A stretch of DNA of 64,000 bases from Gemmatimonadaceae bacterium (GCA_051859245.1 JBHYGA010000001.1:576001-640000), one strand, 5' to 3'; counted from the first letter of the stretch, positions 1 to 64,000 are shown. Translations and numbers: made by a program. Notes: generated from the sequence alone by a model not told the origin.

Positions 1-5
1 GTCTG

Positions 6-464
6 ATGTATCAGCGAATCCTGGTTCCGCTCGAACACTCGGCGTACGACGCCTGCATTCTGGAGCACGTGCGCCGATTGGCGAGCCTGTGCGGTTCCTC
101 CATGCTGCTTATTCACGTGGCGGATGGATGGGCGGCGCGCAACGTGAAGCAGTTGGCGTTGCGCGAATCAGAGGAGATTGCGCGCGACCGGGCCTATCTC
201 GAAGAAGCGTGCGCACAACTGCGCGCCGAAGGATTCGTGTGTGATGCATTGCTCGCGGCGGGAGATCCGGCCGCAGAGATCAGTGCGGCGGCCGAGCGCG
301 AGAAGTGTGACCTGATTGCCATGGCAACGCATGGTCATCGCGGATTGCAGGATCTGATCTATGGCACCACGGCGAACAGCGTGCGACATCGCACAATGGT
401 GCCGGTGCTGATGGTGCGCGGGCCCGTTGCCGCTGCGGCATCGGCCAAAAACACCGACGCGTAG
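6..464 (+). CDS. Universal stress protein (Usp family)
   Basis: YQRILVPLE N-terminus; DLIAMATHGHRGLQDLIYGTTANSV..VPVLMV C-terminal Usp motif. The ATG overlaps an upstream TGA (TGATG at 4-8). Confidence 0.92.
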   Translation: MYQRILVPLEHSAYDACILEHVRRLASLCGSSMLLIHVADGWAARNVKQLALRESEEIARDRAYLEEACAQLRAEGFVCDALLAAGDPAAEISAAAEREKCDLIAMATHGHRGLQDLIYGTTANSVRHRTMVPVLMVRGPVAAAASAKNTDA

Positions 465-468
465 TCAC

Positions 469-1215
469 ATGGCCGCATCCGGAAAAAAAGCGCCGTCTTC
501 AAAAAAGACGGTGACGGAAATCAAGTCGCCTGCCAAGGTCGCTATCGATCGTGTGAGCGAGCCGGTTGAGGACTATCTCAAGGCGATCTACGATCTTGCC
601 GGAAAATCGGGCACCGCGTCAACCAACGATGTGGCCGCGCGGCTCAACGTGGCGGCGGCCTCTGTCACGGGCATGATCCGACGATTGGCGTCGCAAGGGC
701 TGCTCGAGTACGAGCGCTATCGCGGCGTGAAGCTCAGCGAGACGGGTCGCGTGGTCGCGCTGCGAACGATCCGTCGTCATCGGGTGATTGAAACGTATCT
801 CACCGAAGTGCTGGGCTATCCGTGGGATCGTGTGCACGACGAAGCGGAGCGTCTTGAACACGCCGCCTCGGACGAGTTGGTCGATCGCATGGCGGCCTCG
901 CTCGGCAATCCCACCAGCGATCCGCACGGCGCCCCGATTCCAACGGCGGATGGGCAGATGGATGAGCGCCGGCACCAAACGCTGGCCGATCTCGACATCG
1001 GCACCAAAGCGCGCATGGTGCGTGTCAGCGACAAGAATCCGGGATTGCTGCGCTATCTGGCCGAAATCGATCTCACGCCGGGCACCGAAGTGCAGGTCCT
1101 GGCGCGCGCGCCGTTCGATGGACCGATCACGCTGCAAGTAGGTGACACCGAGCCCGTGGTGGGGCAGGGGCTCGCCGTACAGGTGCTGGTCGAGGAAGTA
1201 CAGGACGAGACGTGA
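469..1215 (+). CDS. mntR: DtxR/MntR-family metal-dependent transcriptional regulator with C-terminal FeoA/SH3-like domain
   Basis: EDYLKAIY, winged HTH, RRHRVIETYL, HDEAERLEH and DPHGAPIP motifs; ATG at 469 just after the usp stop. Confidence 0.9.
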   Translation: MAASGKKAPSSKKTVTEIKSPAKVAIDRVSEPVEDYLKAIYDLAGKSGTASTNDVAARLNVAAASVTGMIRRLASQGLLEYERYRGVKLSETGRVVALRTIRRHRVIETYLTEVLGYPWDRVHDEAERLEHAASDELVDRMAASLGNPTSDPHGAPIPTADGQMDERRHQTLADLDIGTKARMVRVSDKNPGLLRYLAEIDLTPGTEVQVLARAPFDGPITLQVGDTEPVVGQGLAVQVLVEEVQDET

Positions 1216-1223
1216 CGCGCCGG

Positions 1224-1247
1224 AACGAACCGCCACGGCGGTTCGTT
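1224..1247. repeat. Perfect 11-bp inverted repeat (hairpin or operator)
   Basis: aacgaaccgcc-ac-ggcggttcgtt between the mntR stop and the next start; no U-tract. Confidence 0.8.
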
Positions 1248-1258
1248 GCCACTGCAAC

Positions 1259-2161
1259 ATGAGACCGTTTCGTTTCGCGCCCGCACTCGTGGCGCTCGTC
1301 GTGCTCGCGCTTCCCGATGCGGCCCACGCCCAAACTGACACCGTAATCGGCACACCGGCGGCGCCCTCTATTGTGGGCCGCGTGGCGCCAACCGTGCGTG
1401 GGATCGCGATTGACGAACGCATCGCGGATGACCACGGCGTGGTGGTGGGCGATACGCTTCGCCTAGCCGCCGAGGCAGGAACACGCGGCGAGCTCGTGCG
1501 CGTCGACGCCATCGTGCGCCGCGCCGCGGATCCGTCGGAAGTGGCGCGCAGTGAATATCGTGTGCGCTTGCATCTTGATCAGTTGCAACGGCTCACGGGC
1601 AGTGAAGATCGGGTGGACCGCTTTGCGGTGGCGTTGCGCGACTCGGCGCAGTCCGGCGCCGTGGATAGCGCGCTGGCTCGCATTAATCATGTGGCATTCG
1701 GCTTTCGCGCTCATGCGTCTCGCGATGTCGCCGTCGAGAGTTCGCGCACCTTCCAAGTGGTGGATCGTTTTCACCGCGCGATTGGTGGCATCACGATTGT
1801 GGCCAGCGCGGTGTTCCTGCTCTGCATTTTGCTGCTCAAAGTTGAAGAGCGACGGCGCGCGATTGCCGCGCTGCGATTGGCGGGTCTGTCGCGCCGAACC
1901 GTAGCGCTGTCGGTGATCGCGGAGGCGGCAGTGATTTCGGTGGTGGGCAGTGTGGTTGGTGCGGGGCTTGGGTGGGTGGTCACGTTGGCCGTGAATGCGC
2001 ACTACCAGCGACTCTTTCGCACACCACTTACGTTTGCTGTGCTCACACCGGAGATCACGCTGTTTGCGATGACATTGTCGCTGCTCCTTGGCGTAGTCGC
2101 CGGTGCACTCGCCGCCTGGCGGTTGGTGCGCACACCACCGCTCGTCTTGCTCGGACGCTAA
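1259..2161 (+). CDS. FtsX/MacB-type ABC permease, C-terminal half, with N-terminal signal peptide
   Basis: Signal peptide ending AAHA/Q; 'GDTLRL' periplasmic motif; FtsX C-terminal TM domain (VEERRRAIAALRLAGLSRR..EA); lacks the usual N-terminal TM1 segment. Confidence 0.85.
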   Translation: MRPFRFAPALVALVVLALPDAAHAQTDTVIGTPAAPSIVGRVAPTVRGIAIDERIADDHGVVVGDTLRLAAEAGTRGELVRVDAIVRRAADPSEVARSEYRVRLHLDQLQRLTGSEDRVDRFAVALRDSAQSGAVDSALARINHVAFGFRAHASRDVAVESSRTFQVVDRFHRAIGGITIVASAVFLLCILLLKVEERRRAIAALRLAGLSRRTVALSVIAEAAVISVVGSVVGAGLGWVVTLAVNAHYQRLFRTPLTFAVLTPEITLFAMTLSLLLGVVAGALAAWRLVRTPPLVLLGR

Positions 2162-3390
2162 TGCGCACGACGCTTGCGTTCGCGTCGCTTTGGCGACACC
2201 CCATGCGCACGTTGCTTGCGATCTTCGGGCTCGCAATTGCCGCCGCGCTGCTGATCGATATGGTGATGCTGGCCACCGGCATGCGCGCCTCGTTCAAGTC
2301 GTTGCTCACGTCACGCGGCTACGAGTTGCGCGTCACACCGCGCGGCACACTCCCGTTTGATACCGAAGCAACCGTAGGCAACGCGGCGGCGCTTGTGGCA
2401 TCGCTTCGCGCACATCCGGATATCGAGCGCGTGAGTCCGTCCATTGGAACCACAGTGCAGATTGCGTCAACTCGCACTTCGCAGAGTGGCAGCGCGTTCG
2501 CGCTCGGCACGCAGCCGGACGTGCAGGGCGAATACAGCGTACTTACCGGACGCGCGCCAGCCGCGGCCGACACCACGCTGCGGGAAGTGATTGCGAACAC
2601 CGTGTTGCTCACACGAATGCAAGTGAAAGTTGGCGATACGATCAGTGTGAGTGTGGGGCGAAGCGCGCAGCTGCGACTCTCGCAGGTGGCCGAGCGCGCG
2701 GTGATTGTGGGTGAAGCGCGATTTCTGTACGTGCCGCCCGGCCTGCCGGCCATTTCTGCGCCGCTCACCGCCATTCAGTCGCTGCTCGGTAGCGCGGGAC
2801 GCGATCGCATATCGCTCGCCATGGCGTCGGTTCGCGCGGACAGTGCCGGCGCTGCCGCCACCAGCGCACGCACTGAAGCGGTCCGTACGTGGATTGAACA
2901 GACGCACGCGCGTGTGACGGCCATCTCTACGGAAACGGCCATTGTGCAAGTGGAAGAGCGCCTCGCGTACTTCCGCCAGCTCGCGCTGATTCTTGGTGCG
3001 TTAAGTCTGGTAATTGGTGTGCTCCTGGTGACCACGTTGGTCTCGCTGTCGGTGAACGAACGGCTCGGCGAACTCGCGGTGCTGCGTGCCATCGGAGTGG
3101 CTCGTGGAGGCATTCTTCATCAAATCATGCTCGAAGGACTCATGCTTGGTGTTGCCGGAATCACGATCGGACTTGGGCTTGGCTTGATCACTGCACAATG
3201 GCTCAACGCCATTTTGCGTGATTTTCCCGGCCTGCCGGCTGATCTCGATTTTTTTGTGTGGAGTCCTGAAGCGGCGTGGAAGTCGCTGGCCATGTTACTC
3301 GTGGCGGCTACGCTCGCCGGTGCGTGGCCCGCGTGGCGGGCATCACGTGTGCGTGTGGCGCAGGCGTTACGCGAAGAGGCAATCGGATGA
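2161..3390 (+). CDS. FtsX/MacB-type ABC transporter permease (full length)
   Basis: LAFASLWRHPMRTLL TM1; periplasmic domain; SVNERLGELAVLRAIG; PAWRASRV..ALREE; TAATG coupling at 2159-2163. Confidence 0.9.
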   Translation: MRTTLAFASLWRHPMRTLLAIFGLAIAAALLIDMVMLATGMRASFKSLLTSRGYELRVTPRGTLPFDTEATVGNAAALVASLRAHPDIERVSPSIGTTVQIASTRTSQSGSAFALGTQPDVQGEYSVLTGRAPAAADTTLREVIANTVLLTRMQVKVGDTISVSVGRSAQLRLSQVAERAVIVGEARFLYVPPGLPAISAPLTAIQSLLGSAGRDRISLAMASVRADSAGAAATSARTEAVRTWIEQTHARVTAISTETAIVQVEERLAYFRQLALILGALSLVIGVLLVTTLVSLSVNERLGELAVLRAIGVARGGILHQIMLEGLMLGVAGITIGLGLGLITAQWLNAILRDFPGLPADLDFFVWSPEAAWKSLAMLLVAATLAGAWPAWRASRVRVAQALREEAIG

Positions 3391-4094
3391 GCGAGACAAC
3401 GCCGTTGATTGAAGCACGAAATCTCGTGCGACGCTATCGCACCGGGGCCACAGATGTCGCGGCGCTCCGCGGCGTTTCTCTAACGATCATGCCGGGCGAG
3501 TTTGTGGCGATCGTTGGTGCAAGCGGCTCCGGCAAGAGCACCATGTTGCACTTGCTCGGCGCTGTTGATGCGCCCGACAGCGGGCAAGTGCTGCTGGAGG
3601 GACGCGACATCTCGCAACTTTCCGATGCCGAAGCAACGCGATTGCGCTTGCTCCGCATCGGTCTGGTGTTTCAGCGTTTCTACCTCATGCCAACGCTGTC
3701 GGCGCTTGAGAACGTGGAACTGCCAATGGCCGAGGCCGGAGCCAGCACCGCCGCGCGTCGCGAGCGTGCGAAATCACTGTTGACCTTTGTTGGAGTGGGT
3801 GAGCGCACGGACCACAGGCCTTCACAGCTGTCGGGCGGTGAACAGCAGCGTGTAGCGGTCGCGCGCGCGCTCGCCAACAAGCCCGCGCTCTTGCTGGCCG
3901 ATGAGCCAACCGGTGAACTGGATGCCGCAACCGGTGCCGCACTGATTGCACTGTTGCAGCAACTCAATCGTGATGGCCTCACGTGCGTGCTGGTCACGCA
4001 TGACGCGGCCCTCGCGCGATCGGCGCAGCGCGTGGTCACGATGCGCGATGGCCAGATCGTATCCGACGAACGCATTGCCGCATCCGTCACGTGA
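3387..4094 (+). CDS. ABC transporter ATP-binding protein (LolD/MacB-type)
   Basis: Walker A GASGSGKST, signature LSGGEQQRVA, Walker B LLADEPT, H-loop VTHD. Confidence 0.95.
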   Translation: MSETTPLIEARNLVRRYRTGATDVAALRGVSLTIMPGEFVAIVGASGSGKSTMLHLLGAVDAPDSGQVLLEGRDISQLSDAEATRLRLLRIGLVFQRFYLMPTLSALENVELPMAEAGASTAARRERAKSLLTFVGVGERTDHRPSQLSGGEQQRVAVARALANKPALLLADEPTGELDAATGAALIALLQQLNRDGLTCVLVTHDAALARSAQRVVTMRDGQIVSDERIAASVT

Positions 4095-5584
4095 TCTGGC
4101 GATTGGCGTGGCGTAATCTCTCGTTCCGCCCCTGGCGATCAGCGCTCTTGCTGCTCGGATACGGGCTGGGTGTGTCCGTGATGATCACGCTGCTGGCGGT
4201 CGGCGAAGCCATGCTGGTGCAGGCGCGTGAAGAAAAACTGGTGGGCGGCGGTGACATCACGGTGTTGCCCGATGGCATTGATATCGAAGTGCTCAAAACG
4301 GGCGGACTTGGCGGCATGTTCTTCTCAGTGCCGAACGCGCGTTTTGTGTACCGCCAGGTGCTCGCATCACCGCGCAATGCAGCGTTGGTGCGAGCCGTTG
4401 CCCCGCAGTTGGACAACAAACTGTTGTACCTCACCACGGCGAGTGGCGCAGAACTTCCGGTGCGAGCCACGGGTGAACTGCCCGACGCCACCGTGGCTGT
4501 TGGTGCCGGCCCATCGCTCCGCGACGGACGCTGGCGCAATGACGACGTCGACAATCGCTGGGCTGATCCGTCGCTCGCTGAACGGCGACACGATATCGAT
4601 CGTTTTCATTTGCCGCCCACCACGGTGTCGGAACGCGCGTCGTGGGGCGAATGGCATTACTTCAATGTGTTGTCGGACAATGCACAGCAGTGGGCGTTCA
4701 TTTCGTTCATCGTTGGTGGTGATGTACCAAACGGTGAATGGGGTGGGCAGTTGCTCGTCACGCTGCACGAGGTGGGCAAACCGGCGCGTCGGTTCACTGC
4801 GACCGCGCAGTCGAGCGACGTTCGCTTCTCCACCACCGATGCCGATCTTCGAATAGGCTCTGCGTCGGTCACGGTGCAACACGACGGTAGTTATCGTGTA
4901 CGTGGCACGGCACGCGAAGAGCAGCGCGGCACGCCGCTTACGCTGAATCTGAGCATCACGCCGAGCGCCAACGCCGAGTTCCCGGGAGCAGCGCTGTACA
5001 GCGGAGACTTTGCGTCAGGGTACGCGGTGCCCGCATTGCGCGCGAGCGCAACCGGTACGATCTGCGCCAGTAATGTGTGCGATGAATACCTGAACGCGCG
5101 GGCCTATCATGATCACAACTGGGGCGTGTGGCGCGGCGTGACGTGGGAATGGGGCTCTGGTCGCGCGGGCAATCTTGCGTTGTTGTACGGCCGGGTGCAG
5201 CCGCCCGACTCACTGCAGTCGAGCGCACCATTGTTTGTGTACGTCACGGATTCGCTTGGTTTCGTGTCGCTCTTTCGGCCAAGTGAGGTGCAGTACGAAG
5301 ACGGACGATCGGTCGTGGTTGGCAAACGCACCATTCGTGTGCCATCGCGAGGCCTGATGGAAGACATGCGCAACGGCGACACTTTGCGCGTGGAACTGCT
5401 TGTCGATGACGCCGTCGCGACCGACACGCGCGCGGGTCTCATTGATCGCGGAGAAGCCGCCGCGGCGCGCTTGCTCTCCAAGCCGTACTTCGTGCAGATG
5501 CAAGGTCGCATTCGCGTCACGATGCGTGTACGCGGGCAGCGATACGAAGCCGAGGGGACGGGCTTTTTCGAGACGTACCGGTAG
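4091..5584 (+). CDS. Fusion: MacB permease N-terminal segment plus AttH/CrtC-like (lipocalin-like) domain
   Basis: IWRLAWRNLSFRPWRSALLLLG TM1, then about 145 aa of MacB-like periplasmic sequence, then WGEWHYF and YHDHNWG..WEW motifs resembling AttH/CrtC. Confidence 0.7.
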   Translation: MIWRLAWRNLSFRPWRSALLLLGYGLGVSVMITLLAVGEAMLVQAREEKLVGGGDITVLPDGIDIEVLKTGGLGGMFFSVPNARFVYRQVLASPRNAALVRAVAPQLDNKLLYLTTASGAELPVRATGELPDATVAVGAGPSLRDGRWRNDDVDNRWADPSLAERRHDIDRFHLPPTTVSERASWGEWHYFNVLSDNAQQWAFISFIVGGDVPNGEWGGQLLVTLHEVGKPARRFTATAQSSDVRFSTTDADLRIGSASVTVQHDGSYRVRGTAREEQRGTPLTLNLSITPSANAEFPGAALYSGDFASGYAVPALRASATGTICASNVCDEYLNARAYHDHNWGVWRGVTWEWGSGRAGNLALLYGRVQPPDSLQSSAPLFVYVTDSLGFVSLFRPSEVQYEDGRSVVVGKRTIRVPSRGLMEDMRNGDTLRVELLVDDAVATDTRAGLIDRGEAAAARLLSKPYFVQMQGRIRVTMRVRGQRYEAEGTGFFETYR

Positions 5585-5661
5585 CCGCACAACGACCATT
5601 CACGGGTTTCGGCCTCTGGCAATGCCTCGTGGCACCGGCGGATTGCGGCTATTGTACAGGT

Positions 5662-8235
5662 ATGCCACCACGAGAGCCGAAAGGATCGCCCAAGCCATCC
5701 CGTAGCGCGTCAGACGGGCCTGCGCCTAAGGAGTCGTCGCCTAAGGCTTCGTCGCCCAAGGTGCCGTCGCCCAAGGCAACGTTGCCCAAGTCACCGGTGC
5801 CCAAACGAGCTGTGTCCGTGTCGTACGCACGGTTGAACCCGCCCGAGGAGGAAGTGAGGCGACTACGGGGCGGCACGCACGCTCGTCCGCACGCCCTGCT
5901 GGGCCCACACGCGGTTGAGTTTGATAAAGCCTCGGGTGTCGTGATCCGAGTGCTGTCCCACGGAGCGGTGGCGGGATGGATTGTCGATGCGAGCGGCGAA
6001 GAGCACACGTTGCAATCGAGCGGCGATGGCCTCATGCAGGTGTTTGTGCCGGGAGCCCGGGTGCACGATGCATACCGTGTGCGACTGCGCTTTGCCGACG
6101 GTACCGAAGTCACCGCCGATGACCCGTATCGATTCGCGCCCACACTCGGTGCGATGGATCTGCACCTGATCGGTGAGGGCACACATCATCGTTTGTGGGA
6201 AGCGCTGGGCGCACAGCTCAGGGAAATCGACGGTGTGACAGGTACCGCTTTCGCGGTGTGGGCCCCCAATGCACGCGGTGTGAGCGTGATTGGTGCGTTC
6301 AACGGATGGAGCGGTGCGGTGCATCCGATGCGCAAATTGAATGACGGCGGCATCTGGGAGTTGTTCATTCCCGGAGTGCGCGCGGGCGCAACGTACAAGT
6401 ACGAAGTGCGTCCCATGTCTGGGCCGTGGCGCGTGAAAACCGACCCGCTCGGTCAGTTCATGGAGCAACAGCCTGGCAACGCATCGATCGTCGTCGCGCA
6501 GGATCAATACACGTGGAACGACGGCGTCTGGCTGTCATCTCGCGCAAAACGTGATCCGGTACGCGAGCCCATGCTGGTGTACGAAGTGCATCTTGGATCC
6601 TGGCGTCGCGTCGCGGAAGAAAACAACCGATCACTCACGTATCGCGAAATTGCGCCGCTGCTGGCCGAGCATTGTGTAAAGCTGGGGTTCACACACATCG
6701 AGCTGATGCCGATTCAGGAGCATCCGTACGGCGGCTCGTGGGGCTACCAGGTGAGCGGTTACTACGCGCCGACCTCTCGCTACGGCACGCCGGATGATTT
6801 CAAGTTTTTTATCGATACCATGCACCAGGCGGGCATTGGTGTGTTGCTCGACTGGGTGCCAGCGCATTTTCCGAAGGACGATTTTGCGCTGCGCCGCTTT
6901 GACGGTACGGCTTGCTACGAACACGAAGATCCGCGTCTCGCAGAGCATCCGGAGTGGGGCACACTGATTTTCAACTACGGGCGCAACGAGGTACGCAACT
7001 TTCTCCTCGCGAATGTGCTCTACTGGGTGGAACAGTTTCACATCGACGGAATCCGTGTGGATGCCGTGGCGTCCATGCTTTACCTCGACTACGGGCGCGA
7101 AGCCGGCCAGTGGATGCGGAACCGTCTTGGTGGTCGCGAAAATCTTGACGCCGTGAGTTTCCTGAAAGAGTTGAATCACACGGTACGCACGTTGCACCCT
7201 GGTGTGGTGACCATCGCAGAAGAGAGTACCACGTGGCCTCGTGTCACGCACCCGATTCTCGAAGGCGGGCTCGGTTTCACGTTCAAGTGGAACATGGGGT
7301 GGATGCACGATACGCTGGACTACTTTCGCGTGGATCCGCTGTTCCGCCGAGGCGCGCACAACCAGCTCACGTTCGCCATGATGTACGAGTACAGCGAACG
7401 TTTTGTGAATCCGCTCTCACACGACGAAGTGGTGCACCTCAAGCGCTCGCTGCTTGAGAAGATGCCCGGTGACATGTGGCAGAAGTTCGCCAACCTGCGT
7501 GCGTTGATTGCGTATTCAGTGCTGCGTCCAGGCAAATCACTGTTTTTCATGGGCACGGAACTGGCGCCGCATCGAGAGTGGAATCACGACGCGAGTCTGG
7601 AGTGGCACTTGTTGCAGGATCCGCGCCGGGCCGGCCTGATGCAGTTCGTGGAACGCCTCGGTGCGCTGTACAAGGAAGACAGCAGCTTCTGGCGCCGCGA
7701 TCACGAGCCGTCTGGCTTTTCGTGGGTAGACGTTGGAGATCGTGAGCAGAGCATCGTGTCGTTCGTGCGACGCGACGGTGGGCGACACGCGGTTGTGGTG
7801 CTCAATCTCACGCCAGTTCCCCGTGAGCACTACCGCATTGGCGCGCCGGCCAAAGGTGCGTACGCGTACGCGTTGTCCAGCGACGACGAAGTTTTTGGTG
7901 GCAGCGGTTATGCGCGAGCAGATTCTGTACCGACCGAGGATCATCCGTATCATGGTTTCGAGCAATCAATGCTGCTGACGCTACCGCCGTTATCGGCGAT
8001 CGTGTTACAGCCGGAGCCCGGCACGGTTGAAGAATCTGCTCGCGTGAAGGCGGTAGAGTCGCTTCCAGCGGGGCTGGAGATTGCGGTACCAACCGCGCTG
8101 CTCGCGAGACGCGTCGGCAAAACGAAAAAGAAGGACGCCGAAAAGAAGGCGGATGCACCAAAGAAAAAGCCGTCAGCGAAAGCGGAAAAGTCGTCGCGCA
8201 AGCGCAAGCGCGATGACTCCGGAGACGCCTCGTGA
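5662..8235 (+). CDS. glgB: 1,4-alpha-glucan branching enzyme with low-complexity N- and C-terminal extensions
   Basis: YEVHLGSW, SWGYQ, DWVPAHF, DGIRVDAVASMLY, IAEEST and LSHDEVVH motifs. Confidence 0.97.
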   Translation: MPPREPKGSPKPSRSASDGPAPKESSPKASSPKVPSPKATLPKSPVPKRAVSVSYARLNPPEEEVRRLRGGTHARPHALLGPHAVEFDKASGVVIRVLSHGAVAGWIVDASGEEHTLQSSGDGLMQVFVPGARVHDAYRVRLRFADGTEVTADDPYRFAPTLGAMDLHLIGEGTHHRLWEALGAQLREIDGVTGTAFAVWAPNARGVSVIGAFNGWSGAVHPMRKLNDGGIWELFIPGVRAGATYKYEVRPMSGPWRVKTDPLGQFMEQQPGNASIVVAQDQYTWNDGVWLSSRAKRDPVREPMLVYEVHLGSWRRVAEENNRSLTYREIAPLLAEHCVKLGFTHIELMPIQEHPYGGSWGYQVSGYYAPTSRYGTPDDFKFFIDTMHQAGIGVLLDWVPAHFPKDDFALRRFDGTACYEHEDPRLAEHPEWGTLIFNYGRNEVRNFLLANVLYWVEQFHIDGIRVDAVASMLYLDYGREAGQWMRNRLGGRENLDAVSFLKELNHTVRTLHPGVVTIAEESTTWPRVTHPILEGGLGFTFKWNMGWMHDTLDYFRVDPLFRRGAHNQLTFAMMYEYSERFVNPLSHDEVVHLKRSLLEKMPGDMWQKFANLRALIAYSVLRPGKSLFFMGTELAPHREWNHDASLEWHLLQDPRRAGLMQFVERLGALYKEDSSFWRRDHEPSGFSWVDVGDREQSIVSFVRRDGGRHAVVVLNLTPVPREHYRIGAPAKGAYAYALSSDDEVFGGSGYARADSVPTEDHPYHGFEQSMLLTLPPLSAIVLQPEPGTVEESARVKAVESLPAGLEIAVPTALLARRVGKTKKKDAEKKADAPKKKPSAKAEKSSRKRKRDDSGDAS
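5725..5805 (+). repeat. 15-bp tandem repeat encoding PKxxx pentapeptides
   Basis: cctaaggagtcgtcg cctaaggcttcgtcg cccaaggtgccgtcg cccaaggcaacgttg cccaagtcaccggtg cccaaa. Confidence 0.85.
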
Positions 8236-9002
8236 GAGTCCGTGCTGCGCGCACGCTGAATACCGTGGTGTTTGGCGTCGTGACCGTTGCTGCGGCAGCA
8301 CTCTGCATTCGACTCGGCATCTGGCAGCTCGATCGTCTTGCTCAGCGGCGCGCGTACAATGACCAGGTCGCGTCGCGCTTTGACAACGGCGCAGAGCCGG
8401 TGCGCGATGTGATGGCGCGTGATACGGGTGACGCACGTTGGCGCCGCGTGACGGGTGTTGGTGTGGCGCAGTACGATCGGGAGGTGGTGCTCGCCGCACG
8501 CACGCGCGGCGGATCACCGGGCGTGTGGATCATCACGCCACTGCGCCTGCCCAACACTGACACTCTGGTGCCTCTCGTCCGCGGCTGGGTGTACTCACCC
8601 AATGGTCGCACAGTCGATCTGAGCAAATGGCGGGAAGCCGACACCATTACCATTGATGGGCGAGTGGACGCCTTTCAGCGTCCGGCGGCAGGTGCGCCAC
8701 GCTTGCAGTCTGATGATCGCGCCTTTCGCTGGCTTGAACGCGACACGCTGGCGGCCGAATGGAACGCGCCAGTGGCACCAATGCTCGTGTATCAGTTCGG
8801 CGATACGATCGGCGGCTATGAAGCCACCGGCGGCGTTACACCGGCACGGTTTCCGTTACCCACCATGGACGAAGGTCCGCATAAGAGTTACGCCGTGCAG
8901 TGGTTCGCATTTGCAACAGTGTTCGTGGTTGGCTACGGCGCGGTGCTGGTGACACGCCGCAAACGTGAGCAGCGTATCACCTCGACACCGTCAATCACGT
9001 AA
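8232..9002 (+). CDS. SURF1-family protein
   Basis: LGIWQLDR, VRGWV, H..YAVQWF motifs; two TM helices. Confidence 0.9.
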   Translation: MRVRAARTLNTVVFGVVTVAAAALCIRLGIWQLDRLAQRRAYNDQVASRFDNGAEPVRDVMARDTGDARWRRVTGVGVAQYDREVVLAARTRGGSPGVWIITPLRLPNTDTLVPLVRGWVYSPNGRTVDLSKWREADTITIDGRVDAFQRPAAGAPRLQSDDRAFRWLERDTLAAEWNAPVAPMLVYQFGDTIGGYEATGGVTPARFPLPTMDEGPHKSYAVQWFAFATVFVVGYGAVLVTRRKREQRITSTPSIT

Positions 9003-9004
9003 CA

Positions 9005-10321
9005 TCAGTCGCGCGCTGCCCCGCGTCCGATCCCGGAGTACGCAAACCCTGCCGCGTTCGCTTCTTCGGCGGGATACACGTTGCGCAGATCGACCAGCAC
9101 GCGTGATTTCATCGCGGTGCCAAGTCTGTTCAGATCCAAGGCGCGGAACTCATTCCACTCGGTAATGAGCACCAGCACGTCGGCGCCTTCGGCGACCTCG
9201 TACGGGCCGTCGCACCAGATCACGTCCGGGAGCAGCGACTGTGCCTCGTGCATTGCGGCCGGGTCATACGCGCGCACTACGGCGCCGGCGTCCTGCAGCG
9301 CCGGTACAATCGCGAGCGCGGGTGCTTCGCGCATGTCGTCGGTGTTCGGCTTGAAGGCCACGCCGAGTACACCCACCGTTTTGCCGCGCACGCTACCACC
9401 ACACGCCTGCATCACGCGCGACGCCATGGCGCCCTTCCGCGTGTCATTCACCTGAATCACCGTCTCAACAATGCGAGCGGGCGCACCATACTCCTGCGCC
9501 GTGCGTGCCAATGCGACGGTGTCTTTCGGAAAACACGAACCGCCGTAGCCGGGTCCCGCGTGCAAGAACTTCTTGCCGATGCGACCGTCGAGACCCATAC
9601 CGCGCGCGACATCCTGCACATTCGCACCAACCTTCTCGCACAACTCCGCCATCTCGTTGATGAACGTGATCTTGGTGGCAAGAAATGCGTTGGCCGCGTA
9701 CTTGGTGAGCTCGGATGTTTCGAGTGACGTCATCACGATTGGCGTTTCATTCAGATAGAGCGGGCGGTAGAGCTGTTTCATCACCGCCTGCGCACGCTCG
9801 GTTTCCGCACCAATCACCACACGGTCCGGGCGCATGAAGTCGCCAATCGCCGAACCCTCGCGCAGAAACTCCGGATTGGACACCACGTCAAAATCGGCGT
9901 CCGGCGCGGTTTCGCGAATGATCTGCGCAACTTTCCTGCCCGTACCAACCGGCACGGTGCTCTTGGTCACCACCACGGTGTAGCCCGTGAGTGCTTTTGC
10001 GATTTCCACCGCCGCCGCCTCCACGAAGCGCAAGTCGGCGTGACCATCGCCGCGACGGCTTGGCGTACCGACCGCGATGAATACGGCGTCTGCTTCTCGT
10101 ACCGCTGCTGCGAGATCAGTGGTGAAGAACAAGCGCTTGGCGGCCAGTCCCTTCTGCACCAGATCTTCCAGTCCGTTCTCGTAGATCGGGATCTCGCCGC
10201 GACGCAAACGCTCCACCTTATCAGCGTTGAGATCGACGCAGGTGACCGTAGGCCCGAACTCGGCGAAACAGGCGCCCGACACTAGCCCGACGTATCCCGT
10301 ACCAATCATCGCAATGCGCAC
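9005..10321 (-). CDS. ugd: UDP-glucose 6-dehydrogenase
   Basis: GTGYVG Rossmann motif, KSTVPVG, NPEFLREG, GYGGSCFPKD, FKPNTDDMR. Confidence 0.96.
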   Translation of the reverse strand: MRIAMIGTGYVGLVSGACFAEFGPTVTCVDLNADKVERLRRGEIPIYENGLEDLVQKGLAAKRLFFTTDLAAAVREADAVFIAVGTPSRRGDGHADLRFVEAAAVEIAKALTGYTVVVTKSTVPVGTGRKVAQIIRETAPDADFDVVSNPEFLREGSAIGDFMRPDRVVIGAETERAQAVMKQLYRPLYLNETPIVMTSLETSELTKYAANAFLATKITFINEMAELCEKVGANVQDVARGMGLDGRIGKKFLHAGPGYGGSCFPKDTVALARTAQEYGAPARIVETVIQVNDTRKGAMASRVMQACGGSVRGKTVGVLGVAFKPNTDDMREAPALAIVPALQDAGAVVRAYDPAAMHEAQSLLPDVIWCDGPYEVAEGADVLVLITEWNEFRALDLNRLGTAMKSRVLVDLRNVYPAEEANAAGFAYSGIGRGAARD

Positions 10322-10324
10322 GAA

Positions 10325-11341
10325 TCAATCTCCAATGTTGTAATACGAGCGATACCACTGCACAAACGCGTGTACGCCGTCTGCGATTGGCGTTTTGGGC
10401 GCGAACCCGACGTCCTGCACCAGCGCTTCCACGTCGGCGTACGTGGCTGGCACGTCGCCCGGCTGCATGGGCAGCATGTTCTTTTCGGCCGTGCGTCCCA
10501 GCGATGCTTCGAGCGTGCGAATGAGCTCCATGAGCTCCACCGGGTTGTTGTTGCCAATGTTGTAGATGCGATACGGGGCGCGACTTGTGGCGGGATCGGG
10601 GGTGTTGGAATCCCAGTCGGCGTTCGGCAACGCGGTGTGATCCGACGTGCGAATCACACCTTCCACGATGTCATCGATATAGGTGAAGTCACGCTGCATG
10701 CGCCCGTGATTGAAGACATCAATCGGGCGCCCTTCCAGAATGGCTTTCGTAAACAGGAACAGCGCCATGTCCGGTCGGCCCCAGGGGCCGTACACGGTAA
10801 AAAAACGCAATCCGGTGGTTGGCAGCGCGTACAAATGACTGTAGGTGTGCGCCATCAACTCGTTCGCCTTTTTCGTGGCCGCGTACAACGAGACCGGATG
10901 ATCCACGTTCTGGTGCACCGAGAACGGCATGGCCGTGTTCGCGCCGTACACGCTCGAGGACGATGCGTACGTAAGGTGTTGCACACCGTGGTGTCGGCAG
11001 CCTTCAAGAATATGCAGAAAGCCAACAAGGTTGCTGTCGATGTACGTGTGCGGATGCGTGAGTGAGTATCGCACGCCGGCCTGCGCGGCGAGGTTGATCA
11101 CGCGCTCGAACTGGCCTTCGCGGAACACACGCTCCACTTCAGCGCGGTCTTCAAGCCGGACTCGCTCAAGACGAAACGCGGGAAACTCGGCCAGGATCTT
11201 GAGCCGCGCTTCCTTGAGCGTGACATCGTAGTAGTCGTTTACGATGTCGAGCCCAACGACTTCGTCGCCGCGCTCAAGCAGTCGTTTGCTGGTATGGAAA
11301 CCGATGAAACCGGCCGCGCCGGTCACCAGATGTTTGGCCAT
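10325..11341 (-). CDS. NAD-dependent epimerase (UDP-glucuronate 4-epimerase type)
   Basis: [42 protein letters not shown]. Confidence 0.95.
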
Positions 11342-11434
11342 GTCAGATCTCTTCGCTGGAAAACAAACCCCACACACGCACGTCTCTATCAGACGAATCT
11401 AGCGACGTTGGAGTCACCGGCGTGGCGACATTCG

Positions 11435-12361
11435 TCACGGATGCGAACCGACCGCCTTTCGTGCCGGTCGCTGCAATATCACGACTGCGGCCAGAATTCC
11501 CGCGCCGCCAAAGAGCGTGCCAATGCCGAGCTGCTGGCCGAGCAACAGCAAGCCGAGCACCGCCGTCCACACCGGTTCAATCGTACTCATGATCGCGGCG
11601 CGCACCGGTCCGAGGCCGGCGAGACCGGTCAGAAATCCGAGAAACGCCAACGCCGTCAGTACGCCCATGGCCACGCTGAGCGAGAGCATGCGCACGCTGG
11701 GTATCTCCCAAAGTTCACCGGACAACAAGCACCACGTGGCGAAACACAAGGTGCCGCCAAGTGCCACGGCGTGCGATGCACTGAGCGGCGAAATGTTGCG
11801 CTGTCGTACGCTCATGGCGGGTATGTAAATCGCGTACACCACCGCCGCGGCAAGTGCGAGGAACACACCAATCGGAGACAGTGCACCGCCATCCGGTGAG
11901 CCAACCATCGCGGCCACGCCGGCGAGCGCCAGCACGAGCGCGAGCACCTTCATTTTGGTAACCACTTCAATCCCGCGAATGGCGCTCAGCACCGTGACCC
12001 ACGCGGGATACGTGTAGAAGAGAAATCCAATTGTCGCCGCGGGCAAATACACCAGCGCTGAGAGCGTGAGCGACGCGATCAGAAACTGCGCGCCCCCGCC
12101 GAGCAGGGTGATGTCTGCTTGTCGCCAGGCGGCGGGTTGTGCACGCGCGACCGGATCACGCCTGCGCGCGCGATACGCCAGCAGGCCAAGCAACAGCGCC
12201 GATGTTCCGTAGCGCCAGAGCTGCACCGTCTGCAATGCACTGCCGTCACTCGTGGCCATGGCCGTGAGCGGCGAGACCGAGCCAAAACAACACGCGCTCA
12301 GTACCACCCACAACGTGGCGTTGAGCGCCGACGGTTTACTCCTCGCCGTTGTTTCGGACAC
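11435..12361 (-). CDS. DMT/EamA-family transporter
   Basis: About 10 hydrophobic helices in two EamA repeats; GPVRAAIMSTIEPV motif. Confidence 0.88.
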   Translation of the reverse strand: MSETTARSKPSALNATLWVVLSACCFGSVSPLTAMATSDGSALQTVQLWRYGTSALLLGLLAYRARRRDPVARAQPAAWRQADITLLGGGAQFLIASLTLSALVYLPAATIGFLFYTYPAWVTVLSAIRGIEVVTKMKVLALVLALAGVAAMVGSPDGGALSPIGVFLALAAAVVYAIYIPAMSVRQRNISPLSASHAVALGGTLCFATWCLLSGELWEIPSVRMLSLSVAMGVLTALAFLGFLTGLAGLGPVRAAIMSTIEPVWTAVLGLLLLGQQLGIGTLFGGAGILAAVVILQRPARKAVGSHP

Positions 12362-12363
12362 GC

Positions 12364-13812
12364 TCAGCTCAGAACGCTGCGAAGAAAAATGGACGCCGCG
12401 GTGAAGTAGATAATGATCCCGCTCACATCGACCAGCGTAGCGACAAAAGGCGCCGAGGCGCTCGCGGGGTCCGCGCCAAGTCGGCGCAGAACGAACGGCA
12501 ACATGGAGCCGACTAATGACCCAAACGTGACGACGCCAACGAGCGCGACCGAAACGGTCAACGCAATCGGTAGCGCCAGCCCCTCGTAGTCATGACCAAG
12601 CGCGACGTTGCCCACACTCCAGCTGCCATTGGCCATACTCTGCCACACGATGATGCGCACAAAACCCATCGCCCCAAGCAACAGGCCAAGGGAAAACCCC
12701 GTGGGCAGCTCGCGTCGTGCAACACGCCACCAGTCTTTCAGCGTGACCTCACCCAGCGCCATGGCACGAATGATCAGCGATGTCGCTTGCGAACCGCTGT
12801 TGCCACCCGACGCGATGATCAATGGAATAAACGACGTGAGAATCAGCAGCTTGTCGAGCTGTCCTTCGTACCGATGAATAGCTGACGCCGTAAACAGCTC
12901 GCCCACGAACAGCACGGCCAGCCAGCCGCCGCGTTTCTTGAGCATGTCGACGAGCCCGATTTGCATGTACGGCTCGTCGAGCGCTTCCATACCGCCAAAC
13001 TTTTGCGCGTCTTCGGTCTGCTCTTCCTGGATGACGTCAATGACGTCGTCTACCGTGACCACGCCCAGCAGACGCCGCTGCTCATCGACCACAGGCAGCG
13101 CGACAAGGTCGTAGTTCGACGTAATGTTCGAGACTTCTTCCTGACCCATATGCGGGCCAACGCTTACCACTTCGCTCCACGCGAGGTCGTTCAGTCGCGC
13201 ACCTTCGGGCGCCGCCAGCAGCTCGCGCAGTGACAGCACACCACGAAGTCGACCGTTCTGATCCGTGGTGTAGACGGTGTACATCGCTTCTTTACGACCG
13301 GCGCGCGCCATGGCGCGCACGGCACGCAGCGCTTCTTCCACCGTGAGTGATTCTGCCACCGAGACAAACTCGGTGGTCATCAGGCCACCGGCAGTATACG
13401 GATCGTACGCGAGCAGACGCTCGGTCTCAGCGGCCGCCGCCGGTGTTAGCTCGGAAAGAATGTCGTCGGCGGTTTCCTCATCCAGCTCATCGAGCACGTC
13501 GGCGCGCTCGTCCGGCGTCATCTGCTCAACGAGCGTCGCGGCATCACGCGCCGAGAGCGTTTCGAGCACCTCCGTGCGCATCTCCTCGTCGAGATACTCG
13601 AGCACGTCGGCCGCACGTTCCTTCGGCAGCGCCGCCAGCAAGGCTGCCACGCTCTCCAACGGCATCAGCTCGGCAATGTCTGCGAGGTCGGCCGGGTGCA
13701 GCTCCTCCGTTTGCGGACCGATGCTCTGAGGCGCCTCCTCGAGAAGCTCGAGCAGGTCCGGCATCAGCAGCGCCGCGAGCGGGCGGTCGGGGTTCGTAGG
13801 CATCGGCATCAT
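12364..13812 (-). CDS. mgtE: Magnesium transporter MgtE (start uncertain among three nearby ATGs)
   Basis: HPADLAD N-domain, CBS pair (TAGGLMT), GGNSGSQA, DPASASAPFVATLVDV. Confidence 0.95.
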   Translation of the reverse strand: MMPMPTNPDRPLAALLMPDLLELLEEAPQSIGPQTEELHPADLADIAELMPLESVAALLAALPKERAADVLEYLDEEMRTEVLETLSARDAATLVEQMTPDERADVLDELDEETADDILSELTPAAAAETERLLAYDPYTAGGLMTTEFVSVAESLTVEEALRAVRAMARAGRKEAMYTVYTTDQNGRLRGVLSLRELLAAPEGARLNDLAWSEVVSVGPHMGQEEVSNITSNYDLVALPVVDEQRRLLGVVTVDDVIDVIQEEQTEDAQKFGGMEALDEPYMQIGLVDMLKKRGGWLAVLFVGELFTASAIHRYEGQLDKLLILTSFIPLIIASGGNSGSQATSLIIRAMALGEVTLKDWWRVARRELPTGFSLGLLLGAMGFVRIIVWQSMANGSWSVGNVALGHDYEGLALPIALTVSVALVGVVTFGSLVGSMLPFVLRRLGADPASASAPFVATLVDVSGIIIYFTAASIFLRSVLS

Positions 13813-13891
13813 TGGGGCGTTGGCGGGGGCAAGTTACCTCGCGATGCGCACCGGGTGAAGCGAGGAGCCCCGGATCCGATTATTTATCATC

Positions 13892-14815
13892 ATGCTACGC
13901 ACTGCTTTCCTGGGCCTTGGCGCTATCGGCACCCCGATGGCGCGTCATCTCGCTGGCGATCGCTTCGATCTGTGCGTGTGGAATCGCACGATGTCGCGCG
14001 CGGAACAGTTCGCGTCGGAGCACGCGGCGGGGCTGCGACGCACACCGGCGGAAGCGGCAGCCGGGCGCGACGTGGTCGTCACCTGCTTGCCCACGTCGAA
14101 GGAAGTGGCCGCGTTGCTCGATGGCCCCGACGGTTTGCTCGCCGCCATGGCGCCCGGCAGTACGCTGCTCGACTGCACCTCGGGCGATCCGGCCACGTCC
14201 AGACAGATCGCTGCTCGACTGGCCGAACGCGGTGTGCATTTTGTGGACGCGCCCGTTTCCGGCGGTGTCGTGGGTGCGGAACGCGGTGCGCTCACGGTCA
14301 TGTGCGGCGGCGAAGCGGAGGCGATCGATCGGGTGCGGCCGATCCTCGAATCGTTTGGCCAGCGGATTGTGCACGCCGGACCAGTCGGCGCGGGGCACGC
14401 ACTCAAAGCGGTGAACAACGCGCTCCTGGCCATGCAGATCTGGGGCGCGGCCGAGGGGCTGGCGGCGCTGGCGAGTGCGGGCGTACGTCCGGACCTCGCG
14501 CTCGAGGTGATCAACGCGTCGAGCGGACGCAGCAACGCCACTGAGAATCTCTTTCCCGAGCGCGTGCTGACGGGCGCGTTTCCGCGTACGTTTCGTGCGG
14601 CGTTGCTCGACAAGGATGTTGGCATTGCCGCCGATCTGGCGCGTGCGCAAAAGATTCCGTCGCCCTTGCTGCAACTCACCGCGGAGCTGTGGCGGATGGC
14701 GCACAATGAGCTTGGCGAAGTCGCCGATCACGTGGAGGCCGTTCGCGTGGTCGAGCGACTCGCCGGTGTGGCGCTTCGTGCAGGTCCGCTTCCGCTAGAC
14801 CCTTCCCATTCATGA
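13892..14815 (+). CDS. 3-hydroxyisobutyrate dehydrogenase-family NAD(P)-dependent oxidoreductase
   Basis: FLGLGAIG, FVDAPVSGG, KAVNN motifs. Confidence 0.9.
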   Translation: MLRTAFLGLGAIGTPMARHLAGDRFDLCVWNRTMSRAEQFASEHAAGLRRTPAEAAAGRDVVVTCLPTSKEVAALLDGPDGLLAAMAPGSTLLDCTSGDPATSRQIAARLAERGVHFVDAPVSGGVVGAERGALTVMCGGEAEAIDRVRPILESFGQRIVHAGPVGAGHALKAVNNALLAMQIWGAAEGLAALASAGVRPDLALEVINASSGRSNATENLFPERVLTGAFPRTFRAALLDKDVGIAADLARAQKIPSPLLQLTAELWRMAHNELGEVADHVEAVRVVERLAGVALRAGPLPLDPSHS

Positions 14816-16056
14816 CCGGTCCATTGCTCACTCACACGGTTGCAGACACGCACACCATTCGCTCGCTGTTTCCGGCGCTTGAGCGTATGCATGGCGATGA
14901 ACGGGTGGCATACTTTGATGGACCGGGAGGCACGCAGGTGCCATCCAGTGTTGCGCACGCCATGACGGACTATCTGTTCCATCACAACGCGAACACACAC
15001 TGGCAGTATCCCACCAGTCAGGAAACCGACGCCCTCATTGATGCGTCGCGCACCACCCTTGGCGAGTTTCTGAACGCAGCGCCGCACGAGATCGCTTTCG
15101 GCGCGAACATGACGACGCTCGTGTATCACCTCTCGCGCGCGATCGGACGCACGTTGTCACCAGGTGATGAAATCATCGTGACCGAGCTTGATCACCACGC
15201 CAATATTGCGCCGTGGCAAGCGTTGGAGCGTGAGCGTGGTATTGTGCTCAAGTGGATCCCACTCGATCTGCACACGTCGCACCTTGATTTTGATGCGTAC
15301 GCGCGCGCTCTGTCGCCGCGCACAAAAGTCGTTGCGCTGGGTGCCGCCTCAAACGCGCTCGGCACGATTACCGATGTGCGCTCGCTTATCGCGATGGCCA
15401 GGGACACCGGTGCGCTGACGGTTGTGGACGCGGTGCACTACGCGCCGCATCATCTCGTGGACGTCCAGGCGATTGGATGTGATTTTCTCGCCTGTTCGGC
15501 GTACAAGTTCTATGGTCCGCATATCGGCGTACTGTACGGACGAGCGGATGCCATCGCCGCGCTTGATGTGCCCAAACTCGAACCGGCGCCCAACGTTGGT
15601 TCGGAGCGCCTCGAAACCGGCACGCAGAATCACGAGGGTATTGTTGGCGCCGCCGCCGCGGTGGATTTCCTCGCGTCCCTCGCGCCTGCGGATATGGGCA
15701 CGCGCCGTGAACGACTCGCCGCGACCTTTGACACACTGCATCATCGTGGCGAGCAACTCATTGCGCACTTTTGGGATGGCATTGGTCGGATGCCGTGGGT
15801 AACCCCGGTGGGACCGTTGCCGGGTAGCGCGCGCACATCCACAGTGAGCATGCGCGTTCGCGGCGGCTCCGACGCGGCGGCCCGTGCGCTGGCGGCACGC
15901 GGATTGTACGCATCCAACGGCGACTTCTACGCGAGCACGGTGGCGCGGCGACTCGGCGTGCAGGAGGAAGGCTTGTTGCGCATTGGCTGCATGGCCTACA
16001 CCACCGACCGCGAGATCGACCGTTTGCTTGCCGCGCTGCACGAGCTGCGGTCATGA
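14812..16056 (+). CDS. Cysteine desulfurase-like PLP protein (class V aminotransferase, VC1184 type)
   Basis: YFDGPGGTQVP, LDHHANI, DAVHYAPH, SAYKFYGPH, GDFYA. Confidence 0.9.
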   Translation: MTGPLLTHTVADTHTIRSLFPALERMHGDERVAYFDGPGGTQVPSSVAHAMTDYLFHHNANTHWQYPTSQETDALIDASRTTLGEFLNAAPHEIAFGANMTTLVYHLSRAIGRTLSPGDEIIVTELDHHANIAPWQALERERGIVLKWIPLDLHTSHLDFDAYARALSPRTKVVALGAASNALGTITDVRSLIAMARDTGALTVVDAVHYAPHHLVDVQAIGCDFLACSAYKFYGPHIGVLYGRADAIAALDVPKLEPAPNVGSERLETGTQNHEGIVGAAAAVDFLASLAPADMGTRRERLAATFDTLHHRGEQLIAHFWDGIGRMPWVTPVGPLPGSARTSTVSMRVRGGSDAAARALAARGLYASNGDFYASTVARRLGVQEEGLLRIGCMAYTTDREIDRLLAALHELRS

Positions 16057-16916
16057 GCACGCCGTCGGACCTCCACGAGTTGCTGCGCACGGCACTGCCG
16101 GAAATCAAAGCGCGCGCCGCGGCGGCGAACGTTACAGTGCGCTGTGAGCCAGCGCTTGTGCCCGGTGATGTGACCATCACACCCGAGGCGTTGCGCGCAG
16201 CGATCTTTGCACTCGTGGACAACGCAATGCGCGCCATGCCGAACGGCGGCACGTTGACCATCCGCACGGAACACGTGGAGGCCGCTGGCGCCGAGCTCGG
16301 ACCAGTACCACCGCTTACTCCGGGCAAGTACATGCGCGTCACGGTGCAGGACACCGGTACCGGCATGGACGAAAGTACGCGCGTCAAGGCGATTGATCTG
16401 TATGCGGAAGAATCGCGTGGGTTGACCACCGTGCTTGACACACTGCGCGAGGTGCGAGGTGCGCTATGGCTCGACAGCGCGATTTCGTACGGCACACGTG
16501 CGTTTCTCTATCTCCCGGTTGACACGGATGCGGCCAGCCGCCGTCGCGCGACCGTGCTGTTGGTGGAAGACGAGAGTGCCGTCCGCAGCGTGGTGCGTCG
16601 CATGTTGCTCGGGCAGGGATTTGGCGTGCGCGAAGCGCGCGACGGCGAAGCAGCGCTCCGGCTGTGGCATGCGGAACGCGCGCACATTATTGCGGTCATT
16701 ACCGATGTGGTGATGCCGGTGATGGGCGGACGCGATCTCGCGCGCGAGTTGCGTATGCTCGACCGCGATTTGCCCGTGCTGTTTATCTCCGCCTACGCGG
16801 GTGATGAACCCGGCTTGCTTGATGGTGTGGTAGAACCGCGCAAGCTGCTGGCCAAGCCGTTTACCAATGAGGGCTTGCTCGAGGCACTTCGCAGCCTGCT
16901 CGCCGAGTCCGAGTGA
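16053..16916 (+). CDS. Degenerate HATPase domain plus receiver domain protein
   Basis: NAMRAMPNGG and DTGTGMD boxes; REC with VEDE, TDVVMP and KPF; no HisKA H-box. Confidence 0.8.
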   Translation: MSTPSDLHELLRTALPEIKARAAAANVTVRCEPALVPGDVTITPEALRAAIFALVDNAMRAMPNGGTLTIRTEHVEAAGAELGPVPPLTPGKYMRVTVQDTGTGMDESTRVKAIDLYAEESRGLTTVLDTLREVRGALWLDSAISYGTRAFLYLPVDTDAASRRRATVLLVEDESAVRSVVRRMLLGQGFGVREARDGEAALRLWHAERAHIIAVITDVVMPVMGGRDLARELRMLDRDLPVLFISAYAGDEPGLLDGVVEPRKLLAKPFTNEGLLEALRSLLAESE

Positions 16917-18112
16917 CACGACCGCGCCGTGCGGCGATCGTGCTGTTGGCAGTGCTGCTCGGCGCGGCGTGCGTCGATCGTGCACCAGTCGCGTCGGTCC
17001 CGCCAGAAGCCGAGTTTCTCGTGGCAGCGGGTGACTCCACGTACTGGATTCGAAGCAGCAGCGACGGACTGCGGGTGCGAAGCGCGCCAATCCTGCTCAC
17101 GCGCTTTGAAACGCAGTTTCATGAGCTGAGCATTGTCGAGGAGATAATTGATTTCTTCGACGCCGAGTTTGTACGCGAACGCCTTTTCGGATATCCGGTC
17201 ACGAGTGCTGATTCCACGTTGCTCTATGCGGACGACGCGGTCGAGCAGGCCATGGCGCGCTGGATGTCGGCGAATCCCGACGAAACACCGATCGATGCGA
17301 GCGACGAAGATGCACCCGAGCCTGAGTCGTCGGCGGCCGATTTCATCGAGGTGATTGATGTGCACGGTCGTTGGGTGAGTTGGGCGCACGCCATTGATAT
17401 CGATGTGGTGGGTGCGGATCGCCACCTGCATGAACGCCGTCGAGGTGTTGTTGATATTGTGACCGGTGCGCGCGCGACGCTGGATTCCCTGATGTCGCCG
17501 GATGACGCGCGGCGTGTGGAGGCGTCTGGTCGCGCCGCGCTCGACACCATGCTCAGCGTGGTGCGTACGGCCACCGACGAGCGAGCGACTGAGGCGCGTT
17601 CTACGCTGCATACGTTTGCGTTTGATCCCGCGTCCTTCAGTATCACCGATATTGCCGGTGCGCCGGCGGTGGTGTTTCATGTGGCCGGCGTGAACGCCGA
17701 AGGCGAAGCGCTTGAGTTACTGGTGCCGCCGATCGCGTTCCCACAGTCGCCGGCCTGGTGGAACGACGTCCGTCGCACGCTTCCGGTCTGGTCGTCGGAT
17801 TCGTTGACGGTGCGCTGGACACACGGTGCCTATGCGGTGGCAGGGACGGTTGATTCGTCTCGCACGTTGCTTGCACTGTCGCTCATGGCGGATACGGCGA
17901 ACGCCCGCCCGTGGCCGATTGCCGTGGTTCCAATGCCGGCGTATCAGTTCATCGCGCTCACGGCGGACACGTTTACGGGCGACCTCCGTGCCGCGCTGAT
18001 ACGCACGTTTGAAGACGCGTCGGCTGGTGACCCGTACGCCACGCGTGCACAGCGTCGTCCCGCACCGCGCGTTAAGCGATCGCCTCTTTTTCTCAACACG
18101 AGTGTTCCGTGA
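16913..18112 (+). CDS. Hypothetical lipoprotein
   Basis: Lipobox-like LGAAC; 4-nt overlaps with both neighbours. Confidence 0.7.
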   Translation: MTRPRRAAIVLLAVLLGAACVDRAPVASVPPEAEFLVAAGDSTYWIRSSSDGLRVRSAPILLTRFETQFHELSIVEEIIDFFDAEFVRERLFGYPVTSADSTLLYADDAVEQAMARWMSANPDETPIDASDEDAPEPESSAADFIEVIDVHGRWVSWAHAIDIDVVGADRHLHERRRGVVDIVTGARATLDSLMSPDDARRVEASGRAALDTMLSVVRTATDERATEARSTLHTFAFDPASFSITDIAGAPAVVFHVAGVNAEGEALELLVPPIAFPQSPAWWNDVRRTLPVWSSDSLTVRWTHGAYAVAGTVDSSRTLLALSLMADTANARPWPIAVVPMPAYQFIALTADTFTGDLRAALIRTFEDASAGDPYATRAQRRPAPRVKRSPLFLNTSVP

Positions 18113-18609
18113 GTACACGTCAGGCACGACCCGTTTCTGAAAGCGCACACGTGTCCAGCGAACTGATCATGCCGCAGGACGCGAATATTTTAGGCCACGT
18201 GTTTGGCGGCGCGATCATGGCCATGGTCGACAAAGCCGCCGCTGTCGCGGCGTTCCGGCACGCGCGCGCGAACTGCGTCACGGCGTCCATCGATCGCGTT
18301 GATTTCAAGGAGCCCATTCATGTGGGCGAGCTGGTGTCGTGTCTGGCCTCGGTGAACTTCGCGGGCAACACGAGTATGGAAGTGGGTGTGCGCGTGGAGG
18401 CCGAAGATCTGATCTCGGGCATACGTCGGCATACCAACACCTGTTATCTCACGTTCGTCTCGATTGATCGAAACGGCCGCCCCGTTCCGGTACCGCCCGT
18501 ACTGCCGCAGTCACCGGATGAAGAGCGCCGTTACGCGGCGGCTCAGGCCAGACGCCGCCGTCGGCTCGAAGAGCGGCAGGCGGAGGCGCGTCAGGACAGC
18601 GGCACCTGA
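18109..18609 (+). CDS. Acyl-CoA thioesterase (hotdog fold, YciA-like)
   Basis: PQDANILGHVFGG, VTASIDRVDF, GNTSMEVGV. Confidence 0.93.
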   Translation: MSTRQARPVSESAHVSSELIMPQDANILGHVFGGAIMAMVDKAAAVAAFRHARANCVTASIDRVDFKEPIHVGELVSCLASVNFAGNTSMEVGVRVEAEDLISGIRRHTNTCYLTFVSIDRNGRPVPVPPVLPQSPDEERRYAAAQARRRRRLEERQAEARQDSGT

Positions 18610-19544
18610 TCGTGCGCCGCAGGTTCCTCGACCAGCGGTAGCACCACTTCCATCCCATCGCGCGCGATCTGCGTGTTGGCGAAGACCGCGCGCGCCTCGG
18701 CCTCCAGCAGCTCTGTTTCGCGCGAGTAGCGCGCGGAGATGTGGGTGAGGAGCAAGCGTCGGGCACCAGCCGCTTTGGCCACGCTGGCGGCCTCAGCCGC
18801 CGTAGAATGGCCGGTTTCCACCGCTCGCTCGCCCTCGTCGTTGGCGAAGGTGGCTTCGTGCACCAGGACATCCGCGTCCCAGGCCGCCGCGATGGTCGCG
18901 TCGCACGGGCGTGTGTCGCCGGTGAGGACGATCTTCCGACCGCGACGTGCGTCACCAACCAGCATGGCCGGCGAAATTTCGCGTCCGTCCGGTAGGGTGA
19001 CGGTTTCGCCCTTGTGGAGCTTGCCCCACAGGGGCCCTTCGGGCACGCCCATGCTGCGAGCGAGTTCAGGATTGAACCGCCCCAGTCTGTCGTGCTCCGC
19101 AACGGCGTAGCCGAGGGCGCGACTGGGGCCGTGATCGACGGCAAACGTGACGATCTGATAGCCCTTTCGTTGTAGCGCCGAGCCAGCATCGATCTCGGTC
19201 ATAGTGACCGGGTAGGTGAGGTGATCTCCCCCCAGTGTGATGCATTGACGCAACGTTTTGGACGAGCCACGTGGGCCCCACAAGCGTAACGGTTCGGTCC
19301 GGCCCTGTAACGCCATCGTTCGGAGCAGGCCCGTTAAACCGAGCACATGATCGGAATGGGTGTGCGTAAAAAAGATGTCGTCGAGGCTGAAAGAAACGCC
19401 GTAACGCATCATTTGACGCTGTGTTCCCTCTCCACAGTCGAAGAGCAGCGTCTCGCCTTCTCGCACAATTGCGAGCCCGCTGACGCCGCGTTCAATGGTC
19501 GGACGCGCGGCCGACGTGCCTAAAAAACGAATAGAAAACGACAT
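18591..19544 (-). CDS. rnz: Ribonuclease Z
   Basis: LGTSAARPT, FDCGEGTQRQ, THTHSDH, exosite GVPEGPLWG, GDTRP, HEATF, GHST, LTHISARY. Confidence 0.95.
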   Translation of the reverse strand: MSFSIRFLGTSAARPTIERGVSGLAIVREGETLLFDCGEGTQRQMMRYGVSFSLDDIFFTHTHSDHVLGLTGLLRTMALQGRTEPLRLWGPRGSSKTLRQCITLGGDHLTYPVTMTEIDAGSALQRKGYQIVTFAVDHGPSRALGYAVAEHDRLGRFNPELARSMGVPEGPLWGKLHKGETVTLPDGREISPAMLVGDARRGRKIVLTGDTRPCDATIAAAWDADVLVHEATFANDEGERAVETGHSTAAEAASVAKAAGARRLLLTHISARYSRETELLEAEARAVFANTQIARDGMEVVLPLVEEPAAHDQVPLS

Positions 19545-19564
19545 CCGGCAAATATACGACGTCG

Positions 19565-19580
19565 CGGCCCGACCTTTGCA
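19565..19580 (+). promoter_or_regulatory. Putative sigma-54 (-24/-12) promoter
   Basis: CGGCCCGACCTTTGCA fits TGGCACG-N4-TTGCW with exact GG-N10-GC spacing, about 108 nt upstream of the KGG gene. Confidence 0.6.
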
Positions 19581-19687
19581 TAGTCCATGACGCTGTGTGA
19601 CAAAAAGCGACGGCGGGCAGGGGTCTCCCTCGCCTGAAAATCCGCTGCCGACGAGGGCAGCATCACTGCGAACCGTAAGGAGACTTC

Positions 19688-20113
19688 ATGCCCGGGAAGA
19701 GCAAGCGAGGCTTCGCGTCCATGGACAGAGCCCGGCAGCGCGAAATCGCGGCCAAAGGCGGGCGTGCTGCGCACGCCAAAGGCACGGCGCACGTCTGGTC
19801 GGTAGAGGAGGCGCGCGAAGCGGGGCGAAAGGGTGGAGAGATGATCAGTCAGGACCGCTCGCATATGTCGCTGATTGGTCGCGAAGGCGGAGAATCACGC
19901 AGCGCGGCTGTTCGCGCGGCACGTATTCGTCGCATGAAGGAAACTGCCGCCAAGCGCGCTGGCGTACGCGCCATCGCGGTGGACCGGGAAGTGGAGATCG
20001 ATACATCGCGCGAAGGACTGCGCCTGCAGGACGTTGCCGCAACGCGGTCGAGCGGCAGCAGTGTATCGCTAGACCACGTGCGCCCATCGCTCGAGCAGCG
20101 CGACATGGCGTGA
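19688..20113 (+). CDS. KGG-repeat general stress protein (YciG/Con-10-like)
   Basis: RGFASMD..QREIAAKGG..EEAREAGRKGG; strong RBS taaggag. Confidence 0.88.
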   Translation: MPGKSKRGFASMDRARQREIAAKGGRAAHAKGTAHVWSVEEAREAGRKGGEMISQDRSHMSLIGREGGESRSAAVRAARIRRMKETAAKRAGVRAIAVDREVEIDTSREGLRLQDVAATRSSGSSVSLDHVRPSLEQRDMA

Positions 20114-21070
20114 TGGATCGATGTTGCGCCCGCTGACAATCGCCACGATGGGCCCGTCCCCGAGCGACTTGTCAGCGCGCGCTGCATCGCGCAACGCGGC
20201 CACGGTTACACTGCCGGCGCCTTCGACCATCAGCTGTTCGTGCTGATGTAACCACGCAATGCTCTCGCCGATCATCTCCTCTTCAAGCGCGATGATCTGA
20301 TCGAGACAGCGCTGTCCAATGTGCAGCGCGTCGTCGTCAATCTGCCCCGCCAGTCCGTCGGCGAGTGTGCGTTCAGACGCGATCTCCACCACATGTCCCG
20401 CGGCGACCGATTTTGCCATCGCGGCGGTGCGCACACTTTGCGCACCCACAATGCGCACCTCTGGTCGCAGTTCACGCAGCACTGCGCCGACGCCACCCAG
20501 CAATCCGCCGCCGCCTACGCACACCATCACCGTGCGCACGTCCGGACGCTGCTCAAGAATCTCCAGCGCCACCGTGCCTTGTCCGGCCAGGAGATCTTCT
20601 CCAAGACAGGGATTGATGAACAGCACGTCTTCACGGACCGCATGGGCTTTCGCAAGCACCATCGCGTGATCGTAGTCGTCTGCTGAATCGTCTACGGTTG
20701 CTCCAAGCGCCGCGATACCGTCTTTCTTGACCTGCGGCGCGTCTTTGGGCACGTAGAGCGTGGCTGGCGCGCCAAAGTGATGGGCGGCCCACGCGACGCC
20801 CAGCCCATGATTGCCTGCGCTCGACGCGACCACGCCGCGTGCGCGCTCTGCAGCGGACAGCCGATGCAATACGGTGTACGCACCGCGCACCTTGAATGAA
20901 CCGGTGCGCTGCTCGGTCTCCAGCTTGAGCCACACGGGGACGTGCATCAGGTCGCTCAACGCGGCACTGTAGCGCAATGGCGTTGGCGAAAATTCATGCG
21001 AGAGTGCCTCGGCCGCTCGCTGAACCGACGCGAGCGTGGGCAGGACACCTGGAAGCAGAGATTCCGTCAT
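20069..21070 (-). CDS. Threonine/serine dehydratase-family PLP enzyme (no ACT domain)
   Basis: LKLE..QRTGSFKVRGA, SAGNH, GQGT, VGGGGL, TLADG, SGRN. Confidence 0.9.
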   Translation of the reverse strand: MTESLLPGVLPTLASVQRAAEALSHEFSPTPLRYSAALSDLMHVPVWLKLETEQRTGSFKVRGAYTVLHRLSAAERARGVVASSAGNHGLGVAWAAHHFGAPATLYVPKDAPQVKKDGIAALGATVDDSADDYDHAMVLAKAHAVREDVLFINPCLGEDLLAGQGTVALEILEQRPDVRTVMVCVGGGGLLGGVGAVLRELRPEVRIVGAQSVRTAAMAKSVAAGHVVEIASERTLADGLAGQIDDDALHIGQRCLDQIIALEEEMIGESIAWLHQHEQLMVEGAGSVTVAALRDAARADKSLGDGPIVAIVSGRNIDPSRHVALLERWAHVV

Positions 21071-22527
21071 GCCAAAGAACTTACATCGCTCCATTTCCGA
21101 ACGTATCGCCCGACGTCGAACTTCTTGACGGCCCGCGAGGTGAGCATCGGCCGCAGTCCGCCCCAGATCGGCTTGTTGCCCCACGAGCGGTCCCACAGGC
21201 CGAGACACCACATGATCCCGCCCACGCTATTCGGATCACGTCCATCGAGCGCGTAGCGATCGTTGAGGTGGAACATCCACGCGCGAGCGTCTTCGTACGT
21301 GGGCGCCCAGCGCAGGATCTGCTTGCCCCACAACATGCGCGCGTAGTTGTGTATCACACCGCTGCGCACGAGCTGTCGCTGCGCGGCGTTCCAGAGCGGA
21401 TCACCGGTGCGTGCGTTGTCCAGTTCTTCCAGCGTGTACTGTTCCGGACGCACGTCGGCTTCGTGTGCACGCATGGTGCGCTGAATCCAGTCCGGCAACG
21501 ACGCGAGTTGGTCGAAGTTCGGTGTGTGGATGCACCAGTTGTAACTCAGTTCGCGCCACGTGAGCACCTGATCCACGAACGCGTACACATCGCCTGCCGG
21601 CGCACCGCTCGCGAGTGCGGCGCGCACAACTTCGGCGGCGGCGATGTGTCCGTAGTGCAGATCCGGCGAGAGATGACTGGTGAAGTCGTCAGCCGCTTCG
21701 TTACGGCGCTCGTTGTAGTGCGGCAGTCGTTCGTGAATGAACGTGCGCAAGCGATCCGCCGCGGCCGCCGCACCAGGACGAAAGCGGTGAACTGGTGCGA
21801 CGGTATGATCGATCTCGCAGTCGTTCACCGCGTGTGCGATGTCATCGCCACTCATCTGTGCGAGTGCGAGCGTATCAACGCGTCGCGCGTTGTCGACCAG
21901 TGCGCGCACGGTCGCCGACAGCGCAGTGCGCGGTGCGCGCTCTTCCACCGGTTCAAGCGACAGATCCCGAAGTTTGGCCAACTTGGGGCGAATCGTGCGC
22001 GCCGCCCACTCCGCCTTTTGCAGCACACCCGACGGCACAATGCACGCGCTGTCAACTGCCAGCACTCGACAGCCTACGCGCTCCGCAAGCCGTCGCGTGC
22101 GATCATCGACACCCGCCGTTGGAAAGCGATCGGTGACCACCAGAAATGCGTGCTCCGCCAACCGGTCGACCACGCGTCGGTCGTCATCGCGCTGGCGCCG
22201 CAGCACAAACTGATACGACAGCCCCGCGTGTTCGGCGCGCACGGCGGTCTCGCGTGCGGCGTGCAGGATGTGGTGCGTGTGGCGATCGCTCGCGTGCGGA
22301 TACGTGGGATCGAGCCCCTGATGAATCACGAGGGGCTTGTTGACCTTGTCGGCGGCGCGAATGGCGGCCCGCAGCGCCCAGTTTTCATGGAGCCGCTGCG
22401 TGCTTTGCATCCAGTAAAGCACGTACTCGCCGTCGGGCAGCGTGCGTTTGCCGTTCATGTCGGTAGTGCGCGGCACGAGCTGGTCGCGAACAAAATCTGA
22501 ATCGAGCGCGTGCAAGGGAGCAGTCAT
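21067..22527 (-). CDS. Class II CPD photolyase
   Basis: VLYWMQ..QRLHENWAL, SHLSPDLHYGHI, HNYARMLWGKQIL, NDRYALDGRDPN, IWGGLRPM. Confidence 0.9.
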   Translation of the reverse strand: MTAPLHALDSDFVRDQLVPRTTDMNGKRTLPDGEYVLYWMQSTQRLHENWALRAAIRAADKVNKPLVIHQGLDPTYPHASDRHTHHILHAARETAVRAEHAGLSYQFVLRRQRDDDRRVVDRLAEHAFLVVTDRFPTAGVDDRTRRLAERVGCRVLAVDSACIVPSGVLQKAEWAARTIRPKLAKLRDLSLEPVEERAPRTALSATVRALVDNARRVDTLALAQMSGDDIAHAVNDCEIDHTVAPVHRFRPGAAAAADRLRTFIHERLPHYNERRNEAADDFTSHLSPDLHYGHIAAAEVVRAALASGAPAGDVYAFVDQVLTWRELSYNWCIHTPNFDQLASLPDWIQRTMRAHEADVRPEQYTLEELDNARTGDPLWNAAQRQLVRSGVIHNYARMLWGKQILRWAPTYEDARAWMFHLNDRYALDGRDPNSVGGIMWCLGLWDRSWGNKPIWGGLRPMLTSRAVKKFDVGRYVRKWSDVSSLA

Positions 22528-22638
22528 GGTGGCGGAGCAACGTGGGGCGCGCGGCGGCGGTTCCGGGTGAGGCCGGCGGCGCGACGCAAAACGGTTATGC
22601 CAGAGTTGTGACGTTTTTCGTAGCCGCGAGTCCTTGGC

Positions 22639-22666
22639 TTGACAGGACGGTAGCGGAGACTAGGTT
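22639..22666 (+). promoter_or_regulatory. Putative sigma-70 promoter for tRNA-Ala
   Basis: TTGACA-N16-TAGGTT. Confidence 0.55.
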
Positions 22667-22681
22667 GATCTGATCCGAGCG

Positions 22682-22710
22682 ACCCGCGCCAACGGTGCGG
22701 GTTTTGTTTT
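22682..22710 (+). terminator. Intrinsic-terminator-like hairpin upstream of tRNA-Ala
   Basis: acccgcgcc-aac-ggtgcgggt followed by tttgtttt. Confidence 0.5.
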
Positions 22711-22754
22711 GGACGGCGTTCCGCGCCGGAAAGCACCTCGGTGCTTCGCCAAGC

Positions 22755-22827
22755 GGGGCTGTAGCTCAGCTGGGAGAGCGCTGCATTCGCATTGCAGAGG
22801 TCAGGGGTTCGAGCCCCCTCAGCTCCA
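22755..22827 (+). tRNA. tRNA-Ala (anticodon CGC), CCA not encoded
   Basis: GGGGCTG acceptor stem with G3:U70; anticodon arm ctgca-ttcgcat-tgcag; T-arm ggttcgag. Confidence 0.97.
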
Positions 22828-23018
22828 TCACGATTTGTTTGTTGCAGAAACGATGCATGGAACCCGTGGCGAACGCCCGGGTATCATGAGAAAATACGCA
22901 GGGCAGCCCGCCGTCGTCCGGTAGGACGGAGAGTTCCAATGGCGATGTGTGAGGCACCTGCCGCGACCTTATGACGATGAGGATCGCGAAGGTGAGATTC
23001 GACGGAATCCACCGCGTC

Positions 23019-23050
23019 CGCCGCAGCCTGAAGGCTGCGGCGATTTCGTT
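23019..23050. terminator. Hairpin between tRNA-Ala and the convergent gene
   Basis: cgccgcagcc-tgaa-ggctgcggcg followed by atttcgttt. Confidence 0.5.
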
Positions 23051-23107
23051 TCCGGCCACTTTTCGGCCAGATCTCGTGCCGGCAGTCCCCGTTCCGGGCA
23101 AGGCGCG

Positions 23108-24424
23108 CTAGCGAGAAGCCGGCAGCGCGCCAAGGTCCTGGCGCATTGCCTGCATGGCCCCCGCTATGAACTGTGCCTCCTGCATTTCCACGCGCCCGGC
23201 AAAGTCATCCATGGCGGTAAAGCCAAGATTCCCGAGCCAGCGCACGACGGCACTTTCTCGCACGGCAACCTCCGTGCTGCGGTGAATGACCGACTGGCCA
23301 TTGGGCAGGCGTCGAATCGACAGCCGGGCGTGAACACCACTGCCTTCAAACGGCCGGTTGAGCGGTGATCGCACCAATCGTCCGGCGATGGGCGGAAGAT
23401 CCCAGTCTGGCGCGTTGCTGAAGCGAAAGTCCCAGCCGCGCTCGTTGGCGCCTTGCAAAAACACAAAGCGTCCGCGCATGTCGCGCACGCCCACTGTAAA
23501 CGGGCCAAACTTTGCGGACGCGTCCACATGAATCGCGAGTGTATCCGGTCGATCGCGAAGCGGACCTTCCAAAGGTTGCAGCGCGCCGTTGCGGGATCGG
23601 AAACGCAACGTCACCAGATCGTGCTTCCCTTCCGCCACAAACCACGTGTCATTCGCGTGCACGCCCGTGACCGCCTCGTCGCGCAGCGTATAGCGGTACC
23701 GCGCTGGTGACACATACTTGTGCAGGAACTTCGCAAAGTCGGGGTACGTCGCGGCAATACGATCCGGGTGCAGCTGAATGCCAAGCGACACAACGGTTGA
23801 CCCGTCAGCGAGGCGTGTCGTGCGAACGGAGTCGAGTGTGGCGAGCTGCGCAAACGCGGCGCTGGTGCGTGGCATCGTGCGGCGATAATCCGCGCGAATC
23901 GCGTCAGCTGATCGTTCGCCTGAGCGCAGCAGTGCGGTGAACACTTCCGCAATGTCGTGCGGCAACGCGGAACCAATGGCCTGATCAACCTGCGTGCGCC
24001 AACGTCGGTCGCCGCCTGGCAATGTGTCCAGCGCAATGAAATGGCGTGAATCGCCTACCGCTGACGGCATCGGGACGACGTCACGCGCCGCAAACTGATA
24101 TTTGCCGTCAATCAACCGACCAGCGGCTGACAACTCACGTGTTGCACCAACGCGCCGTGTCCAGATGGTGTCGCCTTCAACCTTGCTCGGTGCCAGCGCG
24201 TAGCGCGCAATGCGCATGCGCGCGTAACCGTAACGTGCGTCACGCACAGGCTGCTCAAAGCGGTGCTGTACGCTGGCTGCCACCTGACCAGCTTTTGTGC
24301 GCGCCGCTGTCGGATCAGTGGCGTATGCACTGACGGCGCTCTCGCAGGACGCGCTGAACAACGCGCACACCGCAATCGTGAGCGCACGGCCGGCACGCGT
24401 GTGGTATTCATAGGGAGTAGTCAC
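23108..24424 (-). CDS. Hypothetical lipoprotein
   Basis: 438-aa ORF; hydrophobic leader ending FSASC; no recognised motif. Confidence 0.7.
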   Translation of the reverse strand: MTTPYEYHTRAGRALTIAVCALFSASCESAVSAYATDPTAARTKAGQVAASVQHRFEQPVRDARYGYARMRIARYALAPSKVEGDTIWTRRVGATRELSAAGRLIDGKYQFAARDVVPMPSAVGDSRHFIALDTLPGGDRRWRTQVDQAIGSALPHDIAEVFTALLRSGERSADAIRADYRRTMPRTSAAFAQLATLDSVRTTRLADGSTVVSLGIQLHPDRIAATYPDFAKFLHKYVSPARYRYTLRDEAVTGVHANDTWFVAEGKHDLVTLRFRSRNGALQPLEGPLRDRPDTLAIHVDASAKFGPFTVGVRDMRGRFVFLQGANERGWDFRFSNAPDWDLPPIAGRLVRSPLNRPFEGSGVHARLSIRRLPNGQSVIHRSTEVAVRESAVVRWLGNLGFTAMDDFAGRVEMQEAQFIAGAMQAMRQDLGALPASR

Positions 24425-24533
24425 GGCTACATTCTACCCCAGTGCTACCGCGACGGGTTCAGTGCGTGCCGCCGTGTCCCAGCCTGCCTCGTCTCGGTCC
24501 GCCGTTCGCCGGCCTCCATATCCACGAGAGTTC

Positions 24534-26444
24534 ATGCCCGGATCTGACATCGCTCGGCTGCAGCTGCTCGAAGCCGCCATAGAAACCACGGGTTCTGTGG
24601 TGCTGGCCCTTCGTCCCGACCACACGATTTTTTTCTGGAACCGTGAAGCGGAGTTGTTGTACGGGCTGACCCGCGACGAAGCGTACGGCAAAGACTATGT
24701 CGCAACGTTTATCGCGCCGGAGCAGCGCGACGCGATCGCCGCGGACATTCGGAAAGTGCTGGCCGGCGAGCCGACGTGGAATTTTGAAGACGACTCGCTT
24801 CTCGCTGACGGACGTCGTGTCACGCTGGTGTGGAATGTGCGCCGTGTGGTGGGCGATGATGGTGTGCCGTTCGGCATCGTGGCCGCGGGCTTCGATGTAA
24901 CGGCGAGAAAAGAGGCGGAACTCAAGTTCCGGTTGGTGTGGGATCAGTCGACGGAAGGACTGCTGATTGGTGGTGGCCCCGGCATTGTGGATTGCAATCC
25001 GGCGGCGCTGCAAATGCTCGGTCTCACGGATCGTTCGCAACTGATTGGGCGTCATCCGATGGAGTTCTCGCCTGAGCTGCAGCCTGATGGCGTGCCCTCG
25101 CGCACCAAAGCGCGTGCCATGGATTCACTCACGGCGAAGCGCGGCGAACTGCGCTTTGATTGGATGCATGAACGGCTGGACGGCACGCCCGTTCCCACAT
25201 CCGTGCACGTGCGACGCGCTGTGCTGAACGGTCGGATGGTGACCGTCATTGCATGGATTGATCGCACGGAACAGCACGCCATGGAACAGCGGGAAGCGGC
25301 GCTCAACGCGCGCATGCTGCGCGGACAAAAACTTGATGCGCTTGGTCATCTCGCGGGCGGCATTGCGCACGACTTCAACAACCTCTTGTCGGCCATTCGC
25401 GGCAGTCTGGAGTTGGCACAGCTCGATGTGCCCGCAAGCTCGCCTGCGTCCGCTGAACTGGCCGTGGCGCTCGACACCACGGTGCACGCCGCCAGTCTGG
25501 TTCGACAACTGCTCACGTTCGGTCGACATGGTGAGACAACACGTACAACGATCGATTTGCGCGATCACGTGTTGCAGTCCGAGCGTTTGCTGCGGCGACT
25601 GTTGCGCGCGGACACCACGCTCACGCTGGAGCTCGCGCCGAACGCGCTGTACGTCTCTGGAGATAAGAGTCAACTGGAGCAGGTGCTGGTAAACCTGGTC
25701 GTGAACGCGCGTGACGCGGTCAGTGAAGGTGGCACCATTGTGATTCGTCTTTCACGTGGCGGCGGCGACAACGCGCCGTTCGCGCGGCTCGAGGTGAGTG
25801 ACAACGGCCCTGGCATGCCGGCAGAGGTACTGGATCGTGTGTTCGATCCGTTTTTTACGACCAAGCCGGTGGGCGCCGGAACCGGTCTCGGCTTGAGTGT
25901 GGTGTACGGCGTGGTCTCGGCGCACGACGGCCTTGTGCACATTGATAGTACGATCGGGCAGGGCACGACCGTGCGCGTGGACCTGCCGTTGTGCGCGGAG
26001 CCCGCGCCGCTTGTCGAACGCGCCCAAGAGGTCGATGCATCAGCAGCGGCCGAGCAGCAGCGTACAACACACGGTGAACTGGTGTTGTTGGTGGAAGACG
26101 AGGCCGCCGTGCGTCGCACCGTGCAGCGTTTGCTGGAGCACGCGGGCTACACGGTGATTGCGGCAACGCATGGTGCGGAAGCCCTCACCATGTGGCACGC
26201 TCGTTCGGCCGATGTACGCGTGGTGTTGAGCGACGTCCGCATGCCTGTGATGAGCGGACCGGAGTTTGTGCGGCAGCTTCGGGTGGCCGGATCGCGGCTG
26301 CCCGTGGTGCTCATGTCGGGCTTTGCCGATGCGGAGCTGACGCGCTCGTTGCCGCCGGGCGTTCGCGAACTCTTGCAGAAGCCGTTTGCAACCGCCGAGC
26401 TGTTTCGAGCGGTTCGAGAAGCCCTCGCTGCTCGAAGCGAATGA
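24534..26444 (+). CDS. Hybrid sensor histidine kinase (PAS-PAS-HisKA-HATPase-REC)
   Basis: WNREAELLYG and CNPAALQMLG PAS starts; AGGIAHDFNNLL; NLVVNARDA; FDPFFTTKPVGAGTGLGLS; REC with VEDE, SDVRMP and KPF. Confidence 0.95.
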   Translation: MPGSDIARLQLLEAAIETTGSVVLALRPDHTIFFWNREAELLYGLTRDEAYGKDYVATFIAPEQRDAIAADIRKVLAGEPTWNFEDDSLLADGRRVTLVWNVRRVVGDDGVPFGIVAAGFDVTARKEAELKFRLVWDQSTEGLLIGGGPGIVDCNPAALQMLGLTDRSQLIGRHPMEFSPELQPDGVPSRTKARAMDSLTAKRGELRFDWMHERLDGTPVPTSVHVRRAVLNGRMVTVIAWIDRTEQHAMEQREAALNARMLRGQKLDALGHLAGGIAHDFNNLLSAIRGSLELAQLDVPASSPASAELAVALDTTVHAASLVRQLLTFGRHGETTRTTIDLRDHVLQSERLLRRLLRADTTLTLELAPNALYVSGDKSQLEQVLVNLVVNARDAVSEGGTIVIRLSRGGGDNAPFARLEVSDNGPGMPAEVLDRVFDPFFTTKPVGAGTGLGLSVVYGVVSAHDGLVHIDSTIGQGTTVRVDLPLCAEPAPLVERAQEVDASAAAEQQRTTHGELVLLVEDEAAVRRTVQRLLEHAGYTVIAATHGAEALTMWHARSADVRVVLSDVRMPVMSGPEFVRQLRVAGSRLPVVLMSGFADAELTRSLPPGVRELLQKPFATAELFRAVREALAARSE

Positions 26445-26448
26445 GGGG

Positions 26449-26478
26449 TTGCAGAGGGCGGGCGGAGGTGGATATGAT
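26449..26478 (+). promoter_or_regulatory. Putative sigma-70 promoter for tRNA-Gln
   Basis: TTGCAG-N18-TATGAT about 40 nt upstream of the tRNA. Confidence 0.45.
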
Positions 26479-26518
26479 TCGGGGTCTGCTCCGGGGCGCT
26501 GTGCCGGTGCAAACACGC

Positions 26519-26591
26519 TGCCCCTTGGTGTAACTGGCAACACGCCTCACTCTGGATGAGGAGAGTCTAGGTTCGAGCCCTAGAGGGGCAA
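26519..26591 (+). tRNA. tRNA-Gln (anticodon CTG), CCA not encoded
   Basis: tgcccct/aggggca acceptor stem; anticodon arm cctca-ctctgga-tgagg; T-arm ctagg-ttcgagc-cctag. Confidence 0.96.
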
Positions 26592-26623
26592 CTTAGCAGC
26601 GTTTCTAAAAGATCAGCTTCAAG

Positions 26624-26658
26624 AACGGGCGCCCTCGCAAGGGTGCCCGTTTTGTTTT
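26624..26658 (+). terminator. Rho-independent terminator after tRNA-Gln
   Basis: aacgggcgccct-cgca-agggtgcccgtt followed by ttgtttt. Confidence 0.85.
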
Positions 26659-26705
26659 GCGGTTCACTGACGTGCGGGTCGGCGCAAGTCTCGATGAGCG
26701 CTGAA

Positions 26706-26758
26706 TACGTCATGAAACCGCCAGAGGTACGTCGAAGTGGAATCGGGCGTACGTCGAA
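26706..26758 (+). promoter_or_regulatory. Three TACGTC direct repeats at 22-bp period (candidate activator boxes)
   Basis: TACGTC at 26706, 26728 and 26750; the last two extend to an exact 10-mer, GTACGTCGAA. Confidence 0.6.
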
Positions 26759-26845
26759 CAACGGATGGGGACGAGGATCCGGCACCGCGATGATGGAGGC
26801 GCGCGGAAGAGCCGCGCGATTCTCACTCACCGTTGGAGGTGTGCC

Positions 26846-28114
26846 ATGTCGTTCCGTTCTCGCGCCTTTGCCCTCGCCGCTGTGTCGTCGTTTGCCGTTG
26901 GCTGCTCGGACTCGCCCGCGCCGGCTGAGCCAATCGCTGCGCCAAGGGCCAGCGCCGCACCGGCTCCTGCCGGGCTCTTTCACCGCTTCGTGTCCATCGG
27001 GACCAGCATCAGCATGGGCTGGCAGTCTGATGGTGTGGTTGGAAGCGGCCAGGCGGAGTCGTGGACCGTGCAACTCGCAGCGCTCGCGGGTCGTGATCAG
27101 ACCCAGCCACGGCTTCAGGAAACGGGATGTAAAGCGCCCCTCATGGCGCCGCTTGCACTCGGGATACGCACGAGTGGTGAAGGAGCCGCGGTGGCCGACG
27201 CAGCCGCTGCGTGTTCTGCGCTCGAGCCCGGCGTGACACTGCCTGCGCAAAGCGTGGCGATTGCTTCGGCAACAACGGCCGACGCGCTCAACACCACGCC
27301 CGAATCGAACACGCACCCGTTGTTCAGCCGGTTGTATTCGCGCGTGTTGCCATCAGGCACGACGCAGCTTCAGGCCGCACTCGCGCAGAAGCCCAAGTTC
27401 ATTTCGGTTGAGCTTGGCGGTAATGAAGTGCTGAACGCCCGGTCTGGTATCGCCATTCCCGGTGTGACCATTACGCCGTACGCCGTGTGGGCGCAGCAGT
27501 ACGAAACACTCATCGCCCAGGTGGCTGCTGAAGTCGATCGCGGTGTGTTGATGGGACTGATCAACGACGCCGCAGATTTTCCGGGATTCCGCCGTGGCGC
27601 AGAGATCTGGAATGATCGCCTCCGAATGGGCGCCTTGCATGTTGCGGTGGATCAGAACTGTGCGAACAGTCAGAACCTGATCTTTGTCCCGGTGCGTGTA
27701 CCAACGGCCGTTGCCATGGGCGCAGCGTCAAAGGCAAATCAAGGGCCGATGGTCCCCTTCACCTGCGCCGACTTTGGCCTTGGCGTGCAGGACTTCGTAC
27801 TGACGCCTGGCGACGTCACGCTCGTGAACACGCAGCTGGCGCAGATGAATGCATTCATCGCCGCGAAAGCCGAGCAGATTGGCTTTGCCTACGTTCCTCT
27901 CGAAGCGTTGTACGGCCGCGCCGATCTCAAGCCGGATTTCAACGCGATTGCACTGATGACGGGAACGCAGCCGTACGGTCCGTACATCAGTCTCGATGGC
28001 ATTCATCCCAATGGTGCCGGTCACACGGTACTCGCGGGCGCTGCGGCTAGCGCGATTAACGCCCGCTACGGGTTGGCGATTCCGAAGTCGCGCGCGTGGA
28101 TGGCGTTTCGCTGA
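26846..28114 (+). CDS. SGNH/GDSL hydrolase-family lipoprotein
   Basis: RBS ggaggt; lipobox AVGC; block I SIGTSIS, block III LGGNE, block V DGIHP. Confidence 0.85.
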   Translation: MSFRSRAFALAAVSSFAVGCSDSPAPAEPIAAPRASAAPAPAGLFHRFVSIGTSISMGWQSDGVVGSGQAESWTVQLAALAGRDQTQPRLQETGCKAPLMAPLALGIRTSGEGAAVADAAAACSALEPGVTLPAQSVAIASATTADALNTTPESNTHPLFSRLYSRVLPSGTTQLQAALAQKPKFISVELGGNEVLNARSGIAIPGVTITPYAVWAQQYETLIAQVAAEVDRGVLMGLINDAADFPGFRRGAEIWNDRLRMGALHVAVDQNCANSQNLIFVPVRVPTAVAMGAASKANQGPMVPFTCADFGLGVQDFVLTPGDVTLVNTQLAQMNAFIAAKAEQIGFAYVPLEALYGRADLKPDFNAIALMTGTQPYGPYISLDGIHPNGAGHTVLAGAAASAINARYGLAIPKSRAWMAFR

Positions 28115-28152
28115 ACATCAGTAGTGCGGTGGTCACATCGTTACGTCACGAT

Positions 28153-31100
28153 TTACCGCCACCGTTCGGACAGCAGGGGATCGTCTCGCATCAGATCGGC
28201 CAACGCGCCGCGCGAGTCGATCCCCAGCTTCTCGAAAATGTTTGACAAGTGTGTGCTGACAGTGCGTGCTGAGATATCGAGCGACGCACCTATCTCCTTG
28301 TTCGACAGTCGGTTCGCTACGGCGCGCGCAATTTCGAGCTCGCGTCCGGTCAGTGATCCTGCACCTTGCACGGTGGTGCGTGGCGGCAAGCGCACACCGA
28401 GCGAACGCAGCTGGCTGCGCGCACTGCGGAGTTCGAACTCCGCGCCAAGACCCGCGAAGACATCGTGTGCGCGACGCAGTTCGCGCACCGCCGAAGTTGC
28501 GTCACCGTCTTCTTCGAGCAGTTGCGCCGCTTTGCGCCGCAGACGTGCGGCGTGAAAGACAAACGGCACGGCATCAAGTTCATCCGCAGCCGCCAGGATG
28601 CGTTCGGCAGCGTCGGCGCTGTTATCGCGAAGCCGCGCCACGAGTGCGTCGGCGGCGGTGGCCCACGCCAGCCCCAGTCGATGTCCCAGCCCCTCAGACT
28701 GCACACGCAAACGCTGCGCGAGTTGTTCCACGCGATCGAAGTTTTGCATCCATAGTCCCGCTTCCAGAATGAGCGGGATCAATCGGTGAATCGCCCACGC
28801 CACATAGCCAAACCGATCGGCCAGCGCGAGGCCGCGGTCACCGTATCTGACCGCGTGCGTCCACGCGCCACGAGCGAGCCAGTAGCTGCTCATACCCGTG
28901 TGTGCGAGAATGACGTTGTGCACGTTGTCGAGCTCGATGCCGCTGTCATCTTCCCCCACAAACGCGCGCTCGGCACCAGTAATGCGCCACGCTTCTTCGA
29001 ACAGGGCGCGTGCGCGTTCGGTCTCATCGCGCGCCAGCACCATCACCCCCGTCCACACCAACAACCGCGGGAGCAGTGATTGTGGAGCGACGGCGCGTGC
29101 AAGTGGAATCATGCGCTCGGCGAGCGCGATGCCGTCGTCCCATCGTCCAACAGCAGACGCGTGTTCGATGGTGATCTCGGCCGTCATCGCCTGCAACAAA
29201 GGTGATGACAGTTCGTCGGCCAGTCGAGCGGCTTCGCGCTGATGGCGTGCGGCGCCGGCGGCGTCACCGGTGAAGCCTTCGAGCATCGCCATCGCCCAGT
29301 GCGCGGCCCACTCCACTTCACGATCGCCGCTGGAAATTGACAGCTGCAGCGCGCGAGCGCCGTGGGAGCGGGCCTCGGATGCGGGACCCGTCCATGCGTA
29401 CAACTGCAGGAGCGTCTGGTGGACACGCGCACGCAACGCGTCTTCTCCGCTGCGCTCGGCCATCGGCAACGCCTCCAGCGCGGTGCCGATGGCCTGCTCG
29501 TGTCGACCGAGCGATTGCAGTGTTTTAGCGCGGGCAACCGAAATACGAACGCTCAGTGCGGTTCGTTCTTCGGCGCTCGCCGCGGCTTCGGCTTGTTCGA
29601 GTCGATCGAGGCCCGCGTGTGCATCGCCGGCGCGCGCGTACTCCTGTCCAAGCTGAAAGAGCAGCCGCGCGTGCGACGACTGGCCCGTCGCCGCTTCCTG
29701 CATGCCGAGTGCGCGTTCCCACGCCTGGATTGCACCGGCACTGTCACCGAGTCGCTGTCGTGCCGTGCCGAGTTGATCCAGCAATGTCGCCGTCGCCAAT
29801 GCATCGTGCAGTCGTTCGGCGATCGCGAGTGCGTCGCTGAGCCATCGCACGGCTTCCTGGTCGGCGCGTCGTTGCAGCGCGTCCTGTCCGGCGGCGGTGA
29901 GATAGCGCAGCGCGCGCACATCACCGCCGAGCTCGTGGCCACGCACGAGATGCCGCGCGATTTCACTGGCGTGCGCCACGGTGCGTTCACCGTGCACCTC
30001 TTCAAGCGCCGTGGCCAGTGCGGCGTGCAGTGCGCGCTCGCGTGCCGCAGACAGTTCGCCTGCGGTGAGTGACTGAAGAATGGGATGATTAAACTCGTAC
30101 AGCGCACTTCCGTTGACCCGCTGTTCAGAAAAGAAGCGGCGCTGGCACAGTTCATCAATCGCGTCGGCGAAGGTCACGCCGTCAAACGTACTCACGCGTT
30201 CAAGCAGCGAAAGCGATGCGGGCCCTTCCACCAATGACGCGTACTCGGCGATGCGACGTGCGTTCGGACTCAGCGCCTCCAGACGCGTGAGTACGGCGTC
30301 GCGAATGGTGGAGGGAAGTTGTGCGAGCGACGTGATCTCCACGTTCCACGCGCCGTTGTGCTGCTGAATGCGACCGGTGGCCACCAGTGCTTTCAGGGTT
30401 TCTTCCACGAAGAAGGGATTGCCGCGTGTATGATCGAACAGCGCCCGGGCGTGCATTGAGGCGTGATCGGCCGGGAGTGCGAACGTGCGCTGCAGCAACT
30501 CCGTGAGGTCATGGTGGGTGAGCGGCTCAATGGTGCGCAGCGTGGCTTCCGGTGTGGCACTCAACGAGCGCACCACGTTGCGCAACGCGGCGTTTTCTTC
30601 GGCGCCGCCCTCGGGATACGCAAGCACGATCAGTACGCGCGCGGTGGAGAGCTGCCTCGCGATGAAGTGCACCAACTCCAGCGACGAGGGATCGGCCCAG
30701 TGCGCATTGTCGAGCACGAGCAGCAATGGCTGGCGTGCGGCCGAGCGCGTGAGGAACTGCGACACGATCCAGAGCAGACGTGCCTTACCGTCGGTGTCCA
30801 TCACCGATGGCGGGCGCGACGTGGAGTGTGTGCCCGGGAAGACGGGCATAATGGCGCGGAGCTCGTCTTCCGTGCCGCGCGCGAGCACGGTGACGGCGCT
30901 GGGGTCGAGGGCGCGCAGCGGTGCCGACAACGCGTCTGCAAACGCGCCGTACGGCACGCCCGATTCCACGCTGTACCCTCGGCCGCCGGCGACCTGCATC
31001 TGGCGCGCCTCCGCTTCGTCGACCAACGCGGAGAGCAATCGGGATTTGCCGATACCGGCGTCGCCGGTGAGCAGCAGCGTGTGCCCGCGGCCGTCGAGCG

Positions 31101-31212
31101 CGTCATCAAGGAGCAGCCGCAGCACCCCCATGTCGGCGCGACGACCAACCATGGGCAGTTGTTCGCCCCACGGAAGCGTGAGGGCGTCAGGTCGCGGGGA
31201 CCGCAGAGCCAT
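28153..31212 (-). CDS. STAND/AAA ATPase-TPR-LuxR HTH transcriptional regulator (LAL/MalT-like)
   Basis: VGR, GDAGIGKSRL, LVLDNAHWAD, TRGNPFF, FNHP; TPR-like helices; LTGRELEIA..LSNKEIG..ISARTVSTHLSNIFEKLG. Confidence 0.93.
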   Translation of the reverse strand: MALRSPRPDALTLPWGEQLPMVGRRADMGVLRLLLDDALDGRGHTLLLTGDAGIGKSRLLSALVDEAEARQMQVAGGRGYSVESGVPYGAFADALSAPLRALDPSAVTVLARGTEDELRAIMPVFPGTHSTSRPPSVMDTDGKARLLWIVSQFLTRSAARQPLLLVLDNAHWADPSSLELVHFIARQLSTARVLIVLAYPEGGAEENAALRNVVRSLSATPEATLRTIEPLTHHDLTELLQRTFALPADHASMHARALFDHTRGNPFFVEETLKALVATGRIQQHNGAWNVEITSLAQLPSTIRDAVLTRLEALSPNARRIAEYASLVEGPASLSLLERVSTFDGVTFADAIDELCQRRFFSEQRVNGSALYEFNHPILQSLTAGELSAARERALHAALATALEEVHGERTVAHASEIARHLVRGHELGGDVRALRYLTAAGQDALQRRADQEAVRWLSDALAIAERLHDALATATLLDQLGTARQRLGDSAGAIQAWERALGMQEAATGQSSHARLLFQLGQEYARAGDAHAGLDRLEQAEAAASAEERTALSVRISVARAKTLQSLGRHEQAIGTALEALPMAERSGEDALRARVHQTLLQLYAWTGPASEARSHGARALQLSISSGDREVEWAAHWAMAMLEGFTGDAAGAARHQREAARLADELSSPLLQAMTAEITIEHASAVGRWDDGIALAERMIPLARAVAPQSLLPRLLVWTGVMVLARDETERARALFEEAWRITGAERAFVGEDDSGIELDNVHNVILAHTGMSSYWLARGAWTHAVRYGDRGLALADRFGYVAWAIHRLIPLILEAGLWMQNFDRVEQLAQRLRVQSEGLGHRLGLAWATAADALVARLRDNSADAAERILAAADELDAVPFVFHAARLRRKAAQLLEEDGDATSAVRELRRAHDVFAGLGAEFELRSARSQLRSLGVRLPPRTTVQGAGSLTGRELEIARAVANRLSNKEIGASLDISARTVSTHLSNIFEKLGIDSRGALADLMRDDPLLSERWR

Positions 31213-31305
31213 AAGAGCACCGTGCCTCGTGTCAGGGTGCCCAATTATCCGCCCATCAGAGATGAATCGCTACCCCGTCGAACTCAGCGATTGGCTCGGG
31301 TACGC

Positions 31306-31350
31306 AAAACGGCCCGGCATGCGCGCGTGAACGGGCAGGCCGGGCCGTTT
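31306..31350 (-). terminator. Terminator after the porin/binding-protein operon
   Basis: 12-bp stem aaacggcccggc / gccgggccgttt with a T-run on the minus strand. Confidence 0.7.
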
Positions 31351-31367
31351 GTCCATCGAGAGACGAC

Positions 31368-31805
31368 TCAGGGGACCTTGAGAATCTCACGGACCGAGTC
31401 ATCAAGATCGCTGGTGGCGATGTATCCGATCGCTCCGGGCGACTTCTTTATCAGCTCTTTCACGGCGGCAGCATCGGCGCCCTTTTTCGGTGCGGCGCCT
31501 TGGCCGGACAACGCCAGCTTCGTCCACTGCGAGCGCACGAGTGCGGTGGGCTTCTTCACCACTTTGGCAAAGAACTTTTGCGTGAGTACGGCGTCGCCGT
31601 GCTCAATGATCTGCGCCTTGGTTCCATCGGGCCACGTGGTGCTGGCGCCGGCGAAGATTTCGGCGATTTCCTGTTCGCTCAGCGATTTGGTTTGTGAAGC
31701 GGACACCACCACACTGATCTGCGCCGAAGCGCTGCGTGCGAAAAGCGGCGTGGCAACAGCCACCAGCGCGATCATCGCACAACGGGTAAAAGCACGAAGC
31801 GTCAT
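31368..31805 (-). CDS. Small secreted PBP2/PstS-like single-domain binding protein
   Basis: Signal peptide ASA/Q; VVVS..LSEQEIAEIF.G..TW and PGAIGYI motifs. Confidence 0.78.
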   Translation of the reverse strand: MTLRAFTRCAMIALVAVATPLFARSASAQISVVVSASQTKSLSEQEIAEIFAGASTTWPDGTKAQIIEHGDAVLTQKFFAKVVKKPTALVRSQWTKLALSGQGAAPKKGADAAAVKELIKKSPGAIGYIATSDLDDSVREILKVP

Positions 31806-31820
31806 GTGTTGTGCTCCCGT

Positions 31821-33041
31821 TTAGAGGCCAAAGGCGTACGAGAGATCAAAGCGGAGCTCGGGATAGCTGACCGTGCGTCCGAGGAATTTGTACCGATGAA
31901 TACTGGCGTCCACTTTGAACGCGACCTGCGGAACAGGACGGTAGAGAATTCCCGCAGTCCCCTTGTTGAAGACCCCGTCGTCTGCCACGCCGGCTTCTGC
32001 ATCACCACCAAAGCGCTTGTTGTCGATCGTTTCCGGATTGCTGTACCAATCCCACTGCAAGTACGGTCCCACTTCGCCTCGGGTGGTTTCCTTTGAATAC
32101 CCGGCGCGCAGATACCAGGTGCGAATGGTGTGGTCGCCGGACAAACGCACGTTGTCGGTGGTCACGGCGCCCGACGGATTGATCAAGAATCGTGCGCGCT
32201 GCGCCGCATTGATACCCGCGCCATTGACAACCTGCACCACGGCGGCTGCATCACGCTGCGATTTGTGATCAGCCTGCGCCCATTCGCCCTGCAACGTAAA
32301 CGCACCAACCTTTGCTTCTGAATAGGCGTTCACCACGGTGAATGAGTCACGCGCCATCCACGGCAGTACGCCGCTTTTTGGTGAACCCGATCCAACGGCG
32401 CGATCTGCGTTCGTGGCGCCGCCCGATGTGTAGCCCGACAGGCCCACGGTATAGCTGCCACGGCCGAAGTTGTAATTCACGTCGGCGCCGATCGGAAACG
32501 TGCCTTCGATGTCACTGCCTTCGCCGTTGTCGGTGGAAACGCTGTAGCTCAACCGTCCGCTGCCGGCACGTGAAAAGCCGTAGACCATCGCGGTTGTTGT
32601 GCGCGAGATGAGCAGATGGTCACCGTCAAACGCTTCCGGTGCTTCAATACCATAGTAGGTGGGCACCGCGTCGAGCACTTCATTGTAGAGACCAAACTTT
32701 CGGTAGATCTTGCCGACGCGCACGTTGAACGCATTCGACTGCGACCATTCACCCCAGAGGTTACGTACGTCAACGTTGCCAGCGCCCGCACCGTTCAAGT
32801 TGACGAACGCCTTGAAGTGCGGATCGAACTGATGCTGCATCATCACATTGAAGAACGGCTGCGCGAACTCTTTCGGCGTTGACTCGCGCTCAACAGTGTT
32901 GCCATTGGCAAACGGTACGGAGAATGACTTCTCCAGTCGCGTTGAGAAATAGCCATACACCTGCAACGCATCCTGTGCGTGCGAGGCCGTGGGCAGCAGA
33001 AGGAACGCGACAACGGCGAGCGTGGCTCGACGAAATGTCAT
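31821..33041 (-). CDS. Outer-membrane porin-like beta-barrel protein
   Basis: Signal peptide ASHA/Q; amphipathic beta strands; VRVGK..FGLYNE motif; C-terminal LSYAF. Confidence 0.78.
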   Translation of the reverse strand: MTFRRATLAVVAFLLLPTASHAQDALQVYGYFSTRLEKSFSVPFANGNTVERESTPKEFAQPFFNVMMQHQFDPHFKAFVNLNGAGAGNVDVRNLWGEWSQSNAFNVRVGKIYRKFGLYNEVLDAVPTYYGIEAPEAFDGDHLLISRTTTAMVYGFSRAGSGRLSYSVSTDNGEGSDIEGTFPIGADVNYNFGRGSYTVGLSGYTSGGATNADRAVGSGSPKSGVLPWMARDSFTVVNAYSEAKVGAFTLQGEWAQADHKSQRDAAAVVQVVNGAGINAAQRARFLINPSGAVTTDNVRLSGDHTIRTWYLRAGYSKETTRGEVGPYLQWDWYSNPETIDNKRFGGDAEAGVADDGVFNKGTAGILYRPVPQVAFKVDASIHRYKFLGRTVSYPELRFDLSYAFGL

Positions 33042-33106
33042 AACTGGTCTCCGAGAAGAATGCCTGGTGATTCCCGACGGTACATGCGTACCTGATCGAC
33101 TCAGGG

Positions 33107-33132
33107 TATCGGCCGCTGGGATCGGAGCTTGA
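33107..33132 (-). promoter_or_regulatory. Putative sigma-28 (FliA) promoter for the porin operon
   Basis: Minus strand reads TCAAG-N14-GCCGATA. Confidence 0.75.
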
Positions 33133-33170
33133 GCTTTTCCGTGTGGGTCAGGGTTTCACCGACTGCGCGC

Positions 33171-33196
33171 TCAAGTTGCGACCGCTCGGTCCGACA
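33171..33196 (+). promoter_or_regulatory. Putative sigma-28 (FliA) promoter for the MCP
   Basis: TCAAG-N14-TCCGACA upstream of a chemoreceptor gene. Confidence 0.6.
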
Positions 33197-33274
33197 CTGA
33201 ATGGGGTGGCGTGGACGCTGTCGGAACTTCCGGTGGCGCATCCGCGTGTAGCAGCAACTCCGACATCGGATGCG

Positions 33275-35173
33275 ATGAACTACTTCTCAAACTTCCGCAC
33301 GGCGACCAAGCTGTTCGTGACCTCTGCGCTCACCACGATGCTCTTGATCGCGGTTGGTGTGGTAGGAATCCGGAACTCTGAACAGCAAGCGAAGGCGCTC
33401 GCGCAGTTGCAGCAACAGGAACTGCGCGGCATCTCGAGTGTGAAGCAGGCCAGTCTACTGTTGTCGTACATGACCGCAGAAGTTGGACGCGCGCTGCTCG
33501 CAACTGACACGGCCGAGGCCTCGTATCACGCGCAGAACATTGACGCGTACGGTGCTGAGTTTCTGGTGCAGATCACGCGTGCTGATTCAACGATCGTCGA
33601 CTCGGCGTCACAGGTGCGCATGAACGATGTGCGCACGGGGTACGCGGAGTTTCTGGCCACGGCCGCGCGCGCCGTGCAAGAACGCATGTCGTCGGACCTC
33701 GATGCCGCGCGAGGATCCGCGGTGGAAGCGTCCGCGGTTGGACAGGCACTCGTTGACATGATGGCCGAAGTTGCGACCAGCAAAGAGGTGCTGGGTGAGG
33801 AAGCCTTTGCGTCGGGCACTGCGGCCGCCGCGTCCGCACGACAGTTGCTCATGCTGCTGTTGGTAGGCGGCGCCATCGTGACGTTGCTGCTCGGCGCGCT
33901 CGTGTCGCGTTTGATTACGGTACCACTGGCACGAACCATGACCGTGCTCGAAGCGGTCGCCGAAGGCGATCTGTCGCGCGAGGTGCAAGTCGTGGGCAGC
34001 GACGAAGTCGCACGTATGGGACGCGCGCTGAATGTCGCCATTGGTGCACAGCGTGAATCGCTGGAGCGCGCGCGCGCCGCTGGGGAAGATGCACGTGTGG
34101 CGGCCGAACGTGAAGTTGCGCAAGCGGACGCGCTGCGCGCGCAGGTGGACAGTATTCTCGCGGTTGTTTCGGCCGCTGCAAAAGGCGACCTGACCCATTC
34201 GGTCACCGTTCGCGGAAGTGACGCGATCGGACGGATGGGCATTGCGCTCGATCAGTTCCTGACCGATCTGCGTGGAAGTATCGCGTCCATCGCTGCGCAT
34301 TCCAGCGGATTGTCGCAGTCATCGGACTCGCTCGCGGCTGTGAGTGAAGAAATGAGCGCCACGGCAGAAGAAGCAGCGGCGCAGGCTCGCGTGGTGTCCG
34401 AAACATCAGACGCGGTGCTGTCGCGTGTTCGTGAGATCGATCAGGGTGCCACCGCCGTTTCGGCGCGCGTTCGCGATATCGCGGCGAGTGCGGGGGATGC
34501 CAACGGTGTCGCGGAGCGCGCTGTGCAGGCCGCCCGCGAAGCGTCGGATACGATTGGCAGCCTGAACGCGTCGAGCAAGCGAATTGGCAAGGTGATCGAT
34601 GTCATTCAATCGATTGCGCAACAAACGAACATGTTGGCGCTGAATGCCGCGATTGAAGCGGCGCGAGCCGGCGCGGCAGGAGACGGATTCGCCGTGGTGG
34701 CAAACGAGGTGAAGACGCTGGCCACACGCACCTCAGAAGCCACGCGTGAAGTCGCCGACGTCATCAATGATATTCAGCGTGACTCCGGCGCGGCCGTGAC
34801 GGCCATCAGCGAAATCGGTACCGTGGTTGAGCGCATTCGCACACTGCAGCAGGCGATCACCACGGCGGTCGATGAGCACACCTCGACCGTGAGTGGCATG
34901 ACGTCCAGCATTGGCGGCGCGCGCGAGGCCACCGAGAATATCGTGCAGGGCATTGATGGCGTCGCCACCGCTGCTCGCGGCACGAGTGAGGGCGCGGAGC
35001 AGACGCAGGAGGCCGCTCAGCAGCTCGCGGCCTACGCGTCAGAGCTGGGAGAGCTGGTCGGCCGATTCCGTATTGATATTGCAGACGCTCGCGCCTCTGA
35101 TGTCAGCTTTGAGAGCGCCAGTTACGATGCGAGCGACGACGCGCTGTCACCAGACGAGGCGCTGGTGTACTGA
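33275..35173 (+). CDS. Methyl-accepting chemotaxis protein (four-helix sensor, two HAMP domains)
   Basis: Two TM helices; HAMP motifs AEGDLS and [43 protein letters not shown]. Confidence 0.96.
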
Positions 35174-35180
35174 CCACGGA

Positions 35181-35210
35181 CCGCGACGCGCGATTAACTG
35201 CGCGTCGCGG
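35181..35210. terminator. Inverted repeat between convergent MCP and DUF423 genes
   Basis: ccgcgacgcgc-gattaact-gcgcgtcgcgg; overlaps the DUF423 stop codon. Confidence 0.5.
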
Positions 35211-35562
35211 CCAGGGCGAGACAAATCCAGCCGGCAATAAAACACACGCCACCAATTGGCGTGATCGCGCCGAGGGCACGAATGCCGGTAAACGTCATGG
35301 CGTACAGCGAGCCGGAGAAGAGCAGGGTGCCGGCGAGAAACAGCCACCCGCTGCTGTTGACCAGCGACCCTGGCCAGCGCGTGGCGGCCCACGCTACGGC
35401 CAGCAGCGCGAGGGCGTGATACATCTGGTAGCGTGCGGCCGTTTCGAACACTTCGAGCTGGCGAGGTTCCAGACGAGCGCGCAGCGCGTGCGCACCAAAC
35501 GCGCCGGCACCAACACTGATCGCGGCGGAAAGCGCGCCGAGCAGAGCAAATGTTTTTTCCAT
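35194..35562 (-). CDS. DUF423 (YgdD/TMEM256) membrane protein
   Basis: GAFGAH, TAARYQMYH, FSGSLY, LGAITPIGG. Confidence 0.93.
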   Translation of the reverse strand: MEKTFALLGALSAAISVGAGAFGAHALRARLEPRQLEVFETAARYQMYHALALLAVAWAATRWPGSLVNSSGWLFLAGTLLFSGSLYAMTFTGIRALGAITPIGGVCFIAGWICLALAATRS

Positions 35563-35575
35563 GCGCGAAGAATAG

Positions 35576-36625
35576 CTAGTTGCCTTCGGCTCGGCACGAC
35601 TTTGTGATTTTGCCCAACTCCTTCGGCTTGTCGAGGATCTGCCAGAACTGGCCGAGATAGCGGCTCACCTGCTCACGCTTGTTCTCGGTGAGCCCGGGGA
35701 TGCTGGCCCACAGCGAGTCGATGGCAGGACGGGCCGCCTGAAACTTCAGCACCGTGGGCAGCCATTCCGCTTCGGTGTAACACGGCCCCATGTAGTAGCG
35801 CTCCGCCACTGACTTGATCGGAAGGCGATAGTCCGGCCGCGAGTATCTGGTTTTGAGCAAGCCAACCCAATCCCAGTCGTACGCCACCGTGCGAATCACA
35901 CCGGTGGTATCCTGCAGCAGATACACGTTGTGCAGCGCGCCGAGTGACCAGTCAGAGTTGCCAACCATCAGCGCGAACAACGCCATGGATTGCAGTGTGA
36001 CCGGCTCCACATCGCGAAAGCGTGCGCCCTTCATCTCTTCCTGCAGCTTCATGTCGTGCTCTTTGGCCACTTCTTCGTCCAACTCGCCAAAGAACGCGTA
36101 CACCGTGATCGGCTTCATGCGTGCCGCCGAGTCTTCGTACGTAATGCGCGCGAGACGCGTGCGCGGGTGGATCGGATTCAGCAACTGATACATCCGGTAC
36201 ACGCCGTACTCCTGCAGGATGTACTGATCGTACTCCGTATCACCGGGCCGGCATGATGTGGTGATCTTCGTGCGCGGATTGCCCTGCAGCTCCGTGCCTC
36301 GCGCGTCGGCACCCTTCACGCGAATGAACAGGGGCGGAAACGAGCAGTTGCCTTTCTGTCGACGGAAATGCCCACGCGCTCGCAGCTCCGTTGGCACCGT
36401 GACCGTGCTGTCGCCTTTTTTGTACGAGAACGAAGCGCCAAACCACTCCAGCTGTGTGGAGTCGCGTTCACGCGTGAGATCACGCAGGTTGGTGGTGATC
36501 GTTACCTGCAGCACGGAGTCGCTGCGGAAGAGCGGTTGTGCGTGGCTCGCGGTTGCCACGCCGCCAGACGCCAGCAAAATGCACGCCGCGACCTGTATCG
36601 CGCGCAGCAGTGGGAAAGTTCGCAT
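35576..36625 (-). CDS. Secreted protein with CotH-like/atypical kinase motifs
   Basis: Signal peptide ASHA/Q; PLF start, RARGHFRR, QEYGVYRMY, GNSDW..HNVYL..YDWD. Confidence 0.65.
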   Translation of the reverse strand: MRTFPLLRAIQVAACILLASGGVATASHAQPLFRSDSVLQVTITTNLRDLTRERDSTQLEWFGASFSYKKGDSTVTVPTELRARGHFRRQKGNCSFPPLFIRVKGADARGTELQGNPRTKITTSCRPGDTEYDQYILQEYGVYRMYQLLNPIHPRTRLARITYEDSAARMKPITVYAFFGELDEEVAKEHDMKLQEEMKGARFRDVEPVTLQSMALFALMVGNSDWSLGALHNVYLLQDTTGVIRTVAYDWDWVGLLKTRYSRPDYRLPIKSVAERYYMGPCYTEAEWLPTVLKFQAARPAIDSLWASIPGLTENKREQVSRYLGQFWQILDKPKELGKITKSCRAEGN

Positions 36626-37641
36626 TAGCGGAGCTCCAGTTTACGAACGGGAGAATCAGGCAGCGCGCGCAGATCATCGCTGACTACACCTATCGTGACC
36701 GTCTCAGAAAAAGTGACGCCGTATTCCGCCACTCGCCAGTTGTCCTGCTGTACCGACCCCATGTACTTCCACCGCGCGAAAAAGCCATTGAAGCGTGGTT
36801 CGCAGGAGCGCCGTGTTGCTTCCACGTCATCCGTGTGAATGCGCAGCAGATTCTCAAACGCCGGAGGCGCCTCACGCTCGCCGGTGTCCTGTTCCTCGGT
36901 GGCGTTGCGCTTGCGGCGTCGCCACGCGCGATCGGCAATCGCTTCCAACTGTTCCGATGACAATGACTTGAGCACTTCGTCATCCAGTTTCGCCACAAAC
37001 ATGCCCGTCCGATTGGCTACCGCGAGCGCCTTCTGCATGCGTCGTTCCGCCGTCTTGCCTTCAAGCGCCGAGGGACGACCAAAGTCTGTGTACCACAGAC
37101 CGAGTATGAGCGTGTTGAAGCCGATCGAAATCACCCACGACACGCTGGGCGCAACCGCCGCCGCCATGCCAATGCCGGTCACCACAAAAATGCCAGCGGC
37201 GTCTTTGCTGTCGTCCAGCGTGGTGCGGAACCGAACCGCTGCCACGATGCCGCCGAGCGAGAATGCCAACGCAATCGAATACTTGACCAGCACAACAATA
37301 CCGGCCACCACCACGGGCAGAATGAGATACGTCTGCACGATCGACTGCAGATACCCTTTTTTGCGTCGCGTCAGTGTGTAGATCCACGCCACCGGCAGGG
37401 CTGAGGCGAACGCCGTGAGCATGGCAATGGATGTGGCCAGCGCCGAGGGCCCGGGCCCATTGTCCGTGCCGGACGGGGTCGATGCGCGCAGCAGATCCGG
37501 CATGGTCTCGCCGCCCAGCACACCCCACGCCGACGGCACGTAGCGGTACACAACGGCGGCGAGAGCGCCAAACACGAGGTAGTAGATGACGACGCGAGCG
37601 ACAGCGTTTCGCCAGAGGGGGTGTTCTGTCAGCCAATCCAT
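36625..37641 (-). CDS. DUF4956-domain membrane protein with C-terminal soluble extension
   Basis: SIALAFSLGGIVAAVRFRTTLDDSKDA..F...GIGMA signature. Confidence 0.82.
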   Translation of the reverse strand: MDWLTEHPLWRNAVARVVIYYLVFGALAAVVYRYVPSAWGVLGGETMPDLLRASTPSGTDNGPGPSALATSIAMLTAFASALPVAWIYTLTRRKKGYLQSIVQTYLILPVVVAGIVVLVKYSIALAFSLGGIVAAVRFRTTLDDSKDAAGIFVVTGIGMAAAVAPSVSWVISIGFNTLILGLWYTDFGRPSALEGKTAERRMQKALAVANRTGMFVAKLDDEVLKSLSSEQLEAIADRAWRRRKRNATEEQDTGEREAPPAFENLLRIHTDDVEATRRSCEPRFNGFFARWKYMGSVQQDNWRVAEYGVTFSETVTIGVVSDDLRALPDSPVRKLELR

Positions 37642-37732
37642 AGCGCGAAATTGGAGGTCCACGCGCCGGACCACAACAGCGGGATTGGGGTTCGAGAGAT
37701 AGTTTGATGCAGAACCCTCACCACCAAGCCCC

Positions 37733-39466
37733 GTGATTCGACCACTGATCGTTGCGTGCCTGGTTGCGGCAGGTTGCGTTCACGCGCAGCCGGCGCCGTC
37801 TGTAGCATCGCCTTTGGGCGGTAGGCCCACGGGCGGTGCGCCCATGGGCCATGCGCCTACCGGCAGTGCGCCAAGCGGCAGTACGCCAAGCGGCAGTACG
37901 CCAAGCGGCAATGCGCCAAGCGGCAATGCGCCCACCGCGACGGCCGACCCGGCGCTCGTCGTGGTCGTCACGATCGACCAGCTCACGCCGCGGTATCTCG
38001 AGCGGTGGCGCACGCAGTTCACCGGCGGCCTGGCACGCCTGCTCAACGAAGGCGCGGTCTTCACCAACGCGTATCACGATCACGCCATCACGGAAACCGC
38101 GCCCGGGCACGCCGCGGTCCTGTCTGGACGATTCCCCTACAGCACGGGAATCGCCATGAACTACGCGGGCGTGAACACCGACGAGAGCCCGCTCATTGAT
38201 GCGAGTGACGCGGGCGCCAGCCCGTCGCGCTTTCGCGGCACGACGCTCGCCGACTGGATGACGTCGGCCAACGCGGCGTCCCGCGTGCTGTCGGTTTCGC
38301 GCAAGGATCGCGGTGCGATTCTGCCGGTTGGTCGGGCCAAACACTCGGTGTTCTGGTACGCGATGTCGAATGGGTCGTTCACCACAAGTTCGTGGTATGC
38401 CGATACGGTGCCGAGCTGGGTACGCGCGTTTAATGCCGAGCAGGCGGTGATGACGCGGTATGCGGGCCGGAAGTGGGAGCTGTTGCTGCCCGATTCGGCG
38501 TACGCCGAACCGGACACCGTGGTGAGCGAGAGTTTCGGGCAGGATTTCGTGTTCCCGTACGTCATGCCCTCCGACGCGCTGCGCGCGACGAACTTGCTGG
38601 TCGCGTTCCCGTTCATGGACGAGCTCACGCTCGAGTTTGCGTGGCGCGGCGTCAAGTCGATGCAACTCGGACAACGTGCCGCGCCCGATCTGCTGGCCGT
38701 CTCGCTGTCTACCACAGACGCGGTTGGGCATCGCTGGGGGCCTGAATCGCGCGAGATGCACGACCACATTCTGCGTGTGGATCGTGCGCTCGGGGCCTTC
38801 TTTGATTCGTTGCTGACCGTGGTTCCCGCCGAACGCCTGGTGATTGCCCTCACGAGTGATCACGGCGTGGCGCCAAGTCCGGATATGCGCTCGGGCGTGG
38901 TCAACAACGCGCGTGCGCAGCGGGTGATGCTGGATGACTTTCAGCCCGCGATCACCGCGTCTGCCGTACGCGCGTCACAGGCAAAGTTTCCGCTGGAAGC
39001 GCTCGACTTTGACGGTTTCACACTGACGGTAAATCGCAGCATCGTGAAAGGCCGTGAGCGTGATATTCGCAATATTGCCACAGCATTTGCCAAGGAAGCA
39101 CGCACGATGCCTGGCGTACTGCGAGTGGATCTCATTGACGATCTCGCGAAAGCCGATACGGTGAACGATGCGATTGCGCGCCGCTGGCTGCACATGTTCA
39201 AACCGGGAGGCGATGTCGTTGCCACGGTCACCTTGAACGAGTTCAATATCTTCGGACGCAGCAACGTGGCGACACACGGCAGTCCGCATGACTACGACGC
39301 GCATGTCCCGTTGATTTTCTGGGGCGCGCCGTTTGCAGCACGAAGCGACAACAGTTTCGTTCGCGTGGTGGATCTTGGCCCAACACTTGCCAACGTCCTC
39401 GGCGTACCGATCACCGAGCGTGTGGACGGACGCGTGCTCAGCGCTGCGTTGCGTAGTTTGCCCTAG
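37733..39466 (+). CDS. Alkaline phosphatase-superfamily protein (PafA type, Thr nucleophile)
   Basis: VTIDQL, TETAPGHA, SRKDRGAI, STTDAVGHRWGP, TSDHG, HGSPHDYDAHVPLIF. Confidence 0.9.
   Translation: MIRPLIVACLVAAGCVHAQPAPSVASPLGGRPTGGAPMGHAPTGSAPSGSTPSGSTPSGNAPSGNAPTATADPALVVVVTIDQLTPRYLERWRTQFTGGLARLLNEGAVFTNAYHDHAITETAPGHAAVLSGRFPYSTGIAMNYAGVNTDESPLIDASDAGASPSRFRGTTLADWMTSANAASRVLSVSRKDRGAILPVGRAKHSVFWYAMSNGSFTTSSWYADTVPSWVRAFNAEQAVMTRYAGRKWELLLPDSAYAEPDTVVSESFGQDFVFPYVMPSDALRATNLLVAFPFMDELTLEFAWRGVKSMQLGQRAAPDLLAVSLSTTDAVGHRWGPESREMHDHILRVDRALGAFFDSLLTVVPAERLVIALTSDHGVAPSPDMRSGVVNNARAQRVMLDDFQPAITASAVRASQAKFPLEALDFDGFTLTVNRSIVKGRERDIRNIATAFAKEARTMPGVLRVDLIDDLAKADTVNDAIARRWLHMFKPGGDVVATVTLNEFNIFGRSNVATHGSPHDYDAHVPLIFWGAPFAARSDNSFVRVVDLGPTLANVLGVPITERVDGRVLSAALRSLP
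37817..37936 (+). repeat. Eight 15-bp tandem units encoding GxxP(T/S/M)
   Basis: GGRPT GGAPM GHAPT GSAPS GSTPS GSTPS GNAPS GNAPT; core unit cggcaRtRcgccaag. Confidence 0.9.
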
Positions 39467-42400
39467 TCGCCCGCAACCGGCTGCGGCATGGCCCCGCGCA
39501 CATCGGGCGACCCGAGCACGAAGGAACGCAGCTTTGATGTGAGCGCGTGCATGATCACATACAAACACGGTACCACGAACAGCGTGAGCAATGTGGACAC
39601 GGAGAGTCCGCCCACCACTGCGATCGCGAGCGGACGCATGAGCTCCGAGCCGTTACCAATGCCAAGCGCGAGCGGTGCCGTGCCAACCAGAGAGGTGATC
39701 GTGGTCATCAGGATAGGGCGCATTCGCGCCGCTCCGGCTTCCACGACGGCTTCACCAACCGATGCTCCGGTTTCCTTGATGTGCGCGTTGACAAACTCGA
39801 CCAGCAGAATCGAGTTGTTCACCACAATACCGGCCAGCAGAATCATGCCCAGCAGCGCGGGGGCGCTGAAGGGTGTGCCGGTAATCTTCAGAATGCCCAC
39901 CACGCCCACGAGCGACATTGGCACGGCCGCCAAAATCACAAACGGATCGGACAGACTCTCGTACTGCACGGACAGCACAACAAAGACGAGAAAGATCGCG
40001 AGTCCAACCACCAGCAGCATCTGCGCATTGCTCTCTTCAATCGCTTCGGCTTCGCCGCCGATCAGCACACCGTATCCATCCGGGATATCGAGCTGCGCCA
40101 GGCGCGTGCGAATGGAATCGGTCACGGCGCCAACACTTGCGACGTTCGTGAGCACATCGCCGGTGAGCTGAATCTGCCGATTCTGATTCACGCGTCGGAT
40201 GCTCGACGGTCCGAGCGCGGGTCCAACAAATGCGACGTCGCGCAACTGTACCGGATCGCGACCGGCGCCCGCCGGAAACAGCGGCAAATCCGCCAGGTTG
40301 TTCACGCTCTGGAAGCGTCCGCGTGGAAAGAAGACGCGCACGTCATACTCAAAATTGCCCTCGGCGTATCGCGTTGCGACCGTGCCGTCGAGCGCCGTAC
40401 GAATCGTCTGACCAACCGTTGCGACGTCAAGCCCGAGTGTCCGCGCACGCTCGCGATCGAGTTCGATGGAAAGCAGCGGGTTCTGTTCGTCCGCTTGCAG
40501 GTCAAAGTTCTGCAGCCCCGGCGTGCCTTGCAACGTCCGCGCGACCGTGCGTCCGATCTGCTCGAGTGTTTGCAGTTCATCACCAACAATGGCAACCGAG
40601 ACCGCTTCGCCGCTGCTTGAGGTGCGCAGCCCGCGAATACGTGGCGGTCGTACGCCCACACGCGCACCGGCAAAGCCGCGTTCATCGATGCGCGTTTGCA
40701 ACTGCGTGACCCACTGTTCCGCGGTAATGGAGCGATCGCGCGCGCCATCGAGGCGAATGTCGAGACTCCCGCGTCCCGCGTTTGCGCTGTTTGACCCGCC
40801 GAACAGAAATCCGCCGGCCGTGGCAAACACACTCTGCACGTTCGGCATCGCCTGCACCATGGACTCAAGCTCGCGCGTGAGCCGGTCAGTTTGCGCCGGC
40901 GTGGCGCCCGCTGGCAGTCGTACGAATGCGCTCACCGTACCATCGTCCACCTGCGGAAGAAACTCCGACGGGATGCCGCGGCCCACGTAAATCGCGATTG
41001 CTGAAATACCGACTGCCGCACCAACCACCGTCCATTTCCAGCGTACCGCACCCGCCGCCGCCGAGCGATAGCCTTCAATCATGCGCTTGAGAAAACGATC
41101 GAATGCCACGAGCGGTCCGAAGCGTTCAAGTCCACTTGAGAACCGAACTTTGCCAAGCTGCGCGGCCAGCATGGGCACGAGTGTGAGCGCCAGCGGAAGC
41201 GACGCGAGAATGGCGAACGAAATGGTGAGAATGAGCTCACGGAAGATGAGCGCCGCCAGTCCGGTAATGAGCAGGAACGGTGCCACCGACGCGAGATTGG
41301 TGGTCGTGGACGCCACCACCGCGTTCGACACTTCGGCCGCGCCAACGTGCGCGCTTTCTTCGGAGTCGAGTCCATCCGAGACACGACGTCGATAGATGTT
41401 CTCCAACATCACGATCGAGTTGTCGAGCAACAAGCCGGTGCCGAGCGCAAGACCGCCGAGCGACATGATGTTGAGCGTCAGGTCACCAATGCCCATCATG
41501 ACGAACGTGGCCAGAACGGCCAGCGGAATGGAGACACCAATGATGAACGTCTTCCGGAACGAGCGCAGGAAAATCAGCACCACGAACATCGCGAGAATCG
41601 CACCCGTCACCGCCGCGCCCTGGACCGACGAGAGCGCATCGCGAATGAATCCCGACTGGTCGAACGTGACGTTGTAGTCGATATCGCGCGGGATGTAGGC
41701 ACTCTCACGCAGTCGACCGAGCAACTCCTGCACGCCGTCCACCACTTCTACCGTGTTGGCTTCCGGCTGCTTCTGAATACCAATGCGCACGGCCGGTGAG
41801 CCATTGAGTCGCGCCCAGAAACGCTGTTCCTGGCTCGTGTCGCGCACGATCGCCACATCGCGCAGTGGAATACGTGTACCACCGGCGCCCGTGAGCAGCA
41901 CGCCGCGAATCTCTTCTACACTTTCGAACTTGCCCGTGGTGCGACTGACCAGCTCCAGGTCAGGTCCCGACACACGTCCGCCAGCGATGTTCTGATTGTC
42001 ATTGCGCAGCGCCGACAGCACGCCGTTTACTGACAATCCGAATCCACGCAGGCGCTCCGGATCAAGCTCGATCTGCACTTCACGCACCAATCCACCCGAC
42101 ACATCAACTGACGCGACACCATCGACCGACAGCAGCTGCGGACGCAGTCGCTGCTCGACCCACTGGCGCAGCCCCACGAGATCGCGCTCCGTGCTGGAGA
42201 ACGCGACCTGATAGATCTGCATCTGCGACGGGTCCGACTTGTTGATTACCGGCGGATCGGCTTCGACGGGCAGTCGTGCGCGCACGCGCTCGACATTCTT
42301 GGCCGCGTCCTGCAGCGCAAAGTCAACGTTGGTGCCGTAGCGGAAATCGAGCGACACGTTCACGCGTCCCTCGGAAATATCCGTTTCCATGCGCTGCAGA

Positions 42401-42645
42401 TTTTCCGTCGTCGCGAGCGACGACTCCAGCACCTTGGCAATCGTTTCTTCGAGGACCACCGGTTCCACGCCCGCATTCGATACGCTCACGCGTACCTGCG
42501 GATACACGATTTTGGGCAGCAGATCGACCGGCAATCGACCCACGTACACGAGACCAAGCACCAGCAACGTGCTGGTCAGCATCACCGTGCCGATGGGCCG
42601 CAGAATGGACCAGCTGGCGATGCCGCGATGCTTCGGATCACTCAT
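39463..42645 (-). CDS. RND efflux permease (AcrB/AcrD/AcrF family)
   Basis: 1060 aa; LNIMSLGGLALGTGLLLDNSIVMLENI; GIVVNNSI; RMRPILMT. Confidence 0.96.
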   Translation of the reverse strand: MSDPKHRGIASWSILRPIGTVMLTSTLLVLGLVYVGRLPVDLLPKIVYPQVRVSVSNAGVEPVVLEETIAKVLESSLATTENLQRMETDISEGRVNVSLDFRYGTNVDFALQDAAKNVERVRARLPVEADPPVINKSDPSQMQIYQVAFSSTERDLVGLRQWVEQRLRPQLLSVDGVASVDVSGGLVREVQIELDPERLRGFGLSVNGVLSALRNDNQNIAGGRVSGPDLELVSRTTGKFESVEEIRGVLLTGAGGTRIPLRDVAIVRDTSQEQRFWARLNGSPAVRIGIQKQPEANTVEVVDGVQELLGRLRESAYIPRDIDYNVTFDQSGFIRDALSSVQGAAVTGAILAMFVVLIFLRSFRKTFIIGVSIPLAVLATFVMMGIGDLTLNIMSLGGLALGTGLLLDNSIVMLENIYRRRVSDGLDSEESAHVGAAEVSNAVVASTTTNLASVAPFLLITGLAALIFRELILTISFAILASLPLALTLVPMLAAQLGKVRFSSGLERFGPLVAFDRFLKRMIEGYRSAAAGAVRWKWTVVGAAVGISAIAIYVGRGIPSEFLPQVDDGTVSAFVRLPAGATPAQTDRLTRELESMVQAMPNVQSVFATAGGFLFGGSNSANAGRGSLDIRLDGARDRSITAEQWVTQLQTRIDERGFAGARVGVRPPRIRGLRTSSSGEAVSVAIVGDELQTLEQIGRTVARTLQGTPGLQNFDLQADEQNPLLSIELDRERARTLGLDVATVGQTIRTALDGTVATRYAEGNFEYDVRVFFPRGRFQSVNNLADLPLFPAGAGRDPVQLRDVAFVGPALGPSSIRRVNQNRQIQLTGDVLTNVASVGAVTDSIRTRLAQLDIPDGYGVLIGGEAEAIEESNAQMLLVVGLAIFLVFVVLSVQYESLSDPFVILAAVPMSLVGVVGILKITGTPFSAPALLGMILLAGIVVNNSILLVEFVNAHIKETGASVGEAVVEAGAARMRPILMTTITSLVGTAPLALGIGNGSELMRPLAIAVVGGLSVSTLLTLFVVPCLYVIMHALTSKLRSFVLGSPDVRGAMPQPVAGD

Positions 42646-43841
42646 GGGGTCTTCCTCGCTGCAGAACTGTCAACAAGGGCGGTGGGCGCGGTGATTGGTG
42701 TGCCTTCCGCGCGCGACGGTGCATCTGGTGAGAGCGGATCCACAATGCGCACTTTGCCGCCGTCGCGGACGAGCGAGTTGCCGGCCACAATCACGGAGTC
42801 ACCCAACGCCAGCCCGGAGAACACTTCAAGCTGGCCATCAACATCGCTGCCTACGCGCACCGGACGGCGTTCGGCCAGTCCATTGCGAATGACAAACACG
42901 CTGCGCGCACCAGTCGCACCAAGCACCGCGCGTGTGGGCACCACCAGCGCGTCTTCTCGCGCGTCGAGTCTCAGCAGCGCACGCACCGTGTAGCCTGGAC
43001 GTAACTGTGCCGTTGATGCGCCGGTCACGGCCACTTCAACCGGCACTAGTCGCGACACGGAATCGGCCGCCGGAAAGATGCGACGAATGCGTCCGGGGAA
43101 CTGCGCGCCACCCAACGCATCCACACGCAGATTTACTTCGGCGCCAGTGCGAAGCTGCGAGACTTCCAGTTCAGACACCGGAAGCCGCACTACGAGTGTG
43201 CTCAGGTCACTGACCGTAAACAGTCGTGTGTTCGGCGAGACGATATCACCACCCTGCACAAAACGTGCTGTGACCACGCCGCTGATGGGAGTCTTGATCT
43301 GCGCAAAGCCCAATCGTGTTTGTAACTGCGTGAGCGTGGCCTGCGCTGACGCCAGTGCGCTCTGATCCCGTTCGTTCTCCGCGGCGGTGACAATTTGCTG
43401 GCGAAACAGATCCGCCGATCGCGTGGCGGTGGATTTCGCGAATGTGAGTGCCGCTTCGGCCGCGCGAACCTGCGCTGTCAACTCTCGCGAGTCGATTTCA
43501 GCCAGGACCTGTCCCGCGCGGACGCGTGAACCTTCTTCAACATTCACATCAAGCAGCGCGCCGCCGAGCTGCGCATTCACGCTCACCGTGCGAATCGGCT
43601 CCAGCAGTCCTGTCACCAGGCTGGTATTGGCCATGGTGACACGTTCCACGAGCGCGATTTCCACCGGGGTGATCTGCGGCGCGCCGCCTCCGCCAGCGCC
43701 GCCACCCGGACGCCCACCACCGCCACCGCCACCTGCGGGGGCCGCCTCTGACGATTCCTGCCCGCACGCGGCGAGCGAAAACAGCAGTGCGGGGACGAAC
43801 AGTCCCTTCACGGTGACCTGCAAAGCGGGCACGAAGCGCAT
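42642..43841 (-). CDS. RND periplasmic adaptor (membrane fusion protein), lipoprotein; start may be 43877
   Basis: LAAC lipobox; VEEGSRV.AGQVL lipoyl half; IKTPISGVV; LRPG. Confidence 0.92.
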   Translation of the reverse strand: MRFVPALQVTVKGLFVPALLFSLAACGQESSEAAPAGGGGGGGRPGGGAGGGGAPQITPVEIALVERVTMANTSLVTGLLEPIRTVSVNAQLGGALLDVNVEEGSRVRAGQVLAEIDSRELTAQVRAAEAALTFAKSTATRSADLFRQQIVTAAENERDQSALASAQATLTQLQTRLGFAQIKTPISGVVTARFVQGGDIVSPNTRLFTVSDLSTLVVRLPVSELEVSQLRTGAEVNLRVDALGGAQFPGRIRRIFPAADSVSRLVPVEVAVTGASTAQLRPGYTVRALLRLDAREDALVVPTRAVLGATGARSVFVIRNGLAERRPVRVGSDVDGQLEVFSGLALGDSVIVAGNSLVRDGGKVRIVDPLSPDAPSRAEGTPITAPTALVDSSAARKTP

Positions 43842-43944
43842 TGGAGCGGCGTCTGGGCGAAATTGAGGAGCGGGCATGGTACCGAGTCTCGGCACCACGC
43901 CCGCGACCACCCCTTATACGCCGCAGAGCAGGTCTGCGTTCAGA

Positions 43945-44586
43945 TCAATCTGGCGTCAGCGCGTAGATGGCTCGCAGCTCTTCCAGCAACGCTCCCGTAT
44001 CGATGTGGAGATCCTTGAGCAGACCGTCATGAAGGTCGTACACCCAGCCGTGCACCTGTGGCGTGCCGCCCTTGAGGTAGCGCTTTTGCACCACGGCCAT
44101 TTTGAGCACGTTGCGGCACTGTTCAATCACGTTGAACTCCACCAGGCGATTCGTCCGCTCGGTCTGGTCCTCAATCACGTTCAGCTCGGCGGCGTGCATC
44201 CGATAGACATCGCGGATGTTGCGGAGCCACGGGTTGAGCAGCCCCAGATCGGCCGCCTGCATGGCCGCCTTCACGCCACCGCAGCCGTAATGGCCACACA
44301 CGACGACGTGGTCGACGCCGAGTGTTCCCACCGCGTATTGAATGACCGACTGCGAGTTGAGGTCCGTGTTGGGCACCAGGTTTGCGATGTTGCGATGCAC
44401 GAACAGGTCGCCCACGTCGAGGCCGGTGATCTCATTCGCGGGCACGCGGCTGTCGGCGCAGCCAATCCAGAGCCATCCGGGCTTCTGGTCCTGAGCAAGG
44501 TGGTCAAAAAATGTGGGGTCGGCGGCGGTGCGCTGCGCCACCCATTCGCGGTTGTTCGCGAAGATCTGTTCGTACGAGGCGGGCAA
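43945..44586 (-). CDS. can: Beta-class carbonic anhydrase
   Basis: WIGCADSRVP, FVHRNIAN, CGHYGCGG; TTG start with RBS aggag. Confidence 0.95.
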   Translation of the reverse strand: MPASYEQIFANNREWVAQRTAADPTFFDHLAQDQKPGWLWIGCADSRVPANEITGLDVGDLFVHRNIANLVPNTDLNSQSVIQYAVGTLGVDHVVVCGHYGCGGVKAAMQAADLGLLNPWLRNIRDVYRMHAAELNVIEDQTERTNRLVEFNVIEQCRNVLKMAVVQKRYLKGGTPQVHGWVYDLHDGLLKDLHIDTGALLEELRAIYALTPD

Positions 44587-44627
44587 GGAAGGCTCCTGAG
44601 CAAGGGGCGAGTCGATAGATTACTTGG

Positions 44628-45113
44628 ATGGTAGTCATCGACGCAGCACCCAGCGACGGAAAGCTTGGCCGAACGGCCGACGCGGTGTCTCGGGTCTCGA
44701 CCCCCCGGCTTCTTGGCCGCGCGCTCCTGCTGCGCTGCCCCAACTGCGGTGGGGGCAAGCTGTTCTCCTCGTTTTTCACGCTCAAGCCCGAATGCCCCAC
44801 CTGTGGCCTGCGCATTGAACGCGGCGAAAGCGACTACTTTGTGGGCGCGTATCTGTTCAATCTCATCGCCGTTGAACTGATTCTGTTCTTCTGCGTGTGC
44901 GGGTTCGTGTTTGTGACCTGGCCCGATGTGCCGTGGGATTTGCTCACGTACGTCACGGGAGCGCTGATGCTGGCCGGTTGCCTGCTGTGCTATCCGTTCG
45001 CCAAGACCACCTGGTTGGCGGTTGACCTCGCCATTCGTCCGCTGAGTGACGAGGAGCTCCGCTGGCATCGCGCCGGTGGAGATATTGGCGACCAGGAGTT
45101 GCCGCACGTCTGA
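44628..45113 (+). CDS. DUF983-family zinc-ribbon membrane protein
   Basis: RCPNCGGGKLF..CPTCGL followed by two TM helices. Confidence 0.85.
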   Translation: MVVIDAAPSDGKLGRTADAVSRVSTPRLLGRALLLRCPNCGGGKLFSSFFTLKPECPTCGLRIERGESDYFVGAYLFNLIAVELILFFCVCGFVFVTWPDVPWDLLTYVTGALMLAGCLLCYPFAKTTWLAVDLAIRPLSDEELRWHRAGGDIGDQELPHV

Positions 45114-46812
45114 GACGCTCCGCGTGTCGTCGCTCGACGCCGTCGCGTTGCCGAGCCGCGTACCGTTATGGCGAGCTGCGGCGGCCGTCTGCCAGTTTGA
45201 GTTGCGTGTGCAGAGTCGTGAGCCAGCCACGTATCTCTATGCCCTCGTCTTCCTGCTGCTCACGTTTGCGTTTGTGAGCAGCGGGACGGTTGAGCTGGTA
45301 CAGAACCGCGGCGCACTTCCCAAACTCTCGCCGCTCGCGATTGCACTTGCGCTCGGTGGACTCACCGCCTTTGGTCAGGTGATCACCACGATGATCACCG
45401 CGAGCGCGATCTTGCGCGATCGGGCCTGGCGCACGGATCAGCTGGTGTTCACCACGCCCGTGTCGCATCGCGCGTGGATTGTGGGTCGATGGAGCGCCGC
45501 GTTGCTGGTGATGGCCGCAGTGTACGGTGCGCTCACGATTGGTGTTGTGCTCGGCGCGCTGGCCCCGTGGGTTGTGCGTGACGTGTCGATGGTTGATGTG
45601 GCCGTGCGTGCGTTCCTGCCATGGATTACGCTCACGGTGCCAACGAGCGCGGCCGTGGCCACGGTACTCATCGCGGCCGCCTTACGTACGCAACGATTGC
45701 TTGGCGTCGTCGCGAGTGCGCTCACCCTCGTGTTTCTGTGGCAAGCATGTGAAGCCATTGCGCAGGCGTATGCGTTTGGCGCCGGGCTCTCGCCGCTGCC
45801 GAACGCCGTGTTGATTGCGGCGCTCGCCGATCCATTTGGCACCGTCGCAACACAAGTAGTGACGGTTGACTGGACCGACGCTCAGCGCGCGCGGGAGTTT
45901 GTACCGTTGTCCGGATTGGTGGGCGCGAGTCGAATCGTGTGGGTGGTAATTGCCGCCGCGATCGGCGCGTACATACTGCGGCAATCACGCGAAGTTATTC
46001 TCTGGGGTGATTCAGCAGCGCCGGCGCATGTTGTTGCACCAGACTCGGAGATCAACGAGGGACTCGTCAGCCGTCTTCGTTCACGCACCCTGTTGTTGGC
46101 GCAGTTTACCGTACGCTGGATGTGGCGTGACAAAGGCTGGCGCGTGATCGCTGCGCTCGGCGCCATCAACGTACTTGCGCATGCGCTGAGTGCCTCGGCC
46201 GCTGATACGATGCTTGCTTCGGCCGATCAAGCGCGACAGGTGGTGCTGCTGGTGCAGGAGCATGCGCGCCTGTTCTTCATTTTGCTTGCCACCATCTACG
46301 CAGGTGAGCTGCTCTGGCGCGATGTAGATCAGCGCTCGCATGAGCTGGTACTCAGCGCGCCCGTAAGCAGTCGGTCGCTGGTGCTCGGACGCACACTCGG
46401 CATTGCGATTGCTGAGAGTGCACTGGTGAGCGTGTTGCTCTTGAGCGCGTGGACTGCGTTGGCGGCACGGGGTGCAGTCGGCTCACCGATCACGGTGCTG
46501 GCGCTTGGCGCACTCTGGCTGTTGGTGCCATTTGTGCAGTGGACTGTGTTGTCGCTTTTCGTGCACGTGATAGTGCGCAACAAGATTGCGGCGCATCTGG
46601 TACTCATCACGGGCTGGGTACTTGCGGTGGCACTCGATGCAAACGGCGTGACATCACCGTGGGTGCGTTTTGCTGATCCGCCAACCCTGGCGCCGATCGG
46701 TGCAATCCCGTGGGGCGACGCCGTGCTGCGTGCCGCCTGGTGGAGCACCGTGAGCGCGATTTTCGTCGCGCTCACGGTTCGCAAATGGCGCGGCGTTACT
46801 TCTCCACGATGA
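45046..46812 (+). CDS. Double ABC-2-type permease membrane protein (start uncertain)
   Basis: FELR; ILRD..LVFTTPVS..GR; DPFG; second repeat YAGELLWRD..LSAPVS. Confidence 0.7.
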   Translation: MTRSSAGIAPVEILATRSCRTSETLRVSSLDAVALPSRVPLWRAAAAVCQFELRVQSREPATYLYALVFLLLTFAFVSSGTVELVQNRGALPKLSPLAIALALGGLTAFGQVITTMITASAILRDRAWRTDQLVFTTPVSHRAWIVGRWSAALLVMAAVYGALTIGVVLGALAPWVVRDVSMVDVAVRAFLPWITLTVPTSAAVATVLIAAALRTQRLLGVVASALTLVFLWQACEAIAQAYAFGAGLSPLPNAVLIAALADPFGTVATQVVTVDWTDAQRAREFVPLSGLVGASRIVWVVIAAAIGAYILRQSREVILWGDSAAPAHVVAPDSEINEGLVSRLRSRTLLLAQFTVRWMWRDKGWRVIAALGAINVLAHALSASAADTMLASADQARQVVLLVQEHARLFFILLATIYAGELLWRDVDQRSHELVLSAPVSSRSLVLGRTLGIAIAESALVSVLLLSAWTALAARGAVGSPITVLALGALWLLVPFVQWTVLSLFVHVIVRNKIAAHLVLITGWVLAVALDANGVTSPWVRFADPPTLAPIGAIPWGDAVLRAAWWSTVSAIFVALTVRKWRGVTSPR

Positions 46813-47767
46813 TCAGGTAGGGCGAAGCAGCCCAGAACGCCGTGGGATCCGTGATACGAATGCTCGTACCGCGGAACGCACCATCTTTGTCCTTCCGCTC
46901 GGCTTCGATGTACGCCGCGTTGTGGCGCGACACGATCCGATAGTCCTTGTCTGCACGCGGAAGCGGAATCGTGAGCGTTTCGCGCTTGTCCGCCATGGTG
47001 AAGTTGGCTTCATCAAGCGTGCGCGCCGGAACGAGCGATTCGCCAAGTCGCGTCACGAGCAACGCACGCGAGCCGCCCTCTTCTGCGATCACCTTGCGAT
47101 CCAGCAACTGACGCTTGGTGCCCACGGTGTAGAACACCCGATTCAGACTCGTCTCCACACGACGCACCGTATCCGTAAGCGCGGCCTTCTCGTAGGTGAG
47201 CTGCACGTTCGTCTCGCGCAGCGCCTTTACTTCCGTCTCAAAGGCCACGATTTCGCGATCGCGCATGGCCAGACGCGCCTGCAGATCCTGCAGCAGCTCG
47301 GCGGCCGCCGACGACTCACCACGCAGCGTCACGAGCGAATCACGCGTGCGCTGCAAATCAGACTGCCGCGCTGCGAGACGCTGCCGCAGCTGCTTGAGAC
47401 GATCCAGAATGTCTTCACGCGCGGCACTTGCCTGTGCCTTGCCACTTTCGTCGCCCGCCTGTGGCTTCACCTTTGATGTGAGTCCGCGCACCTGTCGCAG
47501 CTCGGCGTCAATCTGGTCGGCAAACTTGCTCGCTTCGGCGAGCTCGGTAATCGCCCGGTCACTTTCTGCACCGGAGTTCGACACGATGGCCGCGAGAGAA
47601 TCGCGGGCCGCCGTAGCAGCGGCCAGCTCGGTCGCGAGGCGTTCGGCCTCGGCAATGGCCTTCTGATCCTGACAGGCACCGAGCGAGAGCAGGGCAAAAA
47701 GCGCCAGCGACATGGAACGCGTGGCGCGCACCGGAGCGACGCGCGAGGAACTGACGGAGGAGAACAT
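46796..47767 (-). CDS. Coiled-coil lipoprotein of unknown function (start 47767 or 47712)
   Basis: LSLGAC lipobox; long heptad region; C-terminal YTVGTKRQL..ITDPTAFW domain. Confidence 0.78.
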   Translation of the reverse strand: MFSSVSSSRVAPVRATRSMSLALFALLSLGACQDQKAIAEAERLATELAAATAARDSLAAIVSNSGAESDRAITELAEASKFADQIDAELRQVRGLTSKVKPQAGDESGKAQASAAREDILDRLKQLRQRLAARQSDLQRTRDSLVTLRGESSAAAELLQDLQARLAMRDREIVAFETEVKALRETNVQLTYEKAALTDTVRRVETSLNRVFYTVGTKRQLLDRKVIAEEGGSRALLVTRLGESLVPARTLDEANFTMADKRETLTIPLPRADKDYRIVSRHNAAYIEAERKDKDGAFRGTSIRITDPTAFWAASPYLIIVEK

Positions 47768-47996
47768 AGGTAGAGTGAAGACGAGGGGGATGGGCCAACG
47801 GGTGTGCAAGCACTATACTGCACAGCTCGCTTTCGTAACCCGGCGAACGTACCTCTATCAGTTACGTGACGGAAGTGTTACGCGTCACAGAAATACGGCC
47901 AGATACGCGTTCTCAGCCGAGAACTTCCTCGACTCCCCGCGTCGATCGACCGCCACCTGTCAGCACCGGGTGCGAGTCCCGGGGGAGGATGTGTCC

Positions 47997-48545
47997 ATGG
48001 CTTACCGCACTGATCGTGCGCGCGTGGCAATGATGCTGGTTGTGGGCACCGCGCTTGGCGCTTGCCATCACGCGGTCCCGGTCACGGGCGCGCTCGTCAC
48101 CCCGCCCATTGAATCGCTCTCGCTCGTACTGCCCCTGAATGAAGCCGAGTCGGTGCGACAGCTGCGCAAGGCGATTTTTGAGGCCGGCCTGCAGACCACG
48201 GCACAGCATGAGGCCGAGCGTTGGGTGCGTGTGGACATGGGCAGCGATCTCACCGACGAATCGCTCGTTCGGCAGTGGCACGCGTTCTTGCGCTACGATC
48301 CCATGCCCTGGGGGCGCACCATGATTTCGTTGCGCGCCGTGGAAATGCGCACGCACCTCATGAAGAGTGAGCGTACCGGGTCTCGAGTGGCCGCACGCAG
48401 TCAGATGGTGATGGTCTCGGACCAATCAACGGGGCTCGCGCAGCAGGCCTGGCAGCGCCTCGAGCAGATTGCCGCCGAGCTGGTGGAGGCCGGTGCCGAA
48501 TCGCTGAACGAGTCGGGGCCTCGCACGGCGGTGATTCGGCGGTAG
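47997..48545 (+). CDS. Hypothetical lipoprotein
   Basis: RBS ggagg; LGAC lipobox. Confidence 0.7.
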   Translation: MAYRTDRARVAMMLVVGTALGACHHAVPVTGALVTPPIESLSLVLPLNEAESVRQLRKAIFEAGLQTTAQHEAERWVRVDMGSDLTDESLVRQWHAFLRYDPMPWGRTMISLRAVEMRTHLMKSERTGSRVAARSQMVMVSDQSTGLAQQAWQRLEQIAAELVEAGAESLNESGPRTAVIRR

Positions 48546-48554
48546 TCGCCGCGA

Positions 48555-49055
48555 TCAGCACTTCCCCTGCTTGTGCGCGATCGGCTCACACGTGAAGGCG
48601 CCATCGCGCCACAAGCCGAGTCGCTCGCGCCGAGCGGTTGCGACAGCAGCGCGCACCGCCTCAACGTCGCGCACGTTTGGGGGAAAGACCACGGCCACGG
48701 CCCAGCCATCTCTGGCCTGGGCCACGTTGATCTGTTCGCCGCCCACCGGCGCGGTGTACGCATAGGCAAGCGTTCGCCCGTACCGGTCTTCGCGCTGTAC
48801 ATCGAACTCGAGCCACACCGTGCTTCCGCGCGGCATGCGTGAGCGGAGGGCATCGCGTGACTGCGTGCCAAACGGCGCCTGATCCATTTCAGGCGCGTCC
48901 AGCAGCAGCAATCGCACACGCTGCTCATTGGTACAGCGAAACGAATCACCGTCGGAGACGTCGGCAACTTCGCATGGTTCACGCGACGATTCGACCGCCG
49001 GTGCGCAGCCAGCGAGCAGGCCGAACGCGAGGATGGCGCGCGTTGCGTACTTCAT
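48555..49055 (-). CDS. Thermonuclease (SNase) family lipoprotein
   Basis: LAGC lipobox; VSDGDS, VRLLLLDAPE, DRYGRTLAY, ARRERLGLW. Confidence 0.92.
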   Translation of the reverse strand: MKYATRAILAFGLLAGCAPAVESSREPCEVADVSDGDSFRCTNEQRVRLLLLDAPEMDQAPFGTQSRDALRSRMPRGSTVWLEFDVQREDRYGRTLAYAYTAPVGGEQINVAQARDGWAVAVVFPPNVRDVEAVRAAVATARRERLGLWRDGAFTCEPIAHKQGKC

Positions 49056-49879
49056 AACCACCCGCGCAGCCTGTACACGAACAAGCCCACGGCCTCGTGC
49101 AGCGCGGCACGTGTCACGAACAGTCGCGCTCCCGGTGTACCCAGTCGAGAGTAGGTGACATTGCGCGGTGTGGACGGCGCGCACATCACACTCACGCCGG
49201 TCGCTTCCAGCGTTTCGCAGGCACGTCGCGCGTGCAGCGGATCCGTGGTCGCACGCAGTCGTGTCCAGCCGCGCGTGCGCGCCAACGCTGCGAAGGCGAG
49301 GCTTTCATCATGCGTATTGCGCACGTTGCTCACGGTGTGCAGTGTCACGGCGCCGCCGAGCAATGCGACCAGTCGCGTTTGATCCTGCTGCGTCGTCACT
49401 ACGCGTCCATCGATCACGCGCGTTTGCACAGACACCACGAGATCGCGAATGCCCAGCCGCTTGGCATCTTCCATTGCGCTCACGAGTCGCGAGAGTGCGA
49501 TGTCGCCAATTTCGCCGGCGTCTGTCATGGCGCCGCTGTACACCACAATGGCATCGGTCGGCGCGCCGGCGGCGTCGGCTCGCAGCAGCGAGAGTGCCGG
49601 TCGTTCAACGAGGGGTGTGTACAACACGATCAGCAGCAGGAACATGGCCGCCATCGCGGTAAACCAGAGCCAGCGGGCGAAGCGGGTTGGCGCAATCAGC
49701 GCGCCGAGTACAAGCGCACCCAAGCGGAGTGTGTTTGGGCTAAGCGCGGTCGCATCAGATAAACCGAGCGTGAGCGCCACTTCCATTGTGCCAAACGCGA
49801 GCGCTGCGCCGGCTACGCGCACAGGCCAGCCGGACAAACGTCCGGCTGGCATAACCTCATGCACTGGACTGCTATTCAC
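49052..49879 (-). CDS. YdcF/DUF218 (ElyC/SanA-like) membrane protein
   Basis: N-terminal TM helices; DAIVVY, RNTHDE, TTDPLHARRA, LHEAVG..YRLRGW. Confidence 0.85.
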   Translation of the reverse strand: MNSSPVHEVMPAGRLSGWPVRVAGAALAFGTMEVALTLGLSDATALSPNTLRLGALVLGALIAPTRFARWLWFTAMAAMFLLLIVLYTPLVERPALSLLRADAAGAPTDAIVVYSGAMTDAGEIGDIALSRLVSAMEDAKRLGIRDLVVSVQTRVIDGRVVTTQQDQTRLVALLGGAVTLHTVSNVRNTHDESLAFAALARTRGWTRLRATTDPLHARRACETLEATGVSVMCAPSTPRNVTYSRLGTPGARLFVTRAALHEAVGLFVYRLRGWL

Positions 49880-51954
49880 TCCTGCGAGATCGGTCCGCCG
49901 CCAGGCTTGCCTGGCGGGGCAGTCCAGCGATCAAACCAACTGCGCAGGAATGCCTGCGTGCGCAGAAAGTTGGAGGGCGTCGAACTGGTGCCGTGCCACT
50001 CGTTGTTGAAGCGCACCATCGCGGTGGGCACCTTCAAGACTTTGAGCGCTTCGTAATACTCCTCCGTCTGCGCCATCGGCGTGCGCAAATCGTTCACGCC
50101 GGTCATGAGCATGGTGGGTGTACGCACATTGCCCACGTACATGAGCGGCGAGCGACGCAAGTGTTCCGACGGATCGTCCCACGGAAACTTCTCAAAGTTG
50201 CGATACCACGTGGGACCATCTGTTGTGCCCACAAAGCTGAACCAGTTGGTCACGGGACAGTTGGCGCTTGCCGCTGCAAACCGATTGGTGTGACCAACAA
50301 TCCAGCTCGTGAGCACGCCACCGCCCGAACAGCCAAACACGTAAAGCCGATTCGTGTCGATGTATCCTCGGCCAATCACCGAATCCACACCGGCCATGAG
50401 GTCATCGTAGTCTTTGCCGGGATACGCATTCTTGATGGCGTTACCGAACGCCGAACCGTATCCGGTGGAACCGCGCGGGTTGGTGTACAGCAGCACAAAC
50501 CCGTGCGCCGCGTGATCCTGTCGCGCAAAGCTGAAGCCCACGTTGTACATCGAGTGCGGTCCGCCGTGAATCTCCAGCATCAGCGGATACTTCTTTGACG
50601 GATCAAAGTCAGGTGGTTTGACAATCCACCCCTGAATACGAAAACCGTCGACCGATGTGTACCAGATTTCTTCCGTTGTCGCGAGCTCTTTGCCCGCGAG
50701 CAAATCAGCATTGATGTTCGTAAGCGTGTTGATCTTGTCGGGCGTACGCACATCAAAGGCCACGATGTCGGCGGGCAACATGGGCGTGCTGCGTGTGCCG
50801 ACCACCAGCCCGGTCTTGCTCATGTCGTTGGCCGACAACATATGCGCACCCTTCGTCACCACACGGTGCTGACCGGTGATTGACACATAGTGCAAGTTGC
50901 TTGCGCCTTCGCTCTGCACCGTGAAGTACACACCGCGATTGTCCGCCGCCCACGTCAGGCCACTCGGTGAGCGATCCAGATCCGCAGTGAGTACGCGCGA
51001 GTTGGTGCCGTCGGCATTCATCAGGTACAGCGCAGCGTCTTTCCACGTTGCGTCGGTGGAATCGTAGCCGGTGTACGCGATGTAGCGACCATCGGGTGAC
51101 GGCACCGGGTTGCCGTCGGGGCCACGACGCGTGGTCAGCTGGCGTACCGTTCCGCTGGCTACGTCAACGCGATAGATGTCTGATTCACGCCACGCGTATT
51201 CCCATTCAGGATCGCGATTGGCCGAGAGCAACAGCGCCAGACCATCCGGTGTCCACGTGCCACCCGTGTGATTCCAATCGCCACTCGTGATCTGGCGCGG
51301 TGTGCCGCCATCGGCCGAGACAATGAACTGGTGCGTGAATCCGTCGGGCAGAAAGCCCTGACGATCCGCACGATAGCGCACCTTGGTCACCACGCGCGGC
51401 GGCTCTGTCCACTTCGCACCTTTCGGCGCAGGGGGCAATGCGAGATTCCAATTCTCACGCTGCGGAACCTGCATCTCAAATGCGATGTGTCCGCCGTCTG
51501 GGGACCAGTTGATGTCGCTTGGTGATTCTACCAGCCGCGTGATCTGCGATGTTGCACCTTCGGCATCCATCCATCGCACAAAGATCTGCGAACCGCCAGG
51601 CTCGCCCGGTGCGAGATACGCGATGCGCGTGCCGTCTGGAGACCAACGTGGATTCGAGCCCTTCGTGAGGAACCGGTTGCGTGATCCGTCCACGTTCATC
51701 AGCCACAACGCCGACTCACGTTTGTCATTGACCGCGTCAATCCATGATCGCGTGTACAGAATCTGCCGGCCATCTGGCGAGAGCAGCGGATTGTTCACGT
51801 CTTGCCAGTTCATGTAATCGGCAATCGTGAGTCGATCCGGACCCGGCGCACTGGCGCGCGTGCTCTGCGCCAGCACCATTGGAGCCGAGAGCAACGTGAG
51901 TGTTACCGCGAAAGCGGAATGGCACTGACGCAATGAGGGGAATGACGCGAACAT
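49876..51954 (-). CDS. S9-family serine peptidase with WD40/TolB-like propeller
   Basis: RBS ggagg; signal peptide; WSPDG repeats; IHGGPH, NPRGSTGYG, GCSGGG, DLRTP, EWHG. Confidence 0.93.
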   Translation of the reverse strand: MFASFPSLRQCHSAFAVTLTLLSAPMVLAQSTRASAPGPDRLTIADYMNWQDVNNPLLSPDGRQILYTRSWIDAVNDKRESALWLMNVDGSRNRFLTKGSNPRWSPDGTRIAYLAPGEPGGSQIFVRWMDAEGATSQITRLVESPSDINWSPDGGHIAFEMQVPQRENWNLALPPAPKGAKWTEPPRVVTKVRYRADRQGFLPDGFTHQFIVSADGGTPRQITSGDWNHTGGTWTPDGLALLLSANRDPEWEYAWRESDIYRVDVASGTVRQLTTRRGPDGNPVPSPDGRYIAYTGYDSTDATWKDAALYLMNADGTNSRVLTADLDRSPSGLTWAADNRGVYFTVQSEGASNLHYVSITGQHRVVTKGAHMLSANDMSKTGLVVGTRSTPMLPADIVAFDVRTPDKINTLTNINADLLAGKELATTEEIWYTSVDGFRIQGWIVKPPDFDPSKKYPLMLEIHGGPHSMYNVGFSFARQDHAAHGFVLLYTNPRGSTGYGSAFGNAIKNAYPGKDYDDLMAGVDSVIGRGYIDTNRLYVFGCSGGGVLTSWIVGHTNRFAAASANCPVTNWFSFVGTTDGPTWYRNFEKFPWDDPSEHLRRSPLMYVGNVRTPTMLMTGVNDLRTPMAQTEEYYEALKVLKVPTAMVRFNNEWHGTSSTPSNFLRTQAFLRSWFDRWTAPPGKPGGGPISQE

Positions 51955-52034
51955 CGGTTCCTCCGTAGACGGAAAACGGGGACGGTACAGCGCACGGCAG
52001 AGTGCGAGGCGGGACCTGCTACTTCGAGGAGAGA

Positions 52035-52406
52035 CTAATCGCCGCGGTAGACCACACGGAAACCACCGGTCTCTGAAATCTCCACGGCCGAGAGCGACGG
52101 AACGTTGGTACGCAGCGCCTTCCAGATCCAGAGCGCGAGATGTTCGCTTGTGGGATTTTCGAGGCCCGGGACCTCGTTCAGCAGGCGATGGTCGAGCGCG
52201 TTGTGCACGGGTGCCCAGGCGGTGGCGAGATCGGCAAAATCGACCACCCAACCACTATCTGGATCGATGGCGCCACGAACCACGAGTCGCACGCCAAAGG
52301 TGTGGCCGTGCAAGCGGCCGCAGGGATGGCCTTCGCTCACATTCGGGAGTCGCCGCGCGCTGGCCAGCGTAAAGTCGGCGGACAACTCAGCCACCGGTGC
52401 ACCCAC
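52035..52406 (-). CDS. queD: 6-carboxy-5,6,7,8-tetrahydropterin synthase
   Basis: HPCGRLHGH, GWVVDF, LDHRLLN, LENPTSE, ET. Confidence 0.92.
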   Translation of the reverse strand: MGAPVAELSADFTLASARRLPNVSEGHPCGRLHGHTFGVRLVVRGAIDPDSGWVVDFADLATAWAPVHNALDHRLLNEVPGLENPTSEHLALWIWKALRTNVPSLSAVEISETGGFRVVYRGD

Positions 52407-52411
52407 GGAGG

Positions 52412-53092
52412 TCAGGGCCGCTTGTCCGTGAGCGAGTCACGCATCGAATCGAGATACGCGAACACGCTGTCGTATCGCGCCGCGACAAAGTCACCATCGA
52501 CCAATCGGCGCACGCCTTTCCACTGGCGTACGAGCGAGGAGCGCGTTTCGTCGAGTGAACTCTCGATCACCTGCCGCCGCGACGTGCTGGCGTGCACAAA
52601 CCGTCCTTCGCCCACGTACATGCCGACATGTGTGATGCGCGAGCCGGTGCCGAAGGTGAGCAAGTCACCCGGCTTCATCTGCGTGCGATCTTTCGGGATC
52701 GCCCGGCCGGCACGAGCCTGCTCCTGTGCCGTTCGCGGAAGCGAGATGTCAATGGCGCCAAGCACGTACTTGATCAGCGCGCTGCAATCGAATCCGCGCT
52801 CGGGATCGTTGCCGCCAAGTACGTAGCGAATGCCCATCGCGCTGCGTGCCCGTGCCACCACAGAATCACGAAGCGCGGTGACCGACGCAGCGAGGGCTGT
52901 GAAGGCCCGGGGCCGCGCCACATCAATGGCGACTTTGGGAATGGCCGAGAGATTCGTTTCGGCGGCCGAGACTCGGCTCGCTCCTGAGGTCGACGCTCCG
53001 TTCTGCGCAGACGCGGTAGTCGCCGTCAGCGTGACGACAACCGCGAGAGCGGCGCAGGACAAAACATGACGCTGGCGTGCAGAAGAAGGCAC
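52412..53092 (-). CDS. NlpC/P60 (C40) cell-wall peptidase
   Basis: Signal peptide; GIRYVLGG..GFDCS, LPRTA, PGDLL.F, HVGMY, FVHAS. Confidence 0.93.
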   Translation of the reverse strand: MPSSARQRHVLSCAALAVVVTLTATTASAQNGASTSGASRVSAAETNLSAIPKVAIDVARPRAFTALAASVTALRDSVVARARSAMGIRYVLGGNDPERGFDCSALIKYVLGAIDISLPRTAQEQARAGRAIPKDRTQMKPGDLLTFGTGSRITHVGMYVGEGRFVHASTSRRQVIESSLDETRSSLVRQWKGVRRLVDGDFVAARYDSVFAYLDSMRDSLTDKRP

Positions 53093-53215
53093 GTCGAAGC
53101 GGAGGGTCGCAAGGTGAATGAGTCAGAAGGCGCTGCTCCAAGGGGTCTACTCCTCAGGTAGCACGCCGTAACGATGTGATAACGTACAGTCCGAACGCGC
53201 GTGGCGCGAGGGCGA

Positions 53216-53548
53216 TTACCCGATCGCCTTCTCCAGCATCACTTTTGTGACTTTCCGGTGTGACCCGTGCCACAGGGGCTGGCCGTCGCGGAACACAATG
53301 GTCTGCGGAGATTCGTGCCGGATCCCCAGTACCGCCTCAATGGCGTTCGAAAGCGTTCGCTGGCCGAGCACGTCCACAACCTGCACCGGGACATCGGGAT
53401 TGTCGGAGCTGAACGCCTTCACTTCTTCCATGGCAATGGCCGAGAGGCCGCACGCCGGGCTGTGCTTGAACAGGACGATCGTTGACGCATCGGACATTCG
53501 CGCACGCCACTCGGTGGCGTCCGCATCTGGAAATCGAACAATAGGCAT
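53216..53548 (-). CDS. ytxJ: YtxJ-like monothiol thioredoxin-fold protein (DUF2847)
   Basis: LFKHSPACGLS and GIRHESPQ..WHGSH. Confidence 0.85.
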   Translation of the reverse strand: MPIVRFPDADATEWRARMSDASTIVLFKHSPACGLSAIAMEEVKAFSSDNPDVPVQVVDVLGQRTLSNAIEAVLGIRHESPQTIVFRDGQPLWHGSHRKVTKVMLEKAIG

Positions 53549-53678
53549 ATTTATAGGTGTCGACCGGAACGTTTCCGATCTGAACGTGATACGCAAAAGG
53601 AATCGAATACCCTTTGATGTGCGCGCTACCGTCACAATGTGGCGAAGCCGTCTACTTTGAGACCCCGGACCTCTCCCC

Positions 53679-54302
53679 TTGAGCCATCGCGCCCCGCTGT
53701 TTCGTGTCTGGTTGGCCGTCCTCGTGATGCTCGGCACCGCGAGCGCCGCGCGCGCGCAGGACCTCAACAAGCTCGGACATGTGATCGGCTCTGCTTCAGC
53801 GCCGGTCGAGGTCATTGAGTTCCTCGACTTTGGGTGCCTGCAATGTGCGCGCTTCACCGAGCTCACGTTTGGCATGGTGGAGGAGGAGTTCATCCGCACC
53901 GGGCAGGTGCGGTGGCGCTCCGTGCCGTTTGTCGGAGGCGGATTCCGGCACTCGGCCTTCGCCGCGGAAGCCGCCGAGTGCGCGGCCGAGCAGAACAAGT
54001 ACTTCGTGATGCATGACTCGCTGCTATCGCGGCAGCGCGAGTGGGGCGGGCTGGGCAAGCCGGGGCCAGCATTGCTGGTCATCGCACAATCCGCAGGGGT
54101 GGACACCGCGCGATTCAATGCCTGTGTTCGCAGCGAGCGCACGCGGGACCGCGTACGAGAACACAAGGCCGCTGCGCTCGCACTGCGCGTGTACGGCACC
54201 CCCACCTTTTTCCTGCAGCGCGAGACGCGCTTGCTCGGCGCGATCCCCACCGCGCAGTTCCGGGACATCCTCAAGGCGGCGCTCGCGGCGGCCAAGCCGT
54301 AG
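53679..54302 (+). CDS. DsbA-family thiol-disulfide oxidoreductase
   Basis: Signal peptide; G...APVEVIEFLDFGCLQC; AAECAAEQ; VYGTPTFF. Confidence 0.9.
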   Translation: MSHRAPLFRVWLAVLVMLGTASAARAQDLNKLGHVIGSASAPVEVIEFLDFGCLQCARFTELTFGMVEEEFIRTGQVRWRSVPFVGGGFRHSAFAAEAAECAAEQNKYFVMHDSLLSRQREWGGLGKPGPALLVIAQSAGVDTARFNACVRSERTRDRVREHKAAALALRVYGTPTFFLQRETRLLGAIPTAQFRDILKAALAAAKP

Positions 54303-54382
54303 TCGTTGGAGGGAGGAATCGGTTCTCGCGAGATCGGCGCCGTGCGCGTAGACTTGCCCGCGAACCCTTAACCCTCCCCACC

Positions 54383-57300
54383 GTGTTGCCACGCTCCATT
54401 CGCGCCCTCGGATTCGGCGCTGCCGGCTTTGGCGCTGTCGCTCTGGGCGCGCTGCTCACCGCGCCCCTCGCGTCCCCCGTTCACGCGCAGATCATTCCCG
54501 ACTCGGCGACCCGGTCAGCACTGCGCTGGCGCTCCGTGGGTCCGGCGAACATGGCCGGCCGCATTACGTCGATCGCCGTGCATCCGGGCAATCACAAGGT
54601 CTTTTACGTGGCCGGTGCAACCGGTGGCGTGTGGAAGACGGTGAACTCGGGCACCACGTTCTTCCCCGTCTGGGAAGACGGTCCGATTGCGTCGCTGGGC
54701 GACATTGCGATCGCGCCCAGCAATCCTGACATCGTGTGGCTCGGTACGGGCGAAGAAGATTCACGCAACTCCGTTGCGCCTGGCTACGGCGTGTACAAGA
54801 GCACCAACGGAGGGGTGTCGTGGCAGTCGATGGGGCTCGAGAAAACGCAGCACATTGGCCGCATCGTTATTCATCCGACCAATCCAGACATCGTGTACAT
54901 CGCCGCGCTTGGTGCGTTGTGGGGCACGAATGCCGAGCGCGGGCTCTACAAGACCACCGACGGCGGCAAAACGTGGACGCTGTCAAAGTTCATCAGTGAG
55001 CGCGCTGGTTTCGTGGACGTGGTCATGGACCCACGCGATCCGAATGTGTTGTACGCCTCGAGCTGGGAGCGCATTCGAAAGCCGAGTTCGTTCAAGAGCG
55101 GTGGGCCCGGGTCGGCGCTGTGGAAGACGACGGACGGCGGTGCGACATGGAAGGAGATTTCCGGGGGCGGATTCCCGGCCACGATGAAGGGCCGCATCAC
55201 GATCAAACTCGCGCCGTCGAATCCGGATGTGGTGTACGCGATGGTCGAGGCGGATTCGGTCAAGGGCGCCAAGCCATCGCTGTTGTTGAGCGGACTCTAT
55301 CGTTCGGCAGACGCAGGCGCATCATGGAAGTGGATGAACACCGAGAATCGGCGTCCGTTCTATTTCTCCGAGTTTGCCGTTGATCCGAAGAACGCCGACC
55401 GCCTGTATCGTCTGGCCGTTGCGTTTCACTCATCAGACGACGGCGGCAACTCGTGGCGTGCGGGTATGCTCGGCATTCACGAGGACTATCACGCGATGTG
55501 GATCAACCCGAACGATCCCGATCACTTCCTGGTGGGCGGTGACGCGGGATTGTTTCAGACCTACGATCGTGGCGGCACGTACGACGCACTGAACAACATG
55601 GTGATGTCGCAGTTCTATGGCATCAGCTATGACTACCTGGTGCCGTATCGCGTGTGTGGTGGCATGCAGGACAACGGCACGTCGTGCGCCATCACACGTC
55701 GTCGCGGCGGACAGCTACAAATGACAGACTGGTTTGCCTTGTTTGCGGCAGACGGGTTGCAGTCGGCGCAGAATCCGTTCAATCCGGACATTGTGTACTT
55801 CGAATCGCAGGGCGGCAATCTCATGCGTCGCGATCTGGGTACGGGAGAGTTGCTGCGCTTGCGTCCGCGCACGCTCACGCGCGCGAACTATGCGCCGCAG
55901 ATCGCCGCGATTCAGCGCGTTGCCGAAGGTCGCAAGCTGAGCGCGGAAGAGCAGGGGAGGCTCAACGCGCTGCGTGCCCGCATGAAGGATGAGCTCAGCG
56001 ATCCACAGGTGGCGACCCGCTGGAACTGGAACACGCCGTTCATTCTGTCGCGTCACGACGCGAATGTGTTTTATGCGGGCGCAGAAAAGCTGTTCAAGTC
56101 TGTGAAGGGCGGTGTCGATCTGCTGGCGATTTCGCCCGATCTGTCAACGGCCGACGAAAACGTGCTTCGCATTACCACCGGCTTTGATGCACTTGGCAAC
56201 CCGGCGCCAGACGCCACGGGCGGCATCACGCGCGACGCGACCGGTGCGGAAGAAAACGCCACGATCGTGACGATTGGTGAGTCGCCGATTGTGCCGGGCA
56301 TGCTGTACGTTGGCACCAGCGATGGCAACGTGTGGCTTACGCGAAACGATGGCGGAGCGTGGGAATCACTCACCGGTCGCTTTGCGGGCGTGCCGCGTGG
56401 TACGTACGTGAGTCGTGTGGAAGCGTCGCGTCATGATTCCGGCACGGTGTACGTGTCGTTCGACAATCATCGCGAGAATGACTTTACGCCGTACCTGTTT
56501 GTCTCGCGTGACTACGGTAAAACGTTCACGTCGCTCGCCGCGGGCATTCCCCGCGATCGTCCGAACACCGTGTATGTCGTGCGTGAAGATCCCGTGAACA
56601 AGGATCTTTTGTACATCGGCACAGAGCTGGGCGCGTCGGCATCGCTCGACGCGGGACAAACATGGTTCGCCCTGCGCGAAAACCTGCCCACGGTGCCCGT
56701 GTATGATTTGCAAGTGCATCCGCGTGACCGTGAACTCATTGCCGGAACCCATGGTCGCGGTGTGCAGATTCTTGATGTCGCACCGCTGCAGCAGCTCACG
56801 AGCAGCGTGATGAACAAGGCCGTGCATGTGTTTGAGCCCGCACCAGCGTTTCAATACGGACAGCTGCCCGCTCCGTCAGAGCAACGCGCGCAGCGCGGCT
56901 GGAAATCGGATGGTGGACCCAACGGCGCCGTGATCGCGTATCGCCTGTCGGTTCCGGTCTCGGGGGCAGTGCGCGTGCTGGTGCTGAGCGCGGGCGGTGA
57001 TACACTGGCACGCATCAACGGAGCGAATACCGCCGGTCTGCATCGCGTGGAGTGGAACATGCAAACAGCCGGCGGATTCGGTGGCGGTTTTGGCGGTGGT
57101 CGCGGTGCGTTGATTCCGGGTGCGCCGGTTGAGGGCTTCCCGCCGGGCTACAACCCGCGTCCAGCCGAAGCGCGCGGCGTCGCCGACAGCAGCGCGAATC
57201 CGAGTTCGGTGCAGCGTCGTCTTGCCGCGGCACCGGCACAGACCGGTGGCGGTGGTGGCGGCGGCGGTGGTGGTGGTGGTTTTGGCGGCGGTGCACCGCG

Positions 57301-57424
57301 CGCGGTAGATACCGGTGAATATCGTGTGGTGCTCGACGCTGGCGGACAAACCAGCAGTACGGTGTTGCGCGTGCAGCGCGTGGGACCTTCGGATCGTGCC
57401 GTGATGGTGCCAGCGGTTCGCTAA
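54383..57424 (+). CDS. Secreted BNR/VPS10-type beta-propeller protein
   Basis: Signal peptide VHA/Q; WRSVGPANMAGRI; many (S/T)xDGGxxW Asp-boxes; GTHGRG; Gly-rich tail. Confidence 0.9.
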   Translation: MLPRSIRALGFGAAGFGAVALGALLTAPLASPVHAQIIPDSATRSALRWRSVGPANMAGRITSIAVHPGNHKVFYVAGATGGVWKTVNSGTTFFPVWEDGPIASLGDIAIAPSNPDIVWLGTGEEDSRNSVAPGYGVYKSTNGGVSWQSMGLEKTQHIGRIVIHPTNPDIVYIAALGALWGTNAERGLYKTTDGGKTWTLSKFISERAGFVDVVMDPRDPNVLYASSWERIRKPSSFKSGGPGSALWKTTDGGATWKEISGGGFPATMKGRITIKLAPSNPDVVYAMVEADSVKGAKPSLLLSGLYRSADAGASWKWMNTENRRPFYFSEFAVDPKNADRLYRLAVAFHSSDDGGNSWRAGMLGIHEDYHAMWINPNDPDHFLVGGDAGLFQTYDRGGTYDALNNMVMSQFYGISYDYLVPYRVCGGMQDNGTSCAITRRRGGQLQMTDWFALFAADGLQSAQNPFNPDIVYFESQGGNLMRRDLGTGELLRLRPRTLTRANYAPQIAAIQRVAEGRKLSAEEQGRLNALRARMKDELSDPQVATRWNWNTPFILSRHDANVFYAGAEKLFKSVKGGVDLLAISPDLSTADENVLRITTGFDALGNPAPDATGGITRDATGAEENATIVTIGESPIVPGMLYVGTSDGNVWLTRNDGGAWESLTGRFAGVPRGTYVSRVEASRHDSGTVYVSFDNHRENDFTPYLFVSRDYGKTFTSLAAGIPRDRPNTVYVVREDPVNKDLLYIGTELGASASLDAGQTWFALRENLPTVPVYDLQVHPRDRELIAGTHGRGVQILDVAPLQQLTSSVMNKAVHVFEPAPAFQYGQLPAPSEQRAQRGWKSDGGPNGAVIAYRLSVPVSGAVRVLVLSAGGDTLARINGANTAGLHRVEWNMQTAGGFGGGFGGGRGALIPGAPVEGFPPGYNPRPAEARGVADSSANPSSVQRRLAAAPAQTGGGGGGGGGGGGFGGGAPRAVDTGEYRVVLDAGGQTSSTVLRVQRVGPSDRAVMVPAVR

Positions 57425-57481
57425 CGCAAACAGCGCGTACGCTCGCCGTCACGTGATTTTTCCTCTTCCATCCCTCGTCTC

Positions 57482-58438
57482 ATGAATGAACGAACTGCGC
57501 AATTCATTGTGAACATCGCCGCCATCGCCGCGCTTGCTGACGGCGAGCACGACGAACGGGAACAACAGGCCGTGGCAGACGTGGCCACGCGTCTTGGTGT
57601 TCCACTCGAGGAATTTGTGCTGGCCGACGGCGACAGCGCGCCAATGGCCGCGGCGCAGGTTGCGCGCAGCTTGATGACAGAAGAAGCACGCGTCACGGCC
57701 TATCGCGTGGCACTCGCCGTATGCCACGCGGATGGATACGCGAACACGCGCGAGACGCTATTTCTGCAGAGTCTCGCGCGTTCCCTCGATATTGACCCGG
57801 CCAAGTATGATGCCGAGTCGTCGACCACAAAACGGGCGATCGATACGTGGTTGTACGGCAGCGCCACGCCGTCTGGTGGAACACCGCTGATCGGCGCGCA
57901 GCAGAGCGCCGAAAAGATCGGCGGTTCCACGGACGAGTTCATTCTCAATCAGGCCATGCTGTCGGCGGCGCTTGAACTGCTGCCCGATCGACTGGCGAAT
58001 CTCGGTATTCTGCCGCTCCAGGTGCGACTCGTGCACATCATCGGCCAGCAAAGCGGCCAGGCGACGGATGGTGTGCAAGTGAAAGAGTTGATTGCGACAC
58101 TCGGCGTTGGTGTGGCGGCGCAGGCGATTGAATCGGTGGTACGCAAAACGTTTGGCGGGCTGGCTGGTGGATTACTCGGCGGCTTGCTGGGCGGTGCCGC
58201 CGGCATGGCCGCGGGTGGCGCGGTTACGTTTGCCACGACCTACGCGTTGGGGCACGCGGCGCAACAGTACTACGCGCAGGGACGCAGCATGTCGACCGCC
58301 GATTTCAAGGCGTTGTTCTCGCGATTGAAGGCGGATGGCACCACGATGTACCCGAGAGTGCAGCAACGCGTGCGTGAAATCGCCAGCGGCAACTCGTTGC
58401 AGTCCATCATACAATCTGTTCGCGGAGAAATGGCGTAA
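57482..58438 (+). CDS. TerB-like domain protein fused to a DUF697/YcjF-like C-terminal domain
   Basis: AALADGEHDERE and VCHADG..RE TerB motifs; ILPLQVRLV..IG; glycine zipper; FATTYALG. Confidence 0.75.
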   Translation: MNERTAQFIVNIAAIAALADGEHDEREQQAVADVATRLGVPLEEFVLADGDSAPMAAAQVARSLMTEEARVTAYRVALAVCHADGYANTRETLFLQSLARSLDIDPAKYDAESSTTKRAIDTWLYGSATPSGGTPLIGAQQSAEKIGGSTDEFILNQAMLSAALELLPDRLANLGILPLQVRLVHIIGQQSGQATDGVQVKELIATLGVGVAAQAIESVVRKTFGGLAGGLLGGLLGGAAGMAAGGAVTFATTYALGHAAQQYYAQGRSMSTADFKALFSRLKADGTTMYPRVQQRVREIASGNSLQSIIQSVRGEMA

Positions 58439-58450
58439 CGCCGGGTTCTC

Positions 58451-60070
58451 ATGACCACTCGCCGGGATTTCCTATCGCGTACGTCGGTGTCGCTGCTGTC
58501 GCTCGCGGCCGCGCCCACAATTCTCGCGGTACGCGCCGATCACGACATCATCCTGCGTGGCGGCACCGTGTATGACGGTACGGGCTCGAGCGGACGTGTG
58601 CTTGATGTTGGCATCACCAACGGTCGCATTGCAGAAATCAGCGCACGAATTTCCGGCCGCGGACGCGAGGAGATCGACGTGCGTGGCTTGGTCGTCGCGC
58701 CAGGCTTTGTGGATCTGCACTCGCACGCGGACAGCTCGCTCTTTGACGATGCGCGCGCGGAATCGGTGATCCGCCAGGGCATTACCACAATTGTTGGCGG
58801 CGCCGATGGAAGTTCGCGCGCGGTCGGCACGCCGGCACGACCATTCAAGGCATACTTCGACAGCATTAACCGCCTCAAGCCGTCGTGCAATGTGGCGAGC
58901 AACGTTGGTCTGGGCAGTGTGCGCGGGGCGGTGGTTGGTAACGATGACCGGCCGGCCACGCCAAGCGAACTCAACACCATGCGCGACTGCGTGGAGCGCG
59001 CGCTCACTGATGGTGCGTGCGGTGCATCCACCGGGCTCGAGTACACGCCGGGTGCGTTTGCGTCGCTCGAAGAGCTGATTGCGTTGTGCACACCGCTGGC
59101 GTCTCGTGGATTGATCTACTCCACGCACATGCGCAATGAAGATGATCGATTGCTGCAGGCGATCGATGAATCCATTGCCGTGGCAAAGGGGGCAGGCTGC
59201 GGGTTGCAGATCTCGCATCTCAAAACGCAGGGACCGCGCAACTGGGGTGTGCTCGACACGGTGTTCGCGCGCATTGAAGCGGCGCGCGCCGACGGCATGG
59301 ACGTTGCCTTTGATCGCTATCCGTATCTCGCATACGCCACCGGTCTCACCAGCTTGTTCCCGGTGTGGAGTCGTGATGGCGGCACAGACGCGTTCTTTCG
59401 CCGGCTCGATGATGCGTCCGTAGCACCACGTATTCGCGAAGAAACGCTGGCCAAGATCGCGCTGGTCGGTGGCTGGGACAATGTGCAGATCACTTCGGTG
59501 CGCGCGGTTGAAGATCGTGACGCGGAAGGCGCACGTCTGGGTGCCTACGCGGCGCGCAGCAACACCGATCCGTACGAGCGAACGGTGCAGCTTCTTCGGC
59601 GCAGCGAAGGCAATGTGAGTATGATCGGATTTGCGATGAGCGAGACCAATCTCGAACGCATTCTTTCGCATCCGCTCGGCATGGTGTGTACCGATGGCGG
59701 CGGTTTTGCGATCGACGGGCCAACACGCCGCGGCAGCCCGCACCCTCGCGGCATTGGCAGCTTTGCGCGCGTGCTTGGCCGGTACGTGCGTGAGCGCAAG
59801 ACACTCAGCATGGCGTCAGCGATTCACAAAATGAGTGCGTTGCCCGCGAGTCGCGCGCGTCTCGTGGATCGTGGACGCATTGCGGTCGGGCAGTGGGCCG
59901 ACGTGATCGCGTTCGACGCACAGACCGTGGCGGATGTGGCAACGTTCGAAGCGCCGTTTCAGTATCCGGTGGGCATGCGGATGGTGCTCGTGAATGGAGC
60001 AGTCGCGCTGCGCGATGGATCGCGCAGTGCCACGGGCACCGGCCGTGCACTACGGCACGGGGTGGGTTGA
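58451..60070 (+). CDS. N-acyl-D-amino-acid deacylase (amidohydrolase 3) with Tat signal
   Basis: TRRDFL; APGFVDLHSH, STGLEYTPG, THMRNE, ISHLK, HPRG.G. Confidence 0.92.
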   Translation: MTTRRDFLSRTSVSLLSLAAAPTILAVRADHDIILRGGTVYDGTGSSGRVLDVGITNGRIAEISARISGRGREEIDVRGLVVAPGFVDLHSHADSSLFDDARAESVIRQGITTIVGGADGSSRAVGTPARPFKAYFDSINRLKPSCNVASNVGLGSVRGAVVGNDDRPATPSELNTMRDCVERALTDGACGASTGLEYTPGAFASLEELIALCTPLASRGLIYSTHMRNEDDRLLQAIDESIAVAKGAGCGLQISHLKTQGPRNWGVLDTVFARIEAARADGMDVAFDRYPYLAYATGLTSLFPVWSRDGGTDAFFRRLDDASVAPRIREETLAKIALVGGWDNVQITSVRAVEDRDAEGARLGAYAARSNTDPYERTVQLLRRSEGNVSMIGFAMSETNLERILSHPLGMVCTDGGGFAIDGPTRRGSPHPRGIGSFARVLGRYVRERKTLSMASAIHKMSALPASRARLVDRGRIAVGQWADVIAFDAQTVADVATFEAPFQYPVGMRMVLVNGAVALRDGSRSATGTGRALRHGVG

Positions 60071-60078
60071 GGCCCGAC

Positions 60079-60723
60079 TCAACGCACCCCGATATCCTTG
60101 TGCGTCTGCACTGACAAGCGCCACTGCGGATGCGCCAGGCAGTACGCAATCGCCGCCGCCGTGTTCTCGGCGCGATGCGGACCATCCATCGGTTGCAGCA
60201 GAAAGTGGTCGAACGCGAGTGATGCAAATCGCGCGGGATCGCCGAGCGCTCCTGTCTGCGGAAACACGAGCTTGAGCTCCTGCCCACGTGTTTGCACCAA
60301 CGTGGCATTCACCTTCGGGCTCACGCAGAGCCAGTCAATGCCGTCAGGCGCGGCAATCGTGCCGTTGCTCTCCACCGCGATCTCGAACCCGGCGGCGTGC
60401 AACGCATCGATCGCGGCCGCGTCCAGTTGCAAGAGCGGTTCACCGCCCGTGCACACAACGAACGGACGCACATGCGATGGTGCATCTGCCGGCCAACGTG
60501 ACTTCACGGCGTTCGCCAGCAATTCGGCCGAAGCAAACTTGCCGCCATCGGGACCGACCCCCACAAAATCCGTGTCGCAAAACTGACAGATCGCATTCGC
60601 GCGATCCGCTTCCCGTCCCGTCCACAGATTGCAACCGCTGAATCGACAAAACACCGCGGGGCGACCCGCGTTCACACCTTCGCCCTGCAGCGTGTAGAAG
60701 ATTTCCTTGACGGTGTAAGTCAC
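60079..60723 (-). CDS. queE: 7-carboxy-7-deazaguanine synthase (radical SAM, Cx14CxxC type)
   Basis: [49 protein letters not shown] overlap with the queC stop. Confidence 0.95.
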
Positions 60724-61460
60724 GAGGCGCGTGACTCCACGTAGGCAATGGGATCGTGTGCGCCCGCTTCGGCAAAGCCTTTCAGGCGCAGCAAGCACGC
60801 ATCACAGTGTCCACACGCGGCGCCATCCGGTGCGGGATCATAACAGCTCGTGGTGATCGAGTAGTCCACGCCGAGCGAGTGGCCAAGCGACACAATGCCC
60901 GCTTTGGTGAGATGCAGCAGTGGCGCATGAATCGTGAGACGCTGCGTGCCTTCCACACCCGCACGCGTAGCCAGATTCGCCATATGTTCAAACGCGCGCA
61001 AATACTCCGGACGACAGTCTGGATAGCCGGAATAATCCAGCGCGTTCACGCCAACAAAAATGTCGGTCGCGCCAAGTGTCTCTGCCCAGGCAAGTGCAAA
61101 CGACAGAAAGATCGTATTACGTGCCGGCACGTACGTGATGGGAATATCGTGCGCCGCCGAGACATCGCGATCCTTGGGGACAGCCGCATCGCTGGTGAGC
61201 GCTGAGCCTCCCCACTGCCGCAGATCAATGTCGACCACCACGTGCGCGGCCACGCCCTGCGCCGCCGCAACTCGATGCGCGGCGTCGATTTCGTGCGAGT
61301 GGCGTTGGCCGTAGCGAAAGGTCATGGCGTGCGGCGCGAATCCATCGCGTCGGGCCACAGCCAGCACGGTGGTGGAATCAAGGCCGCCGCTGAGCAACAC
61401 CACGGCGGGTTTCGCGGCGTTCGGCGGGCTCTGGGGTATCGAACTCTCGGTTACTGGCAT
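60720..61460 (-). CDS. queC: 7-cyano-7-deazaguanine synthase
   Basis: [41 protein letters not shown]. Confidence 0.97.
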
Positions 61461-61555
61461 CTCTGAAAGGTACCTCCCCGAAGCCCGTGGATGGTATTCT
61501 TCAGCGTCCAAACCGTCACCCCAAGCCCCGACTGCCTGTGCCCAAAGGATTTACG

Positions 61556-62791
61556 ATGGCTTTCTCCGTCCGCACCGCCGCTGTGGTGGCCGGCGCGCTC
61601 ATCGGCACCTCACTGGTGGCCTGTGCGCAGACCGGTACCAATGGCGCCGCGCCGAGCCGAACGACCGCCGCCGCTGCGTACGCGCCGGAGATCACCGAGG
61701 CCGACCTGCGCCGACGGCTGTATATCTACGCCGACGATTCCATGCAGGGGCGCGACGCCGGCAGCGTCGGGCATGAGCGCGCGCTGACGTACATCGTGGG
61801 CGAGCTCACGCGACTGGGCATCAAGCCCGCGGGCGTGAACGGTTACTACCAACGCGTTCCCATTCTCTCGCGCTCACGAGTGGGCGGCGCGCCGGCGGAT
61901 ACGAGCTGGTCACGCAACGTGATTGCGGTGATCGAAGGAAGTGACCCCACGTTGAAAGCCGAATACGTCGCGCTCGGTGCACACAGCGATCACGTGGGGT
62001 TCTCACGTCGACCGGTTGATCACGATTCCATGCGCGCATTCCTGCAGGCCGGATGGAATGCGATTGGACGTGATCCCAACGCGCGCGGGCCGTCACCGGA
62101 ACAGCGCGCCTCGATTCGCGTGAACGTGGATTCGCTGCGCACGATTCGTCCGGCGCGACTCGATTCCATTTACAACGGTGCCGACGATGACGGCTCCGGT
62201 TCCATGGCCCTGCTCGAGATCGCGGAAGCGTTCGCAACGAACGCCGCCAAGCCCAAGCGTTCGCTGCTGCTGGTGTGGCACACGGCGGAGGAGAAGGGAT
62301 TGATCGGCGCTGAGTGGTTCATGGACAATCCGACAGTCGCGCGAAACAGGATTGTCGCGCAGATCAACATTGATATGATCGGCCGCGGCGCGGCGCGTGA
62401 TGTCAAGGGTGGTGGTGATGACTTTATCACGATCCTTGGACCAAAGCGGCTCTCGTCGCAGTTTGATCAGTGGGTGCGCGATGTGAACAACAAACAGTCG
62501 CGTCCGCTTACGCTCGACTACGAGTTTGACGGCGATGGACACCCGCAGCAGTTCTACTGCCGCAGTGATCATTATCACTACGCGCGCTACGGCATTCCGA
62601 TCGCGTTCTTCTTTACCAGTATCCACGAAGATTATCATCAAGTCACCGATGAGCCGCAGTACATCGAATATCCGAAGTACACGCGCATCACGCGGTATCT
62701 GCATGAGCTGGCAGCGTTCACCGCGAATCAGGCAAACGCGCCGGTGATCGACAAACCCAGGCTAGATCCGAACGGTACGTGTCGTCAGTAG
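61556..62791 (+). CDS. M28-family metallopeptidase lipoprotein
   Basis: LVAC lipobox; GAHSDH, NGADDDGSG, AEEKGL, NIDMIG, RSDH, DYHQVTD. Confidence 0.92.
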   Translation: MAFSVRTAAVVAGALIGTSLVACAQTGTNGAAPSRTTAAAAYAPEITEADLRRRLYIYADDSMQGRDAGSVGHERALTYIVGELTRLGIKPAGVNGYYQRVPILSRSRVGGAPADTSWSRNVIAVIEGSDPTLKAEYVALGAHSDHVGFSRRPVDHDSMRAFLQAGWNAIGRDPNARGPSPEQRASIRVNVDSLRTIRPARLDSIYNGADDDGSGSMALLEIAEAFATNAAKPKRSLLLVWHTAEEKGLIGAEWFMDNPTVARNRIVAQINIDMIGRGAARDVKGGGDDFITILGPKRLSSQFDQWVRDVNNKQSRPLTLDYEFDGDGHPQQFYCRSDHYHYARYGIPIAFFFTSIHEDYHQVTDEPQYIEYPKYTRITRYLHELAAFTANQANAPVIDKPRLDPNGTCRQ

Positions 62792-62837
62792 CACGCCGGT
62801 CTCTCGCGAACTCGTGTTCACCCCAATGGAGTAGTTG

Positions 62838-63599
62838 ATGGAGCTACTGTCGGATCCGAATGTCTGGATTTCGTTGCTGACGTTAACGGTGCTGGAAATT
62901 GTCCTTGGCATCGACAACATCATTTTCATTTCCATTCTGGCGTCGCGGCTGGAAAAGTCGCAGCAACCGAAGGCTCGCCGTCTTGGACTGATGGGCGCGT
63001 TTGTCAGTCGACTCGCGCTGCTGGCGTCGATTGCGTGGATTGCGGGGCTGACCAATCCACTGTTCACTTTTGTTGGACGCGGATGGGCCGGCCGCGATCT
63101 GATTCTTGTGTTTGGCGGTCTGTTCCTGATCGGCAAGGCCGTGCTCGAGATTCATCACAAGCTCGAACCGCAGGGCGCGACCAAGGACGAAGTGACAAAA
63201 GCCGCGTCGTCCATGCTGGCCGTCGTCTCCCAGATCATGGTCATCGACATCGTCTTCTCGCTCGACTCGGTGATCACCGCGGTCGGCATGGCCGAACATC
63301 TGGAGGTGATGATTGCCGCCAATGTCATCGCCCTGGCAGTGATGCTGGCGGCGGTCACGCCGGTGAGCGAGTTCGTGGAGAAGCACCCCACCGTGAAAAT
63401 GCTGGCGCTCGCGTTCCTGGTGCTGATCGGTACCAACCTTGTGGCGGAGGGCTTCGGTCAGCACATCTCCAAGGGCTACACGTATTTCGCGATGGCCTTC
63501 TCGGTACTCGTGGAAATGCTGAACTTGCGGCTGCGGAAGTCGATCGTGCCGGTTGAACTGCGCGTGGAAGACGACGCGGAGCCGCGCGCAAAGAGCTAG
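62838..63599 (+). CDS. terC: TerC-family membrane protein
   Basis: LEIVLGIDNIIFI, DIVFSLDSVITAVGM, KGYTYFAMAFS. Confidence 0.93.
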   Translation: MELLSDPNVWISLLTLTVLEIVLGIDNIIFISILASRLEKSQQPKARRLGLMGAFVSRLALLASIAWIAGLTNPLFTFVGRGWAGRDLILVFGGLFLIGKAVLEIHHKLEPQGATKDEVTKAASSMLAVVSQIMVIDIVFSLDSVITAVGMAEHLEVMIAANVIALAVMLAAVTPVSEFVEKHPTVKMLALAFLVLIGTNLVAEGFGQHISKGYTYFAMAFSVLVEMLNLRLRKSIVPVELRVEDDAEPRAKS

Positions 63600-63639
63600 C
63601 GGCATCGTTCGCCAACGCACGACTCATCGTGCTGACCTG

Positions 63640-63685
63640 AAATCCGCTGTCTTCTGTGTCACCCACAGGAGACAGCGGATTTTTT
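63640..63685 (+). terminator. Long rho-independent terminator after terC
   Basis: 19-bp stem aaatccgctgtcttctgtg / cacaggagacagcggattt (one G:U), 5-nt loop, T-tract. Confidence 0.85.
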
Positions 63686-63759
63686 GCATGGGCTCCACGC
63701 GGTCGCGCAAGCCGTTGTGGCGATTGTACTTGGGCGTTTGACGCTGCCGTCGGGCACGC

Positions 63760-63775
63760 TGGCCCGCGACGTGCA
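63760..63775 (+). promoter_or_regulatory. Putative sigma-54 promoter
   Basis: TGGCCCGCGACGTGCA with GG-N10-GC spacing, 36 nt upstream of an ATG with a strong RBS. Confidence 0.6.
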
Positions 63776-63811
63776 CCTGGGCAGAGCAACCAAGTCCTCC
63801 AGGAGGGGATC

Positions 63812-64000
63812 ATGAACACTGCTCTTGTCCGTCGCGCTTCCGTGGTCCGTCGCCCCGTCGTCACTGCAGACTCCCATTCTGCGTCCGTCAAGCTGTGGCT
63901 GGCGGCGGGTGCGGCGATCACGGTCCTCGCGCTCACGCCGCTGCAACTGCGCGCGCAAACGGGACTGGGCATCGGCGGCGCTGTCACGCCGTACGCCGGT
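63812..64000 (+). CDS. Partial exported protein (runs off the window; possibly an outer-membrane beta-barrel)
   Basis: RBS aggagg; MNTALVRR..LALTPLQLRA/QTGLGIGGAVTPYAG; no stop before the window end; absent from the ORF track. Confidence 0.65.
   Translation, partial: MNTALVRRASVVRRPVVTADSHSASVKLWLAAGAAITVLALTPLQLRAQTGLGIGGAVTPYAG

Follow-up and report, generated by a model that had tools for sequence, protein, structure and literature searches.

Att-type operons combine an FtsE/LolD-like ATPase with two FtsX-type permease modules and a periplasmic protein of the AttH family, as set out in passages of PMC3982062 and PMC7761784. AttEFGH of Agrobacterium tumefaciens and Rv0986-Rv0988 of Mycobacterium tuberculosis have this component set, as do canonical operons in the phylum Gemmatimonadota (L110-L112), where an ATPase gene is followed by one for an 840-888 aa double-FtsX permease and then by one for a secreted AttH-like protein of 379-389 aa. 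The permease modules of Att systems are whole, whether separate (attF, attG) or fused (840-888 aa), and AttH is a separate, secreted protein. Two further systems offer points of comparison. YbbAP-TesA is a MacB-fold transporter whose two periplasmic domains hold between them a periplasmic enzyme for hydrophobic substrates, the GDSL esterase TesA, which is bound non-covalently. In LolCDE, two paralogous MacB-type permeases, LolC and LolE, sit on a homodimeric ATPase and extract a lipid-anchored substrate; neither is split, and LolA stands apart as a protein with a different fold. Both MacB and FtsX work as homodimers.

Here, we describe an operon that has the Att component set but departs from this layout: one permease module is cut in its periplasmic domain, the AttH-like domain is joined to the N-terminal permease piece, and the gene order is permuted. 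It lies in a window of 64,000 nucleotides, the whole stretch of DNA analyzed, from a Gemmatimonadaceae bacterium; the host is a soil bacterium. Four translationally coupled open reading frames, P0001 to P0004, occupy positions 1259-5584 of the plus strand (Table 1). The start/stop overlaps that a first-pass annotation reported as intact are present at all three junctions (TAATG at 2159-2163, ATGA at 3387-3390 and GTGA at 4091-4094), and the operon holds a single ATPase gene. In the literature searched, we found no description of a split permease with a fused AttH-like domain.

Table 1. Features of the split-permease operon, in window coordinates.
Feature	Position	Strand	Basis
P0001, short permease, 300 aa: signal-like leader, C-terminal half of MacB periplasmic domain, FtsX domain (TM2-TM4)	1259..2161	+	Translation, Pfam, hhalign, PDB sequence match
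P0001 leader, residues 1-25; AHA/Q a possible signal-peptidase site	1259..1333	+	Read from sequence
P0001 residues 47-175: second part of Sabre and second Porter beta-alpha-beta motif	1397..1783	+	Pfam, hhalign; subdomains inferred from alignment
P0001 FtsX transmembrane domain, residues 176-300	1784..2158	+	Pfam, PDB sequence match, reading of sequence
P0002, intact MacB-type permease, 409 aa: TM1, full periplasmic domain, FtsX domain	2161..3390	+	Pfam, profile match to 5gko_A
P0003, ABC ATPase, 235 aa, MacB/LolD/FtsE-like	3387..4094	+	Motifs read, Pfam, NCBIfam
P0004, fusion protein, 497 aa: TM1, N-terminal half of MacB periplasmic domain, AttH-like domain	4091..5584	+	Translation, Pfam, homologue comparison
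P0004 residues 1-38: arginine-rich N-terminal segment and TM1	4091..4204	+	Sequence reading, profile match
P0004 residues 39-150: first Porter beta-alpha-beta motif and first part of Sabre, ending ...LRDGRW	4205..4540	+	Pfam, hhalign (weak)
P0004 residues about 160-497: predicted AttH/CrtC-like double-barrel domain	4568..5581	+	Conserved columns, hhalign, language-model neighbours

The undivided permease P0002 matches the Pfam MacB_PCD profile over positions 1-196 (E 5.4e-10, 40.3 bits) and FtsX (PF02687; E 1e-15, 58.3 bits, above cut-off), and over its full length it gives a profile match to residues 279-668 of A. baumannii MacB (5gko_A; E 5.8e-16). Walker A, signature and Walker B motifs can be read intact in P0003, which matches ABC_tran (E 7e-34, 117.8 bits) and, among NCBIfam models, scores best with the MacB NBD (246.5 bits) and LolD (243.6 bits), followed by YbbA and FtsE, all under the equivalog cut-offs. 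The transmembrane domains of solved MacB, YtrF, LolF and FtsX structures give profile matches to P0001/P0002. An FtsX-type C-terminal TM2-TM4 and an ATPase of the MacB/LolD/FtsE group are two marks of type VII ABC systems, and the operon has both; the ATPase, two FtsX-type permease modules and AttH-like part of the Att type are likewise all present, in a variant layout. P0002 matches the second half of the canonical double permease along its full length, and P0001 is closer to the first half (i-E 6e-10 to 2.5e-8 vs 2.6e-4 to 2.5e-3). Assignment to better-known families was considered and rejected. For LolCDE proper, TIGR02212 gives 56.5 and 44 bits against 362.45 and TIGR02211 gives 243.6 against 307.75; for MacB proper, the ATPase is here encoded separately and the permeases reach 21.9-24.3 bits on NF007826 against 966; for FtsEX, the best FtsX model gives 32.6 bits against a cut-off of 250. 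For YbbP, which is unsplit and has 10 helices in one protein, P0002 reaches 15.7 bits on the NCBIfam model, whose cut-off is 999. Elsewhere in the host genome, another open frame, of 294 aa and with an FtsX domain, is a candidate for the division protein.

The other permease module is divided between P0001 and P0004, on which MacB_PCD is covered in two pieces, both under cut-off. Profile positions 1-115 match P0004 residues 17-153 (E 6.9e-6, 26.9 bits vs a cut-off of 27), with no Pfam match beyond this N-half, in agreement with the first-pass claim that gene 4091 carries TM1 and only the first part of a permease, to LRDGRW, before switching to another domain. Positions 121-206 match P0001 residues 47-141 (E 0.013, 16.3 bits), which is followed by an FtsX domain (PF02687; residues 175-294, E 9.5e-18, 64.8 bits, above cut-off), so that the halves meet at profile positions 115 and 121 with zero overlap. 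The same boundary recurs among orthologues: 9 of 11 fusion proteins match MacB_PCD, every match ending at or before position 117; 3 of 11 short permeases match it, always starting at or after 119, and all 11 have the FtsX domain. On the intact paralogue, P0002 residues 142-398 align with P0001 48-293 (hhalign, E 1.9e-19) and residues 1-101 with P0004 1-113 (E 6.8e-4, at a probability of only 27%). The first-pass claim that the two halves run contiguously along the intact permease is thus borne out, without overlap on P0002 or on the Pfam profile, and the periplasmic lengths are about 112 and 130 residues in the halves vs about 236 in P0002. By BLASTP, P0002 has no significant match to P0004, nor has the N-terminus of the canonical double permease to the P0004 N-half (E 0.074).

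P0001 resembles the MacB transmembrane domain in a PDB sequence match (5gko_A 527-669, E 2.6e-11), and the first helix of its FtsX domain is followed by a positively charged cytoplasmic loop, VEERRRAIAALRLAGLSRR, which we take to be the coupling helix as in MacB. TM1 of P0004, strongly conserved among orthologues, gives profile matches to the S. pneumoniae MacB-type permease (5xu1_M 5-48, E 0.0076) and to E. coli MacB (5nik_J 259-316, E 0.041). Alignment of P0002 to 5gko_A, combined with subdomain boundaries published in part of PMC5985334, maps the break near residues 399-410, inside Sabre, an assignment made from sequence. Passages of the same paper describe the Porter subdomain of solved MacB structures as one beta-alpha-beta motif either side of Sabre, and on these boundaries one Porter motif falls on either side of the break. 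Because each polypeptide holds just one of the two Porter motifs, we strongly infer that P0001 and P0004 assemble into one permease subunit.

The arrangement is not confined to this assembly. The order P0001-P0002-P0003-P0004 on one strand is kept in all 71 related loci with at least 3300 nt of upstream flank, and it extends to class-level relatives at 37-43% identity, although the related genomes behind these counts are not independent samples. The fusion protein is found in 111 of 301 Gemmatimonadota genomes, and among the matches listed the great majority cover positions 1-489 of its profile; the short-permease profile and the fusion protein occur in the identical 24 of 41 related genomes. 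Purifying selection on both halves is strong. Against the closest relative, dN/dS is 0.013 for the periplasmic half of P0001, 0.034 for the N-half of P0004 and 0.21 for the P0001 leader, approximate values at a dS of about 1; overall, the P0004 N-half ranges from 0.03 to 0.11. Few parts of the operon are as conserved as this N-half, in which mean column identity across 32 orthologues is 69% and 33 columns are invariant. An unsplit form was found neither among the best 150 of 550 representatives nor among 34 longer relatives of P0001, of which the top two are merged gene calls and the remainder are FtsX-family permeases of roughly 800-940 aa, mostly about 850 aa, at 23-31% identity with substantial coverage. 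Only one relative of P0004 is longer, and it has the same architecture with a PD40 extension.

In line with the first-pass claim, the P0001 N-terminus is no ordinary TM1. It reads MRPFRF / APALVALVVLAL / PDAAHA-Q, to be compared with the n-, h- and c-regions, and the small residues at positions -3 and -1, expected of a Sec signal peptide of the signal peptidase I type, and the hydrophobicity of the leader, MRPFRFAPALVALVVLALPDAAHA/Q, is far under that of a true TM1. Median maximum hydropathy over 19 residues is 1.61, compared with 2.45 for TM1 of P0002 (1.6 reached in 66 of 66 orthologues) and 2.51 for TM1 of P0004 (90 of 90). Across 62 P0001 orthologues, the segment ahead of the conserved RTIAIDERLA motif varies in sequence and length and is generally short (median 27 aa). 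The leader is not alignable, and its rate of evolution is 4 to 16 times that of the remaining protein, with a dN/dS of 0.21-0.40 vs 0.01-0.09 for the mature periplasmic part. P0001 would be exported through this signal-like leader, which is putatively cleaved.

The domain that follows the half MacB periplasmic domain of P0004, some 340 aa long and described in the first-pass annotation only as another domain, is best read as a remote, divergent relative of AttH/CrtC-type lipid barrels. It ties the operon to known Att-type operons, a link absent from that annotation. Aligned with the canonical AttH-like proteins of Gemmatimonadota, which themselves match PDB 2ICH ("Putative AttH") at E 3.1e-79, the domain scores E 7.7e-5 at a probability of 62% (hhalign), with motifs in register. 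Conserved motifs are W185-x-E-W-x-Y-F191, G310-Y311, Y339-H-D-H-N-W-G345 and W352/W354. Its language-model neighbours are CrtC, Svf1 and Diels-Alderase clusters (0.95-0.96), and matches among 42 homologues are to Tocopherol_cycl (8), DUF2804 (3), AsqO_C (3) and DA_N (1). Unlike the proteins of Att systems, it belongs to a divergent family without a PF07143 match: P0004's own barrel has no direct Pfam or NCBIfam match, neither to CrtC nor, at E up to 1, to PF07143, and the whole host genome has no PF07143 match.

By remote homology, the barrel would share a superfamily with three AttH-like hydratases: the carotenoid 1,2-hydratase CrtC, kievitone hydratase and Hgs, the hydroxy-GDGT synthase of archaea. 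Part of PMC4717167 gives His239, Trp241, Tyr266 and Asp268 as essential residues of R. gelatinosus CrtC, and Y339-H-D341 of P0004 resembles its Tyr266-x-Asp268. At least 90% of the 42 homologues keep Y339-x-D341, which aligns with W-M-D of the AttH-like proteins; the catalytic His239-x-Trp241 pair was not located in the barrel. AttH-like hydratases add water to isoprenoid double bonds, among them those of membrane lipids, according to sections of bioRxiv 10.1101/2025.10.20.683597. Unlike CrtC-type hydratases, the P0004 barrel would be periplasmic and tethered to a transporter. No neighbour gene conserved across families hints at a substrate.

We consider it probable that the operon encodes a type VII ABC system of the Att type, similar to YbbAP-TesA but rearranged, in which the periplasmic partner has become part of a split permease by fusion. 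Judged by homology, published MacB structures and the positive-inside pattern, P0004 would insert with its N-terminus in the cytoplasm and contribute TM1, along with the first beta-alpha-beta motif of Porter and the initial part of Sabre. P0001 would be exported via its own leader and would supply what remains of Sabre, the second Porter motif and TM2-TM4 with the ATPase-engaging loop, and the two would rebuild one four-helix permease half. This half would most likely pair with P0002 on a P0003 dimer, as LolC and LolE do on LolD. The free C-terminus created at the break inside Sabre would bear the AttH/CrtC-like barrel, so that a normally separate, recruited periplasmic partner would be tied to the moving periplasmic domain. 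On the model of YbbAP-TesA, where the partner is an esterase and not a fused barrel, ATP-driven movement of the stalk helices may lift a hydrophobic molecule, probably an isoprenoid-type lipid, off the outer leaflet of the inner membrane and hand it to the barrel, where it would be bound, transferred or hydrated. The layout could have arisen from the canonical order if a block comprising the permease C-part and the second permease half moved upstream, which would leave the permease N-part adjoining AttH.

A different account would make P0001 self-sufficient, its uncleaved leader replacing TM1, and P0004 a separate, anchored AttH-like accessory whose N-terminus is a mere anchor or docking stub. 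The leader may indeed be an uncleaved membrane anchor, as the leader region of 33 of 64 orthologues reaches the usual hydropathy threshold for a membrane helix, 1.6. P0001 is comparable in size to FtsX proper, whose small periplasmic domain has no Sabre according to part of PMC5985334, and evolutionary-rate covariation does not single out the proposed pair (partial correlation between the P0004 N-half and P0001 of 0.56, vs 0.57 and 0.60 with the intact permease). Even so, we regard this account as unlikely: a self-sufficient P0001 would hold one of the two beta-alpha-beta motifs that build Porter, and in some orthologues only 14-17 residues precede the periplasmic motif, too few for a membrane helix and stalk. 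The fast-evolving leader likewise stands against the highly conserved TM1 of P0004, and the column identity of the P0004 N-half would be unexpected in a mere anchor.

The split permease could also be real without pairing with P0002, in which case a P0002 homodimer and a homodimer of P0001 plus P0004 might share the ATPase, or P0002 might have another partner. Homodimeric MacB and FtsX set a precedent and just one ATPase gene is present, but the four genes are translationally coupled and stay together in every one of the 71 loci, while the canonical Gemmatimonadota relatives are fused double permeases, that is, obligate pseudo-heterodimers, whose first half P0001 resembles more and whose second half P0002 matches over its full length; such a stoichiometry seems rather improbable to us. 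That the split reflects decay or artefact, with a frameshifted or rearranged permease gene nearing loss or an assembly error, can draw on the frameshifted and merged calls of this operon in public data (P0277, P0241, P0132). This reading is already contradicted, and we give it almost no credence: independent assemblies from several families of the class repeat the split, the order and the lengths, both halves have a dN/dS of 0.01-0.11, the start/stop overlaps are intact, and the leader is a gained feature. The first-pass preference for an evolved split over decay holds, on the grounds of purifying selection, conserved order and overlaps alike.

More speculatively, P0004 may serve as a "Rosetta stone" fusion, indicating that AttH-family barrels are dedicated periplasmic partners of Att/YbbP-type type VII ABC transporters, docking at Sabre, and that these machines form a widespread class moving isoprenoid-type lipids from the inner membrane to a hydratase-like or carrier barrel. 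We hold this generalization to be possible but doubtful; if true, it would open a first mechanistic route into the long-unexplained att and Rv0986-0988 systems, and it would also mean that two polypeptides exported separately can rebuild the periplasmic domain of a membrane transporter that is split in mid-fold.

Two genes of the operon appear to share one MacB-type permease between them, the fusion protein P0004 carrying its front and the short permease P0001 the rest. This was the proposal of the first-pass annotation, and the Pfam matches, their recurrence in relatives and profile–profile comparison all support it. The intact permease P0002 is complete, matching positions 1–196 of MacB_PCD, the profile of the MacB periplasmic domain, together with FtsX. 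P0004 matches profile positions 1–115 only (residues 17–153; 26.9 bits, just under the cut-off of 27), while P0001 matches positions 121–206 only (residues 47–141; 16.3 bits, below the cut-off), with a solid FtsX domain after this part. The boundary recurs among 11 orthologues of each protein, the P0004 set spanning family-level to class-level relatives: MacB_PCD is matched in nine of the P0004 orthologues, every match ending at or before position 117, and in three of the P0001 orthologues, every match starting at position 119 or later, with FtsX present in all 11. Comparison of profiles built from 32-sequence alignments pairs P0002 142–398 with P0001 48–293 (E 1.9e-19) and P0002 1–101 with P0004 1–113 (E 6.8e-4, at a probability of only 27%). 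The overlaps of start and stop codons described earlier are likewise intact at all three junctions within the operon (TAATG, ATGA and GTGA).

Open reading frames of the putative split-permease operon, in order along the window
ORF	Position	Strand	Length (aa)	Description
P0001	1259-2161	+	300	short permease without TM1
P0002	2161-3390	+	409	intact MacB-type permease
P0003	3387-4094	+	235	ABC ATPase
P0004	4091-5584	+	497	fusion of TM1, N-half of a MacB periplasmic domain and an AttH/CrtC-like C-terminal domain

Taken alone, the N-terminal half of P0004 shows what looks like weak homology to MacB-type permeases. Pairwise BLASTP with P0002 gives 27% identity for P0001 (E 4e-9) and nothing significant for P0004, and in hhalign the P0004 N-half and the canonical double permease share an alignment of only 21 columns (E 0.074). 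The predicted lengths of the two halves do add up to that of the intact paralogue, with approximately 112 periplasmic residues in P0004 and 130 in P0001 versus approximately 236 in P0002. Full-length alignment of the P0002 family with Acinetobacter baumannii MacB (5gko_A 279–668, E 5.8e-16) sets the break near MacB residues 399–410, and the Sabre subdomain is placed at residues 347–465 of A. actinomycetemcomitans MacB in an extract of the review PMC5985334. The break would therefore fall inside Sabre, leaving exactly one Porter motif with each polypeptide, a placement that is approximate given slight differences in residue numbers between the two MacB proteins.

The N-terminus of P0001 reads MRPFRFAPALVALVVLALPDAAHA/Q in the window, and its leader, putatively cleaved, behaves as a signal peptide rather than as the conserved TM1 of the superfamily. 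In 62 orthologues the segment preceding an invariant RTIAIDERLA-type motif varies in both sequence and length (median 27 aa, some only 14–17 aa), and its dN/dS of 0.21–0.40 compares with 0.01–0.09 for the mature periplasmic part. The best 19-residue hydropathy of the leader has a median of 1.61, versus 2.45 for TM1 of P0002 and 2.51 for TM1 of P0004. A leader that stays uncleaved could appeal to the 33 of 64 P0001 orthologues that reach the helix threshold of 1.6, a count favoured by a 45-residue window that can take in untranslated sequence (TM1 reaches the threshold in 66/66 cases for P0002 and 90/90 for P0004); however, the shortness and variability of the segment and its elevated dN/dS speak against this and for the signal peptide. 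That P0001 lacks an ordinary TM1, as was suggested at the outset, agrees with a leader that is variable, faster evolving and less hydrophobic than its counterparts. The overall topology is consistent: an arginine-rich N-terminus precedes TM1 in P0004 and a strongly basic loop comes right after the first FtsX helix in P0001.

The four-gene feature is real and conserved, and its reach beyond this assembly is broad. The names attached to close homologues and related loci place the genome itself in Gemmatimonadaceae. The P0004 family counts more than 3,549 members in 90% clusters and 550 representatives at 50%, and 582 genome-contig stretches encode a relative; among the best 80 of these loci, 79 bear a Gemmatimonad-type label and one derives from a bin labelled Kuenenia. 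The genes P0001, P0002, P0003 and P0004 follow each other on one strand in all 71 loci that reach 3300 nt or more upstream of the P0004 gene, a count that leaves out 20 further loci too short to judge, and this order is kept in relatives of 37–43% identity from other families of the class. Across the phylum the P0004 profile is found in 111 of 301 genomes, including two flagged as unpublished (G021 and G088), with family counts of 38/69, 51/125, 1/1, 2/23, 15/47 and 3/4 and none in six other families. The listed matches in their great majority span positions 1–489 of the profile, so the fusion itself is conserved. Of 41 related genomes (G021 included), the 24 in which the P0001 profile occurs are precisely those with that of P0004, although related genomes, in this tally as in the phylum-wide one, are not independent samples. 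The Kuenenia-labelled locus (L075, Candidatus Kuenenia stuttgartiensis) encodes a protein 62% identical to that of the window, as Gemmatimonadaceae loci do, and its label is probably a binning error rather than a sign of gene transfer.

Relative to the closest relative, and approximate at a dS of about 1, dN/dS is 0.013 for the periplasmic half of P0001 and 0.025 for its membrane part, and 0.067, 0.034 and 0.064 for TM1, the N-half and the C-terminal domain of P0004. The P0004 N-half gave the most conserved alignment that we made (69% mean column identity). Rate covariation over 68 loci, with the ATPase as background, does not discriminate partners: the expected pairing of the P0004 N-half with the P0001 periplasmic half (0.56) is not singled out from those with the two P0002 halves (0.57 and 0.60). 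The highest value, 0.70, joins the AttH-like domain to the P0001 periplasmic half and is a hint only.

No protein joining both halves was found among the best 150 of the 550 P0004 representatives. Long outliers in that set are either read-throughs of frameshifts or proteins of unchanged architecture with insertions, and three related proteins considered as unsplit or fused forms (P0241, P0277 and P0278) are merged or frameshifted gene calls. Among relatives of P0001, 34 exceed 525 aa; the top two are merged calls (P0001 with the start of P0002, and the regulator with P0001), and the others are FtsX-family permeases of roughly 800–940 aa, mostly around 850 aa, most with both FtsX and MacB_PCD in Pfam and 23–31% identical in alignments that take in much of the query. 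The sole P0004 relative longer than 870 aa, P0311 on one metagenomic contig (995 aa, 37% identity over 1–511), keeps the architecture and adds approximately 480 C-terminal residues with PD40 beta-propeller repeats. Such searches of long proteins are weak evidence that an unsplit form is absent.

Residues ~160–497 of P0004 have no Pfam or NCBIfam match in the window's protein, and we read this domain as a remote member of the AttH/CrtC superfamily, not of PF07143 itself. Its language-model neighbours are CrtC, Svf1 and Diels-Alderase lipocalin-like clusters (0.95–0.96), and Pfam matches among 42 homologues comprise Tocopherol_cycl in eight (best E 3.3e-5), DUF2804 and AsqO_C in three each, and DA_N in one. 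Against the AttH-like alignment of the phylum, hhalign returns E 7.7e-5 and a probability of 62% over 208 columns, pairing YHDHNWG with sWMDkEFg, VTWEWG with VGWDWF, and GFFET with GYVEL. Nearly invariant columns are W185, E187, W188, Y190, F191, G310, Y311, Y339-H-D-H-N-W-G345, W352 and W354, in an alignment with one row (P0132) that looks frameshifted. PDB sequences yielded only a weak match to the P0004 profile, 25-phosphosteroid lyase (E 0.56), and tblastn with the C-terminal domain recovered no attH on plasmids, matching four Sulfitobacter hypothetical proteins. According to an excerpt of PMC4717167, His239, Trp241, Tyr266 and Asp268 of CrtC are essential; the Tyr-x-Asp has a conserved counterpart in the P0004 domain, and the His-x-Trp pair was not located there. 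AttH-like enzymes are described, in part of a recent preprint, as hydrating double bonds of isoprenoids, among them the ones in archaeal membrane lipids (bioRxiv 10.1101/2025.10.20.683597). The domain family exists on its own too, as illustrated by a stand-alone paralogue in genome G086 (L102 1100–2140; 346 aa, 25% identity) that has neither the permease piece nor an obvious hydrophobic leader in its first 60 residues.

Bona fide PF07143 genes are present in 5 of 121 genomes of the phylum, each immediately downstream of an FtsX-type permease gene, and the alignment of the five proteins matches PDB 2ICH, "Putative AttH" (E 3.1e-79). For instance, loci L110–L112 (genomes G035, G110 and G037, not among the genomes listed as split-system carriers in the samples searched) encode an ATPase, then a double-FtsX permease of 840–888 aa, then an AttH-like protein of 379–389 aa with a signal-like N-terminus, predicted to be secreted. 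The same layout has been described for attE-H and Rv0986-0988, where, in the extracts consulted, the two halves of Rv0987 are similar to attF and attG, and Rv0988 to attH (PMC3982062), and Rv0987 has two extracellular domains (PMC7761784). With the P0001 profile, the C-part of the first half of the canonical double permease scores i-E 6e-10 to 2.5e-8, better than the second half at 2.6e-4 to 2.5e-3. P0002 shows a full-length profile match to the second half in each of the three canonical loci. That P0001 corresponds to the first half and P0002 to the second is only moderately supported, because P0002 matches the first half too. Canonical operons run ATPase, N-part, C-part, second permease and AttH, whereas here the permease C-part, second permease and ATPase, in that order, come before the permease N-part fused to AttH. 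If the assignment holds, moving a single block would, we conjecture, turn the canonical order into the one observed.

We consider it rather likely that P0001 and P0004 reassemble into one permease half, an arrangement read from sequence. The break in Sabre would leave the tip of the periplasmic domain with a free C-terminus, from which the barrel would hang. Type VII ABC systems owe their function to the periplasmic partner that they move, such as EnvC, LolA, MacA or TesA, and the window's system may represent the YbbAP-TesA idea with that partner tethered. The likeness lies in a transporter paired with a periplasmic partner, the difference in the tether. In an extract of PMC12646458, the YbbAP-TesA lipid hydrolase lies between the two periplasmic domains, and the proposal is that hydrophobic molecules taken out of the inner membrane are handed to it. 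A lipid-extraction function for the system described here is a tentative suggestion, and one that we would judge somewhat improbable.

Att-type systems have been linked to host attachment in Agrobacterium and phagosome handling in Mycobacterium tuberculosis but, to our knowledge, no mechanism has been assigned to them since the 1990s. An AttH-like barrel that is naturally and covalently fused to a permease periplasmic piece predicts which proteins touch, and roughly where, and makes the question of Att mechanism testable. The arrangement would also be a rare example of a transporter subunit divided within a folded domain outside the cytoplasm. One of the two fragments would have had to acquire its own (predicted) export signal, which is of interest for membrane-protein assembly and evolution. 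The components are of known kind, and the split and fused layout, whose parts would come together physically, is what is new. In the full-text papers searched, which leave out most subscription journals, we found nothing linking AttH with FtsX, MacB or type VII ABC systems and nothing on a split permease of such kind, in line with the first-pass annotation, which knew of no description of the architecture; the only overlap was a M. tuberculosis review naming attH beside Rv0987 and Rv0988.

In the window the operon is preceded by genes for a universal stress protein and a FeoA-domain regulator of the DtxR type, and followed by glgB and a SURF1-family gene. The regulator (DtxR/MntR-type, 427–1215) stands upstream in 53 of 92 loci (L013–L104), many of them too short to judge. 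In the neighbouring family a ZIP transporter gene (L093) or Nramp and DtxR genes (L094) are found upstream, with an opposite-strand 3-hydroxyacyl-CoA dehydrogenase gene lying between these and the operon. A metal-homeostasis neighbourhood recurs around the operon; the neighbours yield no substrate clue, and conservation of the flanking genes does not extend across families.

In one clade, with a bin labelled Gemmatimonas phototrophica among its members, a gene for a secreted YceI-like protein, absent from the window, stands directly upstream of the short permease gene (L057 2621–3190; also L087, L067, L051, L054, L074, L068, L079 and L060, and fragmentary in L081). The YceI family binds polyisoprenoids, making this a weak, lineage-specific hint at substrate. 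Some lineages insert an ORF of approximately 200 aa between the ATPase and fusion genes (L029 5399–6001, and 15 further loci: L071, L035, L077, L070, L050, L058, L038, L039, L042, L062, L069, L056, L046, L086 and L053), with no Pfam family in the four copies scanned (L029, L035, L070 and L038). In L099 a 524-aa Exo_endo_phos ORF fills the gap instead, and the window has the GTGA overlap only. Pfam annotation of 20 larger ORFs in window 9005–64000 gave UDP-glucose dehydrogenase, epimerase, EamA, MgtE, photolyase, a LuxR-type STAND regulator, carbonic anhydrase, TerC and an AcrB-family pump (39466–42645), with no isoprenoid- or lipid-related genes among them.

Rfam families were not found in window 1–9000, and a promoter and terminator scan gave nothing useful. 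A near-perfect inverted repeat, GGAACGAACCGC ... GCGGTTCGTTGCC, occupies 1222–1250, between the stop codon of the DtxR-type gene (1213–1215) and the P0001 start (1259), with an RNA minimum free energy of -25.8 kcal/mol for 1200–1265. It is recognisable in close relatives (L013, and partly L014 and L019), not in more distant ones, and its role may be that of a terminator lacking a T-run, an attenuator or an operator.
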